DNA of 64,000 nucleotides from assembly GCA_035604195.1 (NCBI GenBank), contig DATNIY010000050.1:36-64035 (forward strand), read 5' to 3'. Each line of letters starts with the position of its first letter. Position 1 is the first letter of the stretch. The stretch is from Stellaceae bacterium (GTDB lineage Bacteria; Pseudomonadota; Alphaproteobacteria; ATCC43930; CGMCC-115725). Below, one piece after another: positions 1-64,000 of the stretch. The notes under the pieces were generated by a model. That model saw nothing but the letters and a program-made list of their open reading frames with translations. It had not been told where the DNA came from and ran no database searches. Made by a program: the position numbers and the translations under genes.

Positions 1-313
<313 letters not shown>

Positions 314-536
314 GCCTCGGCAATCTCCCAAATGAGAGATCGCCAAGTCCCGGCACCGTCCGCTCTACGCTCGGAATTGACTTACCTTGCGCAGACAACG
401 GCACCAACGCCGCCGCCCGCGCATCCCTTCCTTCTCCACAATGTCAAAGACCAATCCCATTCCCAACCAAACCGATGCGACGCCCGCGCAAAAAAAACGC
501 GCCAAACCCCCCATCGATCACGGAAGAGAGCCGCAC

Positions 537-564
537 ATATAAGACCTAACAACTCCCTTGTCCA
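537..564 (-). promoter_or_regulatory. Candidate rRNA operon promoter (TGGACA-N16-TTATAT on the minus strand)
   Basis: The minus strand reads TGGACA (564-559), a 16-nt spacer, then TTATAT (542-537). It lies ~225 nt upstream of the 16S 5' end in otherwise non-coding sequence. This is a motif match only. Confidence 0.35.
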
Positions 565-757
565 GCCTTCCTTGCGCGGCCGCCGCGGCTTTCCGTCGAC
601 ATCGGCCATCCCATTGGCGCATCCCGGCTTTTCCTGCCGCCGCGGCGCCCGCGGTTGACACCCGGGAGAGCCGCGGGCATGGTTGGTCGGTCGCGGGACG
701 CGGGAATGTCTGGACACGATCCCGTCGCCGCGCCCGCGAGCCGAGGAGGGACCGCCC

Positions 758-1783
758 GTGAAATCCCGCGCGCAACTGAGGCCCGCCGCACTTCACAACG
801 ACGAGCTCGAGGCGGCCAAGCGCCTCGAACTCTATCGCCTGCAAGTGGAGATCCGCGATTTCGAGCAGCGCGCCTATGAGCTCTTTCTGCAGAATCTGGT
901 CAAGGGCACGAGCCATCTTTCGCTCGGACAAGAGGCGATCGCCGCCGGCTTCGCCGGGGCGATGGAGACCGGCGATCTGAGCTTTTGCACCTATCGCGGC
1001 CACGCCCATACCTTGGCGCGCGGCGTGCCCATGGAGCAGGTGCTGGGCGAACTCATGCAGCGCGACAACGGGCTGATGCGCGGCAAGGGCGGCTCCATGC
1101 ACCTGACCTCGGTGAGCCACGGAGTGATGGGCTCCTACGCCATCGTCGGCGCGCATCTGCCGATCGCCTGCGGCGCCGCCTGGCGCGCCCAGTACAAGGG
1201 CGCGAGCGATGTCTCGGTGTGCTTCTTCGGCGACGGCACGACCAATATCGGCGCCTTTCACGAGGCGCTCAACTTTGCCGCCGTGTGGAAGCTGCCGGTG
1301 ATCTTTGTCTGCGAAAACAATCTCTACATGGAATACACCGCGATCGGCGAGGTGACGGCAGTGCCCAACCCGGCGGCCGATCGCGCCGGCTCCTATGGGC
1401 TCGAGCGCATCCTCATCGACGGCAACGACGCGGACGAGGTGTTCCGTACGGCGCGCCGCGTTTTCGCCCGGGCGCGCGCCGGCGAGGGACCGGCGCTGGT
1501 CGAATGCAAGACCTATCGCCACAGCGGCCACTCGCGCGCCGATCCCGCGAAATACCGGCCGCCCGGCGAATTGGAGGAATGGCTGAAGCGCGATCCGGTC
1601 AAGCTCTATCGCAAGCGGCTCGGCGATATCGGCATCGACGAGGCGGCGATCCGGCACATCGAGGACGAATCGAAGCGCAAGATCGACGCGGCGACCGAGG
1701 CCTGCAAGGCTGCGCCGCCGCCCGCCGAAGCGATCCTGACGACCGATGTCTATGCCGATGGAGGCTGGGCGTGGCGGAACTGA
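758..1783 (+). CDS. Thiamine-diphosphate-dependent 2-oxoacid (pyruvate/acetoin-type) dehydrogenase E1 alpha subunit
   Basis: Same frame as track ORF 683-1783. I moved the start to GTG 758, which follows GAGGAGGG. It has the TPP motif GDG...NN (FFGDGTTNIGAF...FVCENN) plus YRGH and GKGGSMH, which are typical of E1 alpha. Confidence 0.85.
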   Translation: MKSRAQLRPAALHNDELEAAKRLELYRLQVEIRDFEQRAYELFLQNLVKGTSHLSLGQEAIAAGFAGAMETGDLSFCTYRGHAHTLARGVPMEQVLGELMQRDNGLMRGKGGSMHLTSVSHGVMGSYAIVGAHLPIACGAAWRAQYKGASDVSVCFFGDGTTNIGAFHEALNFAAVWKLPVIFVCENNLYMEYTAIGEVTAVPNPAADRAGSYGLERILIDGNDADEVFRTARRVFARARAGEGPALVECKTYRHSGHSRADPAKYRPPGELEEWLKRDPVKLYRKRLGDIGIDEAAIRHIEDESKRKIDAATEACKAAPPPAEAILTTDVYADGGWAWRN

Positions 1784-2751
1784 CCTATCGCGACGCCGTC
1801 GCCCGCGGCATCGCGCAGGAAATGGAGCGCGACCCCGATGTCGTCTTTCTCGGCGAGGATGTCGCCAAGGCCGGCGGCGTGTTCAAGACCACGGTCGGCC
1901 TGCTCGAGCGCTTCGGGCCCAAGCGCGTTCGCGACACGCCCATCTCGGAGCAGGCGATCTTGGGCGCCGCCATGGGTGCGGCGATGACGGGGCTGAAGCC
2001 GATCGCGGAGATCATGTTCTCGGATTTCCTGGCCGTCTGCTTCGACTACATCGCCAACCAATTCCCGAAATCGCGCTACATGAGCAATGGGCAGGTGAAA
2101 TGTCCGCTGGTGGTGCGCACCGGCAACGGCGGTGGCGTGCGCTTCGGCGCCCAGCACAGCCAGAGCGTCGAGAACTGGGCGATGATGATTCCCGGCCTCA
2201 AAGTGGTGGCGCCGTCGAATCCGACCGACGTCATCGGGCTCCTCGCCGCTGCGGTGCGCGATCCCGACCCGGTCATCTTCTTCGAGCACAAATCGCTTTA
2301 TGCGACCAAGGCCGAGGTGCCCGACGGCGAGATCGTCGATCGGCTCGGCACCGCCAAGATCCTGCGCCCCGGCAAGGATGCGACGGTGCTGGCGCTGGCG
2401 CTGATGGTGCCGCGCGCTTTGGCCGCCGCCGAGAGTTTGGCGCAGGAGCACGGCATCGACGTCGAAATCATCGATCTGCGCTCGCTCGTGCCGCTCGATG
2501 CGCAGACGATTCTGGGATCGGTGGCGCGCACCGGACGGCTCTTCACCGTCGAGGAGAATCCGCGGCTTTGCGGCTGGGGCGCCGAGATCGCCTCGATCGT
2601 CGCCGACGAGGCGTTCTATGACCTCGACGGGCCGATCGTGCGCATCACCACGCCGCACATACCGCTGCCGGCGGCAGACAATCTCGAGGATTTGGCGCTG
2701 CCGAGCGTGCCGCGCATCGTCGAGAAGATCCGCCGCAGCCTGAACGCATGA
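1771..2751 (+). CDS. 2-oxoacid dehydrogenase E1 beta subunit (transketolase-like)
   Basis: GTG 1771 is in the frame of track ORF 985-2751 and overlaps the E1 alpha stop. The translation AELTYRDAVARGIAQEM...FLGEDVAKAGGVFKTT...DTPISEQAILGAAMGAAMTG is a typical E1 beta. Confidence 0.85.
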   Translation: MAELTYRDAVARGIAQEMERDPDVVFLGEDVAKAGGVFKTTVGLLERFGPKRVRDTPISEQAILGAAMGAAMTGLKPIAEIMFSDFLAVCFDYIANQFPKSRYMSNGQVKCPLVVRTGNGGGVRFGAQHSQSVENWAMMIPGLKVVAPSNPTDVIGLLAAAVRDPDPVIFFEHKSLYATKAEVPDGEIVDRLGTAKILRPGKDATVLALALMVPRALAAAESLAQEHGIDVEIIDLRSLVPLDAQTILGSVARTGRLFTVEENPRLCGWGAEIASIVADEAFYDLDGPIVRITTPHIPLPAADNLEDLALPSVPRIVEKIRRSLNA

Positions 2752-4211
2752 GGCATGCCATGAGGAACGAGCCCGCGATCGACGCGCCGACCGAACTCTA
2801 CATCAACGGCAAGTTTCGTCCGGCCTCGGATGGCGGGCGCTTCGATGTCTTCAACCCCGCGACCGAGCAAGTGCTGGCCTCGGTCGCCGACGGCACCATC
2901 GCCGACGGACTTGCCGCAGTCGATGCCGCCGCCGGCGCCTTCGAGGGCTGGGCCGCGCGCAATCCGCGCGAGCGCGGCGAGATCCTGCGCAAGTCCTTCG
3001 AGCTCTTCACCGCGCAGAAGGAGCGTTTCGCTCGTCTGATGACGCTCGAGAACGGCAAGTCGCTCAGCGATTCACGCGCCGAAGCGGTCTATGCGGCGGA
3101 GTTCTTCCGCTGGTTCGCCGAGGAGGCGCCGCGTAACATCGGCCAGGTCTCGCGCGCGCCCTCGACCGGCGCGCGCATCCTGGTGCAGCACAAGCCGGCG
3201 GGCGTCGCGGTGCTGGTCACGCCCTGGAACTTCCCGGCGGCGATGGGCACCCGAAAAATCGCGCCGGCGCTGGCGGCGGGATGCACGGTGGTGTTGAAGC
3301 CGGCCTCGGAGACTCCGCTCACCATGCTGGCGCTCGCCGAGATCCTGCAAGAGGCGGGCGTGCCGGCGGGCGTCGTCAACATCCTGCCGTCGCGCAAATC
3401 GGGCGCGGTGGTCGCGGCGATGCTCAAGGACCCGCGCGTGCGCGTCATCTCCTTCACCGGCTCGACCGAGGTCGGCCGGCGTCTCCTGCACGCGGCGGCC
3501 GACATGGTGGTGCGGCCGGCGATGGAGCTGGGCGGCAACGCGCCCTTCCTGGTCTTCGAGGACGCCGATCTCGACGCCGCGGTCGAGGGCGCGATGATCG
3601 CCAAGATGCGCAACATGGGCGAGGCCTGCACCGCGGCCAACCGGTTCTATGTCCATGAGAAGGTGCACGACGCCTTCGTCGAGAAGTTCGCCGCCAAGAT
3701 GAAGGCGCTTAAAATCGGCAACGGATTGGATGACGGCGTCGCCGTCGGCCCGCTGGTCAATGCCGACACGCGCGACAAGGTCGCCGCGCTGGTCGAGGAC
3801 GCCTTGAAGCGCGGCGCCAAGGCGGTGGTCGGCGGCGAGCGGCCCAAGGGCACCGGCTTCTACTACCCGCCGACGGTGCTCGCCGATGTTCCCGACGGCG
3901 CGCAATGCCTCAGCCAGGAAATCTTCGGCCCGGTCGCGCCGGTGCAGAAATTCCGAACCGAGGACGAAGCGATCGCCCGCGCCAATGCGACGGAATACGG
4001 CCTCGTCGCCTATCTCTACACGCGCGACATGGCGCGCGGCATGCGCGTTTCCGAGCGGCTCGATTTCGGCATGGTCGGCCTCAATCGCGGCGTCGTCTCC
4101 GATCCCGCGGCGCCGTTCGGCGGCGCCAAGCAGTCGGGCCTCGGCCGCGAGGGCGCGCATGAAGGGCTGATGGAGTTCCTCGAGACGCAATACATCTCAG
4201 CCAATTGGTAG
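2748..4211 (+). CDS. NAD(P)-dependent aldehyde dehydrogenase, succinate-semialdehyde dehydrogenase (GabD)-like
   Basis: 487 aa. Its ATG overlaps the E1 beta stop (ATGA). It carries the ALDH catalytic motifs ELGGNAP and EACTAANR. The overall sequence resembles the SSADH family from memory. Confidence 0.85.
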   Translation: MRHAMRNEPAIDAPTELYINGKFRPASDGGRFDVFNPATEQVLASVADGTIADGLAAVDAAAGAFEGWAARNPRERGEILRKSFELFTAQKERFARLMTLENGKSLSDSRAEAVYAAEFFRWFAEEAPRNIGQVSRAPSTGARILVQHKPAGVAVLVTPWNFPAAMGTRKIAPALAAGCTVVLKPASETPLTMLALAEILQEAGVPAGVVNILPSRKSGAVVAAMLKDPRVRVISFTGSTEVGRRLLHAAADMVVRPAMELGGNAPFLVFEDADLDAAVEGAMIAKMRNMGEACTAANRFYVHEKVHDAFVEKFAAKMKALKIGNGLDDGVAVGPLVNADTRDKVAALVEDALKRGAKAVVGGERPKGTGFYYPPTVLADVPDGAQCLSQEIFGPVAPVQKFRTEDEAIARANATEYGLVAYLYTRDMARGMRVSERLDFGMVGLNRGVVSDPAAPFGGAKQSGLGREGAHEGLMEFLETQYISANW

Positions 4212-4232
4212 GCAGCGAGCGGAGCGCCGGCG

Positions 4233-5561
4233 ATGGACGTGATCATGCCCCAGCTCGGCGAGACCGTGGCCGAGGGAAAGATCGCATCCTGGTTCAAGCA
4301 GGTCGGCGACAAGGTCGAGGCCGGCGAGAATCTCTTCGAGATCGAGACCGACAAGGTGTCTATGGAAGTTCAGGCGACGGCGAGCGGCGTGCTCTCGGAG
4401 ATTCGCGTCGCCGCCGGCGCGACCGTCCCGGTCGGCACGGTCGTAGCGGTGGTCGGCAGCGCTGCTGGCGCCATTGCGGCGACCCGCGCCACTCCCATCG
4501 CGCTCTCCCCCGCACTCCCCCTCCCTAACGCTCCCGCGCTAGCGGGGGAGGGAAGGGTGGGGCTGGCGGGAGCGCCACCGACACGCGGCAACGGCGCGGC
4601 GCGGACGAAGCTCGCGCCGTTCGACGAGGTGCACACGCCCATGGAGAATTTCGGCGCCGCTGCGGCGCCGCTCGGGCTCAAGATCACGCCGCTGGCGCGG
4701 CGCCTGATCCGGCAGGAAGGCCTCGATCTCGCGGCGATCGCCGAGAACGTCAAGGCGCGCGGCGGCTGGCGCATCGCCGCTGCCGATGTCAGGGCGCGTG
4801 CGCCGGCGCAGCCCGGCGAGCGCAAGCCCGCGCCGCTACCGCTCCGCCCCGGCGACACGGTCGAGCCGCTGAATCGCATCCGCGCTCAGACGGCACGCCA
4901 CTTGGCCGATTCCTGGCGCACGGTGCCGCATGTCTTTCAGGCAATCGAGGTGGATTTCTCCGGCATCGAGCGCGCGCGGCAGGCGCTGAAGCACGAGTTT
5001 CTCGAGCGCCACGGCGCCGCGCTGACCTATCTTCCGTTCGTTGCGCGCGCGCTGTGCCTGGCGCTCGCCGAATTTCGCCGGCTCAACGCCTCCTTCGATC
5101 GCAACCGGCTCATCCTGCACGGCGACATTCATCTCGGGATCGCCGTCGATCTCGACCACAAGGGACTGATCGTGCCGGTGGTGCATCACGCCGACGAGAT
5201 GACGGTGGGCGGACTCGCCAAAGCGATCGCGCGGCAGGTCGAGAAGGCGCGCAAGGGCAAGCTTGCGCCGGCCGATATCGAGGGCGCGACCTATACGATC
5301 ACCAACAATGGCAGCTTCGGGACGCTCTTCACCGCGCCGATCATCAACCTGCCGCAGGTGGCCATTCTCTCGCTCGACGCCGTGCAGAAGCGCGCAATCG
5401 TGGTCGAGACCGAGCATGGCGACGCGCTGGCGCCGCGGCTCGTCGCCATGGTCGGCCAAAGCTTCGACCACCGTGCGGTCGATGGCGCCTATGCCGCCGC
5501 CTTGCTGCGGCGCCTCAAGGTGATTGCCGAGAGCAGGGATTGGGCCGGCGATTTCAGCTGA
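4233..5561 (+). CDS. Dihydrolipoamide acyltransferase E2 component
   Basis: 442 aa. It has a lipoyl domain (EIETDKVSMEV), a Pro/Ala linker, a peripheral-subunit-binding domain (ITPLARRLIRQEGLDL) and the catalytic motif DHRAVDG. Confidence 0.9.
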   Translation: MDVIMPQLGETVAEGKIASWFKQVGDKVEAGENLFEIETDKVSMEVQATASGVLSEIRVAAGATVPVGTVVAVVGSAAGAIAATRATPIALSPALPLPNAPALAGEGRVGLAGAPPTRGNGAARTKLAPFDEVHTPMENFGAAAAPLGLKITPLARRLIRQEGLDLAAIAENVKARGGWRIAAADVRARAPAQPGERKPAPLPLRPGDTVEPLNRIRAQTARHLADSWRTVPHVFQAIEVDFSGIERARQALKHEFLERHGAALTYLPFVARALCLALAEFRRLNASFDRNRLILHGDIHLGIAVDLDHKGLIVPVVHHADEMTVGGLAKAIARQVEKARKGKLAPADIEGATYTITNNGSFGTLFTAPIINLPQVAILSLDAVQKRAIVVETEHGDALAPRLVAMVGQSFDHRAVDGAYAAALLRRLKVIAESRDWAGDFS

Positions 5562-5573
5562 GCGAAGGCGGCC

Positions 5574-6020
5574 TCAATACTGCTTATAGGGCAGGAACTT
5601 CCCGCTCATCGTCAGGCGCACGCGGTCGCCCTTCGGGTCGGGCTGGCGCTCCAGCGCCATGTCGAAATCGATGGCGCTCATGATGCCGTCGCCGAACTCC
5701 TCCTGGATCAACGCCTTCCAGGTCGTGCCATAGACCTGGACCAGCTCGTAGAAGCGGTAGATCAGCGGATCGGTCGGCACCGCCGTCGGCAGCGAGCCGC
5801 GGTAGGGCACCTCCTGCAGCAGCAGGACCTCGTCCTCGTCGAGGCCGAGGATGCGGCCCGCGTTCTCGGCCTCGCCCTTGCCGAGCTTCATCTGCCCCAA
5901 CAGCGCCGCCGTGTAATAGACCGGTGAGCCCGGGCCGATCTCGGCGGCGATGGCGCGCCAGGCGAGCTTCTTCCGGCGCTTGATGGCGACGATCTTCTCG
6001 GTGAGTTCTGCGCGATTCAT
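5574..6020 (-). CDS. cynS: Cyanate hydratase (cyanase)
   Basis: The translation from the internal ATG (MNRAELTEKIVAIKRRKKL...PTDPLIYRFYELVQVYGTTWKALIQEEFGDGIMSAIDF...GKFLPYKQY) is collinear with E. coli CynS as I remember it. The track ORF starts 13 codons further upstream. Confidence 0.85.
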   Translation of the reverse strand: MNRAELTEKIVAIKRRKKLAWRAIAAEIGPGSPVYYTAALLGQMKLGKGEAENAGRILGLDEDEVLLLQEVPYRGSLPTAVPTDPLIYRFYELVQVYGTTWKALIQEEFGDGIMSAIDFDMALERQPDPKGDRVRLTMSGKFLPYKQY

Positions 6021-6147
6021 GAGACACCTCCTCTCGCTGAGGAGGCAAGCATATCCCATGCCACGCGCTTGCCGCGATGAGCCCCTAATGGCCCGTCGCT
6101 GCTGCCCACAAACGAGGCAGCAGGTTCAGTCGCCGAGCAGCTTGCGC

Positions 6148-8742
<2,595 letters not shown>

Positions 8743-8882
8743 GACTGCCCCTTGCGTTGAACAGGTTGCGGCGTCCCTCTTCGAGGCAACGCGTCGCACC
8801 CTTCCGCCGTCTCATATGGTCGCGAGACGCGGAGCACTCAAGGGCAAGGTCGGCTCGGCCAGCGCGGCGCCGGCCGAGCGGG

Positions 8883-9281
8883 TCAGCTCGGCTGAACCTC
8901 GGGGTCGGAAGGCGGGCTGGAGTCGGCGGCCGCAGGCTGCTCGGTCTCCGTGTCCGGGCCCGTGGGCTCGGTGTCGGCCGGAGTCATCGGCCGTTGCATT
9001 TGATCGCCGAAGCCGCCGCCGCCATTGGCGTTCATGACGCGGAAATAGTGCTCCGCGTGCTGATAGAAGTTTTCCGCCGCGATGCGATCCCCCGAAGACG
9101 ACGCCTCGCGCGCGAGCGCGACGTAGCGCTCGAACACTTGATAGGCGTTGCCGCGAATTTTGACGTTCGGTCCGCTACTGTCGAAAGTCTGGATACGGTG
9201 CGGCGGCCGAGGCCGGTTGTTGTTGGGATGGCTTCCGTTCATGTTGCGGTTGCGGGACCGCTTGTTCTGCCCTGGTCTCAT
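8883..9281 (-). CDS. DUF4167 domain protein (conserved alphaproteobacterial, Arg/Asn-rich N-terminus)
   Basis: Begins MRPGQNKRSRNRNMNG... and contains GNAYQVFERYVALAREASSSGDRIAAENFYQHAEHYFR, the DUF4167 core as I recall it. The start is taken at the internal ATG. Confidence 0.7.
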   Translation of the reverse strand: MRPGQNKRSRNRNMNGSHPNNNRPRPPHRIQTFDSSGPNVKIRGNAYQVFERYVALAREASSSGDRIAAENFYQHAEHYFRVMNANGGGGFGDQMQRPMTPADTEPTGPDTETEQPAAADSSPPSDPEVQPS

Positions 9282-9508
9282 GATACCTTTGAAATCGCGA
9301 TGCATCGTCCACGACGTTGATTGTTGCAAGAAGTGCTCCCGGTGTCCGTCAACCCATGTGATCGGCACCATTACGGCAGGAAGCAATACCGGCGCCCGAT
9401 GGGCGCAAGAGCTCTTGGCTCGTTTTCGCTAGGCCGCACCACCCTAGACGGGATGTGTGACCATTCCAATAACTTTTTTTCTTTGCCCCGGTTTCCCTCG
9501 ACTTGGCT

Positions 9509-10389
9509 CTAGGCTCCCGGCGGCGCGGTCAATACCAGGCAGCGCTCGATGCCTGAGAGGTCGCGCCGCACTTCCTCGATCAGCAACCCGGCCGCGGCGA
9601 AGAGCGCCGCTGCGGCTTCCGACTGCCCCGCGCCCAGTTCGATGAAGGCCCGGCCGCCCGGTTTCAGGAGCCGTCGAACCGCCGGGGCGAGACACCGATA
9701 GGCGCCGAGCCCATCCCCGCCCCCGTCGAGCGCCATTGGCGGATCGTAGCGGGCTACTTCCAGGGGCAACTCGGAGAGCGTCTTGCTAGGTATATAGGGA
9801 GGATTGGCGAGAATCACATCCACCCCCGTAGAAATCGCCTCATCCCAGGCGCTGACAAGGAAGAATGCGCGCAAATTCAGGCCCAAATCCGCGGCGTTGC
9901 GGCGCGCCACGGCGGCGGCGCCCGGCAGAATGTCGAGGCCGAAGCCCACCGCCTGGGGCAGTTCCGCAAGCAGCGCGAGCAGGAGGCAGCCGGTCCCCGT
10001 GCCGAGATCGAGAATGCGCAGCGCCGCCTGGCGGTCGGGCAGCCGGTCGAGCGCGGCGGCGATCAGCGTTTCGCTGTCGGGACGGGGATCGAGCGTGTCG
10101 GGCGAGAGCGCGAAAGCGAGGCTCCAAAATTCACGCCGGCCGGCCAGACGCGACATGGGCTCGCGCGCGATGCGGCGTTGCAGCAATGCCTCCAGCCGCA
10201 CCGCCGCGGCGGCGTTGAGCGAGCGCTCGGGATAGGCCAGAATTCCGGCGGCGTCGATTTCGGCCGCGAGTGCCAGGAGCAGCCGTGCCTCGCGCCGCGG
10301 CGACTCGATCCCGGAGGCGGCGAGCCTGCTTGTGGCATCGGCGAGCGCTCGGCCGATCGTGACCTCGGGGCAAACGCCAAGCGCGGCGC

Positions 10390-10393
<4 letters not shown>
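9509..10393 (-). CDS. prmC: Release-factor glutamine N5-methyltransferase PrmC (HemK)
   Basis: It has the NPPY motif ([10 protein letters not shown]) and the SAM motif [11 protein letters not shown]. It overlaps the prfA stop by 4 nt. Confidence 0.9.
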
Positions 10394-11465
<1,072 letters not shown>

Positions 11466-11469
<4 letters not shown>

Positions 11470-12800
11470 GTCTCGTCCTCGTCGCCGAGCCTGAACAACC
11501 GCCGCAACAGCATCTCCATCGCCGCAACATCGGCCCCGCCGCTCGCGGCCAAATCGCGCAGCGCCTCCGAGGGATCGTGCAGCAGCCGGTTGACGAGAAG
11601 CCGCGTCGCCGCCGCGGCGTCGAGGCCACGCTCCGCCATCACCTCGTCGCGCAGCCGCTCGAAATGACGGCGCAATGCGACCACCGTCGGGACCGCGCGA
11701 CGCTCGGCCTGCCGCGCCTGATAGGCGGCCACCTCGGCATCGACGATGCGCCAGGCGGCGGCGAGATCCTGCTCGCGCGTCGAAGGTCCCGCGACCGCCG
11801 CGCGTTCGAGATCGGCGAGATCGTAGAGGAAGGCGCCCTCGAGGTCATTGACCCCGGGCTCGGCATCGGGCGGGATCGCGGCATCGATGACGAAGATTGG
11901 TCGCCGCGGCCGGCGGTGCAAGGCCGCGGCGATGCGCGGCGCGGTCAGCACGATGCGGCCGGTGGCGAGCGCGGCGATGACGATGTCGGCCCCGGCCAGC
12001 GCTTCGTCGAGCTCGTCGAGCGGCCGATAATTGGCGACGAGCCGGAGGGCGGCGGGACGCGCGCGCTCGGCCGGGCCGCAGACGACGAGCCGGCCCAGGC
12101 CGCCGCGGCGGAAATGCTCGGCCATCAGCTCGCCCATCTCCGACGGGCCGAGCAACAGCGCCTCCGAGCGGGCGAGGTTGCCGTGAATGCCCAGCGCCAG
12201 ATCGAGCGCCGCCACCGCCAAGGACATCGGCCGCGCCGCGATTGGGGTCTCCCGCCGCACCCGCCGGGCGCAAGCGAAGGCGGCGGCGAAGACGCCCTCG
12301 ATCGCCGGTCCGACCAGGCCAAGTTCGGCGGCGGCGCGGTGCGCCGCCTTGACTTGGCCCAGCACTTGCGGCTCGCCGACCACCAGGCTGTCGAGCGCGC
12401 TCGCCACCGCGAACAAATGGCGCAGCGCCGCCGCGCCGTCGTGGCGATAAAGCGCTGCTGCCACTTGTTCGGCGGGATGGCCGGTGCGCCGCGCGACCAG
12501 CGGCGCCAGCTGCGCGAGCAAGGCCGGGTCGGAGGTCAGAAGCTCGATCCGGTCGCAGGTCGCGATCAGCACCGCTTCGCCCGCGCCCAGGGATTTGAGC
12601 TCGTCGAGCGAAGCCGCGAGGTCGCTTTCGAGGAGGGCGAAGCGCTCGCGCAGTTCGAGGGGGCTCAAGCGATGGCTGGTGCCGGCGAGGAAGAGACGCG
12701 GCGGCGTCGCGGCGTCCGAGCCGTGCCGAGATTCGGCAGAGCCTTTCGCGCCAGCTTGCTCCGAGGATTGCGCCACTGCCGCTCCTTCCCCGGCGTTCAT
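11466..12800 (-). CDS. hemA: Glutamyl-tRNA reductase family protein (divergent HemA)
   Basis: Collinear with E. coli HemA from memory. Matching segments are [22 protein letters not shown] (the TCNR Cys motif), [34 protein letters not shown] and VNRLLHDPS. It overlaps the prfA start by 4 nt. The glycine-rich NADPH loop is degenerate (see findings). Confidence 0.75.
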
Positions 12801-12847
12801 AGCATTTCGGTCGGCCCGGCACGTCCTTCGAGACGCCGGCTTCGCTG

Positions 12848-12906
12848 GCTCCTCAGGACGAGGACCTTTCTTTGTGCCATTAACGATCTTCCTCGTGCTG
12901 AGGAGC
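12848..12906. repeat. 17-bp inverted repeat (1 mismatch) with a 25-nt AT-richer loop, between hisS and hemA
   Basis: GCTCCTCAGGACGAGGA (12848-12864) and TCCTCGTGCTGAGGAGC (12890-12906) are reverse complements apart from one position. No U-tract follows on either strand. Confidence 0.7.
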
Positions 12907-12962
12907 GGTGCGCAGCACCACGTCTCGAAGCACGCACGGCATCCATGCAGTCGGCAACCGAT

Positions 12963-14207
12963 CTAGCGGAACGGCGTCAGCCGCTCAACGAGTGAGGCGA
13001 GCGGGACTTCCTTCTGCTCGCCGCTGTCGAGATCGCGGATCGCGGCGGCCTCGCGCGCCAGCTCGTTGTCGCCGAGGATCACCGCGGCGCGAGCGTTGAT
13101 CCGGTTCGCCCGATGCATGCGCCGCGACAGATTGCCGGAATAGCCGAGATCGACCGAAAAGCCGGCCTGGCGGAGCTGCTGCGCCAGGCCAAGGGCCGCT
13201 CCCTCGGCGGCGCTGCCGAGCGGCACCAGGGCAATGGGCCGCGGCGGCGGCGGCGGCTCGGCGACGAGGAGCGCCAGGCGCTCGATGCCGGCGGCCCAGC
13301 CGACGCCGGGCGTCTCGGGTCCGCCCATGACGCCCATCAGCCCGTCATAGCGGCCGCCGCCGAGCACCGTGCCTTGGGCGCCGAGCGCGTCGGTCACGAA
13401 CTCGAAGGCGGTGTGGCAGTAATAGTCGAGGCCGCGGACGAGCCGCGGATTGAGCTCATAGGCGATGCCGAGGCGCTCGAGCCCATCTCGCACCGAGGCG
13501 AAGAAGGCGCGCGATTCGGGCGTGAGAAACTCCGCGAAGGACGGCGCGCCGGCGTTGATCTCCTTGTCGGCAGGGTCCTTCGAATCGAGAATCCGCAGAG
13601 GATTGCGCTCGAGCCGGTGCCGGCTGTCCGCGGAGAGCCGGTCGGCATGGACCGCATAGTAGGCGACGAGCGCCTCGCGGTAGGCGAGCCGGCTCGCCGT
13701 ATCGCCCAGGGTGTTGAGTTCGAGCACGGTGCGGCCGAGCACGCCCAGGGCTTCGAGAATGGCCGCGCCGAGCGCAATCACCTCGACATCGCCCACGGGC
13801 TGCGCCACGCCCAGTAGCTCGATGTCGATCTGATGGAATTGGCGGAAGCGGCCCTTTTGCGGCCGCTCGTAGCGGAACATCGGGCCCGCGGCGAAAAGCT
13901 TCAGCGGCAGACTCTGCGCGAGCCCGTTCGAGAGCACCGCGCGGACGATGCCGGCGGTGTATTCCGGCCGCAGCGTGACCGCGTCGCCGCCGCGGTCGGT
14001 GAAGCTGTACATCTCCTTGGTGACGATGTCGCTGGTCTCGCCGATCGGCCGGGCGAACACTTCGGTGAACTCGAAGATCGGCGTGGCGATCTCGTGATAG
14101 CCGTAACGCTCGGCGATCGCGCGCGCCGTTTCGATCACGAAACGGTGGCGACGCAGCTCGGCCGGCAGGAGATCCTGGGTGCCGCGGACCGGCTGCAGCG
14201 CCGCCAT
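12963..14207 (-). CDS. hisS: Histidine--tRNA ligase
   Basis: 414 aa. The sequence MAALQPVRGTQDLLP...FRYERPQKGRFRQFHQ...GGGRYDGL carries the class II HisRS motifs. Confidence 0.95.
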   Translation of the reverse strand: MAALQPVRGTQDLLPAELRRHRFVIETARAIAERYGYHEIATPIFEFTEVFARPIGETSDIVTKEMYSFTDRGGDAVTLRPEYTAGIVRAVLSNGLAQSLPLKLFAAGPMFRYERPQKGRFRQFHQIDIELLGVAQPVGDVEVIALGAAILEALGVLGRTVLELNTLGDTASRLAYREALVAYYAVHADRLSADSRHRLERNPLRILDSKDPADKEINAGAPSFAEFLTPESRAFFASVRDGLERLGIAYELNPRLVRGLDYYCHTAFEFVTDALGAQGTVLGGGRYDGLMGVMGGPETPGVGWAAGIERLALLVAEPPPPPRPIALVPLGSAAEGAALGLAQQLRQAGFSVDLGYSGNLSRRMHRANRINARAAVILGDNELAREAAAIRDLDSGEQKEVPLASLVERLTPFR

Positions 14208-14231
14208 CGTGAGCGCCGAAACCCGCTTGCC

Positions 14232-15371
14232 TTACGACGCGGCGGCAGCGGACAGACGCTCGCGCTCGGCGCGCTCGATCTCCGCCGCCTTCTTCTCCAC
14301 CAGCTCGACCAAATGATCGACGATGCTCTGGTCTTTCAAGCGGTGCGCCGGCACGCCGGCGAGATAGACCTGATGCGTGCCATTGCCGCCGCCGGTGAAG
14401 CCGATATCGGTCTCGCGCGCCTCGCCTGGCCCGTTGACGACGCAACCGATGACGGACAGCGTCATCGGCGTCGTGATGTGGGCGAGGCGCTGTTCGAGCT
14501 CCGCCACCGTCTTGATCACTTGGAACTGCTGGCGCGCGCAGGACGGGCAGGAGATGACGGTGACGCCGCGCCGCCGGAGGCCCAGCGACTTCAGGATGTC
14601 GAAGCCGACCTTGATCTCCTCGACCGGATCGGCGGAGAGCGAGACGCGGATCGTGTCACCGATCCCGGCCCACAGCAGCGAGCCCATGCCGATCGAAGAT
14701 TTGATCGTGCCGCTCATCAATCCGCCTGCCTCGGTGATGCCGAGATGAAGCGGATAATCGCAGGCCTCGGCGAGCTGCTGATAGGCCGCGACGGCGAGGA
14801 ACACGTCTGATGCCTTGCACGAGATCTTGAACTCGAAGAAGTCATTGTCCTCGAGAATCTTGGCGTGGTTGAGCGCGCTCTCGACCATGGCCTCGGGACA
14901 GGGCTCGCCGTAGCGCTCCAGAAGATCGCGCTCGAGCGAGCCGGCGTTGACACCGATCCGCATCGAGCAGCCGTGATCCTTGGCTGCCTTCACCACCTCC
15001 TTGACGCGCTCGGCGGAGCCAATATTGCCGGGATTGATGCGCAGGCAGGCGGCCCCGCTCTGTGCCGCCTCGATGGCGCGCTTGTAGTGAAAATGAATGT
15101 CGGCGACGATCGGCACCTTGACCTGGCGCACGATCTCCTTGAGCGCGAGCGATGATTCCCGATCGGGGCAGGACACGCGCACGATGTCGGCGCCGGCCAG
15201 CTCCAGCGCCTGGATCTGCTCGACCGTCGCCTTCACGTCATGCGTCAGCGTGTTCGTCATGGACTGCACGGTAATGGGCGCGTCGCCGCCGACCGGGACC
15301 GGCCCGACATGGACCTGCCGGCACTTGCGCCGCTGGATATCGCGATAGGGTCGCACGCTCATCGCTTTCAC
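14232..15371 (-). CDS. ispG: 4-hydroxy-3-methylbut-2-en-1-yl diphosphate synthase (flavodoxin)
   Basis: 379 aa. It contains [15 protein letters not shown]... and a C-terminal Fe-S cysteine pattern (ISCPSCAR...GCVVNGPGE). Confidence 0.95.
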
Positions 15372-15551
15372 CCTGGCTTACCCCATGCTAACGACGGGCG
15401 TTATAGCGCGTTTCCGCCGCCGGCAAAAGTTCCGCCCGATGGGCAGAGCGCGCCCGCGCCGCATTTTCGTCTTTGCGGTTGGCGGCGGCTGGGTTTGAAC
15501 CTAGTGTAGGGCAAGCGCGGAGAATGAAACGAAGAACCGTGGGGAGGCGAC

Positions 15552-16832
15552 ATGACGCAAGAAAATTGGCATGTCCGGAACGGACTTGGCGCCATCGCGG
15601 CGATTCTGTGCGCGGCGCTCGCAACCCTGACGGCAGTGCCCGAACCGAGCGCCGCGGCCGAGCCGATCAAAATCGGCATCGACCTCGGCGTGACTGGGGC
15701 CAATGGGCCGACGAGCGGACAAATCCTGCTCTCGCTGCAGATCTGGCGCGAGGATGTCAATGCCAAGGGCGGGCTTTTGGGCCGGCCGGTCGAGGTCGTT
15801 TACTACGACGACCAGACCAACCCCGCCAACGTGCCGGGCAACATCACCAAGCTCATCGACGTCGACAAGGTCGAGCTGATGCTCGGCCCCTACGGCACCA
15901 ATCTGATCGCGGCGGCGATCCCGATCATCATGCAGCACGGCATGACCACGGTCGGCATATTGGGCCTTGCCGCCAACAGCGCTTATCACTATCCGCGCTA
16001 CTTCTCGATGATCCCGACCGGGCCCAATCCGAAAATCGCCTTCTCCGAGGACTTCTTCAAGCTCGCCATGGCGCAGAACCCGAAGCCCAAGACCGTGGCG
16101 ATCGTCGGCGCCGATGCCGAGTTCGGCAAGACCGCGACCGACGGCGCGCGCGAGAATGCCAAGGCGGCCGGCCTCACCATCGTCTATGACCAGCGCTATC
16201 CGCCGAGCACGGTGGATTTCTCGCCGATCGTGCGGGCGATCCAGGCGACCAATCCCGACATCGTCTTCATCGCCTCCTATCCGACCGACTCGGTGAACAT
16301 GATCCGCGCCGTCAATGAGGTCGGGCTCGAGCCCAAGATGATCGGCGGCGCGCTGATCGGGCTGCTCGTCAACAATCTGAAGATGCAGCTCGGGCCCGCG
16401 ATCGACGGCTTCGTTCAGAACGAGGTCTTCATCCCCGGCCCGACCTTCAATTTTCCCGGCGTGCAGGAGCTGCTGAAGAAATATCAGGCGCAGGCGCCGG
16501 CGCTCCACATCGATCCCTTGGGCTACAGCTTCGCGCCCTTGGCCTATGCCGCGGCCCAGGTCATGGCCAATGCGGTCGAGGCAACCAAGGGGCTCGATCA
16601 ATCGAAGCTCGCCGACTACATCCGCGGGCACAGCTTCGACACGGTGATGGGCCACGTCACCTTCGGCCCGGATGGCGAATGGGCAAAGCCGCGCCTCGTG
16701 TTCTTCCAGTTTCAGAACTTGGCGGTCCACGACCTCGACCAGTTCCGCGACACGACCCACCAGGTGATCCTGGCGCCGCCGGAATATAAGACCGGGACGA
16801 TGATCTATCCCTTCGCCGACGCGCGGAAATAG
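15552..16832 (+). CDS. ABC transporter substrate-binding protein, LivK/branched-chain-amino-acid-binding family (orphan)
   Basis: 426 aa with a signal peptide ([23 protein letters not shown]). The sequence then runs [14 protein letters not shown]...YDDQTNP, typical of the type I periplasmic binding fold. No permease or ATPase gene is adjacent. Confidence 0.8.
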
Positions 16833-16854
16833 AACGCTATCCGGGAGGCGGGCG

Positions 16855-17835
16855 ATGGCGGAGACGGCACCGACGGTTGCGCGCGCGTCATATCGGATCG
16901 ACGTGCACCATCATTTCTATCCGCCGGAATACCAGAAGGCCTGGCTCGACTGGGAGGATCAGCGCAAGCTGCCGCATTATCCGAGCCAGGTCGCGTGGAC
17001 ACAGGCAAAGTCGCTCGAGGAGATGGACAAGGCGGGGATCAAGACCGCCATCCTCTCGGTGCCTTCGACGCCGGGCCAGTGGTTCGATGGCGGGCCGGCG
17101 CTGGCGATGCGCATGGCGCGGATCTGCAACGACTACGCGGCGGGAATGGTGCGTGACCACAAGGGACGCTTCGGGCTCTTCGCGACGCTGCCCATGCTCG
17201 ACATCGATGCCTCGCTAAAGGGGATCGAATACGCGCTCGACACCTTGAAGGCGGACGGCATCGGGTTGCAAACAAATTACGGCGACACCTGGCCGGGCGA
17301 CCCGCTCTACAAGCCGGTGTTCGAGGAGCTGAACCGACGCAAGGCGATCGTCTATTTCCATCCGCTGGTGGCGAATTGCTGCGCCAATCTCAGCGTCGGC
17401 GCCTTCCCCGCGGTGATCGAGGTGCCACACGACACGACCCGCGCCGTCGTGAGCTTGCTGCTCAGCCGCAGCCTGGCGCGCTATCGCGACATAAGCTGGC
17501 TCTTCTCGCATGCCGGCGGCACCGTGCCGATGCTGGCCGGCCGCATCAACAGCTTCTTCCAGTTCCGCAAGGACATCGCCGAGATCGCGCCGGCGGGTAT
17601 TGAGGGCGAATTGACGCGACTGCATTACGACACCGCCAACGCGGCTTATGCGCCTGCCATGGCGGCCTTGCTCAAGCTCGTGCCGGCGACGCAGGTCATG
17701 TTCGGCACCGACTACCCCTATTTCCAACCGACGCCGCAAGCCGACGCGCTACGCCGGCTCGGCCTCGGTGAAGCCGAGCTTCTGGCGATCGACCACGGCA
17801 ACGCCGAGCGCCTCATTCCGCGGCTGAAGGCGTAG
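16855..17835 (+). CDS. Amidohydrolase_2 (PF04909-type) metal-dependent hydrolase/decarboxylase
   Basis: 326 aa. It has the N-terminal IDVHHHF metal motif plus later His/Asp residues (FSHAGG, GTDYPY), as in the ACMSD / gamma-resorcylate decarboxylase family. The substrate is unknown. Confidence 0.75.
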
Positions 17836-17840
17836 GCGCG

Positions 17841-19103
17841 TTACTCGGCGGTGGCGGTGCCGGCGAGGAGCCGGTCGGGATCGAGCAGAACGTGCCGCAC
17901 CGTGCCGCCGATGGCGCGGACAGGCTTGCCGTCGACAAGGATCTCGAGGGCCGAGGCATTGCCGGTGCGCATGACCAGGCCCGGCTCCTCCGGCACCCGA
18001 TAAGTGTCGTCCTTGTGCAGCGTGCGCTGGGCCACCAGCGCGTCGTTGGGGTCGCGCACTTGCAGCCAGCAATCGCCGATGGCGCGAACGATGATCCGCG
18101 TCGGGCCATTGACCGCGCCAAAGACCCGCGGCTGCGTCGCGGCGGCGGGGGCAGGCGGGACGGCCATGGCCGTAGCGGCGCCGACGGCGGCGGCGGGGGC
18201 AGGCGGCACGGCTATGGCCGTGGCCGTAGCCGTAGCGGGGCCCGCGGCGGCGGCCGGAGGCGGCTTCTCGACGGTGGAAGTGGCCGGCGGCGCGGGCGGC
18301 GGGGCCGGCGCGTTGGGTAGGCTGGCCACGATTGCGGCGGTCGGGGGCGGCGGCAAGGCAACTGCTGTAACGGCGGGTTCGGACGCCGGCGGCTTGGGGG
18401 CTGCTGCTGCCGGCACGGGCGTTGCAGGCGGAACCGGCGCCGGCCCTGCCGGCGGCGCAGTATCGGCCGTCGAGCTTTGCGCCGGCGGGGTTGCGGCCGG
18501 CGTTTCCATTGCCGCCGGAGCCGACGGCGATGGAGCAGCGGCCGCCGTCGGCGGTGGCGCGGCAGGGCCTGGTGCCCGCACCGGCGGCGGCGGGAGGAGC
18601 TGGGCTGGAACCGCGCTCACCTGCTCGGGACGCGACCGGTCGCCGGTAGAGAGGTAGTACCAGAGCCCGTAGCCGCAGACCGCGAGAACCAATGCTGCAA
18701 GCAGCATCCGCCCCCCGGGGATGCTGCGCTTGGTGAGCGGCAGCGGAAAGGACAGGTCGGGCGGGCGCTCGAGACCCGCGGATTCCTGCTTGAACCGCCG
18801 TACCGCCTCGTCGCCGTCGAGCCCGAGATGGACGGCATAGGCCCGCACGAAGCCGAGCGCATAGACCAGGCCCGGCAGCTCGTCGTAGCGGCCTTCTTCG
18901 ATCGCCGACAGGTAGGAGCGGCGGATGCGCAGCGACGCGGCGGTGGTCTCGATATTGGCGCCATAGGACAGGCGCGTCTGGCGCAGCAGCTCGCCGACCG
19001 AGTCGCGGCGCCGCCGGGCCTGCGCCTGCTCCGGCGCAATCGCCGCCACAACGGGGGCATCGCCCTCGCCACGCGGGTTGGGAGTTCGCGCCGGACTGGT
19101 CAT
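17841..19103 (-). CDS. RodZ-like cytoskeleton protein (HTH + TM + Pro/Ala-rich linker + DUF4115)
   Basis: It has an XRE-type HTH (VGELLRQTRLSYGANIETTAASLRIRRSYLSAIEEG...GFVRAYAVHLGLD) and one TM segment. A linker of roughly 190 aa rich in Pro and Ala follows, then a C-terminal beta domain (RIIVRAIGDCWLQVRD...LEILVDGKPV). The start is either ATG 19103 or TTG 19136. Confidence 0.75.
   Translation of the reverse strand: MTSPARTPNPRGEGDAPVVAAIAPEQAQARRRRDSVGELLRQTRLSYGANIETTAASLRIRRSYLSAIEEGRYDELPGLVYALGFVRAYAVHLGLDGDEAVRRFKQESAGLERPPDLSFPLPLTKRSIPGGRMLLAALVLAVCGYGLWYYLSTGDRSRPEQVSAVPAQLLPPPPVRAPGPAAPPPTAAAAPSPSAPAAMETPAATPPAQSSTADTAPPAGPAPVPPATPVPAAAAPKPPASEPAVTAVALPPPPTAAIVASLPNAPAPPPAPPATSTVEKPPPAAAAGPATATATAIAVPPAPAAAVGAATAMAVPPAPAAATQPRVFGAVNGPTRIIVRAIGDCWLQVRDPNDALVAQRTLHKDDTYRVPEEPGLVMRTGNASALEILVDGKPVRAIGGTVRHVLLDPDRLLAGTATAE
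18141..18236. repeat. In-frame 48-bp tandem duplication inside the rodZ-like linker
   Basis: GGCGGCGGGGGCAGGCGG(G/C)ACGGC(C/T)ATGGCCGT(A/G)GC starts at 18141 and again at 18189. It encodes two copies of ...A(I/M)AVPPAPAAA.... Confidence 0.8.
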
Positions 19104-19162
19104 CGCATCGCCGGCCCTTTTACCAAATCGCTGCAAGACAGCGCAACAATTGCCGATGAAAG

Positions 19163-21433
19163 CTAGACGACGACGCCGTGATCGGCGGCGAAATCCCTGA
19201 GCTTGCCGCGCAGGCTGTGCACCGCGAGATCGGTGCAGGAGGCGAGGAACTCCTCGACCGCGCCCAGTTCCAAGCTACGAATCGTCGCCTTGACCGGACC
19301 AATCGAGGCGGGCGCCATCGACAGGGTGCGGAAGCCGACGCCGAGGAGCGTCATGGCATCGAGCGGCTGCCCCGCCATCTCGCCGCACAACGCCACCGGC
19401 ACATGATGCCGGTCGCAGGCCGCGACCAGCTCCTTGAGCATGCGCAGAGCCGGCTGCGACAGGGGATCGTAGCGGTCGGCGAGCCGGGGGTTGCTGCGGT
19501 CGGAGGCGAAGAAGAACTGGATCAGATCGTTGGTGCCGACCGAGACGAAATCGACGCAGACGAGCAGCGCGTCGAGCTGCCACAGCAGCGAGGGCACTTC
19601 GAGCATGACGCCGACCTCGACCGCGGCCGGCGGCGGCAGATTGCTGCGGCGCCAGGCGCGCTCCTGCTCGAGCTCGAGAATTGTGCGTGCCGCCGCGAGC
19701 TCCGCCACCTCCGCGACCATCGGGAACATCACCTTGAGCCGCCTTCCCGAGGCGGCGGCCAAGAGGGCGCGGAGCTGCTGGCGGAGCATCGCCGGGCGGT
19801 CGAGCCCGATGCGCAGCGCGCGCCAGCCCATCGCCGGATTCTCGTCGGCGATATCGGGCATGTAGGGCAGAAGCTTGTCGCCGCCGATATCGAGCGTGCG
19901 GAAGGTCACGGGCCGGTCGCCGGCGTGATCGAGGACGCGGCGGTAGAGCGCCGTCTGCTGCTCGACCGTCGGGAAGCTGCTGCTCAGCATGAATTGCAGC
20001 TCGGTGCGGAACAGGCCGACCCCCTCGGCGCCGGTCTCGTCGAGATAGGGCAAGTCGAGCAGCAGCCCGGCATTGAGCTGGAGCGAGACGCGCACGCCGT
20101 CGCGCGTCTCCGCCGGCAGCTCCTTGAACTCGGCATAGCGTTGGCGCAGGCCGCGGCGCACACCGAGCCGCGCCTCGACCGCCTGCTGGATGTCCTCGCC
20201 CGGCCGCAGCATCACCACCGCGTCGTCGGCATCGACGACGACGAGATCGCCGGTCTCGACTTGGCTCAACACCTCCTTGACCCGCCCGATCACGGGGATG
20301 TCGAGCGCCCGCGCCACGATCGCGACATGCGACGTCGGCGAGCCCTCCTCGAGCACCAGGCCCTTGAGGCGCCGGCGGTCATAGTCGAGCAGCTCGGCCG
20401 GTCCCATGCTGCGGGCGACGAGGATGAATTCCTCGGGCAGCTCGGCTTCCGCGGCCGTAATGCGATGGCCCGCGAGATGCTGTTGCAGCCGGTTGGTCAG
20501 GTCCTCGAGATCGGCGAGGCGCTCGCGCAAATAGGGGTCGCTCGCTTGCATCATGCGGGCGCGGTTGTCGTCCTGGACCTTCTGCACGGCGGCCTCGGCG
20601 GTGAGGCCGCTGCGCACCGCCTCGACGATGCGCTGGAGCCAGCCGCGGTCGCGCGCGAACATGCGATAGGTCTCGAGCACGTCGCGGTGCTCGCCGCCCG
20701 CCGGCACGTCGTCCGCCGCCAGCATGTCGTCGATGGCGCTCTGCATCGCCGCGACGGCGTGCCTCAGCCGCTCGACCTCGTCCGCGGGATTTTCCGCCAC
20801 GATTTTGCGGATGACGATGCGCGGCGCGTGCAAGACCGCGGCACCGATGGCAAGGCCGGAATTGATGCGCACGCCGTCCAAGCGCATCGGCTGCATGCCG
20901 ATGCCGGTCGTCGGCTGCAGCTCGAGCGGGCTGACCAGCTCGCCGCTCGCCGCCAGCTCGGCCAGCACCATGGCGATGGTTTGCATCGCCTCGACCTCGT
21001 CATCGGTGTATTGGCGCAAGGTGCGGTTCTGCACGACGAGCACGCCGAGGACGCGGCCGGCGCGCAGGATCGGCACGCCCAGGAGCGAGTGATAGATCTC
21101 TTCGCCGGTCTCGGGCCGATAGGCGAAATCCGGATGCGACTGGGCATCGGCCAGCGCCAGGGGACGCGCAGTGGCGGCGATGACGCCGACCAGGCCTTCG
21201 CCGATGCGCAGCCTTGTGTGATGCACCGCCTCGGGCCGCAGCCCTTCGGTGGCGAAGAGTTCGAGCACCTCGCCCGCGCGCAGGATATAGCAGGAGCAGA
21301 CCTCAGCCACCATCTCCGCGGCGATGAGGCGGACGACGGCGTTCAACCGCTCCTGCGCCGTGCCGGAGTGCGCCATCTCGTCGCGGAGCCGGCGCAGCAC
21401 GCGGCGGTAGCCGGAGATCGGCTCCGCCATCAC
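19163..21433 (-). CDS. ptsP: Phosphoenolpyruvate-protein phosphotransferase PtsP (EI-Ntr, GAF domain + EI)
   Basis: 756 aa. It has an N-terminal GAF region, a PEP-utilizer phosphohistidine region (LEEGSPTSHVAIVARALDIP) and a C-terminal PEP-binding TIM barrel (FVSVGTNDLIQF). Confidence 0.9.
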   Translation of the reverse strand: MMAEPISGYRRVLRRLRDEMAHSGTAQERLNAVVRLIAAEMVAEVCSCYILRAGEVLELFATEGLRPEAVHHTRLRIGEGLVGVIAATARPLALADAQSHPDFAYRPETGEEIYHSLLGVPILRAGRVLGVLVVQNRTLRQYTDDEVEAMQTIAMVLAELAASGELVSPLELQPTTGIGMQPMRLDGVRINSGLAIGAAVLHAPRIVIRKIVAENPADEVERLRHAVAAMQSAIDDMLAADDVPAGGEHRDVLETYRMFARDRGWLQRIVEAVRSGLTAEAAVQKVQDDNRARMMQASDPYLRERLADLEDLTNRLQQHLAGHRITAAEAELPEEFILVARSMGPAELLDYDRRRLKGLVLEEGSPTSHVAIVARALDIPVIGRVKEVLSQVETGDLVVVDADDAVVMLRPGEDIQQAVEARLGVRRGLRQRYAEFKELPAETRDGVRVSLQLNAGLLLDLPYLDETGAEGVGLFRTELQFMLSSSFPTVEQQTALYRRVLDHAGDRPVTFRTLDIGGDKLLPYMPDIADENPAMGWRALRIGLDRPAMLRQQLRALLAAASGRRLKVMFPMVAEVAELAAARTILELEQERAWRRSNLPPPAAVEVGVMLEVPSLLWQLDALLVCVDFVSVGTNDLIQFFFASDRSNPRLADRYDPLSQPALRMLKELVAACDRHHVPVALCGEMAGQPLDAMTLLGVGFRTLSMAPASIGPVKATIRSLELGAVEEFLASCTDLAVHSLRGKLRDFAADHGVVV

Positions 21434-22575
21434 GCCCTCGATGCGGCGGGAGCACCGGCGAGCGGCGCCATCGCAGATGCCGGCTCGCCGCTCGTTACGG
21501 CCTCGCGCCGCGCCAGCGCGAAGGCCGCCTCTGCCACCAGTTCGTCGATGATCTCCTTGGTCGACTGCAGACAGGTCACCATGCCGACGCTCTGGCCCGC
21601 CATCAGCGAGCCGCGCTCGACATCGCCCTCGATGACCGCGCGGCGCAGCGCCCCGGCCCAGTAGTGCTCGATCTCCAGCTGCGCGTTCTCGCGCGAGACC
21701 TCGCCGCGGCCGAAGCGCGCGATGACCTCGCGCTGGAGCTCGAGGAAGTCCCGGGTCGCCTCGTTGGCAAGCGCACGGACCGGAATCACCGGGAAGCGCG
21801 GATCGAGCTGCAACGAGGGCACGGCGTCGCGCGCCCCGGCGCGGATGAAAGCCTGCTTGAAGCGCGGATGCGCGATCGATTCATGGGCGCAGACGAAGCG
21901 CGTGCCGAGCTGCGCGCCCGCGGCGCCCATCTCGAGATTTGCGACGATCGCTTCGCCGCGGCCGATGCCGCCGGCGACGAAAACCGGCACTTCCGTCACA
22001 TGCGGCAGAATCTCCTGCGCGAGCACGCCGGTCGAGACCGGCCCGATATGGCCACCCGCCTCCATGCCCTCGATGACGATGGCGTCGGCGCCCATCCGCA
22101 CCAATTTCTTGGCGATGGGCAGCGCCGGGGCGAAGCACAGGAGCTTGGCGCCGCTCGCCTTGATGCGCGCCACCGCTGCCGCGTTCGGCAGGCCGCCGGC
22201 CAAGACGACATGGCCGACCTTGCGCCGCGCGCAGACGGCGATGTGCTGGACAAGTTCGGGGTGGAGGGTAATGAGATTGACGCCGAAGGGACGATTGGTG
22301 CGCTCGAAGGTAGCGGCGATCTCGGCATCGAGCTGCGCCGGATTCATCGAGCCGCAGGCGATGACGCCGAAGCCGCCGGCGTTCGAGATGGCGGCGACGA
22401 GATTGCGCTCGGAGACCCAGGTCATCGCGCCGCCCATGATGGCGAAATCGGCGCCGAGAAAGGCCGTGCCGCGCCGCCACAGGCGGTCGAGCAGGCCGCG
22501 CGCGCGCGCCAGCGCTGCCGCGCCCGGCGGCGGCATCCCGCCTGTGCTTCGGCGCTGCGCCGCCGCGCTCATCAC
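21430..22575 (-). CDS. Nitronate monooxygenase / FabK-like FMN-dependent oxidoreductase (PF03060 type)
   Basis: Contains AISNAGGFGVIACGSM...AIVIEGMEAGGHIG...PVFVAGGIGRGE...GAAGAQLGTRF. The true start is probably an internal ATG (for example 22536), because the ORF abuts the lysC stop with no gap. Confidence 0.75.
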   Translation of the reverse strand: MMSAAAQRRSTGGMPPPGAAALARARGLLDRLWRRGTAFLGADFAIMGGAMTWVSERNLVAAISNAGGFGVIACGSMNPAQLDAEIAATFERTNRPFGVNLITLHPELVQHIAVCARRKVGHVVLAGGLPNAAAVARIKASGAKLLCFAPALPIAKKLVRMGADAIVIEGMEAGGHIGPVSTGVLAQEILPHVTEVPVFVAGGIGRGEAIVANLEMGAAGAQLGTRFVCAHESIAHPRFKQAFIRAGARDAVPSLQLDPRFPVIPVRALANEATRDFLELQREVIARFGRGEVSRENAQLEIEHYWAGALRRAVIEGDVERGSLMAGQSVGMVTCLQSTKEIIDELVAEAAFALARREAVTSGEPASAMAPLAGAPAASRA

Positions 22576-23796
22576 TCAACCGACGTCGAGACCGTAGGCG
22601 GTGTGCAGCGCCCTGAGCGCAAGCTCGGTATACTCCTCGGCGACCAGCACGCTCACCTTGATCTCCGAGGTCGAGATGACCTGGATGTTGATGCCCTTTT
22701 CCGCGAGCGTCTGAAACATCTTCTTGGCGATGCCGGCATGGCTGCGCATGCCGACGCCGATGACCGAGATCTTGACGACATTGGGATCCGGCCTCAATGC
22801 GTGGTAGCCGAGTTGGGCGCGGCGTTCCTCCAGGACCTTTACGGCACGATCAAGATCGGCCTTCGCCACGGTGAAGGTCAGATCGGTCGTGCGGCCGTCT
22901 TCGGAAATGTTCTGCACGATCATGTCGACGTTGATCGCATGATCGGCCAGCGGGCCGAAGATCGCCGCGGCGACGCCCGGTCGGTCCGCCACTTTGGACA
23001 GCGTGACCTTGGCCTCGTCGCGGCTGTAGGCAATACCGCTCACCACCTGCTTTTCCACGATCTCATCCTCGTCAACGACCAAGGTCCCGGGGGCATCGCT
23101 GAAGCTCGACAGCACCTGGACGCGCACCCGGTGGTTCATCGCCATCTCGACCGAGCGGGTTTGGAGCACCTTGGCGCCCTGGCTGGCGAATTCGAGCATC
23201 TCCTCATAGGTAATTCTATCGAGCTTGCGCGCCTTCGCAACGATGCGCGGATCGGTGGTGAAGACGCCCTCCACGTCGGTGAAGATATCGCAGCGTTCAG
23301 CGCCGAGCGCGGCCGCGAGCGCCACCGCCGAGGTGTCCGAGCCGCCGCGGCCGAGCGTGGTGACTCTGCCATCGGGTCCGATACCCTGGAACCCCGCGAC
23401 CACCGCAACCTCCCCCGCGCGCATCGCGCGCCTGAGCGCGCCGGTGGGGATCTCGGCGATGCGGGCCTTGCCGTGCACGTCGTCGGTGCGGATCGGCACT
23501 TGCCAGCCGAGCCAAGAGCGGGCGCTGATGCCGAGGTCATGCAGCGCGAGCGCCAAGAGGCCCACCGTCACTTGCTCCCCTGACGCCACGACGACATCAT
23601 ACTCGCGCGCATCGTGCAGGCGACAGACATCCTGGGTCCAGCGCACGAGCTGATCGGTCGCTCCCGCCATCGCCGAGACCACCACCGCCACCTCGTTGCC
23701 GGCCTTCACCTCGCGCGCGACGCGGCGCGCGACGTTCTTGATCCGCTCGATGTCGGCGACCGACGTGCCGCCGAATTTCTGCACGATACACGCCAT
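22576..23796 (-). CDS. lysC: Aspartate kinase
   Basis: 406 aa. It begins [19 protein letters not shown]...[14 protein letters not shown] and ends with tandem ACT domains. Confidence 0.95.
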
Positions 23797-23945
23797 GGGC
23801 GTCGACCTGCGCCGTCCGGGATGGTGAGGTTAGGGCAGCCCTCGCCGGGCTCTGGGCATTGCCGTTGGCAGGGCGAGTATTCATACTCTCTCGGACGCGA
23901 TCGAGGCAAGCCGGGCAGGAACCAACGCATGCGCAGGGCGGAGCG

Positions 23946-24710
23946 ATGACCGGGCGGGGGCAAGACGCGCCGGCTGGGACCGTCGACCCTGCCGAGGTCG
24001 AGCGCTTCGCGCGACTCGCCGATCGATGGTGGGATCCCGCGGGCGAGTTCAAGCCGCTGCACCGGCTGAACCCGGTGCGGCTCGCTTTCATCCGCGACCG
24101 GCTGCAGCGGCACTTCGGCCGCGATCCGAAGAGCCTGGCGCCCTTCGCCGGGTTGCGGCTCCTCGATATCGGCTGCGGCGGCGGCCTCATCGCCGAGCCG
24201 ATGGCGCGATTGGGCTTCACCGTGACCGGGATCGATGCCGATGCCGCGGCGCTCGCCACCGCCGGCGCCCATGCCGCGATGACTTCCTTATCGATCGACT
24301 ATCGGGCCGCCGCCGCCGAAGACCTCGCGGATGAGCGCGAGCGCTTCGACGTGGTGCTCGCGCTCGAGGTGGTGGAGCATGTCGCCGACCCCGGCCTCTT
24401 CTTCGCCGCCGCCGCCGCGCTGGTCCGGCCCGGAGGCGCGCTCGTCGCCGCCACCATCAACCGCACCATGAAGGCCTATCTGCTCGCCATCGTCGGTGCG
24501 GAAATGGTGCTGCGCTGGCTGCCGCGGGGCACCCACCGCTGGGAGAAATTCCTGCGGCCGTCGGAGCTTGCGGCGCTGGTGCGGGCGCAGGATATGGACG
24601 TCAAGGAGCTCTGCGGGATGGTCTATGAGCCGGCGGCCGACCGCTGGGTCCTCGGAGGTGATTTAGATACCAACTATTTATTATTTGCCACCAAAGCTCC
24701 GGCCAAATAA
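23946..24710 (+). CDS. ubiG: Bifunctional 3-demethylubiquinol 3-O-methyltransferase / 2-polyprenyl-6-hydroxyphenol methylase
   Basis: From ATG 23946 the sequence runs VDPAEVERFARLADRWWDPAGEFKPLHRLNPVRLAFIRD, then the SAM motif LLDIGCGGGLIAE, and ends ...DTNYLLFATK. The track ORF starts 29 codons upstream. Confidence 0.9.
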   Translation: MTGRGQDAPAGTVDPAEVERFARLADRWWDPAGEFKPLHRLNPVRLAFIRDRLQRHFGRDPKSLAPFAGLRLLDIGCGGGLIAEPMARLGFTVTGIDADAAALATAGAHAAMTSLSIDYRAAAAEDLADERERFDVVLALEVVEHVADPGLFFAAAAALVRPGGALVAATINRTMKAYLLAIVGAEMVLRWLPRGTHRWEKFLRPSELAALVRAQDMDVKELCGMVYEPAADRWVLGGDLDTNYLLFATKAPAK

Positions 24711-24713
24711 TCT
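24685..24713 (+). promoter_or_regulatory. Candidate promoter for the cold-shock gene, with an upstream A/T tract, embedded in the 3' end of ubiG
   Basis: TTGCCA (24685-24690), a 17-nt spacer, then TAATCT (24708-24713). It is preceded by AACTATTTATTATT. This would give a ~125-nt 5' UTR before ATG 24847. Motif match only. Confidence 0.35.
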
Positions 24714-24846
24714 ATAGGCGTCGCCACTTGCGACAACGGGGGTCGCCGCGGCATTTGCCGGCGGCGGCAGGTTGGGGAATTCGCTCGCATGGCTTTGGGC
24801 ACCGCCCATGCCGGGGGAGAGCGAACGGTCAAGCTATGGTGCGCTC

Positions 24847-25392
24847 ATGACGTTCAATTCGCAGCCGTCCGGAGAGGCCGTGCGGCTCTCCGGCAAGATC
24901 AAATGGTTCAATAGGAGCAAGGGGTTCGGCTTCATCGTCCCGAACGACGGAACGGGCGATGTGTTCTTGCCGCTGGTGGTGCTCGAACGCTCCGGTTTCG
25001 GCGAAGCGCCCGACGGCGCCAGCGTGGTCTTCGAATGGATGCAAGGGCCCAAGGGCCGTGCCGTGACTCAGGTCCTCGAGCTCGATGCCTCGACCGCGGT
25101 GCCGCGCGCCCCGCGCGAGGGCCGCCCGCGCTCGCGCGACAACGGCGGCGGCGGCGGCGGGTTCGGCGACCCCACCGGGCCGAGCGAATCGCTCGACGGC
25201 GTCGTCAAATGGTATGATCCGGCGCGCGGCTTCGGCTTCATTCTGCCCAATGACGGCGGCAAGGACATCTTCGTCCATGTCACCGCACTGCGGCGCTCGG
25301 GCCTCGATGGGCTCGAGCCGGGCCAGCCGGTGCGGATGATGGTGTCGCAGGCCCGGCGCGGCCGCGAGGCCTCCGCGATCGAGCTGCTTTAG
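24847..25392 (+). CDS. Cold-shock protein with two tandem cold-shock domains
   Basis: There are two CSD copies with RNP-1-like motifs: KIKWFNRSKGFGFIVPNDG and VVKWYDPARGFGFILPNDGG. A Gly/Arg-rich spacer lies between them. The start is taken at ATG 24847. Confidence 0.85.
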   Translation: MTFNSQPSGEAVRLSGKIKWFNRSKGFGFIVPNDGTGDVFLPLVVLERSGFGEAPDGASVVFEWMQGPKGRAVTQVLELDASTAVPRAPREGRPRSRDNGGGGGGFGDPTGPSESLDGVVKWYDPARGFGFILPNDGGKDIFVHVTALRRSGLDGLEPGQPVRMMVSQARRGREASAIELL

Positions 25393-25406
25393 CCCGGCCT
25401 TCGGCC

Positions 25407-26603
25407 TCATCGGCCGCGGCCGATGACGATGCCAGCGATGCCGGCCGCCACCGCCGCGGCGACGTAGGCCAGGCGATAACTGCCGGTCCAATCGACGAGC
25501 CCGCTGAAGACGATGGGCTCGATCACCGCGCCCATGAAGGTGAAGGCGAGGGCGCCGCCCGTTGCGGTGCCGGCATTGCCGGCCGGCGCCAGACGGGCGA
25601 CCTCGCCGAGGAAGACGCCGTTCCAGGCGACGCCGGTGGCGCCGAGCACCAGGGTCACCGCGCCGAGAAGGAGCACGGGCCAGCCGGCGGTGACCAGCGC
25701 CAGGGCGACGCAGCTTGCCGCCATGGCGAGACCCAAGAGGCAAAGGACGCGGCGCGGCGGCATCAGGCGGTCGCCGATCCAGCCCCAGAGAACGCGCCCG
25801 CCCATCGCCGCCGCCTGGGCCACCGCCAGGACCAGCCCCGCGGTCACCAGATCGATGCCGACCTGGTCGGTGAGAAAAGTGACGACGAAGGCGTTGAAGC
25901 ACGTTTGCATCGCCGAGAAGGCGAGCGAGGCCAGCGCCAGGCGCCGTAGCGGCGGCAGGCGCAGCACCAGGGCAAAGGCGTCGATCAGCCCGCGATTGGC
26001 GCGCGCGCGCGGATCGGCATCGTCGTCGAGGCTGGCGCGCAACGGCTCGACGGCGACGGTTATGGCGAGGACTGCCACTGCCAGAATCAGGGTCGTCATG
26101 CGCCATCCCAGCGTCAGCACCAGCGGCGGCACGACCACCCCGGCCAACGCGCCGCCCAAGGGAACGCCGGTCTGCTTGAGCGAGAACACCAGGCCGCGGC
26201 GATGCGGCGGCGTCTGGCGGATAAGGATGTGCGAACTTGCCGGTGTGATCGGCCCGTAGCCGAGCCCGATCACGACCGCAGCGAGAAAGGCGAGCCAAGG
26301 ATTGGCCGTGGTCAGCAAGGCCAAGCCGATTGCGGTGAGCACGCAGCCGACCTGGCTCATGCGGATCGCGCCATAGCGCCGCACCGGGCCGCCCGCCGCC
26401 GCCGCGGTAACACAGGCGGCGATATAGACGATCGCCATGAAGGCGCCGATGCGATTGGGATCGACCCCGATATCCGGCGCCGCCGTGCCGACGAAGACCG
26501 CCGGCGCCAGCCCGGCCATCGAGATCAGCGCCTGGACCGCCAAGGTCGCAGTGAGTGCGTACATTGAGGACCGAGGGTGCTTGAAGAAGCCGCCTCCGGT
26601 CAA
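25407..26603 (-). CDS. Major facilitator superfamily transporter
   Basis: ~398 aa. It is hydrophobic throughout with about 12 predicted TM stretches and an MFS-like loop motif (GPVRRYGAIRM). The start is uncertain (TTG 26603 or ATG 26564). Confidence 0.75.
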   Translation of the reverse strand: MTGGGFFKHPRSSMYALTATLAVQALISMAGLAPAVFVGTAAPDIGVDPNRIGAFMAIVYIAACVTAAAAGGPVRRYGAIRMSQVGCVLTAIGLALLTTANPWLAFLAAVVIGLGYGPITPASSHILIRQTPPHRRGLVFSLKQTGVPLGGALAGVVVPPLVLTLGWRMTTLILAVAVLAITVAVEPLRASLDDDADPRARANRGLIDAFALVLRLPPLRRLALASLAFSAMQTCFNAFVVTFLTDQVGIDLVTAGLVLAVAQAAAMGGRVLWGWIGDRLMPPRRVLCLLGLAMAASCVALALVTAGWPVLLLGAVTLVLGATGVAWNGVFLGEVARLAPAGNAGTATGGALAFTFMGAVIEPIVFSGLVDWTGSYRLAYVAAAVAAGIAGIVIGRGR

Positions 26604-26697
26604 CCGACGAGCATATTAAGGTTGGCGAAAGCGCGACTCCGTGATACCGTATTTAGTGGCAAGCACGTCCTTCAACCACAGCATACGGTGGGACGGA

Positions 26698-27036
26698 ATG
26701 GAGACTATCTGGACGCCCGACCTCATGGAGCGGCTTTCTGTGCTCTGGGACGAGGGCCTGCCGACGGCCGAGATCGGCCGGCGGCTCGGTATCAGCAAGA
26801 ATGCGGTGATCGGCAAGGCGCACCGGCTGGCGCTGAAGGCGCGGCCCTCGCCCCTGAAGCGGCCGCCGACGCGCCGCGTGATCGGCATCAGCGTGCCGGT
26901 CTGCACTTGGCCGCAAGGCCACCCCGGCGACAAGGACTTCCGCTTCTGCGGCCAGCGGCCGTTGCCCGGCAAGTCCTATTGCGCCGAGCACGCGGCACTC
27001 GCCTATATCCGGCCGAAGAGCCACAACGCCGCTTGA
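26698..27036 (+). CDS. gcrA: GcrA-family cell-cycle regulator (short form, 112 aa)
   Basis: METIWTPDLMERLSVLWDEGLPTAEIGRRLGISKNAVIGKAHRLAL matches the GcrA N-terminal domain. The C-terminal box CTWPQGHPGDKDFRFCGQRPLPGKSYCAEHAALAY is also present. The ATG follows GGGACGGA. Confidence 0.85.
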   Translation: METIWTPDLMERLSVLWDEGLPTAEIGRRLGISKNAVIGKAHRLALKARPSPLKRPPTRRVIGISVPVCTWPQGHPGDKDFRFCGQRPLPGKSYCAEHAALAYIRPKSHNAA

Positions 27037-27117
27037 GGCACCGGCCCGTCCGAGGCGGGCGCGGCGAAGACCGCTTAGGGATTGACGCGCGGCGCGGTTC
27101 CGGTCGAGATGGACGCC

Positions 27118-27876
27118 GTGTTGAAAATGCGCGTCATCCCCTGTCTCGACGTCAAGGACGGGCGCACCGTGAAGGGCGTCAACTTCGTCGATTTGGTCGA
27201 TGCCGGTGATCCCGTCGAGCAGGCCAAGGTCTATGACGCCGAGGGCGCCGACGAGTTGTGCTTCCTCGACATCACTGCCTCGGCCGAGGACCGCTCGACC
27301 CTCTACGATGTGGTGGCGCGCACCGCCGAGCAATGCTTCATGCCCCTAACCGTCGGCGGCGGCGTGCGCTCGGTCGAGGACATAAGGCTGCTGTTGCTGG
27401 CGGGGGCCGACAAGACCTCGATCAATACCGCCGCGGTGCAGCGGCCCGAACTCGTCCGCGCGGCGGCGGAGAAATTCGGCAGCCAATGCATCGTCGTCGC
27501 CATCGACGCCAAGCAATCCGCGCCACAGCGTTGGGAGGTGTTCACCCATGGCGGGCGGCGCGGCACCGGGCTCGATGCGGTCGCCTGGGCGCGGCGCATG
27601 GCCGAAATGGGCGCGGGCGAGATTCTCCTCACTTCGATGGACCGCGACGGGACGCGGCAAGGCTTCGACATTCCGCTGACCCGCGCCGTCGCCGATGCGG
27701 TGACGGTTCCCGTCATTGCCTCGGGCGGCGTCGGCACGCTCGACCACTTGGTCGAGGGGATCCGGGACGGCCACGCCACCGCCGTGCTCGCCGCCTCGAT
27801 CTTCCATTTCGGCATGTTCCGCATCGCCGAGGCCAAGGCCCATCTCGCCGCTTCCGGGATTCCGGTGCGGCCGTAA
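27118..27876 (+). CDS. hisF: Imidazole glycerol phosphate synthase cyclase subunit
   Basis: (M)[22 protein letters not shown]...[11 protein letters not shown]...ASGGVG. The start is ambiguous (GTG 27118, ATG 27109 or ATG 27127). Confidence 0.92.
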
Positions 27877-27950
27877 CGGCAGGCCTTGCCGAGAGGCGAG
27901 GCGCGCGGGCATCCTGCGGCGTTTCCCGCACCGGCAACGCGGAGGACGAC

Positions 27951-28283
27951 ATGGCCGAAATCGACGGCAGCGTGCTCGACCGGCTGTTCGGCACCATTGC
28001 CGCGCGCCGCGGCGCCGATCCCGCGCTCTCCTACACGGCAAAGCTGCTGGCCGCGGGCCGGCCGCGCATCGCGCAGAAGCTCGGCGAAGAGGCGGTCGAG
28101 ACGGTGATCGCGGCGCTCCGCGGGAGCGCTCAGGACCTCGTTGGCGAGAGCGCCGATCTGCTCTATCACCTGCTGGTTCTGTGGGCCGAAGCCGGGATTG
28201 CGCCGGCGGAGGTGTGGTCGGCGCTCGAGGCGCGCATGGGCAGCTCCGGCATCGCCGAGAAGTTCGGCCGCGCGCACTCGTGA
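27951..28283 (+). CDS. hisE: Phosphoribosyl-ATP pyrophosphatase
   Basis: 110 aa, from ATG 27951 in the frame of track ORF 27258-28283. It contains LDRLFGTIAARRGADPALSYTAKLL...KLGEEAVETVIAA...ESADLLYHLLVLW. Confidence 0.9.
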   Translation: MAEIDGSVLDRLFGTIAARRGADPALSYTAKLLAAGRPRIAQKLGEEAVETVIAALRGSAQDLVGESADLLYHLLVLWAEAGIAPAEVWSALEARMGSSGIAEKFGRAHS

Positions 28284-28305
28284 CGGTGCGCGAGGGGAGA
28301 TTGCC

Positions 28306-28668
28306 ATGGCCTACGACCGCAACAACATCTTCGCGCGCATCCTGCGCGGCGAGATTCCTTGCAAGAAAGTGTATGAGGACGCCCATGTCCTCGCCTTCCA
28401 CGACATCAGGCCGCAAACGCCGGTGCATGTCTTGGTGATTCCCAAGGGCGAATACGTCTCCCTCGACGATTTCGCAGCGCAGGCCTCCGATGCCGAGATC
28501 GTCGCCTTCACCCGCGCCGTCGGCAAGATCGCCCGCGATGCCGGGGTCGCCGACAGCGGCTATCGCATCCTCGCCAATCACGGCCGCGACGCGAACCAGG
28601 AAGTGCCGCATTTCCACGTCCATATCTTCGGCGGGCGCAGCCTCGGCCGCATGATCGGCAGGGAATAG
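28306..28668 (+). CDS. HIT-family (histidine triad) nucleotide-binding protein
   Basis: MAYDRNNIFARILRGEIPCKKVYEDAHVLAFHDIRPQ... plus the histidine triad HFHVHIFGG. Confidence 0.9.
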   Translation: MAYDRNNIFARILRGEIPCKKVYEDAHVLAFHDIRPQTPVHVLVIPKGEYVSLDDFAAQASDAEIVAFTRAVGKIARDAGVADSGYRILANHGRDANQEVPHFHVHIFGGRSLGRMIGRE

Positions 28669-28805
28669 AGACGGCCAAGCCCGGCCGCGCGCGAACCGGC
28701 CGGCGCCGCACCGGACGCGCGTTAACCGTTTGCCAAAATTCGTTAGCAAAAAATTAACCATGCAGGGCGTGAACTTAGGCTGCGATATAGAGAAACAGCT
28801 TTATC

Positions 28806-29375
28806 ATGTCCGCACACGCCATAGACGAGCCGGTCCTTGCCGCGCTGTTGCATTACTGGGATTCGAAGCGAGCGGATCGGCCGATGCCGGCGCGCCATGC
28901 GATCGATCCCCTGGAGATGGGCGCGGAACTGTTGCCGCATCTCATGCTCTGCGATCTTTACGACCGCGGCACGCGCGTGCGCTTTCGCCTGGTCGGGACG
29001 ACCGTAGTGCGGCGCTTCGGCTTCGATCCGACCGGCCGGTTTCTCGCCGACCAGCCGCGCGGCAGCTATTTCGACCTCATGGCCGCGCTCCATCGCCTGC
29101 TCTATTGCGAGCGGGCGCCGCTTTATTCCGAGAGCGTCTTCTGCTGGGGCGCGCGGCGCCGCCTCGAGGCGCGGCATCTGCTGTTGCCGTTGACCAATGG
29201 CGGCCCTGATCCGGCGATCACTCTCGTCGGTATCTCCTTCGCCTCGGACACGCGGTTTCCGCCGCTGCTGCGCTCGCTCAATGCCATCGCCGCGCATGGC
29301 GAAACGCATCGCTCGGTGCTGAGCCTGCCGGCGCCCCGCGCCTGGCCGGCGCAGCGGGGCCGCAACGTGGCCTAA
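28806..29375 (+). CDS. PAS_5 (DUF1457) domain protein
   Basis: LLHYWDSKRADRPMPARHAIDPLEMGAELLPHLMLCDLYDRGTRVRFRLVGTTVVRRFGFDPTGRFL matches my memory of the PF07310 family, which is common in alphaproteobacteria. Confidence 0.7.
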   Translation: MSAHAIDEPVLAALLHYWDSKRADRPMPARHAIDPLEMGAELLPHLMLCDLYDRGTRVRFRLVGTTVVRRFGFDPTGRFLADQPRGSYFDLMAALHRLLYCERAPLYSESVFCWGARRRLEARHLLLPLTNGGPDPAITLVGISFASDTRFPPLLRSLNAIAAHGETHRSVLSLPAPRAWPAQRGRNVA

Positions 29376-29387
29376 ATCCGTCCGCGG

Positions 29388-31280
29388 TCAGATCTCGGTC
29401 TGGCCGCCGAGCTCGACGACGCGGTTGGTCGGGATGCGGAAGTATTCCGTCGCGCTCAGCATCGTTCGATGCATGAAGATGAAAATCACCTTGGGCCAAC
29501 GTCCGAGGCCGTCGCGCTGGCCGACCACGACCTTCTCGCGGCCGACGAAGAAGGAGGTCTCGAGCAGGTTGAAGCGGAACTGCATGAGCCGGAGCTGCGC
29601 CAGCGCGCGCGGAATATTGGGCTCGTCCATGAAGCCATAGCGCACGGTGATGGCGTGGAAGTTTCGATCGAGATGACGGATCGTGAGCCTCTGCTCGTTC
29701 GGCACGTGCGGCACGTCCTCGGTTACCACCTGCATGAGCACGACGCGCTCGTGCAGCACCTTGTTGTGCTTGAGATTGTGCAAGAGAGCGGTCGGCACGA
29801 CGTCGGTGTTGGGCGCCATGAACACGGCGGTGCCGGGAACGCGGCTCGGCCGGTCGGGCTTCAGCGACTTGAGGAAGATGTCGAGCGGCATGGTCTCGCG
29901 CCAACGCTCGGCGAGCAGCATGTCGCGCCCCCGCACCCAGATGATCATGAGCAAGAAGATGATGGCGCCCACCGCCAGCGGGAACCAGCCGCCCTCGACG
30001 ATCTTGGTCATATTGGCGCCGAAGAAGGAGAGATCGACGACGAGGAAGCCACCGAAGAGCAAGGCCGCGCCCACGGGATTCCACTTGGCGACGCCGATGG
30101 TGTAAACGAGCGCCAGGATCGTCGTCAGCGTCATGGTGCCGGTGACGGCGATACCGTAGGCCGCGCCGAGATTGTCGGAGCTGCGGAACCCCAGCACCAG
30201 CGCCAGCACCGCGACGAGCAGGAAATAGTTCATCCTGGGCACGTAGATCTGGCCGATCTCCGCCTCGGAGGTGTGACGGATCTCGAAGCGCGGCAGATAG
30301 CCCAAGAGCACGGCTTGGCGCGTCATCGAGAACGCGCCGGAGATCACCGCCTGGGACGCGATCACCGTCGCCGCTGCGGCGAGAGCGACGAGCGGATAAA
30401 TCGCCCAGGCCGGAGCGAGGCGGTAGAACGGATTCTCGAGCGCGAGGGGATTGTCGAGCAGCAGCGCTCCCTGGCCGAAATAATTGAGGAGCAGCGCGGG
30501 GAAGACGAAGGACAACCAGTCGATGCGGATGGGCCGCCGGCCGAAATGACCCATATCGGCATAGAGCGCCTCGGCCCCGGTGACGGCGAGCACGACGGCG
30601 CCCAAGAGGACGAAGCCTTTCGCCGGAGCGGCGCCGATCAGCGCGAAGCCGTAGAACGGATTGAGCGCCTTGAGGATCTGCGGGTGCAGCACGATGCCGC
30701 GGATGCCGAGAACCGCGATGGTGACGAACCAGATGGTCATGACCGGGCCGAAACAGCCGCCGACGATCGCCGTCCCGCTCCGTTGCACCATGAAGAGCGC
30801 AAGCAAGAGCACGACCGTCAAGGGAATGACAAAGGGATCGAAGAGCGGCGTCGCGACCTTGAGGCCTTCGACCGCGCTCAGAACCGAGATCGCCGGCGTG
30901 ATGACGCCATCGCCATAGAAGAGCGCGGCGCCGAGCAGTCCGGCGCAGAGAATCCACCAGCGCAATTTGCTGTCATCGTGGCTTGCCCGCAGCGCGAGCG
31001 CGGTGAGCGCCAAGATGCCGCCCTCGCCGCGATTGTCCGCGCGCAGGATGACCGTGACATATTTGAGGGTGACGATAATCGTCAAGGCCCAGGTGATGAG
31101 CGACAAGACGCCGTAGATCGCCGGCTGCGTCACCCCGCCGATGTCGTCGAAGCATTGCCGAACGGTGTAAAGCGGCGAAGTGCCGATGTCGCCGTAGACG
31201 ATCCCGAGCGCGCCGAGAAAAAGTTTCTGGCGATTACGAGCCGGCGCCTCGGCTCGGAAATCCGCGGCGGTCTCCGCCAT
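29388..31280 (-). CDS. kup: Potassium uptake transporter Kup
   Basis: 630 aa. It has the N-terminal LGALGIVYGDIGTSPLYT, about 12 TM segments and a cytoplasmic C-terminal domain. Confidence 0.95.
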   Translation of the reverse strand: MAETAADFRAEAPARNRQKLFLGALGIVYGDIGTSPLYTVRQCFDDIGGVTQPAIYGVLSLITWALTIIVTLKYVTVILRADNRGEGGILALTALALRASHDDSKLRWWILCAGLLGAALFYGDGVITPAISVLSAVEGLKVATPLFDPFVIPLTVVLLLALFMVQRSGTAIVGGCFGPVMTIWFVTIAVLGIRGIVLHPQILKALNPFYGFALIGAAPAKGFVLLGAVVLAVTGAEALYADMGHFGRRPIRIDWLSFVFPALLLNYFGQGALLLDNPLALENPFYRLAPAWAIYPLVALAAAATVIASQAVISGAFSMTRQAVLLGYLPRFEIRHTSEAEIGQIYVPRMNYFLLVAVLALVLGFRSSDNLGAAYGIAVTGTMTLTTILALVYTIGVAKWNPVGAALLFGGFLVVDLSFFGANMTKIVEGGWFPLAVGAIIFLLMIIWVRGRDMLLAERWRETMPLDIFLKSLKPDRPSRVPGTAVFMAPNTDVVPTALLHNLKHNKVLHERVVLMQVVTEDVPHVPNEQRLTIRHLDRNFHAITVRYGFMDEPNIPRALAQLRLMQFRFNLLETSFFVGREKVVVGQRDGLGRWPKVIFIFMHRTMLSATEYFRIPTNRVVELGGQTEI

Positions 31281-31397
31281 GCTGTCTCTGGCCTTCCCCA
31301 GTTCGGGAGGCGCCGTCTTTATACCTTGCCGGACCGCAAGGCAATCGGCGCGCCGCCGGCCTCATCCGCCTCGCCGCCGCCGCCACTTGCGGCGAGC

Positions 31398-31802
31398 TCA
31401 TTGCACAATTCGCCGCGGACGTCCGAAGGCGCTGATGGCGACGAAGGTAAATTCGGCGTCTGTCACCTTGACCCGGTCGCCCTGGCCCTGGCGCAGCACC
31501 CAAACTTCGACGCTGAGACTGATCGACGTCCGCCCGACCCGCAGCACATCGGTGTAGCAGCAGACGACGTCGCCGACCTGCACCGGCTGAAGAAAGGCGA
31601 TGTTGGATACCGCGACGGTAACGACGCGGCCTTTGGCGATCTGCGTCGCGGTCATTGCGCCGGCGGCATCCATCAAGGACATAATCCAGCCGCCGAACAT
31701 GTCGCCGCGCGGATTGGTATCGGCCGGCATCGCCAAGGTCCGCGAGGCAAGCTCGCCGCGCGGCTCGACGGCAGCGTTCTGCATTTGGCTAAGAATGGGC
31801 AT
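31398..31802 (-). CDS. Acyl-CoA thioesterase, YciA-like hotdog fold
   Basis: From ATG 31802 the sequence RTLAMPADTNPRGDMFGGWIMSLMD...GRVVTVAV...VGDVVCCY...GRTSISLSVEVW is collinear with E. coli YciA from memory. The track ORF extends 24 codons into the AT-rich island. Confidence 0.85.
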   Translation of the reverse strand: MPILSQMQNAAVEPRGELASRTLAMPADTNPRGDMFGGWIMSLMDAAGAMTATQIAKGRVVTVAVSNIAFLQPVQVGDVVCCYTDVLRVGRTSISLSVEVWVLRQGQGDRVKVTDAEFTFVAISAFGRPRRIVQ

Positions 31803-31869
31803 CGACGCACCACCAGAAATGGTTTCCGGACCTCCTCGCGGAGTCGGCGTTCCCACCCGCCGCTCATGT

Positions 31870-31932
31870 TGCATTGCAAGATAAATAAGTCAAGGTTATA
31901 TATCGATAAAAGTATTGTTACAGTGCAATGCA
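31870..31932. promoter_or_regulatory. Pair of TGCA(A/T)TGCA sites 54 bp apart flanking a TATCGATA palindrome, inside a ~30% GC island
   Basis: TGCATTGCA (31870-31878) and TGCAATGCA (31924-31932) are reverse complements of each other. TATCGATA (31901-31908) lies near the midpoint. The element sits in a divergent intergenic region. Confidence 0.5.
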
Positions 31933-32039
31933 CAATAATTCGGCAGAGGCCGCTCGCGAGATTGCCGGGGCGCGCCCGGTCCGAATCGGTCCACTATCCG
32001 ATTGACGTATGCACCGCCGAGCGCGGCAGACTCGGGATC

Positions 32040-32552
32040 ATGTCCGGCCGCTTCAAGTGGAAGCATCTGTGGTGGGCGGTGGTCGCCGCCATCGGCGCGG
32101 TTTCGTATTTCGATCTGCCATTGCCGCGGGGCTGGAGCGCTTGGCTGCTCGCCACCGACCTTTGGCTCATCAACCACACGGTCTATCCCGGCTTATTCAT
32201 CCTGTTCGTCGTCCTGCTCGTCGCGACGATCCTCGTCCCGGAGGCGCTGCGCCGGTTGCGCGCCGCGCCGCAGCAAGAGGAAACCGTCGAGCAACTGATC
32301 GACCGCGCGGCGGCGGCGCGGGCGCAGGCGGAGGACAAGCTGCGACGGCGCGCAGCGCGGCGGAACGACATCGAGCGCGTTCTGCGCCGGCTGGAGGATG
32401 TCGCATCCGCGCTGCGATGGCGCAGCAACCTCTTCGCGCGGCTATTGCGCCGGCTGCACGACCGCGCCTTGAGCGCGGAGCTGCGGCGCACCGATCCTTC
32501 GCAATGGAAGCAGGGCGATCTCTTCGATCTCGGCGATAACCGCGAGCCGTGA
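32040..32552 (+). CDS. Hypothetical membrane protein (2 TM segments + Arg/Ala-rich helical tail)
   Basis: This is the last 170 codons of the otherwise antisense track ORF 29469-32552, from ATG 32040. It has hydrophobic segments WWAVVAAIGAVSYF and VYPGLFILFVVLLVATILV, followed by a charged helical region. I recognise no family. Confidence 0.5.
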   Translation: MSGRFKWKHLWWAVVAAIGAVSYFDLPLPRGWSAWLLATDLWLINHTVYPGLFILFVVLLVATILVPEALRRLRAAPQQEETVEQLIDRAAAARAQAEDKLRRRAARRNDIERVLRRLEDVASALRWRSNLFARLLRRLHDRALSAELRRTDPSQWKQGDLFDLGDNREP

Positions 32553-32570
32553 GCGCGCGCTTTCGTAACG

Positions 32571-35500
32571 TCATCGCGTGAGGAAACTGCGCAACGCCCG
32601 CGTCGCGACCATGAGCATGGCGAGATCGGGCTGCTGCGCCGTCTCGATCTCGCGCACCAGCGCCTCGACCTGGATGAATTCGGCCGCGTGGGTTTTGAGC
32701 CAGCGCTCGAAATCGCCGTCTTCGGCAATCGCCTTGGCGGTGAGCTCGACCTGTTGTGCATAAAGGTCCTCGATGACGGCGGAGACGGCGAGCTTCTGCC
32801 ACTCCGAATCCGCCGGCAGTCGGCGCGCGCTGACCCGCAGCCCATCGAGGCGGAACCGCGCACCTACCGCGAAGAAGCGCCGCCCGAGCTCGACCACATC
32901 GTGACCGCCGGCGCGCGCGAGTAACGCGATATCGACGGCGGAGTGCAAGAAATCGAGCCGCGCCGCCGCTTCGGCCAGCGCCGGCGGCACGCCCTTCTCC
33001 GTCAGCGCCGCGGCGCGACGGCCGAGCTCGCCCCGGTGACTTTCGGGCAGCACCGCGGTCATCGCTGCCGCCAACGCCGCGATGGCGGGACCGAAGCGCC
33101 GGCTCTCCGCGGCGATGTCGAGCGCGCCGCCCTTGAGGAACCACGCCGTCGCGCGTTCGACCAGCCGTTCGGCGGCGAGCAGCATCGCGCTCTGCACCTG
33201 CGCCGGAACGCGGTTGTCGAGCGCATTGACCGCATCCCAGAAGCGATCAAGATCATAGGCGCGGCGCGCGATCATATAGGCGCGGGTCACCGCGCCCGGG
33301 CCTCGCCCACCGAGTTGGCCCAGCTCGCGGGCGAAGGCGATGCCGGCGCGGTTGACCAAATCGTTCGCCGCCACCGTCGCGATGATCTCGCGTTTCAAGC
33401 GGTGCGCGGCGATCGCCGTGGGAAAGCGCTCGGCCAGCACCTTCGGGAAATAGGCGACGAGATCCTCGGCGAGCGCGGGATCGTCGGGCAGGTCGCTCTC
33501 CAGAAGCTCGTGGTAGAGCGTGATCTTGACGTAGCCCATGAGCACCGCGAGCTCCGGCCGCGTCAGCCCCTGGCGCGCGCGCTGGGCGAGCGTCTCGTCG
33601 TCGGGCAAATCCTCGACGGCGCGGTCGAGCTTCTGCGCCCGCTCGAGATCGCGCATGAGGCGGACATGGCGGTCGAAGCGCTCGACCCGCTCGCTCTCCT
33701 CGAGCGTCAGCGCCAGGCCTTGCAGGTAATTGTCCTTGAGCACCAGCGCCGCCACCTCGTCGGACATGGCGTGAAGCAGCCGGTTGCGCTCCGCCGTGGT
33801 GAGGCCGCCTTGCGCCACCACGGCGTCGAGCAGGATCTTGATGTTGACCTCGTGGTCCGAGGTCGAGACACCTGCCGAGTTGTCGATCGCGTCGGTGTTG
33901 ATGCGCCCACCATGGAGCGCATATTCGATGCGCGCCTTCTGCGTCACCGCAAGATTGGCGCCCTCGCCGACGATTTTGGCGCGCAGCTCCGCCGCATCGA
34001 CGCGCAACGCGTCGTTGGCGCGGTCGCCGACCTCGGCGTGGCTCTGATCGGACGCCTTGACGTAAGTGCCGATGCCGCCGAACCACAGAAAATCGACCGG
34101 CGCTTTCAGGATCGCCTGGATGAGCTCCATCGGCGCAAGCCGCTCGGCCGCGGTGTCGAGCCGCTGGCGGATCTCGGGCGTGAGCGCGATCGATTTGAGG
34201 CTGCGCTCGAAGACGCCGCCGCCCGGCGATATCAGGGCGCGGTCGTAATCGGCCCAGGACGAGCGCGGCAAATCGAAAAGGCGCCGGCGCTCGGCGAAGC
34301 TCTTGGCCGGATCAGGATCGGGATCGAGGAAGATGTGGCGGTGGTCGAAGGCGGCGAGGAGGCGCGTGTGCTCCGAGCGCAGCATGCCGTTGCCGAAGAC
34401 ATCGCCGGACATGTCGCCGACGCCGACGCAGGTGAAGTCGGCGCTCTGGATGTCGCGGCCCAATTCGCGGAAATGGCGCTTCACCGTCTCCCAGGCGCCG
34501 CGCGCGGTGATGCCCATGGCCTTGTGGTCGTAGCCCTCGGAGCCGCCCGAGGCGAAGGCGTCGCCGAGCCAGAAGCCGTATTCCCCGGCGATCTCGTTGG
34601 CGATGTCGGAGAAGGTCGCGGTGCCCTTGTCGGCGGCGACGACCAAATAGGGATCATCGCCGTCATGGCGGACGACCATGGGCGGCGGCACGATCTCGTC
34701 GCCGACGATGGTGTCGGTGAGATCCAAAAGGCCGCGCATCAAAATCTTGTAGCATTCGACCACTTCGGCCTGGAGCGCGTCGCGGCCCGAAGGCGGCCGC
34801 TTCACCACGAAGCCGCCCTTGGAGCCGGTTGGCACGATGACCGCGTTCTTCACCGTCTGGGTTTTCATCAGCCCGAGGATCTCCGTGCGGAAATCCTCCT
34901 TGCGGTCGGACCAGCGGATGCCGCCGCGCGCCACCTTGCCGCCGCGGAGATGGACGCCCTCCATGCGCGGGCTCAGCACGTAGATCTCGCATAAGGGCCG
35001 CGGCAGCGGCAGAAGCTCGATCTCGCGGCTTGCCAGCTTGACCGCGAGATAGGGTTTCGGGCTGCCGTCGGGGCGGCGCTGGAAGTAGTTTGTGCGCAGC
35101 GACTTCTCGACAAGGCCGAGGAAGCTTCTGAGGATGCGGTCCTCATCGAGGCTGGCGACGGCTTCGAGATCGCTCTCGATCTCCTTGGCGAGGCGTTCGC
35201 TCTCGGCCTTGGCGCCGGCGGCGTTCGCCGGGTCGAAGCGCCGCTCGAAGAGCGCGACGAGCTTCGCCGCGATCGCCGGGTGATGGGCGAGCGAATCCTC
35301 CATATAGGCCTGGCTGAAGGCGCTGCCGGCCTGGCGCATCAGCTTGGCATAGAGCCGGAGGACCACAACCTGGCGCCAGGAGAGGCCGGAGAGGAGTATG
35401 AGCCGGTTGAGGCCGTCGCTCTCCATCTCGCCCGCCCAGACATGCGCGAAGGCCTCTTCGAAGCGCTGGCGCAGCTCCGCGACATCGGCGGCGCTGGCGG

Positions 35501-37343
35501 GCGCGGTGAGCGAGAAGTCCTGGATCCAGACGGTCTCGGAAGTGCCGGCGGGCGTCACCGCATAGGGCATCTCGGCGATCACCTTGAGACCCATATGCTC
35601 GAGCATCGGCAGGATGTCGCTCAGGGCCACCGGCGCGGCCGCGTGATAGATCTTGAAGCGCAGATCCTGCGGCCCCGCTTCGGGCGGCCCGTCGAGCGTC
35701 ATGCCGAGCCGGAGGCCCTGGCGCACCTCCTCGATCCGCGCGATGTCATAAAGCGCGGTCGTGATGGCGAAACGCTCCTGATAGTCGGTCGGGAAGGCCG
35801 CGCCGTAGCGGCGGGCGAGCGCCGTGGCCGCCTCCTCGCCGCGCTCGGCCGTGAGCGCCTCGTTGAGCCGGTCGGCCCAGCTTCGCGCCGCCACGGCCAA
35901 TTCGCGCTCGACGGCGCCGATGTCGAGCTCGGGGATGGCGCCCGGCGTCGTCCGCAAAATGAAATGGATGCGGGCCAAGACGGCTTCGTCGAGCTGCGTG
36001 TTGAAGCTGTCGACGGTGGCGCGGAAGGCCTTCTCCAGAATTGCCGCGAAGCGCTGGCGCAAGACGGTGCCGTAGCGCTCGCGCGGCGCGTAAACGAAGC
36101 AGGAGACAAAGCGCTCGAACGGATCGCGGCGAATGAAGAGGGCGACGCGCTGGCGCTCCTGCAAATCGAGCACGCCTTGCGCGATCTCGAAGAGCTCGTC
36201 CTCGGAGATCTGGAACAGCTCGTCGCGCGGGAAGCTGTCGAGGATGTGGAGAAGCGCCTTGCCGTCATGGCTCGCCGGCTCGAAGCCCGCGCGCTCGATC
36301 GTTCGGTTCACCTTGCGGCGGAGAATGGGGATCGAGCGCGGGCTCTTGGCATAGGCGGCCGATGTGAACAGCCCGACGAAGAGCCGCTCGCCCGTCGCTG
36401 CGCCCTGAGCGTCGAAGCATTTGACGGCGATCGTGTCCATATGGACCGCGCGATGCACCGTCGCGCGCCGGTTCGACTTGCTGATGTTGAGGAGGCGCGG
36501 GGCGCGCAGGAAGGCGCGCACATCGGCCGGCAGGCTCGCGAAGTTGCGCAGGCCGTCGAAGACGGAATAGGCGTCCTGGCGCAGGATGCCGAGACCGCTG
36601 CCGGCGATGATGTCGAGCCCGAAGCGGTATTCGCGATAGCCCAGGAAGGTGAAATTGTCGTCGTCGAGCCAGATGAGGAAGTCGAGCAGTTCGCTCAGTT
36701 CCTCGCGCGGCACCGGCGGCGGCTCGCGGGTCAGCGCGTTGCGCAAATCCGCGAGCGCTGCGCGCATCTTGGCCCAATCCTCGACCGTGGCGCGGACATC
36801 GGCGAGCACGCTCGCGAGCTTGACCTCGAGCGCCTGCAGCCGCTCGGGATCGCTCAGCGGGGTGATCTCGACATGCATCGCCGATTCGCGCGCGCCACGA
36901 GGCGAGTCCGAATCGTAGAGCGCGGCGAGCGCGCCGTCCTGGTCGCGCGTCACATGCAGGATCGGATGGATGACGAGATGGACGGTGAGGCCTTCGCCGT
37001 TGAGGGCCGCGGTCACCGAGTCCACCAGGAACGGCATGTCGTCGTTGATGATCTCGATGATGGTGGCCGGCGCGCGCCAGCCCTCGGCGGCGAGGCGGGG
37101 GTTGATGATGCGCAGCTTTGCCACGCCGGGCGCGCGGCGCTGCGCGAATTGCCAGAGCGAGATGGCGGCGCCGTAGAGATCCTCGGGCCGGCGCTCGAGC
37201 ACGTCTCGCGCCGGCACGTGACTGTAGAATTGGAGGAGGAAGGAGTGCACCATGCTGGTGCGGGCGCCTTCGAGCCGCGCCGCGGCCAGCTCCGCCGCGG
37301 CGGCGACGGCATCACGCTTCTGCTGTTCGGCGCGGCTCGCCAT
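32571..37343 (-). CDS. NAD-specific glutamate dehydrogenase, large (~180 kDa) class
   Basis: 1590 aa, a size and layout typical of the GdhB/large NAD-GDH family. The central catalytic core includes GGIRWSDR...KTQTVKNAVIVPTGSKGGFV and ADKGTATFSD. Confidence 0.9.
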   Translation of the reverse strand: MASRAEQQKRDAVAAAAELAAARLEGARTSMVHSFLLQFYSHVPARDVLERRPEDLYGAAISLWQFAQRRAPGVAKLRIINPRLAAEGWRAPATIIEIINDDMPFLVDSVTAALNGEGLTVHLVIHPILHVTRDQDGALAALYDSDSPRGARESAMHVEITPLSDPERLQALEVKLASVLADVRATVEDWAKMRAALADLRNALTREPPPVPREELSELLDFLIWLDDDNFTFLGYREYRFGLDIIAGSGLGILRQDAYSVFDGLRNFASLPADVRAFLRAPRLLNISKSNRRATVHRAVHMDTIAVKCFDAQGAATGERLFVGLFTSAAYAKSPRSIPILRRKVNRTIERAGFEPASHDGKALLHILDSFPRDELFQISEDELFEIAQGVLDLQERQRVALFIRRDPFERFVSCFVYAPRERYGTVLRQRFAAILEKAFRATVDSFNTQLDEAVLARIHFILRTTPGAIPELDIGAVERELAVAARSWADRLNEALTAERGEEAATALARRYGAAFPTDYQERFAITTALYDIARIEEVRQGLRLGMTLDGPPEAGPQDLRFKIYHAAAPVALSDILPMLEHMGLKVIAEMPYAVTPAGTSETVWIQDFSLTAPASAADVAELRQRFEEAFAHVWAGEMESDGLNRLILLSGLSWRQVVVLRLYAKLMRQAGSAFSQAYMEDSLAHHPAIAAKLVALFERRFDPANAAGAKAESERLAKEIESDLEAVASLDEDRILRSFLGLVEKSLRTNYFQRRPDGSPKPYLAVKLASREIELLPLPRPLCEIYVLSPRMEGVHLRGGKVARGGIRWSDRKEDFRTEILGLMKTQTVKNAVIVPTGSKGGFVVKRPPSGRDALQAEVVECYKILMRGLLDLTDTIVGDEIVPPPMVVRHDGDDPYLVVAADKGTATFSDIANEIAGEYGFWLGDAFASGGSEGYDHKAMGITARGAWETVKRHFRELGRDIQSADFTCVGVGDMSGDVFGNGMLRSEHTRLLAAFDHRHIFLDPDPDPAKSFAERRRLFDLPRSSWADYDRALISPGGGVFERSLKSIALTPEIRQRLDTAAERLAPMELIQAILKAPVDFLWFGGIGTYVKASDQSHAEVGDRANDALRVDAAELRAKIVGEGANLAVTQKARIEYALHGGRINTDAIDNSAGVSTSDHEVNIKILLDAVVAQGGLTTAERNRLLHAMSDEVAALVLKDNYLQGLALTLEESERVERFDRHVRLMRDLERAQKLDRAVEDLPDDETLAQRARQGLTRPELAVLMGYVKITLYHELLESDLPDDPALAEDLVAYFPKVLAERFPTAIAAHRLKREIIATVAANDLVNRAGIAFARELGQLGGRGPGAVTRAYMIARRAYDLDRFWDAVNALDNRVPAQVQSAMLLAAERLVERATAWFLKGGALDIAAESRRFGPAIAALAAAMTAVLPESHRGELGRRAAALTEKGVPPALAEAAARLDFLHSAVDIALLARAGGHDVVELGRRFFAVGARFRLDGLRVSARRLPADSEWQKLAVSAVIEDLYAQQVELTAKAIAEDGDFERWLKTHAAEFIQVEALVREIETAQQPDLAMLMVATRALRSFLTR

Positions 37344-37453
37344 CGAGGACCTCGCGATCTCCGCAATGGAGCCGGGTGGAATTTGCGCTTTCGGTCGCCC
37401 GGCTTTGCTGTTAAGGGAGCCGAGGCGGGAGATACAGTCAAGGGCGCCCAGGA

Positions 37454-38104
37454 ATGAAAGGGAACATAATCCCGAACTTTGACAATTTCGCGACCAGCCG
37501 CGGCCTCACCATGCGCCGCGAGCGGCCCGAAGGCACGACGGCGCTGTTTCTGTCGCGCTGGCTCAAGGCGCCGCACCGGATCGGCGCGCTGGCGCCGTCA
37601 AGCCGGCAACTGGCGCGCGCCATGGCGCGGCAGATCGACCTCGCGGGCGACGGCGTCGTCATCGAGTTGGGTGGCGGCACCGGTAGCATCACCCGCGCGC
37701 TTCTGGCGGCCGGGCTGGCGCGGCGGCGGCTCGTCGTCGTCGAGCGCGATCCGACGCTGGCGGCGGCGTTGCGCTTGTGGTTCCCCGGCGTCAAGGTGCT
37801 GCGCGGTGATGCGGCGGAGCTGCGCGCGCTGCTTCTGCCGCTCGGGGTCATGCGCGCCGCCACGGTGGTCTCGAGCCTGCCGCTCTTGTCCATGCCGAAA
37901 CGAGTGCGGCTGCGGATCGTCGCGGAGGCCTTCGCGCTCCTCGGCGAGCGCGGCACCTTCGTCCAGTTCACTTACGGCGTGGCCTCCCCGCTCGGTCCGG
38001 AATCCGGCCTCGTCGGCGCCGTGGCGCAGCGCGTGTGGTGGAATTTCCCACCGGCCGTGGTGTGGCGCTTCCGCCGCCGGCCCGCCATCGCCCGGGCGGC
38101 GTGA
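37454..38104 (+). CDS. Class I SAM-dependent methyltransferase (phospholipid N-methyltransferase / COG3963-like)
   Basis: It has SAM motif I (VVIELGGGTGSITRALL) and the conserved N-terminal FLSRWLKAPHRIGALAPSS. The start is ATG 37454 or ATG 37511. Confidence 0.7.
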   Translation: MKGNIIPNFDNFATSRGLTMRRERPEGTTALFLSRWLKAPHRIGALAPSSRQLARAMARQIDLAGDGVVIELGGGTGSITRALLAAGLARRRLVVVERDPTLAAALRLWFPGVKVLRGDAAELRALLLPLGVMRAATVVSSLPLLSMPKRVRLRIVAEAFALLGERGTFVQFTYGVASPLGPESGLVGAVAQRVWWNFPPAVVWRFRRRPAIARAA

Positions 38105-38129
38105 GCGGCGGCTACGCGGCGACGGATCG

Positions 38130-38771
38130 CTAAGGCCGCCTGACCTCTGCCACGCCGATCATGCTGTCGCGGGTGACGAGTTCGGCGAGCCGCGCCTCGT
38201 CCCAGCCGGCGGTGCCGGCGGGCCGCTCGGGCAGTACGAGGTAGCGCATGTCCGCCGTCGAATCATGGACGCGGACCTCGACATCGTCGGCGAGGGAGGT
38301 TCCGAACTCGGCGAGCACCGCGCGCGGCTCGTTGACGGCACGGCTGCGATAATTGCGGCTCTTGTACCAGTCGGGCGGACGGCCCAGCACCATGCGCGGA
38401 TAGCACGAGCACAGCGTGCAAACGATGAGGTTGTGCAGCTTCGGCTTGTTCTCGACGACGAGAAGATGCGTCGCGCCGACATCGATGCCGAGCTCGCGCG
38501 CGGCGGCGGAGCCGTCCGCGAGGAGGCGCGCCTTGTAGGCGGGATCGCTCCAGGCGCGGGCGACGATCCGCGCGCCCTGCGCCGGGGTGCGCGCGTCCAT
38601 CGCCTCGACGGCGCGGCGCACATCGCCGGCGCTGATGACGCCCTTCTCGATCAGAAGCTCGCGCACCGCGACTTCCATCACCTGATAGTAGCCGAGGCTC
38701 TCGTCCTGATCGGGCCGCGCCGGATGCGGATGGGCATGGTCGTGCGGGGTGTGCGTGTCTTGCTCGCTCAT
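38130..38771 (-). CDS. Nitrile hydratase family alpha subunit, cobalt-type metal site (equivalent to SCNase gamma / ToyJ)
   Basis: 213 aa from ATG 38771, which is preceded by GAGGA. The active-site claw is VCTLCSCYP (Thr = Co type). Flanking conservation includes AWSDPAYKARLLADG, PDWYKSRNYRSR, RYLVLPERPAGT and LVTRDSMIGV. Confidence 0.9.
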   Translation of the reverse strand: MSEQDTHTPHDHAHPHPARPDQDESLGYYQVMEVAVRELLIEKGVISAGDVRRAVEAMDARTPAQGARIVARAWSDPAYKARLLADGSAAARELGIDVGATHLLVVENKPKLHNLIVCTLCSCYPRMVLGRPPDWYKSRNYRSRAVNEPRAVLAEFGTSLADDVEVRVHDSTADMRYLVLPERPAGTAGWDEARLAELVTRDSMIGVAEVRRP

Positions 38772-38778
38772 GATGTCC

Positions 38779-39090
38779 TCACCCGGTCGGCTCGAGCCAG
38801 TGCTGGTAGATCTCGATCTCGATGGTGTCGTGCTGCGGGCCTCGGTAATCGGGCCACACATCGCGCTGACGGAAGCGCACGCGATAGAGCGGCTGCGCCG
38901 GCAGGCCAGGGCGGTTGAAGGCCAGTTCCTCGGGATTGGGAAAGGCGCCGCACAGCCGCTCGATCACGCCGACATGGCCGCGGATGTACCAGGGCGTGCG
39001 CAAATGGCCGGGCGGATCGGCGCGCCGCACGCCGACCCGATCGCCGGCACGGAAGCGCGCGGGCAGCGCGGCATTGGCGGGCGCGCTCAC
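38779..39090 (-). CDS. Nitrile hydratase beta subunit, C-terminal (SH3-like) half, as a separate ORF
   Basis: 103 aa from GTG 39090, which overlaps the upstream stop as GTGA. The sequence SAPANAALPARFRAGDRVGV...GHLRTPWYIRGHVGVIE...PLYRVRFRQRDVWP...EIYQHWLEP matches the C-terminal half of NHase beta. Confidence 0.8.
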   Translation of the reverse strand: MSAPANAALPARFRAGDRVGVRRADPPGHLRTPWYIRGHVGVIERLCGAFPNPEELAFNRPGLPAQPLYRVRFRQRDVWPDYRGPQHDTIEIEIYQHWLEPTG

Positions 39091-39395
39091 GGTTTGCGCG
39101 CCGCGCGCGCCTCGACCTCGGCCATCTTGCGGCCGAGCTCGTCGGCGGTGAGGACGCCACGCTGCAGCAAGACCTGCGTGATCGCGGCGATCCAGCGCTC
39201 GTAGTAGCTCATGGCGTCGTAGACATCCGGCGCCAGCGCCTCGATGGCGCGGCGGTTCTCGTCGACGCGCAGGAGATTGCGCTCGGTCAGCAGCATCATC
39301 AGCGCATCGACGCGCTTTTCCCAGAAGGCATAATCGTGCTCGGCACGCTCGATCGGGCCGGCGGGGAGCCCGCCCATGTCGTGATGGCCGCGCAT
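39087..39395 (-). CDS. Nitrile hydratase beta subunit, N-terminal half, as a separate ORF
   Basis: 102 aa from ATG 39395, which is preceded by GGGAGGAAGC. The sequence MRGHHDMGGLPAGPIERAEHDYAFWEKRVDAL...DENRRAIE...SYYERWIAAI matches the N-terminal half of NHase beta. Confidence 0.8.
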   Translation of the reverse strand: MRGHHDMGGLPAGPIERAEHDYAFWEKRVDALMMLLTERNLLRVDENRRAIEALAPDVYDAMSYYERWIAAITQVLLQRGVLTADELGRKMAEVEARAARKP

Positions 39396-39534
39396 GCTTC
39401 CTCCCGCTGTTGGCGCGAGTATCTCTCCGCCGTGCTGCCGAGGCAAGGCCGCGGCGGTTCCGCCGGCTTGACTCCGTCTCGAACACCATCAATATCAAGG
39501 GAAAGGCGGACTCGACGGGGAAAGGGCTTAGGAC

Positions 39535-40599
39535 ATGGCAAACGACGCAATGCTCTCGACCATCGATCGCGAGGCCGAGAAGGGGCGTGAGGATTTCTAT
39601 CGCCGCGCCGCCGCCAAGCATTTGGCGCCGCTCTGGACCCAGCTCGGCAGAATGGTCACGGAAGAGCCGGTTACCCCGTGCGTGCCGGCGCTATGGCGCT
39701 ACCAGGAGGTGCGGCCCTACCTCATGGAGGCGTGCCGGATCATCTCGACCGAGGAATCGCAGCGGCGGGTGATGACGCTCGAGAATCCCGGCCTGCCCGG
39801 GCAGCAGCGCATCACCCACAGCCTGTTCGGGGGCTTGCAGATCATTCTGCCGGGCGAGGTCGCGCCGGCCCATCGCCACACCGCCGCGGCGCTCCGCTTC
39901 ATCATCGAGGGCAAGAACGCCTACACCGCCGTCGCCGGCGAGCGAACCATCATGTCGCCGGGCGACTTCGTCATCACCCCGGCCATGGCCTGGCACGACC
40001 ACGGCAATGAGGGCCAGGGGCCGATGGTCTGGCTCGACGTGCTCGACCTGCACCTGGTCAATCTGATGGATGCGAGCTTCCTCGACAACTATCCCGAGGC
40101 CAGTCACCCCGTCACGCGCCCCCTAGGTGCGGCCGAGGCGGAGGCAGCGATGAATCTGGTCCCGGTCGATCAGGAATGGCATGGCCTGACCACGCCGATC
40201 TTCAACTATCCCTATGTGCGCACGCGTGAGACTTTGGAGCGGCTCCGCAAATTCCGCACCCCCGATCCCTATCACGGCATCAAGCTGAAATACATCAACC
40301 CGGTCAATGGCGGCTGGGCGATGCCGACGATCTCGACCTGGATGTCGCTGCTGCCCAAGGGGTTCCATACCCAGCCTTACCGCTCGACCGCGGGCACCGG
40401 CTTCGTTTGCGTCGAAGGGTCGGGGACGACGACGATCGGCGGCACGCGCCTCGAGTGGGGGCCGAAGGACATCTTCGTCGTGCCGAGTTGGCATTTCCAC
40501 GAGCACGCCGCATCCTCGGATGCGGTGCTGTTCAGCTTCTCCGATCAGGTCGTGCAGGAAAAGCTCGACTTCTTCCGCGAGCAGCGCGGCATCGCCTGA
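39535..40599 (+). CDS. Gentisate 1,2-dioxygenase-like bicupin
   Basis: 354 aa. The first cupin motif is GEVAPAHRHTAAALRFIIEG...WHDHGNEG and a second cupin domain follows. The N-terminal region LAPLWTQL...PALWRY is as in gentisate dioxygenases. Confidence 0.8.
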   Translation: MANDAMLSTIDREAEKGREDFYRRAAAKHLAPLWTQLGRMVTEEPVTPCVPALWRYQEVRPYLMEACRIISTEESQRRVMTLENPGLPGQQRITHSLFGGLQIILPGEVAPAHRHTAAALRFIIEGKNAYTAVAGERTIMSPGDFVITPAMAWHDHGNEGQGPMVWLDVLDLHLVNLMDASFLDNYPEASHPVTRPLGAAEAEAAMNLVPVDQEWHGLTTPIFNYPYVRTRETLERLRKFRTPDPYHGIKLKYINPVNGGWAMPTISTWMSLLPKGFHTQPYRSTAGTGFVCVEGSGTTTIGGTRLEWGPKDIFVVPSWHFHEHAASSDAVLFSFSDQVVQEKLDFFREQRGIA

Positions 40600-40622
40600 A
40601 GATCACGGCGCCGGCGCGCCGG

Positions 40623-40817
40623 TCAGGGGACCCACACCGCGGGCAGGCACTGGTCCGGCCCGCCGGCCGGGGTGCAGGACGTCGCCAACATTTCCTGCAG
40701 GCCTTGCTCGAACCGCGCCTCCAACTCGTCGGCCGCGCTCGGCCGCAACGGATGGCTGGCGATGAGGGCCGCGAAAATCGTCAAAGCGCCGATGATGTTC
40801 CAGAACTGGTCGGGCAC
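40623..40817 (-). CDS. Possible small membrane protein (64 aa), hypothetical
   Basis: GTG start preceded by GGGAGA at about -8. It has one hydrophobic segment (FWNIIGALTIFAALIAS). It lies just downstream of the ABC permease genes on the same strand. I recognise no homology. Confidence 0.3.
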   Translation of the reverse strand: MPDQFWNIIGALTIFAALIASHPLRPSAADELEARFEQGLQEMLATSCTPAGGPDQCLPAVWVP

Positions 40818-40910
40818 GCGCCGTCTCCCTGCTTCGACGCGATTTACCAGATAAGGCTTAAGGATTAGTGACTCCCGGCGGAAGGCAGCAGCGCCCGCCA
40901 GCCGCCGCCC

Positions 40911-41699
40911 TCAGATCACGCCGCGCCGGCGCAGAAAGCGCGCCACGGCAGCGTTGGCGCCGGCGGCAAGCACGAACATGACGATCAGCACGGCATACAT
41001 CTCGGGCGTGCGGAACTGGGCATAGTACTGCATGATCAGGAAACCGAGGCCGCGGTTCGACATCTTGATCTCGCCCAGAAGCGTGCCGATGATGGCGACG
41101 CCGAGGCCGAGCCGTAGCCCGGTCGCGATCGGCGGCACCAGCGCCGGCAGGTAGATCTTGCGGATGGTCTGGCCGAGCGACAGGTTGAAGCTGCGCCCGA
41201 CCCGCAGCAGCACCGGATCGACCAGGCGCACGCCCGAGGCGACGCTCAAGGTCATCGGGAAAAAGCACGACAGCGTGCCCATCCCGATCTTCGATCCCGC
41301 GCCCACGCCGAACAGCACCATGAGGATCGGCAGAAAGACGATCTTCGGCGTCGGCGCGAGATACTGGATATAGGATTCAAAGGCCTTGCCGACGAAGCGG
41401 TTGGCGCCGAGCGCCAAGCCGATGGCGAGGCCGAGGGTTCCGCCGATGATGACGGAGACCGCGATTTCGTAGAGCGTCAGCTCGAGGTTGTAATAGAACA
41501 TGCCGCTCGTCACCAACTCGCCGAGCGCGGCGGCGATCTTGAACGAGGACGGCACGACGCCCTCGTAGAGCAGCCCCGAGGCGGCCGCCCCCTCCCACAG
41601 GAGCCACAGCCCAAGCAATGTCGCAATGCGGATGGGCGTGACGAGCGAGCGCGCCGGGCGCCGCCGCGCCGGGCTCCGGACTAAACTGGCCTCAGCCAT
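40911..41699 (-). CDS. ABC transporter permease (NitT/TauT family)
   Basis: 262 aa from ATG 41699, in the frame of track ORF 40911-42362. It has six hydrophobic segments and an EAA-like loop (VGRSFNLSLGQTIRKIYLPALVP). Confidence 0.85.
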   Translation of the reverse strand: MAEASLVRSPARRRPARSLVTPIRIATLLGLWLLWEGAAASGLLYEGVVPSSFKIAAALGELVTSGMFYYNLELTLYEIAVSVIIGGTLGLAIGLALGANRFVGKAFESYIQYLAPTPKIVFLPILMVLFGVGAGSKIGMGTLSCFFPMTLSVASGVRLVDPVLLRVGRSFNLSLGQTIRKIYLPALVPPIATGLRLGLGVAIIGTLLGEIKMSNRGLGFLIMQYYAQFRTPEMYAVLIVMFVLAAGANAAVARFLRRRGVI

Positions 41700-42478
41700 T
41701 TCTCGAGCTTCTCGGTGATGTAGAAGAAGGCGACGCTGGTCAAGATGACGAAGAAGATCGCGCCGTACATCTTCGGAATTTCCCAGCGTTGGGCGAGATC
41801 GTCGATGAGCTCGCCCATGCCGCCGAAATTGATCAGGAACTCGACTCCGACGACGCTGATGAGCGCGAAGATGAGGCCCAGACGCACGCCGTTGGCGATG
41901 GTCGGCACCGCCGCCGGCAGCATGATTTTCCAGAACAGCGTGCCCTGGCCCAAGCCGTAGCTGCGCCCGACATCGATGAGCACGCGCCGCGTGCCGTCGA
42001 GCCCTTCCTTGGTCTTGAGCACGACCGGCGTGAGCCCGGTCAGGGTGCTCATCGCGACGATGGTGGCGCTGCTCCGCCCGAAGATGACGAGGAAAAGCGG
42101 ATAGAGCAGCACCAAGGGCGCCGCGGCGCAGCTCGCGACCCAGGTCTCGTAGGCGGGCCCGGCCCAGGGGCTCCGATGCAGCCACCAGCCGATCGGCACG
42201 CCCAGGCACATCGCGAGGCCGGCGGCGCAGAAGGTTTCGAGGAAGGTGCGCAGCAGGGCCTCGAAGAGGCCCTCGTCCTCGATCAGGCCGGGGAAGCTTT
42301 GGACGATCGCCGAGGGCGCCGGGGCGACGAAGGGGCTGACCCAGCCGATATCGACCGCCCATTCCCAGATCAGGCCGAGAAGCAACAGCGTCGCCACGCC
42401 GAACAGCGTCGGGCCGGCGCTCTGCAGGACGGCGCGGCGGGTGGTGCTTGCGGCGTTCGCGGCAACGGCCATCGCCAC
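41681..42478 (-). CDS. ABC transporter permease (NitT/TauT family), second copy
   Basis: 265 aa with an EAA-like loop (VGRSYGLGQGTLFWKIMLPAAVP). It overlaps the next permease by 19 nt. Confidence 0.85.
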   Translation of the reverse strand: MAMAVAANAASTTRRAVLQSAGPTLFGVATLLLLGLIWEWAVDIGWVSPFVAPAPSAIVQSFPGLIEDEGLFEALLRTFLETFCAAGLAMCLGVPIGWWLHRSPWAGPAYETWVASCAAAPLVLLYPLFLVIFGRSSATIVAMSTLTGLTPVVLKTKEGLDGTRRVLIDVGRSYGLGQGTLFWKIMLPAAVPTIANGVRLGLIFALISVVGVEFLINFGGMGELIDDLAQRWEIPKMYGAIFFVILTSVAFFYITEKLEKWLRPV

Positions 42479-42479
42479 C

Positions 42480-43442
42480 TCACTTCCCCGGCTTGATGAT
42501 GGTGATCAGGCCGGCGATCTGGTCGGGCTTCATCGGCTGCGGAATGCGCTTGAATTCGTAGGCATCGCGCAGAGTCTGATCGAGGCCCTTGATCTCATAG
42601 GGCTGCAGCGAAGATTTCGGATAGAACTTGCGCGCCTCGACCGCGAGCTCGTGCGAGACATGCAAGCCGTCGGCGTAATAATCGGTGGCCTTGGGGTTGG
42701 CATAGGCCCAGTCGATCGACTTCTGATAGGCGCGAGCGAAGCGTTCGACCACGTCGCGGTGCTGCTGCAGCAGCGCAAGCCGAACGACATTGACGCGCAC
42801 CGTTTGGTTGCGCAGCGCCGGCACGTCGCTGCCATGCGCGAGGATGACGAGCTTGCCCGCCTTTACCTGATCGAGCGGAATCGGCGGCGCCGCCCAGCCG
42901 ACATCGATCTGTCCCGACATGACCTGGGTGAGCGTGCCGGGAATGCCGCCCGTCGGCGTCGGCTTCGCGGTGGTGACGCCGTTGTATTTCAACAGCGACA
43001 AGAGCACGAGATTCGACGACGAGCCGGGGGCCGAGAAGGCCACGCTCTTGCCGGCGGCGTCCTTCAGCGACTTCATGCCGCTGTCGGCCTTGGCATACCA
43101 GAAGAGATCGGGCACGCCGGTCCATTCCGCGGAGATGATGCGAATGGGCGCGCCCTTGACATAGGCCGAGATGATGCCGAGCGTTCCCGTGCCGATCGCC
43201 ATGTCGGCGCTGCCGGAAATGACGGCCTGCTCGTTGTTGGCGCCGCCTTCGCTGTAGATCTGCTCGATGTCGAGCCCCTCAGCCTTGAAGATGCCCTCCT
43301 TGACGCCGAAATCGACCATCGAGACGTCCCACAGGCCCTTCTGGGGAATGACGACCTTCAGCGATTCCGCTTGCGCCGCGCCAGTGACTGCGGCGGCGAG
43401 GGCCACGCCCAGCCCGAAGACGACGGCTCTGCCCATCTTCAT
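42480..43442 (-). CDS. ABC transporter substrate-binding protein, NMT1/THI5 (SsuA/TauA)-like
   Basis: 320 aa with a signal peptide (MKMGRAVVFGLGVALAAAVTGAAQA). Its size and sequence are typical of NitT/TauT-family binding proteins. Confidence 0.8.
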   Translation of the reverse strand: MKMGRAVVFGLGVALAAAVTGAAQAESLKVVIPQKGLWDVSMVDFGVKEGIFKAEGLDIEQIYSEGGANNEQAVISGSADMAIGTGTLGIISAYVKGAPIRIISAEWTGVPDLFWYAKADSGMKSLKDAAGKSVAFSAPGSSSNLVLLSLLKYNGVTTAKPTPTGGIPGTLTQVMSGQIDVGWAAPPIPLDQVKAGKLVILAHGSDVPALRNQTVRVNVVRLALLQQHRDVVERFARAYQKSIDWAYANPKATDYYADGLHVSHELAVEARKFYPKSSLQPYEIKGLDQTLRDAYEFKRIPQPMKPDQIAGLITIIKPGK

Positions 43443-43520
43443 CCTCCCCTGCTTGGGACATAGTGGCCGAACTCGGCAGCGGGCCGCAAGATCGTCCTGC
43501 CGCGGCGCCTGCCGCCGCGC

Positions 43521-44366
43521 TCAGTGCCGCGGCGGGCGGGCGGCCATGGCGGCTTCGCTGTCGGATAGGCCCTTCGTTGCCTCCTCGCGCAAATCGCTCC
43601 AGATGGTCGCGACGTAGTGGCCGAACTCGGGCGAGCTCACGATCTCGGAGGTGCGCGGCCGCGGCAGATCGATGGCGACGATCCGCTTCACCTGCCCCGG
43701 CCGGTAGGTCATCACCATGACGCGGTCGGCAAGCTGCACCGCCTCGGCGATGTTGTGGGTGATGAGCAGGGTGGTCTGGTCGAGCGCCTGCTTGATCTGC
43801 AGCACCTTGTCGCCGAGCAGGAGCCGCGTCTGCTCGTCGAGCGCGGCGAAGGGCTCGTCCATCAGTAGGATCTTGGGCTGGAAGGCCAAAGTCCGGGCGA
43901 TCGCGGTGCGCTGGCGCATGCCGCCCGACATCTCCGCGGGATAGCGGTTCTCGAAACCGTCGAGCCCAACGAGCCGGACCAAGTCGCGCGCGCGGGCGAG
44001 GCGCTCGGCCTTGGGCACGCCCGCGGTCTCCAGCGGGAAGGCGACGTTCTCGATCGTGGTGCGCCAGGGGAAGGTCGATTCCTCCTGGAACACCATGCCG
44101 ATGGCGTGGTGCGAGCCGCTCACCGCCTGGCCGTCCACCAGGATGCGTCCGTCGAAGTCGTCGATGAGCCCGCCGACGATGTTGAACAAAGTGGATTTGC
44201 CGCAGCCCGACGGGCCGATGAGCGCGACGAACTCGCCGTGCCGCACATCGAGCGATACGTCCTGCAGCGCGGTGAGCGGTCCCTCGGCCGTGGTGAAGAC
44301 CTTGGTGACATGCTCGACCGAGAGGAGGACCGGGCGCGCGGCACTGGGCGCCTCGCTGGCTGGCAT
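43521..44366 (-). CDS. ABC transporter ATP-binding protein (NitT/TauT family)
   Basis: It has Walker A (GPSGCGKST), the signature MSGGMRQR and Walker B (LLMDEPF). Confidence 0.9.
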   Translation of the reverse strand: MPASEAPSAARPVLLSVEHVTKVFTTAEGPLTALQDVSLDVRHGEFVALIGPSGCGKSTLFNIVGGLIDDFDGRILVDGQAVSGSHHAIGMVFQEESTFPWRTTIENVAFPLETAGVPKAERLARARDLVRLVGLDGFENRYPAEMSGGMRQRTAIARTLAFQPKILLMDEPFAALDEQTRLLLGDKVLQIKQALDQTTLLITHNIAEAVQLADRVMVMTYRPGQVKRIVAIDLPRPRTSEIVSSPEFGHYVATIWSDLREEATKGLSDSEAAMAARPPRH

Positions 44367-44379
44367 CGGGCCTGGCGCT

Positions 44380-46200
44380 TCAGGGCGCGGGCGCGGCGCG
44401 GGTCATGGCGCTTTGCGTCGCTGGGTCGTAGCCGGGCTCGACGCGGACATCGACGACCGCAACCTTGCCGTCGCCGACGGCACGCACGGCCTGCTTGAGC
44501 GTCTCGCCGAGCTCGCCCAGCTTGGCGACGGGGCCGAAGCCTTCGGCTCCCTGCGCCCGCGCGATCAGGGCGAGGTCGATGGCGGGATCGATCATTTGTT
44601 GGCCGATCCATTTGTTGGCGACGGGCCGGCCGCGCTCGCGCGCCATGCGCTCCTGATGCAGCTCGTCATTGTAGAAGGAGCGGTTGTTGGCGATGACGAT
44701 GAGGAGCGGGATGCGGTAATGCACCGCCGTCCAAACCGCGTTGTTGCCCATCATGAAATCGCCGTCGCCCAAGACCGCGACGGGAAGCCGCCCGCTGCCC
44801 TTGAGCGCCAGCGCCGCGCCCACCGTCATGCCCGGGCCCGAGCCGACCCCGCCGCCGCCATCCGCGCCGAGGAAGTCGAGCGGGTGCCGAATCGGCCAGA
44901 GGTGTCCCGCCCAGGAAAGCGAATGGCGGATGAGCGTCGGCTTCAGCCCTGCCGTCGCCTCCTGCAGGGCGCGGGCGAGGAGCGGCACGGCGATGGGACC
45001 GGCGGCATCACCTGGGGCGACGGCGGGCGCGGGAATGGGCTTGCGGCCGGGCCAGGCCGGCGCCTTGCGCCCGCCCAACCGCTTTATCGCCGCGAGCAAT
45101 GCCGCGACCGTCGGATCGGGCTGCGCCATGAGATATAGATCGGCCGGCGCCAGACCCTGGTGATCCATGCTCCAGCCGTTATGCACATGCTGGTCGAGCG
45201 AGACGTTGATCACGGTCGAGCCGACGGGCTCGCCCTTCCAGGCGCCCTTGAGCACGCTCGCGAGATCGACCCAGTCGAGGCTCAGCACGACGTCCGCTTG
45301 GCGCATTAGCTCGGCGGTAGGGCCGCCGGCGAAAGTGGCAGCGGGCACGCCCAACAGCGGATGGTCGGTCGGGAAGGCGGCGGCCTGCTTCAGGTCGGTC
45401 AGCACCACCGCGCCCAGCGCCTCGACCAATTGCACGCGCTGCGCCCAGGCATCCTCGCCGCGCGAGACGCGGCCCATGAGGATGAGCGGACGCTCGGCGG
45501 CGATGAGCTTTCGCGCCGCCGCTTCGGCCAGGCTCGGATCGGGCGCCGCCGCCGGCGGCGGCAGGAAGCGCTTGGCATCCGGCAGCGGCGGCGCCTCGAG
45601 CTTCGCTTCCTGAAGCGCCGCGTCGAAGACGACATAGGTCGGCCCACAGGGCGCGGTCGCGGCGATCTGGCGCGCGCGCAGAATCGACTCATAGGCCGCG
45701 GCGAGCGAGGCCGGCTGGTCGTCCCATTTGGTATAGTTGCGGACGAGCGCGCCCTGGTCCTTGGCGGTGTGGATCCAATCGATCCAGGGACGGCGCTTGG
45801 CCGCATCGACCGGCCCGGTCGCGCCGAGCAGCACCAGCGGCACGCGGTCGCACCAGGCGTTGAACACCGCCATGGTCGCGTGCATCAACCCGACGTTGCT
45901 GTGCACGATGGCGAGCATCGGCTTTTCCGTCACCTTGGCCCAGCCATGCGCGATCGCGACCGCGGTCTCCTCGTGCAGGCAGAGCAGCATCTGCGGCGTG
46001 TCGTTGCCGAGCCCGTTCACCAGGCTGTCGTGCAGCCCGCGGTAGCTCGCTCCCGGATTCAGCGCGACATAGGGAATGTCGAGCTGGCGCAGCATCCGGG
46101 CGATGGCGTCGCTGCCCCAGCCCGCATTGTTCTCCGAGGGCAGCGGACGTTCGATCCCCTGCGGCTCGTTCGACAGATCCGGTTGTTTCATATGGCGCAT
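44380..46200 (-). CDS. Thiamine-diphosphate-binding enzyme (acetolactate synthase / benzoylformate decarboxylase superfamily), substrate unknown
   Basis: ~606 aa from ATG 46200 (or 46191). The N-terminal PYR domain reads NPGASYRGLHDSL...LHEETAVAIAHGWA. The C-terminal PP domain has GDGDF...NN (AVLGDGDFMMGNNAVW...VIANNRSFYN). Confidence 0.8.
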   Translation of the reverse strand: MRHMKQPDLSNEPQGIERPLPSENNAGWGSDAIARMLRQLDIPYVALNPGASYRGLHDSLVNGLGNDTPQMLLCLHEETAVAIAHGWAKVTEKPMLAIVHSNVGLMHATMAVFNAWCDRVPLVLLGATGPVDAAKRRPWIDWIHTAKDQGALVRNYTKWDDQPASLAAAYESILRARQIAATAPCGPTYVVFDAALQEAKLEAPPLPDAKRFLPPPAAAPDPSLAEAAARKLIAAERPLILMGRVSRGEDAWAQRVQLVEALGAVVLTDLKQAAAFPTDHPLLGVPAATFAGGPTAELMRQADVVLSLDWVDLASVLKGAWKGEPVGSTVINVSLDQHVHNGWSMDHQGLAPADLYLMAQPDPTVAALLAAIKRLGGRKAPAWPGRKPIPAPAVAPGDAAGPIAVPLLARALQEATAGLKPTLIRHSLSWAGHLWPIRHPLDFLGADGGGGVGSGPGMTVGAALALKGSGRLPVAVLGDGDFMMGNNAVWTAVHYRIPLLIVIANNRSFYNDELHQERMARERGRPVANKWIGQQMIDPAIDLALIARAQGAEGFGPVAKLGELGETLKQAVRAVGDGKVAVVDVRVEPGYDPATQSAMTRAAPAP

Positions 46201-46392
46201 CCCTGGATTTGCCGCGGGCTTCGCCGCGGCGCTTGGTTGCCGCGATATTGCAAGGGGGCAGGGCCGATGGCAAAGAAATTCCTGGCACAGCTTTCGCGCC
46301 CGATGCGACCGCTTGACCCCGGCGCGTGTCTGGGCCATGTCGCTGGCGCGACAATCCGTGCGGCTACGAGGCCGGTCTCACAGGTAGTGGCG

Positions 46393-47346
46393 ATGGAGCC
46401 GGAAATCCTCAGCAAGTTGGAGCGCCGCCTCGGGCGCCTCCACGCCAGGCAGCGGCTGGGCATCGAGACCGATCACGAGGCGCGGGTCTTCGGCCAGGGG
46501 CTCAATTTCTTTCACATCGAGAATTGGTACTCGGTCCATTCCCTCATCCGCAACACGCTGAAGCTGACGGGCCTCTACTGGCGCGGGCGCCGGAACGCGG
46601 AGCGCATCGCGGTCAGGCATAACGACTTCGCCTTCAGCGCGCTGCCGCAGGAGTTCGACGGCTTTACCATTCTTCACATCAGCGACATGCATGTCGACAT
46701 GAACCCGGGCGCGATGCGGCGCCTGGCGGAGCTTCTCGATGAGGTGAGCTACGACGTCTGCGTCCTGACCGGCGACTTTCGCGGCCAGACCTTCGGACCT
46801 TTCGATGAAACTCTCGCCGGCCTGGCCCGCGTGTGCTCCCGCCTGCGCGGTCCGGTCTATGGCGTCCTCGGCAATCACGACACGATTCGGATGGTTCCGG
46901 GAATGGAAGAGTTAGGCATCAGGATGCTGCTCAACGAGGCCGAAATGATCGTGCGCGGCGGGCAGCGTATTCATCTCGCCGGGATCGATGACGCCCATTA
47001 TTACCGCGTCGACAACATCGAGAAGGTTGCCTCGCAAATTCCGCACGATGAATTCTCCATCCTGCTGTCGCACACGCCCGAGATCTACCGCCAGGCCGCG
47101 CATGCCGATTTCAATCTGCTGCTGAGCGGGCATACCCATGGCGGGCAGATCTGCCTGCCCGGCTCGATCCCGATCACGCTCGACTCGGTGCTGCCGCGGC
47201 GCCTGGGGGCGGGAGCGTGGAACTATCACGGCATGCTCGGCTACACCTCGGTCGGCGTCGGCTCCTCCATCGTCGTCGTGCGGATAAACTGCGCGCCGGA
47301 GATCGCCTTGCATCGTCTGCGGCGCGGCGCTGCGTCCGCGACCTAA
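46393..47346 (+). CDS. Metallophosphoesterase (YaeI/calcineurin-like)
   Basis: From ATG 46393 in the frame of track ORF 45361-47346. The motifs are ILHISDMH, LTGDF, GNHD and SGHTHGGQ. Confidence 0.85.
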   Translation: MEPEILSKLERRLGRLHARQRLGIETDHEARVFGQGLNFFHIENWYSVHSLIRNTLKLTGLYWRGRRNAERIAVRHNDFAFSALPQEFDGFTILHISDMHVDMNPGAMRRLAELLDEVSYDVCVLTGDFRGQTFGPFDETLAGLARVCSRLRGPVYGVLGNHDTIRMVPGMEELGIRMLLNEAEMIVRGGQRIHLAGIDDAHYYRVDNIEKVASQIPHDEFSILLSHTPEIYRQAAHADFNLLLSGHTHGGQICLPGSIPITLDSVLPRRLGAGAWNYHGMLGYTSVGVGSSIVVVRINCAPEIALHRLRRGAASAT

Positions 47347-47831
47347 TACGGACGATCGCGCAGGCGGAGACGGTAGAGCAGGCGCGAGAGGATTACTTCG
47401 CCGGCGAAGAAGAGCGCGACCGCGGCGGCGATGTCCCAGAGGGTCAGCGACAGCGTGTTGCGGCAGGCGAGCAGCGGGAGCAAGGATTCGGGGATCTGAT
47501 CGAGACCGCTCGCCCGGCTGCTGGGCTGCAGATCGAAGCGCCGCTTGATGAAGCTCGAGAGCAGATCGCCGGCCATGGCGCCGCCGGCGATAAGCGCCCC
47601 GATTCCCGCGTCGAGTCCGACCAGGGGCGCGCCCGCCGCGGTAGCGAGGATCGAAAGCACGATGCCGCGAACCGTCTTCGAATGGCCAAAGAGCGGCCGC
47701 CCGTCGGCGAACTTCATCCCGCCGTCGAGCGGATAGGCGAGGCGCTCGCCGAGGACCTTCTTTGCCACTACCGGCGTGCCATTCGCCAGCGTCAGCAGGA
47801 GCAGGAGTTGCGCGACGGCAAGGGGCTGCAT
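47343..47831 (-). CDS. CDP-archaeol synthase (CarS, DUF46/PF01864) family membrane protein
   Basis: 162 aa with about 5 TM segments. PLDGGMKFADGRPLFGHSKTVRG and GAMAGDLLSSFIKRRFDLQPSSRASGLDQIPESLL align with A. fulgidus CarS as I remember it ([40 protein letters not shown]...VDQL). Confidence 0.7.
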   Translation of the reverse strand: MQPLAVAQLLLLLTLANGTPVVAKKVLGERLAYPLDGGMKFADGRPLFGHSKTVRGIVLSILATAAGAPLVGLDAGIGALIAGGAMAGDLLSSFIKRRFDLQPSSRASGLDQIPESLLPLLACRNTLSLTLWDIAAAVALFFAGEVILSRLLYRLRLRDRPY

Positions 47832-47930
47832 GGCCCCAGCCTATCCCAGCCGCGAACGAGCGTCAGCGCCGGCGTCCGCCAAGCGCGGCCCTTGTCCTGT
47901 GCGGCCCGCCGGCCTTACTGTGGGCGCGCC

Positions 47931-48998
47931 ATGAATGACGCGAAACCGAAGCAAACGAACACTCCGGCCGAGCCGCGCGCCGAGTCCTGGGCCCCCAACT
48001 ATGCCGCCGACGGGCGGCTCGTGCTCGCGCTCGCGATCAGCGATTACGACCACGTCCGCGACCTCACCGCCGGCGTGGTGCGGCCGCAGGGAATTCAGCT
48101 CGCCCCCTTGAGCCTCGCCATCGAAGAGATCTTTCACCGCTTCACCCGCTACCGCGAGTGGGAGGTGTCGGAGATGTCGCTGGCGAAATACAGCTCGCTC
48201 GTCTCCCAAGGCGATCCCGATCTGAGCGGCATTCCCGTCTTTCCCTCGCGCGTCTTCCGCCATTCCTCGATCTATGTCCGCCGCGGCGGCGCCATCAAGG
48301 AGCCCCGCGATCTCAAGGGCAAGCGCGTAGGATTGCCCGAATGGGCGCAGACCGCCGCAGTTTACAGCCGCGGCCTCTTGACCGACGAATACGGCATCCG
48401 CCTTCAGGACGTCGAATGGATCCAAGCGGGCGTCAATGAGCCGGGCCGCGCCGAGAAGGTGGCGCTCCGGCTGCCCGAGGGCGTGCACTATCGCCCCCGT
48501 CCCGATTCATCGCTCGATGCGCTGCTGCGCGCGGGCGAAGTCGATGCCGTGCTCTCGGCGCACGCGCCCCAGTCCTTCGAGGATGGAAATCCCGAGATCG
48601 TGCGGCTTTTTCCGGATTACCGCCCGGTCGAGGAAGCCTATTACCGCAAGACCGGCATCTACCCGATCATGCATGTGGTGGCGATCCGCCGCCCGGTGCT
48701 AAAGCATTTCCCGTGGGTCGCGAAAAATCTGATGGACGCCTTCGAGGCCGCCAAGCGGCGCAGCATTTACCGTTCGCGCGAGATCACGGCGAGCCGCTTT
48801 CCCGTGCCCTGGATCGCCGAGACCGCTGCGCGCGCCAAGGAGCTTTTCGGCGACGATCCGCTGCCCTACGGCATCGAGCCCAACCGCCGGACCTTGGAGG
48901 CCTTCCTCCGCTTCGCCCATGACCAGGGCGTCTGCCACTGCCCGCTCGCGCCCGAGGATCTTTTCCCGCCGGAAGTGCGGACGAGCTTCAAGGTGTGA
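47931..48998 (+). CDS. Periplasmic-binding-fold protein resembling 4,5-dihydroxyphthalate decarboxylase (PhtD-like); function uncertain
   Basis: 355 aa from ATG 47931 in the frame of track ORF 47217-48998. It has no signal peptide. The sequence EIFHRFTRYREWEVSEMSLAKY...GIPVFPSRVFRHSSIYV...GLPEWAQTAAV recalls PhtD-like proteins. The family call is from memory only. Confidence 0.55.
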   Translation: MNDAKPKQTNTPAEPRAESWAPNYAADGRLVLALAISDYDHVRDLTAGVVRPQGIQLAPLSLAIEEIFHRFTRYREWEVSEMSLAKYSSLVSQGDPDLSGIPVFPSRVFRHSSIYVRRGGAIKEPRDLKGKRVGLPEWAQTAAVYSRGLLTDEYGIRLQDVEWIQAGVNEPGRAEKVALRLPEGVHYRPRPDSSLDALLRAGEVDAVLSAHAPQSFEDGNPEIVRLFPDYRPVEEAYYRKTGIYPIMHVVAIRRPVLKHFPWVAKNLMDAFEAAKRRSIYRSREITASRFPVPWIAETAARAKELFGDDPLPYGIEPNRRTLEAFLRFAHDQGVCHCPLAPEDLFPPEVRTSFKV

Positions 48999-49019
48999 CG
49001 GCTCCCGCGCGACCGCGCC

Positions 49020-49048
49020 GCATCCAAGCGGCCTCTCCGCCGGTAGAT
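49020..49048 (+). promoter_or_regulatory. Candidate ECF-type promoter GCATCCA-N16-GTAGAT upstream of the sigma factor gene
   Basis: GCATCCA (49020-49026), 16 nt, then GTAGAT (49043-49048). The same bipartite motif recurs at 50368-50396. Confidence 0.5.
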
Positions 49049-49116
49049 AGGCCGAGATGGCCACGCTTCCGCTCTGGCCACGGCCTGGGTCGCGCGTGGA
49101 TTTCGACCGGAACCAC

Positions 49117-49671
49117 ATGACCGATGACAGCGCCAGGCGCGTCGCTCTGGCCGATTTGATCGCCGCGGTGCAGCGCGGCAGCGAGCCGGCGCTGAAGCGG
49201 CTCTATGAGCTCGAATCCCGCCGCCTCTATGGGATCGCCCTGCGGATCACGCGCCGGCCCGAGATCGCGGCCGAAGTGCTGCAGGACGCTTTCGTCCAGA
49301 TCTGGCGCTCGGCCGCGAGCTTCTCGCGCCAGCGCGGCGAGGTCGCGGCCTGGCTCACCGGCATCACCCGCTATCGCGCGCTCGATGCGGCGCGCAAGCT
49401 CGGCCGCGAAGTGCTGTCCGATGACCCCGCGCTTGGCGATCGTTTGCTCGAGCCCGATGCCATCGCGCGCATCGAGGGGCGAGCGGAAGCCGGCGCGTTG
49501 CGCCGCTGCCTCGAACTCCTCGACCAGAATCAGCGGCGTTGCATCCTCCTCGCCTTCGTCGAGGGACTGACGCATAGCGAAATCGCGGCGCGCTTGCCGG
49601 CGCCCCTGGGGAGCGTCAAGAGCTGGGTCCGGCGCGGCCTTCTCACGCTGAGGAGCTGTCTCGAGCAATGA
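49117..49671 (+). CDS. ECF (sigma-70 family group 4) RNA polymerase sigma factor
   Basis: Region 2 reads YELESRRLYGIALRITRRPEIAAEVLQDAFVQIW and region 4 reads LAFVEGLTHSEIAARLPAPLGSVKSWVRRGLLTL. The start is ATG 49117, or ATG 49057 if the mRNA is leaderless. Confidence 0.85.
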   Translation: MTDDSARRVALADLIAAVQRGSEPALKRLYELESRRLYGIALRITRRPEIAAEVLQDAFVQIWRSAASFSRQRGEVAAWLTGITRYRALDAARKLGREVLSDDPALGDRLLEPDAIARIEGRAEAGALRRCLELLDQNQRRCILLAFVEGLTHSEIAARLPAPLGSVKSWVRRGLLTLRSCLEQ

Positions 49672-50348
49672 TTCCCGGAGATCGCGACGAACTCCACGCG
49701 CTGGCCGGCGAATACGTCCTCGGCCTGGTCGATGCCGAGCAGCGCCAGGAGATCGAAGCAGCGCGCGGCACCAACGCCGCGCTCGATCAGGCGATCGCGT
49801 TCTGGGAAGAGCGACTTCATCCCTTGTCGGCGCTGGCACCGCCGGCCGAGCCGCCGCCCGGCACCTGGGAGCGCATCGCATTGCGGCTTCGCGGCGCCGG
49901 CGCCACGTCCCGGGCCGCGGGCAAAGTGGTCCGGTGGCGTTGGGCGACGGCGGCGGCCGGCGCGCTCGCGGCCGGCCTCGCGCTTTACATCGCCGTCGCG
50001 CCGCGGCCGCCGATGCCGCGCTTGGTTGCGGTGCTGCATGCACCGCAACAGGACCAGCCGGCGTGGGTGGCGACGACCGCCGCGGCGCGGCTGCATCTCC
50101 AAGCCGTCGCCGGCCAGACCCCGCCGGCCGACCGCGCCTTCGAGCTCTGGGTCATCCCGCCCGGCGCGACCGCACCGCAGCCTCTTGGCGTTGTGCCGAC
50201 TGACGGCAGGCTTGAACTCGCCGCCGTGCCCGCGGGAATCGGAGCGGGTGCCACGCTCGCCATCAGCCTCGAGCCGCCGGGCGGCTCGCCCACGGGTCAG
50301 CCGACCGGACCGGTGGTCTTTGTCGGCACGCTGGTCCAAGCCGATTAG
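49668..50348 (+). CDS. Anti-sigma factor, RskA (anti-sigma-K)-like
   Basis: It overlaps the sigma stop by 4 nt. It has an N-terminal anti-sigma domain (LAGEYVLGLVD...AFWEERL), one TM segment (WATAAAGALAAGLALYIAV) and a C-terminal RskA-type domain (FELWVIP...ATLAISLEPPGGSPTGQPTGPVVFVG). Confidence 0.8.
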   Translation: MIPGDRDELHALAGEYVLGLVDAEQRQEIEAARGTNAALDQAIAFWEERLHPLSALAPPAEPPPGTWERIALRLRGAGATSRAAGKVVRWRWATAAAGALAAGLALYIAVAPRPPMPRLVAVLHAPQQDQPAWVATTAAARLHLQAVAGQTPPADRAFELWVIPPGATAPQPLGVVPTDGRLELAAVPAGIGAGATLAISLEPPGGSPTGQPTGPVVFVGTLVQAD

Positions 50349-50367
50349 CCGCCGCCACACCGACCCT

Positions 50368-50396
50368 GCATCCAGATCTCCCGCTGGCGCGTAGTT
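50368..50396 (+). promoter_or_regulatory. Second copy of the candidate ECF-type promoter, GCATCCA-N16-GTAGTT, upstream of the ferritin-like gene
   Basis: GCATCCA (50368-50374), 16 nt, then GTAGTT (50391-50396). It lies ~70 nt upstream of ATG 50468. Confidence 0.5.
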
Positions 50397-50467
50397 ATGA
50401 CGGCAGCGCGCCTCGCCTGCCGCCGGACCGCCGATCCGGCCTCACGACAGCACAGGGAGAGATCGCA

Positions 50468-51055
50468 ATGACTTCCGCTCTCGTCGTTCCAGCACGCATG
50501 CTCGCCTCGCGCCGCGGCCTCATCAAAGGTGTCGGGCAGGTAACGCTGTCGGCGACCGCCATCGGCCTGCTCGCCGGCTGTAGCGGGATGGGCGCTCAGG
50601 CGCAGACCGCCAGCCCGATGCAGGATGTCAGCATCCTCAACTCGGCGCTCGGCCTCGAATACCAGGCGATCGCGGCCTATCAGGTCGGCGCCGAAAGCGG
50701 CCTGTTGCAGCAAGGGGTGCTCGCCGTCGCCGTCCAATTCCAAGGCGACCACAAGCAGCATGCGCAGCTGCTCACCGACACGATCCGCAAGCTCGGCGGC
50801 ACGCCGATCGAAGCCAAGCGCCCGGCCGACTACAACTTCCCCACCGCCCAGCTCCACAGCCAGGCCGATGTGCTGCGCTTCGCCGCCAATTACGAAAAGG
50901 GCGCGGCCTCGGCCTATCTCGGTGCCGTGCCGCAATTTTCCAACAGGGATTTGGCCAAGGCCGCGGCCAGCATCATGGGCGCGGAGGCAATGCATTGGGC
51001 GGTGCTGCGCAACGCGCTCGCCGAGAATCCCGTGCCGGCCGCCTTCATCTCGTGA
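50468..51055 (+). CDS. Ferritin-like (Ferritin_2-type) protein with Tat signal and lipobox
   Basis: It has a twin-arginine motif (SRRGLIKG) followed by LLAGC (lipobox). The four-helix ferritin-like core contains LGLEYQAIAAY...GDHKQHAQ...EKGAASAY...GAEAMHWAVL. Confidence 0.75.
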   Translation: MTSALVVPARMLASRRGLIKGVGQVTLSATAIGLLAGCSGMGAQAQTASPMQDVSILNSALGLEYQAIAAYQVGAESGLLQQGVLAVAVQFQGDHKQHAQLLTDTIRKLGGTPIEAKRPADYNFPTAQLHSQADVLRFAANYEKGAASAYLGAVPQFSNRDLAKAAASIMGAEAMHWAVLRNALAENPVPAAFIS

Positions 51056-51062
51056 AAGCGAG

Positions 51063-51093
51063 CGGCGGGGCGGCGCCCCGCCGACCTTTTTCT
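51063..51093 (+). terminator. Intrinsic terminator-like hairpin between the ferritin-like and cupredoxin genes
   Basis: GGCGGGGC (51063-51070), a GGC loop, then GCCCCGCC (51074-51081), a perfect 8-bp GC stem. It is followed by GACCTTTTTCTTCG. Confidence 0.55.
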
Positions 51094-51119
51094 TCGACCG
51101 TCGACAGGGAGGACGGCAC

Positions 51120-51515
51120 TTGTTGCGCATCCTTGCTTCAGCATTGGCGCTCATTGCGTTGGCCGGCTCCGGCGATGCACCGGCGACCGCCGAGAACGAG
51201 AAGATCGCGGCGATGGTGACCCTTACCGACGGCTTCACCTTTGCGCCGCGCCAAGTGACCGTGCATGTCGGTGAAACCGTCGAGTGGCGGAACCTGTCGC
51301 CGTTCCCTCATACCGTGACCGACGATCCCGCCGCGGCCGGGCAGAAGGATGATGCCACGCTCCCGCGCGGCGCCGCCGCGTTCGGCTCCGGTACGATGCA
51401 GTCGGGCGAGACCTGGCGAATGGCGTTCGCCGCGCCCGGCACCTACCGCTACTTCTGCCGGTTGCATGAAGGCATCGGCATGATCGGCGAGATCACGGTG
51501 CTGCCGGCGCGGTAA
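51120..51515 (+). CDS. Cupredoxin (plastocyanin/pseudoazurin-like type 1 copper protein)
   Basis: TTG start (51120 or 51123) after GGGAGGA. It has a signal peptide. The copper ligands are in plastocyanin spacing: FPHTV (His) and C-x2-H-x4-M (YFCRLHEGIGM). Confidence 0.75.
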   Translation: MLRILASALALIALAGSGDAPATAENEKIAAMVTLTDGFTFAPRQVTVHVGETVEWRNLSPFPHTVTDDPAAAGQKDDATLPRGAAAFGSGTMQSGETWRMAFAAPGTYRYFCRLHEGIGMIGEITVLPAR

Positions 51516-51544
51516 GCCGCAACCTGCGAAGGCCGGACCGCGCC

Positions 51545-55198
<3,654 letters not shown>

Positions 55199-55259
55199 TC
55201 ATCGTCGGCCGCCGCCAGGGCGCCGATTCTCGCCGAACCGTGCTGCGCTGGTGCTGCGC

Positions 55260-56378
55260 TCACACCCGCATCGGCATCAGGACGTAGAGCGCGCTCGCAT
55301 CGGAAGTGTCGCGCACCACGGTCGGCGAGGCCGCGTCCGACATGGCAAAGCGCGCGCCCTCGCCCTCGATCTGATCCATGATGTCGAGGAGATAGCGCGC
55401 GTTGAAGCCGATCTCGATCCCCGGCGCGGTATAGCGCACCTCGATCTCCTCGGTGGCCGTGCCGTTCTCGGGGCTGGTCGCGGAGAGCGTGAGATTGCCG
55501 CGCTCGAGCGCCAGCTTCACTGCCCGGCTCTTCTCGCTCGAGATCGTGGAGACGCGGTCGACCGCCTCGGCGAAGGGCTTGCACTCGACCTCGAGGATGC
55601 GGTCGTTGCCGGTCGGGATGACGCGGTCGTAGTCCGGAAAGGTGCCGTCGATCAGCTTCGAGGTCAGCATCGTCGCGCCGAAGCCGAAACGGATCTTGGT
55701 GTCGGAGAGCGCGATGGCGACATCCTGGTCCAGCTCCTCGAGCAGCTTGCGCAGCTCGGTCACGGTCTTGCGCGGGACAATGACGCCGGGCATGCCGGCG
55801 GCACCCTCGGGCAGCGGAATCTCCATGCGGGCGAGCCGATGGCCGTCGGTCGCCACCGCGCGCATCATCTGGACTTCGTTGCTCTTGGCGGAATGGAGAT
55901 AAATGCCATTGAGATAGTACCGCGTCTCCTCGGTCGAGATGGCAAAGCGCGTGCGGTCGATGAGGCGGCGCAGATCCGCCGCCGCGAGCATGAAATTATA
56001 GGGCAGCTCGCCGCCCGCCATCAGCGGATAGTCCTCCGGCGGCAGACAGGCGAGGGTGAAGGTCGAACGGCCGGAGCGCAGGGTCATGCTGCCCTTGTCG
56101 GCGCCGGCGTCGAGTTCGACCTGCGCCCCTTCGCGCAGCTTGCGGATGATGTCGTAGAGCGTGTGCGCCGGGACCGTCGTGGCACCCTTCCGCGCGCTTT
56201 GCGCCGCCACCGTGGCGACCACTTCCAGATCCATGTCGGTGGCGGAGAGCGCGAGCTTGCCGTCATCGGCGCGCAGCAGCACATTCGACAAGATCGGAAT
56301 GGTGTTGCGCCGCTCGACGACGCTCTGCACGTGACCCAAGGCCCGAAGCAGGGCGGCACGTTCGATGGTCAGTTTCAT
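55260..56378 (-). CDS. dnaN: DNA polymerase III beta sliding clamp
   Basis: 372 aa from ATG 56378 (MKLTIERAALLRALGHVQSVVERRNTIPILSNVLL...). It has the three-domain clamp length and ends LMPMRV. Confidence 0.95.
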   Translation of the reverse strand: MKLTIERAALLRALGHVQSVVERRNTIPILSNVLLRADDGKLALSATDMDLEVVATVAAQSARKGATTVPAHTLYDIIRKLREGAQVELDAGADKGSMTLRSGRSTFTLACLPPEDYPLMAGGELPYNFMLAAADLRRLIDRTRFAISTEETRYYLNGIYLHSAKSNEVQMMRAVATDGHRLARMEIPLPEGAAGMPGVIVPRKTVTELRKLLEELDQDVAIALSDTKIRFGFGATMLTSKLIDGTFPDYDRVIPTGNDRILEVECKPFAEAVDRVSTISSEKSRAVKLALERGNLTLSATSPENGTATEEIEVRYTAPGIEIGFNARYLLDIMDQIEGEGARFAMSDAASPTVVRDTSDASALYVLMPMRV

Positions 56379-56552
56379 GGTGGCGATTGACGCTCGTTGT
56401 TGGCGGGCTTGTCCGTCCCCAGACCCCTCTGGACACCGCCGCCGCACGGGCTGCCTCGGCCGGCGCGGAACGGGACGAAACTATAGCACAACGCCCCGCG
56501 AGATACAGCCGGGGCGGGCGGTCGCAGGGACACCGAGAGCGGCGCAAAAAAG

Positions 56553-56580
56553 TTGACTCGCCGCGGACGCGGGCTTATCT
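56553..56580 (+). promoter_or_regulatory. Candidate promoter (A-tract, TTGACT-N16-TTATCT) at the head of the long leader upstream of the Nramp-related gene
   Basis: GCAAAAAAG, then TTGACT (56553-56558), 16 nt, then TTATCT (56575-56580). The structured region starts ~8 nt downstream. Confidence 0.35.
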
Positions 56581-56808
56581 CTCGGCCGCTCACCACCGCG
56601 CCGCGGTGAGGAGCGCAGCGTAACCTTTGAGACGATGATGGACAGCCACCCTAGACGTGCCGCCGTCCTTGCCGCTCGCGCGGCGATGGCGGGGGCCTTC
56701 AGCAAAACGGACGCTCCCTGCGGCGCGCAGGGTGAAGCCAGGGTGGCCTGACCGACAAGGCCTCACCGGTTCACCGCCAAGCCGCAGGCAGCGGAAGGAA
56801 GGTGAACC

Positions 56809-57030
56809 ATGAGGGACATCCTCGCATTGGCGCTCATTCGGGCGGAGATGTGCCGAGCCTATGTCGTGGGCCGGCAAACGCCGGCGGCGTGTGCGGCCGG
56901 TAAGGTCGGCCAACGCGCCGCGGGCAAGGCTTTGCGCTCCATTCGGCGGATGCATCGTAGGCTCGCTGTCGCGGCGGAGCCGGGCCATCGGCGGATGGCG
57001 GCGTCGGAGCGCTCCGCTCCTCCTGACTGA
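56809..57030 (+). CDS. Possible leader ORF (73 codons), hypothetical
   Basis: The ATG is preceded by GGAAGGAAGG. The third codon position is mostly G/C. I recognise no family, and the sequence is Arg/Ala-rich, so it could be non-coding. Confidence 0.3.
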   Translation: MRDILALALIRAEMCRAYVVGRQTPAACAAGKVGQRAAGKALRSIRRMHRRLAVAAEPGHRRMAASERSAPPD

Positions 57031-57040
57031 CGCGGTCCCG

Positions 57041-57064
57041 CGAATTTCACCCTCACGAAATTCG
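57041..57064. promoter_or_regulatory. Perfect 8-bp inverted repeat CGAATTTC-N8-GAAATTCG, 75 nt upstream of the Nramp-related start codon
   Basis: The arms are 57041-57048 and 57057-57064. It is AT-rich relative to its surroundings. It could be a protein operator or an RNA hairpin. Confidence 0.5.
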
Positions 57065-57138
57065 AGGCGGGCGGCCTTGGCCGCGCCGCAGGGATCAAGG
57101 CGTCCCCATGGGTATGGGAGCCTTCGAGGAATTGCGTC

Positions 57139-58789
57139 ATGAGCATCAACGATACGCCGCTCGCCATGGCCCCGCGCGGCGGGGCACAACTCGACCAAGC
57201 CCATATCGGCCCCATCCGCGGGGCGCTCGGCACCATCCACTTGGGCGACCACGGCCCCCGCAATGGCTGGTGGGCGCGGCTCAGAACGCTTCTCGCCATT
57301 CTCGGGCCGGGGCTCATCGTCATGGTCGGCGACAACGATGCCGGCGCTTTCAGCACGTACCCAGGCGGGGCAGGATTACGGCACCGCGCTGCTGTGGACG
57401 CGGCTGCTTCTGGTGCCGGTGCTCTACGTCAATCAGGAGATGGTCTTGCGCCTGGGCGCGGTCTCCGGCGTCGGCCATGCACGCCTCATCCTCGAGCGCT
57501 TCGGCCGGTTCTGGGGTGCCTTCAGCGTCATCGATCTTTTCGTACTCAGTGCGCTGACGATCGTCACCGAGTTCATCGGCATCAGCCTGGCGCTCGACGT
57601 CCTGGGCCTATCCAGGCCGTGGGGAGTCATCGCCGCCGCGGTGCTGGTGATGGCCGCGGTGAGCACCGGCAGCTTCCGCAGATTCGAGCGCGTCTCGCTC
57701 GTCCTGGTCGCCGGCAGCCTGCTGCTCATCCCGATTTTCCTTGCCATTCATCCGCCCCTCGGTGCCCTGGCGCGCGACTTCGTTGTGCCGACGATGCCGA
57801 CGGACGGCGTGCTCAGCGAGGTCTTGCTGCTGATCATCGCCATCGTCGGCACGACCGTGGCGCCGTGGCAGCTGTTCTTTCAGCAGAGTTACGTCGTCGA
57901 CAAGCGCATCACGTCGCGCTTCATCGCCTATGAGCGCATCGACCTCGGCATCGGCATCGGCCTCGTGATCATCGGCGCCGTCGCTTTGATGGCAGTCGCC
58001 GCCGCGACTTTCGCCAGCCGGCCCGAATACGGCAATTTCACGGATGCGGCCGGGGTCGCCGCGGGATTGGCGCGGCATGTCGGGAGGTTTCCGGCGGTTC
58101 TCTTCGCGCTGGCGCTGATCGACGCCTGCGTCATCGGCGCCTCGGCGGTCTCGCTGGCGACCGCCTATGCCATCGGCGACGTGCTCTCGCTGCGGCATTC
58201 GCTGCGCCGCAAGCCGCGGGAAGCCAAGGCGTTTTACGCGGTGTATTGCGGCTTGATCGCGCTCGCCGTAGCGCTCGTGCTTGCTCCCGGGACACCTTTG
58301 GGTCTGCTGACCAACGCGGTCCAAGCGCTTGCCGGTGTGCTGCTGCCGAGTGCGACGGTCTTCCTCCTGCTGCTTTGCAACGATCGCGCGGTGCTCGGCC
58401 CGTGGGTGAATGGCCGCGCCCTCAATTTCTTCACCGGCGCGGTGATCGCCGTCCTGGTGATGCTGTCGGTCATCCTGACCGCCGCGGTCCTCTTTCCCGG
58501 GATCGGCGACCGGCAGATGCTCGCCGTCCTCATCGCGGGCGGCGCGCTCGCCATGCTGATCGCCGCGACCGCCTACGGCTTCGAGCACCGGCAATTCGGG
58601 GCGCAGCGCCTGGCGGCAAGCGACCGGGCGCAGCGTCACACCTGGCGCATGCCGCCGCTTGACGCCTTGCCGCCGGCGCGGCTCGGCGTGCTGAGCCGAG
58701 TCTGGCTCATTGTGCTGCGCGGGTATCTCATCGTCGCCGGCGGGCTGGTCCTGTTGCGGATCGCCGCGCTCGCCATCGGCTCGGGCTGA
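57139..58789 (+). pseudogene. Nramp-family (Nramp-related) cation transporter; the reading frame is interrupted near 57360
   Basis: TM1 (LAILGPGLIVMVGDNDAGAFSTY) is in the frame of track ORF 57139-57933. The rest of the protein (QAGQDYGTALLW... about 10 more TM segments) is in the +1 frame of track ORF 57263-58789. The junction is at TAC-C-CAG (57358-57364). This is a true frameshift, a sequencing error or recoding. Confidence 0.7.
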
Positions 58790-58872
58790 ACGGTCATCAC
58801 GGTGAGATTGACGCGGGTTAGAAATTTGTCGCCGTGCGGGGATGGCGCCAGGGAAATGCGAAGGGGTGGCCG

Positions 58873-60219
58873 ATGACCAGAGCTAGGCCGCGCGGCTCGG
58901 CATTGCGGTTCTTCGCCGCGTTGGGGGCCCTCGCGGCGGCTCTGCCGCCCGCGAGCTATGGCGAGGACGCGGCCGCGCCGGAGGACTGGAGCATTCATTT
59001 CCAGCTCACCGGAATCTACCAAGGCTATCCCGCCTTCCACTCGCCCTACCAAGGGCCCAACAGCCTGTCGGGCGACACGCAGATCCGAGAGTCCGTGAGC
59101 GGCACGGCTTTTCTCGGCCGCCGGCTGCCGTGGCAGGGCGGCGAGCTCTATTTCAATCCCGAGTTCAATCAGGGCTTCGGTCTCAGCCATACGCTCGGGA
59201 TCGACGGCTTCCCCAACGGCGAGGCCCAGAAGGTCGGGTTCGAAACGCCGAAGCCCAATGTGGCGCGGTTGTTCGTGCGACAGATTTTCGGCTTCGGCGG
59301 CGAGCAGGAGCACGTCGAGGACGATTTCAACCAGCTAGCGGGGTCGGTCGACGTCTCCCGGCTCACGATCACGGCGGGAAAGATGGCGTTGCCCGACATC
59401 TTCGACAACAATCAATATGCGCACGATCCGCGCGTCGATTTCATGAACTGGAGCTTGTGGGAGGCCGCCGCTTGGGACTATCCGGCCGATGAGAAGGGCT
59501 TCACCGACGGTGTCGTGGTCGAACTGAACCAGAAGGATTGGGCGTTGCGCGGCGGCTGGGCCCTCGAGCCCAAGCTCCAGAACCAGCGCGACCTCGATCC
59601 TCGGTTTTTGAAGCGCTATGGGACGGTGGCCGAGCTGGAGACGCGGCATAAGTTGTGGGGCGAGCCCGGCAAGCTACGCTATCTCGTCTTCCTCAACCGG
59701 GCGCCGCAGGCCAACCTCGACCAGGTTGCGGCGGCGGCCGTGGCAACCGGGACGCCGGTCAATCCGCTACCGTTCCGAACGGATCACTGGAAGCTCGGCG
59801 CTGCGGTCAATCTCGAGCAATCCCTAACCGACGATCTCGGCATGTTCTCCCGTCTGAGCTGGAATGACGGCAGGACCGAGGGCTGGTCCTTCACCGATAT
59901 CGACCGCAGCCTGTCGGCGGGCCTTAGCCTCAAGGGCACACGCTGGGGCCGCGCCGCCGACACCGTCGGGCTGGCGGCGGCGGTCAATGCGCTCTCGAAG
60001 CCGGCGCGCAATTACTTCGCTGCCGGCGGGCTCGGCATTCTCGCCGGCGACGGGCGCCTCGATTATGCCGCGGAGGGCATCGTCGAAGCCTATTACAGCA
60101 TCGCCATCGCCGAGCCGGCGTCGCTGACCTTCGATTATCAGTTCGCCGCCAATCCTGCCTTCAATCAAGACCGCGGCCCGGTCTCCATCCTCGCGGCGCG
60201 CCTGCACCTCGAGTTCTGA
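58873..60219 (+). CDS. Outer-membrane porin, OprB (carbohydrate-selective porin) family
   Basis: From ATG 58873, after AAGGGG. It has a signal peptide (ALRFFAALGALAAALPPASYG). OprB-type blocks are YQGYPAFHSPYQGPNSL, GGELYFNPE, TAGKMALPDIFDNN and VDFMNWSLW. It ends with a C-terminal aromatic residue (LEF). Confidence 0.8.
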   Translation: MTRARPRGSALRFFAALGALAAALPPASYGEDAAAPEDWSIHFQLTGIYQGYPAFHSPYQGPNSLSGDTQIRESVSGTAFLGRRLPWQGGELYFNPEFNQGFGLSHTLGIDGFPNGEAQKVGFETPKPNVARLFVRQIFGFGGEQEHVEDDFNQLAGSVDVSRLTITAGKMALPDIFDNNQYAHDPRVDFMNWSLWEAAAWDYPADEKGFTDGVVVELNQKDWALRGGWALEPKLQNQRDLDPRFLKRYGTVAELETRHKLWGEPGKLRYLVFLNRAPQANLDQVAAAAVATGTPVNPLPFRTDHWKLGAAVNLEQSLTDDLGMFSRLSWNDGRTEGWSFTDIDRSLSAGLSLKGTRWGRAADTVGLAAAVNALSKPARNYFAAGGLGILAGDGRLDYAAEGIVEAYYSIAIAEPASLTFDYQFAANPAFNQDRGPVSILAARLHLEF

Positions 60220-60224
60220 TGGCC

Positions 60225-61628
60225 TCAGGTCTCGAGCATGCGGCGCAGGAGCTCGATGTCTTCGGCGAGCGTGCGGTCGGCGGCCCGGAGCTCTTCGATC
60301 TTGCGCACCGCGTGCATGACCGTCGTGTGATCGCGCCCGCCGAACTTGCGGCCGATCTCCGGCAGCGAGCGCGGGGTCAGTTGCTTGCAGAGATACATCG
60401 CCACCTGCCGCGGGCGCGCCACGGCGCGGGCGCGGCGGGCCGAATGCATGTCCGCCAGGCGGATGTTGTAATGCTCGGCGACGCGCTTCTGGATCTCGTC
60501 GATGGTGACCCGGCGGTCGTTCGCCCGCAACAGATCGTGCAGCACGTCCTGCGCGGTCTCCATGGCGATCGGGCGGCCGACCAGTTGCGTGTGGGCATAA
60601 ATTCGGTTGAGCGCGCCTTCGAGTTCGCGGACGTTCGAGGTGATCTTGTGCGCCAGGAATTCCAGCACCTTCGCCGGGACCTGAAGCTTCGATTGTTCCG
60701 CCTTGGCCTGCAGGATGCCGAGCCGCAGCTCGTAGGTCGTGGGGTGGATGTCGGCGACGAGGCCCCAGCCGAGGCGGGAGCGCATGCGCTCCTCCAAGCC
60801 CTCGAGATCGGTCGGCGACTTGTCGGCGGAGATGATGATCTGCCGGTTCTGGTCGACCAGCGCGTTGAAAGTGTGGAAGAACTCCTCTTGGGTCGACTCC
60901 TTGCCACTGATGAACTGCACGTCGTCGATCATCAGCACATCGACCGAGCGGAATAGCTCCTTGAAGGCCATAGTGTCCTTGAAGCGCAGCGCCCGGATGA
61001 ACTGGTACATGAATTTCTCGGCCGAGAGGTAGATCACCTTGCTGGCCCGGTTGTGCTTGCGGATATGCCATGCAATGGCATGCATGAGATGGGTCTTGCC
61101 GAGTCCGACCCCGCCATAAAGGAAGAGCGGGTTGAACGGCACCTTGCGGCTGGGCTCGGCCGAGGCCTCGGCGACGCGGCGTGCGGCGGCATGGGCAAGT
61201 TCGTTGGGCTTGCCGACGATGAAGTTCTCGAAGGTGAAGCGCGGATCAAGCGGCGCGCTGATGTCCTTCTCCTCGGAGCCGTCCGCGCTCTCGCGCGGCG
61301 CGGGATACGCCGACGGCTGGGTCCCGGGAGCGGGGGCGGCGGGGGCGGCGGGTGCCGCCGTCTCGCTGATGAGGATGTCGACGGCCATCACCGTCGGGTC
61401 CTCCGTATTCCACAGTGCGCGAATGCGGTCGCTATAATGTTGCGCCACCCAGTCGCGTAGAAAGCGCGTCGGCACCGCGATGCGCACGCGGCCGGCCTTG
61501 ACCTCGTGCAAAGTCATCGACCTGAGCCAGCTGCGATAGGCGGCGTCGCCGAATTCCTCGCGCAGGCGGGCGCGAACCCGCGCCCATTGCCCCTGCGTGT
61601 CGAACCTGCGGCCTGAGGCCTCCGCCAT
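60225..61628 (-). CDS. dnaA: Chromosomal replication initiator protein DnaA
   Basis: 467 aa from ATG 61628. It has the AAA+ Walker A (GGVGLGKTHLMHAI), box VII/VIII, and the C-terminal DNA-binding helix (GGRDHTTVMHAVRKI). Confidence 0.95.
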   Translation of the reverse strand: MAEASGRRFDTQGQWARVRARLREEFGDAAYRSWLRSMTLHEVKAGRVRIAVPTRFLRDWVAQHYSDRIRALWNTEDPTVMAVDILISETAAPAAPAAPAPGTQPSAYPAPRESADGSEEKDISAPLDPRFTFENFIVGKPNELAHAAARRVAEASAEPSRKVPFNPLFLYGGVGLGKTHLMHAIAWHIRKHNRASKVIYLSAEKFMYQFIRALRFKDTMAFKELFRSVDVLMIDDVQFISGKESTQEEFFHTFNALVDQNRQIIISADKSPTDLEGLEERMRSRLGWGLVADIHPTTYELRLGILQAKAEQSKLQVPAKVLEFLAHKITSNVRELEGALNRIYAHTQLVGRPIAMETAQDVLHDLLRANDRRVTIDEIQKRVAEHYNIRLADMHSARRARAVARPRQVAMYLCKQLTPRSLPEIGRKFGGRDHTTVMHAVRKIEELRAADRTLAEDIELLRRMLET

Positions 61629-62047
61629 CGCGGTCACTCTGCGTACATCCGCGTCGCGCGGCTTGTCGCGTGACGCAGCGTTGTGCCGCAATCCTGTCGC
61701 TGATCAGCCGCCATGTCGGATATCGCTTTCACAACGCCCCCCGCACGCATTTCACATCGACCCGCCCATCCTTTCCGACAACGGCGGCGCGAAGGCCAGG
61801 CGTTACTTGGCCTGCTGTTCTAACGTCGCGCTTGATCGCCAGCCGCTAAAGGCTTGTCGCATTAGACGCACATGGCGCTCGGCACGTCGCAATTTTTCTG
61901 AGAAGCACCCCCGTTGGATCGGCGCTTGAAAACTCTACCTTCCACGGTCGGTGAAAGGCAATATGAAGGAAAGGTGAACTCGAAAATTTTTTTGCATCGC
62001 GGCAGCGATGCCACGCCGCGCCGGCGCGCTGTGCGCGAATTTGATCG

Positions 62048-62085
62048 GCAAAAACAAGAAAGGCCGCGGCATTCCGCCACGGCCT
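62048..62085 (-). terminator. Rho-independent terminator downstream of rpsT
   Basis: The minus strand reads AGGCCGTGGCGGAATGCCGCGGCCT, a 9-bp stem (pairing 62061-62069 with 62077-62085) with one mismatch and a 7-nt loop. It is followed by TTCTTGTTTTTG. Confidence 0.6.
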
Positions 62086-62107
62086 CGCGCTAAGACGGAG
62101 AATTCTT

Positions 62108-62368
62108 CTACAACGTCTTGATGCGCGCAGAGAGCCGCGAGATTTTGCGCGCCACCGTGTTCTTGTGCAGCACGCCTTTGCTGACGCCGCGCTGCAGTTC
62201 CGGCGCGGCGGCGGCGAAGGCCAAGCGCGCTCCCTCCTTGTCGCCTGCGGCGATCGCGGTCTCGACTTTCTTCACGAAGGTGCGAATGCGGCTTTCGCGC
62301 GCGCGGTTCCGCATCGTGCGGCTCTCGGTCTGGCGGATGCGCTTTTCCGCCGAAGGATGATTGGCCAT
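62108..62368 (-). CDS. rpsT: 30S ribosomal protein S20
   Basis: 86 aa: [36 protein letters not shown]...[15 protein letters not shown]. Confidence 0.95.
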
Positions 62369-62403
62369 CGATGACCTTCTGATACGGCGACGGGAAGGCG
62401 GCG

Positions 62404-62432
62404 TATATATAGAGCGACGCTCGCCGCGTCAA
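62404..62432 (-). promoter_or_regulatory. Candidate rpsT promoter TTGACG-N17-TATATA
   Basis: The minus strand reads TTGACG (62432-62427), 17 nt, then TATATA (62409-62404). It lies ~35 nt upstream of the rpsT ATG, which has a GAAGG Shine-Dalgarno. Confidence 0.5.
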
Positions 62433-62447
62433 GCGTGCCGCGCCGCC

Positions 62448-63224
62448 TCACTCGTTGGTGAAGCGGGGCTTGCGCTTCTCGACGAAGGCGGCCATGCCTT
62501 CCTTCTGGTCCGCCGTGGCGAAGAGCGAATGGAAGAGCCGGCGCTCGAAACGCACGCCCTCGGCGAGCGTCGTCTCATAAGCACGGTTCACCGCCTCCTT
62601 CGCCATCAGCACCGAGGGGCGCGACAGCGCCGCGATCTGCGTCGCCATCTTGATCGCTTCCTCGACGAGCTTGTCGGCCGGCACGATGCGGCTGACGAGG
62701 CCGCTCCTCTCGGCCTCGGCGGCATCCATCATGCGGCCGGTGAGGATCATGTCCATCGCTTTCGCCTTGCCGACGAAGCGGGTCAGGCGCTGCGACCCGC
62801 CGGCGCCGGGGATGACGCCGAGATTGATCTCGGGTTGGCCGAATTTGGCGGTGTCGGCGGCGATGATGGTGTCGCACATCATCGCCAACTCGCAGCCGCC
62901 GCCCAGCGCGAAGCCCGCCACCGCGGCGATGACCGGCTTCCGGCACGTCGTCACCCGCTCCCAACTTTTGGTCACGAAATCCGCGAGATAGACATCGACG
63001 AATCCCCGGCTCTGCATCTCCTTGATGTCGGCGCCGGCGGCGAACGCCTTGTCGGAACCGGTCAGCACGATGGCGCCGATTGCGGCGTCGGCCTCGAAGG
63101 CGTCGAGCGCCTCGCCCACTTCGCGGACGAGGGCATCGCACAGCGCATTCATTGCCTTCGGCCGGTTGAGGGCAATGAGGCCCACCGCGCCGCGCGTCTC
63201 GACGAGGATGTTGCTGTAGGTCAT
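62448..63224 (-). CDS. Enoyl-CoA hydratase (crotonase family)
   Basis: 258 aa. It contains [14 protein letters not shown]...[16 protein letters not shown]...[19 protein letters not shown]. Confidence 0.9.
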
Positions 63225-63574
63225 TTCGGCTCCTGTTGCGGCGAAAGGGTGAATCCGACGGTAAGGTTGCCGTCGCGGCCGCGAAAATCGATGCGCAGCA
63301 GCTCGGCGCCGCGCTGCCAGCGATCGGCGCCGCTCCGTGCCCAGCCGAGCTGCGGCAGGCTCGCGGCATAGAATGCTTCTACTTTCTCACGGCTCAGCGC
63401 GCCGCGCGCCCGAGCCTCGACGATGCGGCCCTCGGGCTTGTCGAAGACCAGCGTGCCCTCGGCGATGGCGACGAGCCCCGGCATCAACGGCAAATCCTCG
63501 GTGCCGGCGACGAAATCGTCGGCCCGTGCGGCGCTCGCCAGGAGCAGCAGCGCGAGGAGGAGGAAGCGCGGCAT
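63221..63574 (-). CDS. Hypothetical secreted protein
   Basis: 117 aa from ATG 63574. It has a signal peptide ([18 protein letters not shown]). Its stop overlaps the ech start by 4 nt. I recognise no family. Confidence 0.55.
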
Positions 63575-63587
63575 CGCCCCATTATCC

Positions 63588-64000
63588 TCAGCGCTGGCGC
63601 TTGGCACAGTAAAAAGTCGAGCGGCCGCTCTGCACGATGCGTCGGATACGCTTGCTGCAATCGCAACCCGGGCAGGGCTCGCCTTCCTTGCCGTAGACCG
63701 CCCATTGATGCTGGAAATAGCCCAACTCGCCCGAGCTCTGCACATAATCGCGCAAAGAGGAGCCGCCGGCGGTGATGGCGCGCTCGAGCACGTGGCGGAT
63801 CGCGGCGGCGAGGCGCTCGGCGCGCTGCCCGCTCACCGTGCCGGCGCGCCGGCGCGGCGAGAGCCCGGCCCAATAGAGGCTCTCCGACACATATATATTG
63901 CCGAGCCCGGCGACCACGCGCTGGTCGAGCAGCGCCGCTTTGATCGGCGTCGCCTTGCCAGCGAGCGAGCGTGCCAGCGCCGCGCCGGTGAAGGCGTCGT
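63588..64000 (-). CDS. mutM: Formamidopyrimidine-DNA glycosylase (C-terminal part; the gene continues beyond the window)
   Basis: It has the H2TH region ([28 protein letters not shown]) and the C-terminal zinc finger ([27 protein letters not shown]). Confidence 0.9.

Follow-up and report, generated by a model that had tools for sequence, protein, structure and literature searches.

The window, i.e., the whole 64-kb stretch of DNA analysed here, carries three adjacent genes on its minus strand. The βN subunit gene (ORF1, 39087..39395) encodes a protein of 102 aa and 11.7 kDa that opens with MRGHHDMGG and corresponds to the N-terminal helical half of the β subunit of nitrile hydratases (NHases). 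It is followed by the βC subunit gene (ORF2, 38779..39090, minus strand), which starts at a GTG codon and encodes the SH3-like C-terminal half of the same subunit (103 aa, 11.8 kDa), and by the α subunit gene (ORF3, 38130..38771, minus strand), whose product of 213 aa and 23.6 kDa combines a His-rich N-terminus with a metal claw of the cobalt type. The βC start overlaps the βN stop codon (TGA) in a GTGA sequence (39087..39090, minus strand), which indicates translational coupling of these two genes, and the α start lies 7 nt past the βC stop. Two Shine-Dalgarno-like motifs can also be read from the sequence, a GGGAGG located 4 nt upstream of the βN ATG (39400..39405, minus strand) and a GAGGA that overlaps the βC stop, 4 nt upstream of the α ATG (38776..38780, minus strand). 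On re-reading, all coordinates and sequence features given for the three ORFs in the first-pass annotation of this DNA were correct. Promoter and terminator scans returned nothing on the minus strand, and a 16S fragment was the sole match to Rfam over the window, with no riboswitch or other RNA element upstream of the operon. Two of the three proteins already bear NCBI names, 'nitrile hydratase subunit alpha' for α and 'SH3-like domain protein' for βC, and the NCBI entry HXP30611.1 is the identical 103-aa βC sequence.

The α protein matches the Pfam family PF02979 (NHase_alpha; 8.2e-82, 273.5 bits for a cut-off of 27.2) and scores above the cut-off of the NCBIfam equivalog TIGR01323 (nitrile_alph; 258.3 versus 249.85 bits). 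The α subunits of cobalt NHases present in the PDB match ORF3 as well, down to 6.4e-61. The codons at 38394..38423 (minus strand) specify VCTLCSCYPR, corresponding to α residues 117-126, with Cys118, Cys121 and Cys123 as metal ligands. In the C-T-L-C-S-C-Y claw, Thr and Tyr are characteristic of cobalt-type enzymes, Ser and Thr of iron-type enzymes, and the VCTLCSCY found at α residues 117-124 is of the cobalt type. The motif CTLCSCYPR shows no variation among 80 relatives (80/80) and is common to every split-β relative sampled. Its last residue, Arg126, aligns with γ-Arg136 of thiocyanate hydrolase (SCNase) and with α-Trp116 of PtNHase, as seen in alignments to 2dd4_C and to the W->R mutant 3vyh_A; the same position is occupied by Trp in all four classical NHases checked. 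The α protein also passes the cut-off of the NHLP-leader model TIGR03793 (58.9 versus 50.9 bits), and NHLP leaders descend from NHase α subunits. A role as RiPP precursor was nevertheless rejected in view of the full-length α protein, the intact claw and the presence of both β halves; RiPP maturation genes were absent among the annotated neighbours at 32.5-46.3 kb.

ORF1 and ORF2 had been read as the N-terminal and the SH3-like C-terminal halves of an NHase β subunit, and profile searches bear this out, with βN matching PF21006 (NHase_beta_N; 9.6e-22, 77.7 bits) and βC matching PF02211 (NHase_beta_C; 1.8e-22, 80 bits). The two proteins cover successive parts of the single-chain model TIGR03888, βN at model positions 1-101 (72.5 bits) and βC at positions 132-225 (69.1 bits); the equivalog cut-off of this model, 152.2 bits for a single chain of ~220 aa, lies above either score and above their sum. 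Similarly, the best PDB match of βN is the β subunit of the Pseudomonas putida Co-NHase (residues 1-94), and the PDB matches of βC land on β residues ~124-228. The catalytic positions of the β subunit were mapped through these PDB alignments: βN Arg48 corresponds to PtNHase β-Arg52, βN Tyr64, Tyr65 and Trp68 form the YYxxW motif, and βC Arg31 corresponds to PtNHase β-Arg157. All of them, as well as βC His29, are invariant across 76-77 relatives, so that the two β arginine equivalents and the YY..W motif noted at first reading are indeed present. The pocket residues contributed by β are hydrophobic (Val44, Trp68), with Leu at position 47 in most relatives (69/77) and Asn47 in the window. ORF1 could also have been an NHase activator, a candidate that was tried and ruled out: the activator model TIGR03889 (nitrile_acc) gives 21.5 bits for a cut-off of 46, against 72.5-77.7 bits for the β-N models, and, in tblastn searches, Pantoea NthB matches ORF1 while the Pantoea accessory protein finds nothing.

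Two adjacent β halves that lie in different frames and jointly cover Pantoea NthB residues 1-98 and 121-217 might simply be the remains of a classical NHase, whose single β gene had been interrupted at 39087-39090, either by a frameshift or by an indel introduced during assembly. The comparative data refute such an artefact. Six independent assemblies, obtained from different samples, contain the same operon without a single base changed at the βN-βC junction, and the identical βN protein occurs on 7 contigs. Among the 74 related loci that hold both halves, which span several orders of Proteobacteria and include a few MAGs bearing the label of other phyla, these are encoded by separate ORFs in every case (fused β, 0/74), and the uninterrupted β gene whose occurrence in relatives had been raised as a check was not encountered. 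The junctions of these loci vary, with a predominance of stop/start overlaps of 1-14 nt, the 4-nt ATGA/GTGA being the commonest; the split with overlapping junctions is kept in related genomes. In addition, the catalytic residues are invariant and the split enzymes ToyJKL and AnhDEA are biochemically active (PMC7329996), leaving a decayed classical NHase with a vanishingly small probability. With three intact, strongly conserved domains and a split that is both ancient and reproducible, the enzyme looks functional rather than decayed, as the first-pass annotation had proposed.

The split architecture is not rare, since stand-alone β-N proteins of ~100 aa number in the thousands. The best 120 β-N homologues all measure 98-141 aa and contain PF21006 alone, and 119 of the 150 best β-N representatives (clustered at 50% identity) do not exceed 150 aa. 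A few enzymes studied earlier already show this layout, which is widespread among bacteria of soil and sea.

To our knowledge, only three systems with three-subunit NHases have been studied: ToyJKL, AnhDEA of Streptomyces canus and thiocyanate hydrolase. The second of these was missing from the first-pass annotation, which had limited the split β to two characterised relatives. The AnhD-AnhE-AnhA enzyme of S. canus CGMCC 13662 (ScNHase) is of the cobalt type, its genes are arranged in the order βN, βC, α as in the window, and the genome is devoid of an activator gene, AnhD acting as a swapping chaperone (PMC7329996); its host differs in being an actinobacterium. A three-subunit NHase that accepts acetamiprid and thiacloprid has been described (PMC7329996). 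The (αβγ)2 assembly of ToyJKL from Streptomyces rimosus is built from three subunits that weigh 21.2, 10 and 11.4 kDa (PMC8574189) and are close in size to those encoded in the window, in a comparison made by layout and mass. According to Nelp et al. 2014, as cited in PMC7329996, the ToyJKL α subunit alone is able to mature and to catalyse. ToyJKL is encoded within toyA-M, a 13-gene antibiotic cluster, and its substrate is a deazapurine nucleoside (PMC12648386), whereas no such cluster surrounds the window operon.

The operon presents the features by which the three-subunit class has been defined (PMC7329996), namely separate conserved β halves beside α and no activator gene. Its proteins share 63-64% (α), 41-49% (βN) and 40-48% (βC) identity with split-β NHases of Streptomyces and Rhizobium, and 58%, 29% and 37%, respectively, with the proteins of an annotated scn cluster. 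CTLCSCYPR is also found in an identically ordered cluster on a Streptomyces plasmid (α 63%, βN 41% and βC 48% identity); unlike the window operon, this cluster is followed by an aquaporin gene and a gene for a HoxN cobalt transporter, and its β pocket position 47 is Lys in place of Asn. Neither ToyJ nor AnhA appears by name among the proteins retrieved with the α protein of this plasmid cluster as query. In a simple neighbour-joining tree with few outgroups, the α protein groups with those of split-β clusters from Streptomyces, Rhizobium, Burkholderia and Planktothrix, away from classical NHases and scnC. By sequence comparison, the window enzyme thus groups with split-β NHases, and not with classical NHases or thiocyanate hydrolase. 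The operon is a member of the three-subunit NHase class already described (ToyJKL and AnhDEA, with thiocyanate hydrolase more distant), its likeness to the ToyJKL and AnhDEA sequences being judged through the Streptomyces plasmid homologue only.

Classical Co-NHases, such as those of P. putida NRRL-18668 (3QXE), Pseudonocardia thermophila (1IRE) and the Pantoea plasmid (nthAB), have the same folds, the CTLCSCY claw, both β arginines and the YYxxW motif, and provide the best PDB matches for all three ORFs. They differ from the window enzyme by a single β chain of ~206-233 aa with a linker of ~20 residues, missing in the window, and by the Trp that follows the claw in place of Arg. The Pantoea nthAB genes are furthermore adjoined by genes for an accessory protein, an amidase and an aldoxime dehydratase. 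No amidase or activator had been noticed near the window operon, and this agrees with both the domain annotation of 32.5-46.3 kb and tblastn searches of the whole 64-kb window with the Pantoea amidase, NHase accessory protein and aldoxime dehydratase, which had no matches, the amidase query being of the amidase-signature family only. The tblastn searches of the window with CbtA/CbtB, HoxN and aquaporins were likewise without matches. No homologue of the NHase accessory protein was found in the window or in 80 related loci.

The neighbours annotated with Pfam and NCBIfam at 32.5-46.3 kb encode a NAD-glutamate dehydrogenase, a PmtA/OlsG-like methyltransferase, a gentisate 1,2-dioxygenase, an ABC transporter and a TPP enzyme, none of which is retained as a neighbour of the operon across the 80 related loci. 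De novo clustering of the flanking ORFs, in which only a few neighbour families were named, revealed lineage-specific synteny only, with housekeeping genes for a lipid A acyltransferase, DsbB, a Cys/Met PLP enzyme, RF-2 and an acyl-CoA dehydrogenase. Nor do these 80 loci have an adjacent amidase, transporter or regulator in common, so that the genomic context gives no support to a role in nitrile catabolism. Related plasmid clusters adjoin CbtAB or HoxN cobalt transporters, and their linkage to aquaporins hints at a small neutral solute.

Taken together, the three genes most likely constitute a single, translationally coupled operon in the order βN-βC-α that encodes a cobalt-type three-subunit nitrile hydratase with an α + βN + βC protomer, probably assembled as (α-βN-βC)2. 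By analogy with established NHase chemistry, the Cys118-Thr-Leu-Cys121-Ser-Cys123 claw of α would bind low-spin Co(III), with Cys121 oxidised to sulfinate and Cys123 to sulfenate, both being held by βN Arg48 and βC Arg31, and the metal-bound nitrile would be hydrated to the amide. The pocket would be lined by the hydrophobic β residues together with the clade-specific Arg126 of α. A separate activator may be unneeded, as in the case of ToyJ and AnhD/AnhA.

Of the substrates considered in the first-pass annotation (thiocyanate, a deazapurine nitrile or something undescribed), thiocyanate is now disfavoured. In the thiocyanate hydrolase of Thiobacillus thioparus (PDB 2DD4), a cobalt enzyme that converts SCN- into COS and NH3, a split β and an α-like subunit are encoded in the order scnB-scnA-scnC (N-half, C-half, α-like), which is the order of ORF1, ORF2 and ORF3, as had been pointed out, and CTLCSCYPR is identical in the SCNase γ subunit, including the equivalent of γ-Arg136. 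The existence of 3vyh_A, a PtNHase α subunit with Trp changed to Arg at this very position, suggests that crystallographers see it as a determinant of selectivity, and 3vyg is presumably the reciprocal SCNase mutant. One relative's βN is named 'ScnB-like protein' in RefSeq. Yet all sampled three-subunit NHase relatives have the Arg126 equivalent, which is therefore not specific for SCNase. Yamanaka and colleagues are said to have reported in 2013 that two arginines of the SCNase pocket, β-Arg90 and γ-Arg136, act in substrate selectivity. The position of the first one, which we located in the 2dd4_B PDB sequence (EERRRKQN), is Asn47 in the window and Leu in 69/77 relatives. The α protein, which passes the nitrile_alph cut-off, remains below that of TIGR03887 (thiocyan_alph; 228.3 versus 291.45 bits), and the extensions of the longer SCNase subunits are missing (102, 103 and 213 aa versus 157, 126 and 243 aa), in agreement with the shorter lengths noted at first. 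Since the identities to the scn cluster are also below those to the Streptomyces and Rhizobium split-β NHases, an ORF1/ORF2/ORF3 set equivalent to ScnB/ScnA/ScnC appears very unlikely.

A deazapurine nitrile hydratase resembling ToyJKL, with toyocamycin, preQ0 or another 7-cyano-7-deazapurine of this kind as substrate, finds some support in the shared three-subunit architecture, the similar subunit sizes (PMC8574189) and the lack of an activator, and preQ0 is of wide occurrence as a metabolite. We nonetheless hold this reading to be extremely improbable: the location of ToyJKL within the toy cluster (PMC12648386) has no counterpart here, with no deazapurine biosynthesis or salvage genes among the annotated neighbours at 32.5-46.3 kb; no neighbour family, among the few named, is conserved over the 80 related loci; and the clade is spread over many Proteobacteria in housekeeping contexts. 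The clade-wide Arg126, in place of the Trp of the four classical NHases, raises another possibility, that of an enzyme of the NHase superfamily with a different, so far undescribed substrate class or reaction, e.g., acting on β-cyanoalanine or another small cyano compound of polar or anionic character, with Arg126 as recognition element. The housekeeping context, the absence of an amidase or aldoxime dehydratase partner and the aquaporin-linked plasmid clusters would be compatible with it. This also seems unlikely, as the characterised Arg-bearing relatives take ordinary organic nitriles, namely toyocamycin, acetamiprid and thiacloprid (PMC7329996), most relatives have an otherwise hydrophobic pocket, and no aquaporin is found near the window operon or at its 80 closest loci.

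The preferred reading, a cobalt-type three-subunit NHase, places the window enzyme in a large group. The three-subunit layout is the rule in a very large set of environmental Proteobacteria, and all sampled cases have an Arg following the metal claw and lack a dedicated activator. Among cultured bacteria, it is carried by Vineibacter terrae, Litoreibacter roseus and Jannaschia donghaensis. More speculatively, these enzymes could form a large proteobacterial clade of activator-free three-subunit NHases in housekeeping contexts, in which βN would serve as a built-in maturation chaperone and the invariant Arg126 might tune the pocket to a non-typical, perhaps small polar or anionic, cyano substrate; we consider this combination possible, if rather doubtful. 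It would amount to a new kind of biology only if the physiological substrate proves unusual. The clade may be a source of easily expressed, activator-free cobalt NHases for biocatalysis. A split β combined with CTLCSCYPR provides a simple annotation rule for these proteins, whose halves are named inconsistently in databases, as 'hypothetical', 'SH3-like', 'nitrile hydratase subunit beta' or 'ScnB-like'.

The three ORFs of the operon are tightly packed on the minus strand, and a re-reading of the sequence agrees exactly with the coordinates proposed in the first-pass annotation. ORF1 (39395–39087; 102 aa, 11.7 kDa) begins with an ATG 4 nt behind a GGGAGG, ORF2 (39090–38779; 103 aa, 11.8 kDa) begins with a GTG that shares a GTGA overlap with the TGA stop of ORF1, and ORF3 (38771–38130; 213 aa, 23.6 kDa) starts 7 nt past the stop of ORF2, which is overlapped by the GAGGA ahead of ORF3. 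Pfam identifies ORF1 as NHase_beta_N (9.6e-22), ORF2 as NHase_beta_C (1.8e-22) and ORF3 as NHase_alpha (8.2e-82). The alpha subunit scores above the cut-off of the NCBIfam equivalog nitrile_alph (258.3 vs 249.85 bits), and the NCBIfam nitrile_beta model (226 positions) is covered at positions 1–101 by ORF1 and 132–225 by ORF2. The assignment to the nitrile hydratase (NHase) family made earlier is supported. For all three ORFs, the top solved-structure matches are classical Co-type NHases (e.g., Pseudomonas putida 3QXE, Bacillus 1V29/2DPP and Pseudonocardia 1IRE), with the chains of thiocyanate hydrolase (SCNase) ranked below them. The NCBI entries for these proteins of the Stellaceae MAG are HXP30612.1 ('hypothetical protein'), HXP30611.1 ('SH3-like domain-containing protein') and HXP30610.1 ('nitrile hydratase subunit alpha'); the beta halves of relatives carry mixed public names ('hypothetical protein', 'SH3-like domain-containing protein', 'nitrile hydratase subunit beta', 'nitrile hydratase' or 'ScnB-like protein').

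Four lines of evidence establish that the split of the beta subunit into betaN (ORF1) and betaC (ORF2) is real. A protein identical to ORF1 is encoded on seven contigs. Six of them, which derive from four JGI metagenomes and two SRA runs, present the identical 102/103/213-aa layout, and these six assemblies agree at every base over 61 bp spanning the junction. This identity stands in for the read mapping that the first-pass annotation proposed in order to exclude an indel. A scan with the alpha subunit of one genome per GTDB species yielded 80 loci (61–81% identity), the majority labelled Proteobacteria (Stellaceae, Dongiaceae, Burkholderiales, Rhodobacterales such as Jannaschia, Litoreibacter and Roseovarius, Vineibacter terrae and others). 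The two halves lie in separate stop-to-stop ORFs in all 74 loci in which both were found, nearly always in the order betaN-betaC-alpha. The 120 closest betaN homologues in a collection of 5.8 billion proteins are all 98–141 aa long and contain PF21006 alone. Among 1,842 matching betaN representatives at 50% identity, 119 of the best 150 do not exceed 150 aa and only about five of these 150 also contain the betaC domain. The overlap between betaN stop and betaC start is most commonly 4 nt, with 1, 8 or 14 nt in most other loci; as its length varies, programmed frameshifting is an unlikely origin of the junction, and translational coupling offers the simpler reading.

The first-pass annotation knew of two characterised enzymes with a split beta subunit, but the literature gives three: thiocyanate hydrolase, the toyocamycin nitrile hydratase ToyJKL and the Streptomyces canus ScNHase. 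ToyJKL, encoded within the toyA-M cluster (PMC12648386), is an (alpha-beta-gamma)2 enzyme with subunits of 21.2, 10 and 11.4 kDa (PMC8574189), and the ScNHase genes are ordered anhD (beta N-half), anhE (beta C-half) and anhA (PMC7329996). The window subunits (23.6, 11.7 and 11.8 kDa) fit the size class of ToyJKL and AnhDEA, whereas those of SCNase (243, 157 and 126 aa) are longer. The operon is an uncharacterised case of an architecture already characterised in three systems; this architecture is widespread in genomes, and Pfam already models the N and C domains separately.

A protein search of plasmids retrieved annotated split-beta clusters from Streptomyces (betaN-betaC-alpha-aquaporin-hypothetical-HoxN), Rhizobium and Burkholderia (both betaC-alpha-betaN) and Planktothrix, a classical cluster from Pantoea (aldoxime dehydratase, transporter, amidase, nthA, nthB, accessory protein and CbtBA) and an annotated scnC cluster from Roseomonas. 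CbtAB or HoxN cobalt transporters adjoin related plasmid clusters. A neighbour-joining tree of alpha sequences places the window family together with the other split-beta NHases, apart from classical NHases and scnC. The window proteins share 63/64% (alpha), 41/49% (betaN) and 48/40% (betaC) identity with the Streptomyces/Rhizobium clusters, and 58, 29 and 37% with the scn cluster.

Residue positions were transferred via PDB alignments to an alignment of 76–77 family members, in which the alpha claw VCTLCSCYPR, ORF1 Arg48 (beta-Arg52), Tyr64, Tyr65 and Trp68, and ORF2 His29 and Arg31 (beta-Arg157) are invariant. By its Thr and Tyr, the claw bears the accepted signature of Co-type enzymes. CTLCSCYPR is present in 80/80 related alphas, in all five plasmid clusters of the split-beta or scn type and in 120/120 database homologues of the Streptomyces alpha, whereas the classical enzymes of P. 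putida, Pseudonocardia, Bacillus and Pantoea have CTLCSCYPW instead. This terminal Arg aligns with gamma-Arg136 of SCNase, one of the two pocket arginines of that enzyme, the other being beta-Arg90. The PDB entry 3vyh_A is a Pseudonocardia alpha in which Trp is replaced by Arg at this position, suggesting that crystallographers treated it as a selectivity determinant. Beta-Arg90, confirmed within EERRRKQN of 2dd4_B, aligns with Phe51 of the Pseudonocardia thermophila and P. putida enzymes; its position is Leu in 69 of 77 family members and, in the window betaN alone, Asn (Asn47, codon 39255–39257). As beta-Arg90 is unmatched, the alpha subunit falls below the TIGR03887 threshold and the SCNase-type extensions are absent from the window subunits, an SCNase assignment is unlikely. 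Asn47 is genuine, since the same betaN protein occurs in independent assemblies, and could shift substrate preference.

We propose that coupled translation would yield three proteins forming an alpha-betaN-betaC protomer, probably dimeric as in ToyJKL. Co(III) would be bound by Cys118, Cys121, Cys123 and backbone amides, Cys121 and Cys123 being oxidised and hydrogen-bonded by betaN Arg48 and betaC Arg31, and a metal-bound nitrile would be hydrated to the amide. Maturation may dispense with a dedicated activator, the alpha subunit being self-maturing (as ToyJ) or betaN acting as a swapping chaperone (as AnhD). The alpha N-terminus is His-rich (HTPHDHAHPHP; residues 1–25, 38697–38771), as at the same end of the family consensus and of the Rhizobium, Streptomyces, scnC and P. 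putida alphas that were read; speculatively, this tail could be a built-in metal-capture element for cobalt.

A gentisate 1,2-dioxygenase gene (39535–40599, plus strand; TIGR02272, 486.4 bits vs a cut-off of 442.1) lies 139 bp from the operon, in divergent orientation. No maleylpyruvate pathway genes adjoin it, and among the 80 loci it has a single weak match next to the operon. Other window neighbours are an NAD-glutamate dehydrogenase, a PmtA/OlsG-like methyltransferase and, within 40911–46338 (minus strand), an SsuA/NMT1-type (sulfonate/nitrate-type) ABC transporter (two permeases, binding protein and ATPase) followed by a 652-aa TPP enzyme, which meets no NCBIfam equivalog cut-off (best match PRK08327, 221 bits vs 456). 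Across the 80 loci, none of these neighbours is conserved next to the operon, and unbiased clustering of flanking ORFs revealed only lineage-specific synteny with housekeeping genes. Amidase-signature enzymes, accessory proteins, aldoxime dehydratases, cobalt transporters and aquaporins were undetected in the 64-kb window; the 80 loci likewise gave none, save for a weak, partial match to amidase (L022) where a contig ends. Rfam detected no riboswitch. The operon is thus a self-contained three-gene unit whose genomic context does not reveal the substrate. The window edge cuts through a bacterial 16S rRNA gene, of which 1–313 (minus strand; model positions 1–328, 282 bits) is present.

Several relatives present variant operons. 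Two loci from alphaproteobacterial MAGs carry in-frame betaN-alpha fusions (L006, 5665–6648, 327 aa with both Pfam domains; L013, ~5620–6600), with betaC undetected within about 6 kb; betaN representatives P0191, P0194, P0220, P0232 and P0236 (>300 aa) look similar. BetaN is in two tandem copies in L058 (5030–5703). A small cupin gene separates betaN from betaC in L040, and an extra gene does so in L069, L071 and L080; that of L071 encodes GH19-like and PG_binding_1 domains (Pfam, L071 alone), and those of L069 and L080 look homologous. The permuted order betaC-alpha-betaN is found in L009 and in the Rhizobium (L081) and Burkholderia (L085) plasmids, the cluster being followed by aquaporin and CbtB/CbtA in L081 and by HoxN, with a cyanase nearby, in L085. 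Aquaporin and HoxN also occur in the Streptomyces cluster (L082), and the recurrent aquaporin may point to those plasmid clusters having a substrate or product that is small and neutral. Finally, a Roseomonas marmotae plasmid (L083, 4020–4871) encodes, beside the annotated scnC, a 283-aa fusion of SCNase beta-type halves, with NHase_beta_N and NHase_beta_C domains, a long low-complexity linker and an EERRR motif; as both halves are joined in one protein, at least one reversal of the split has occurred.
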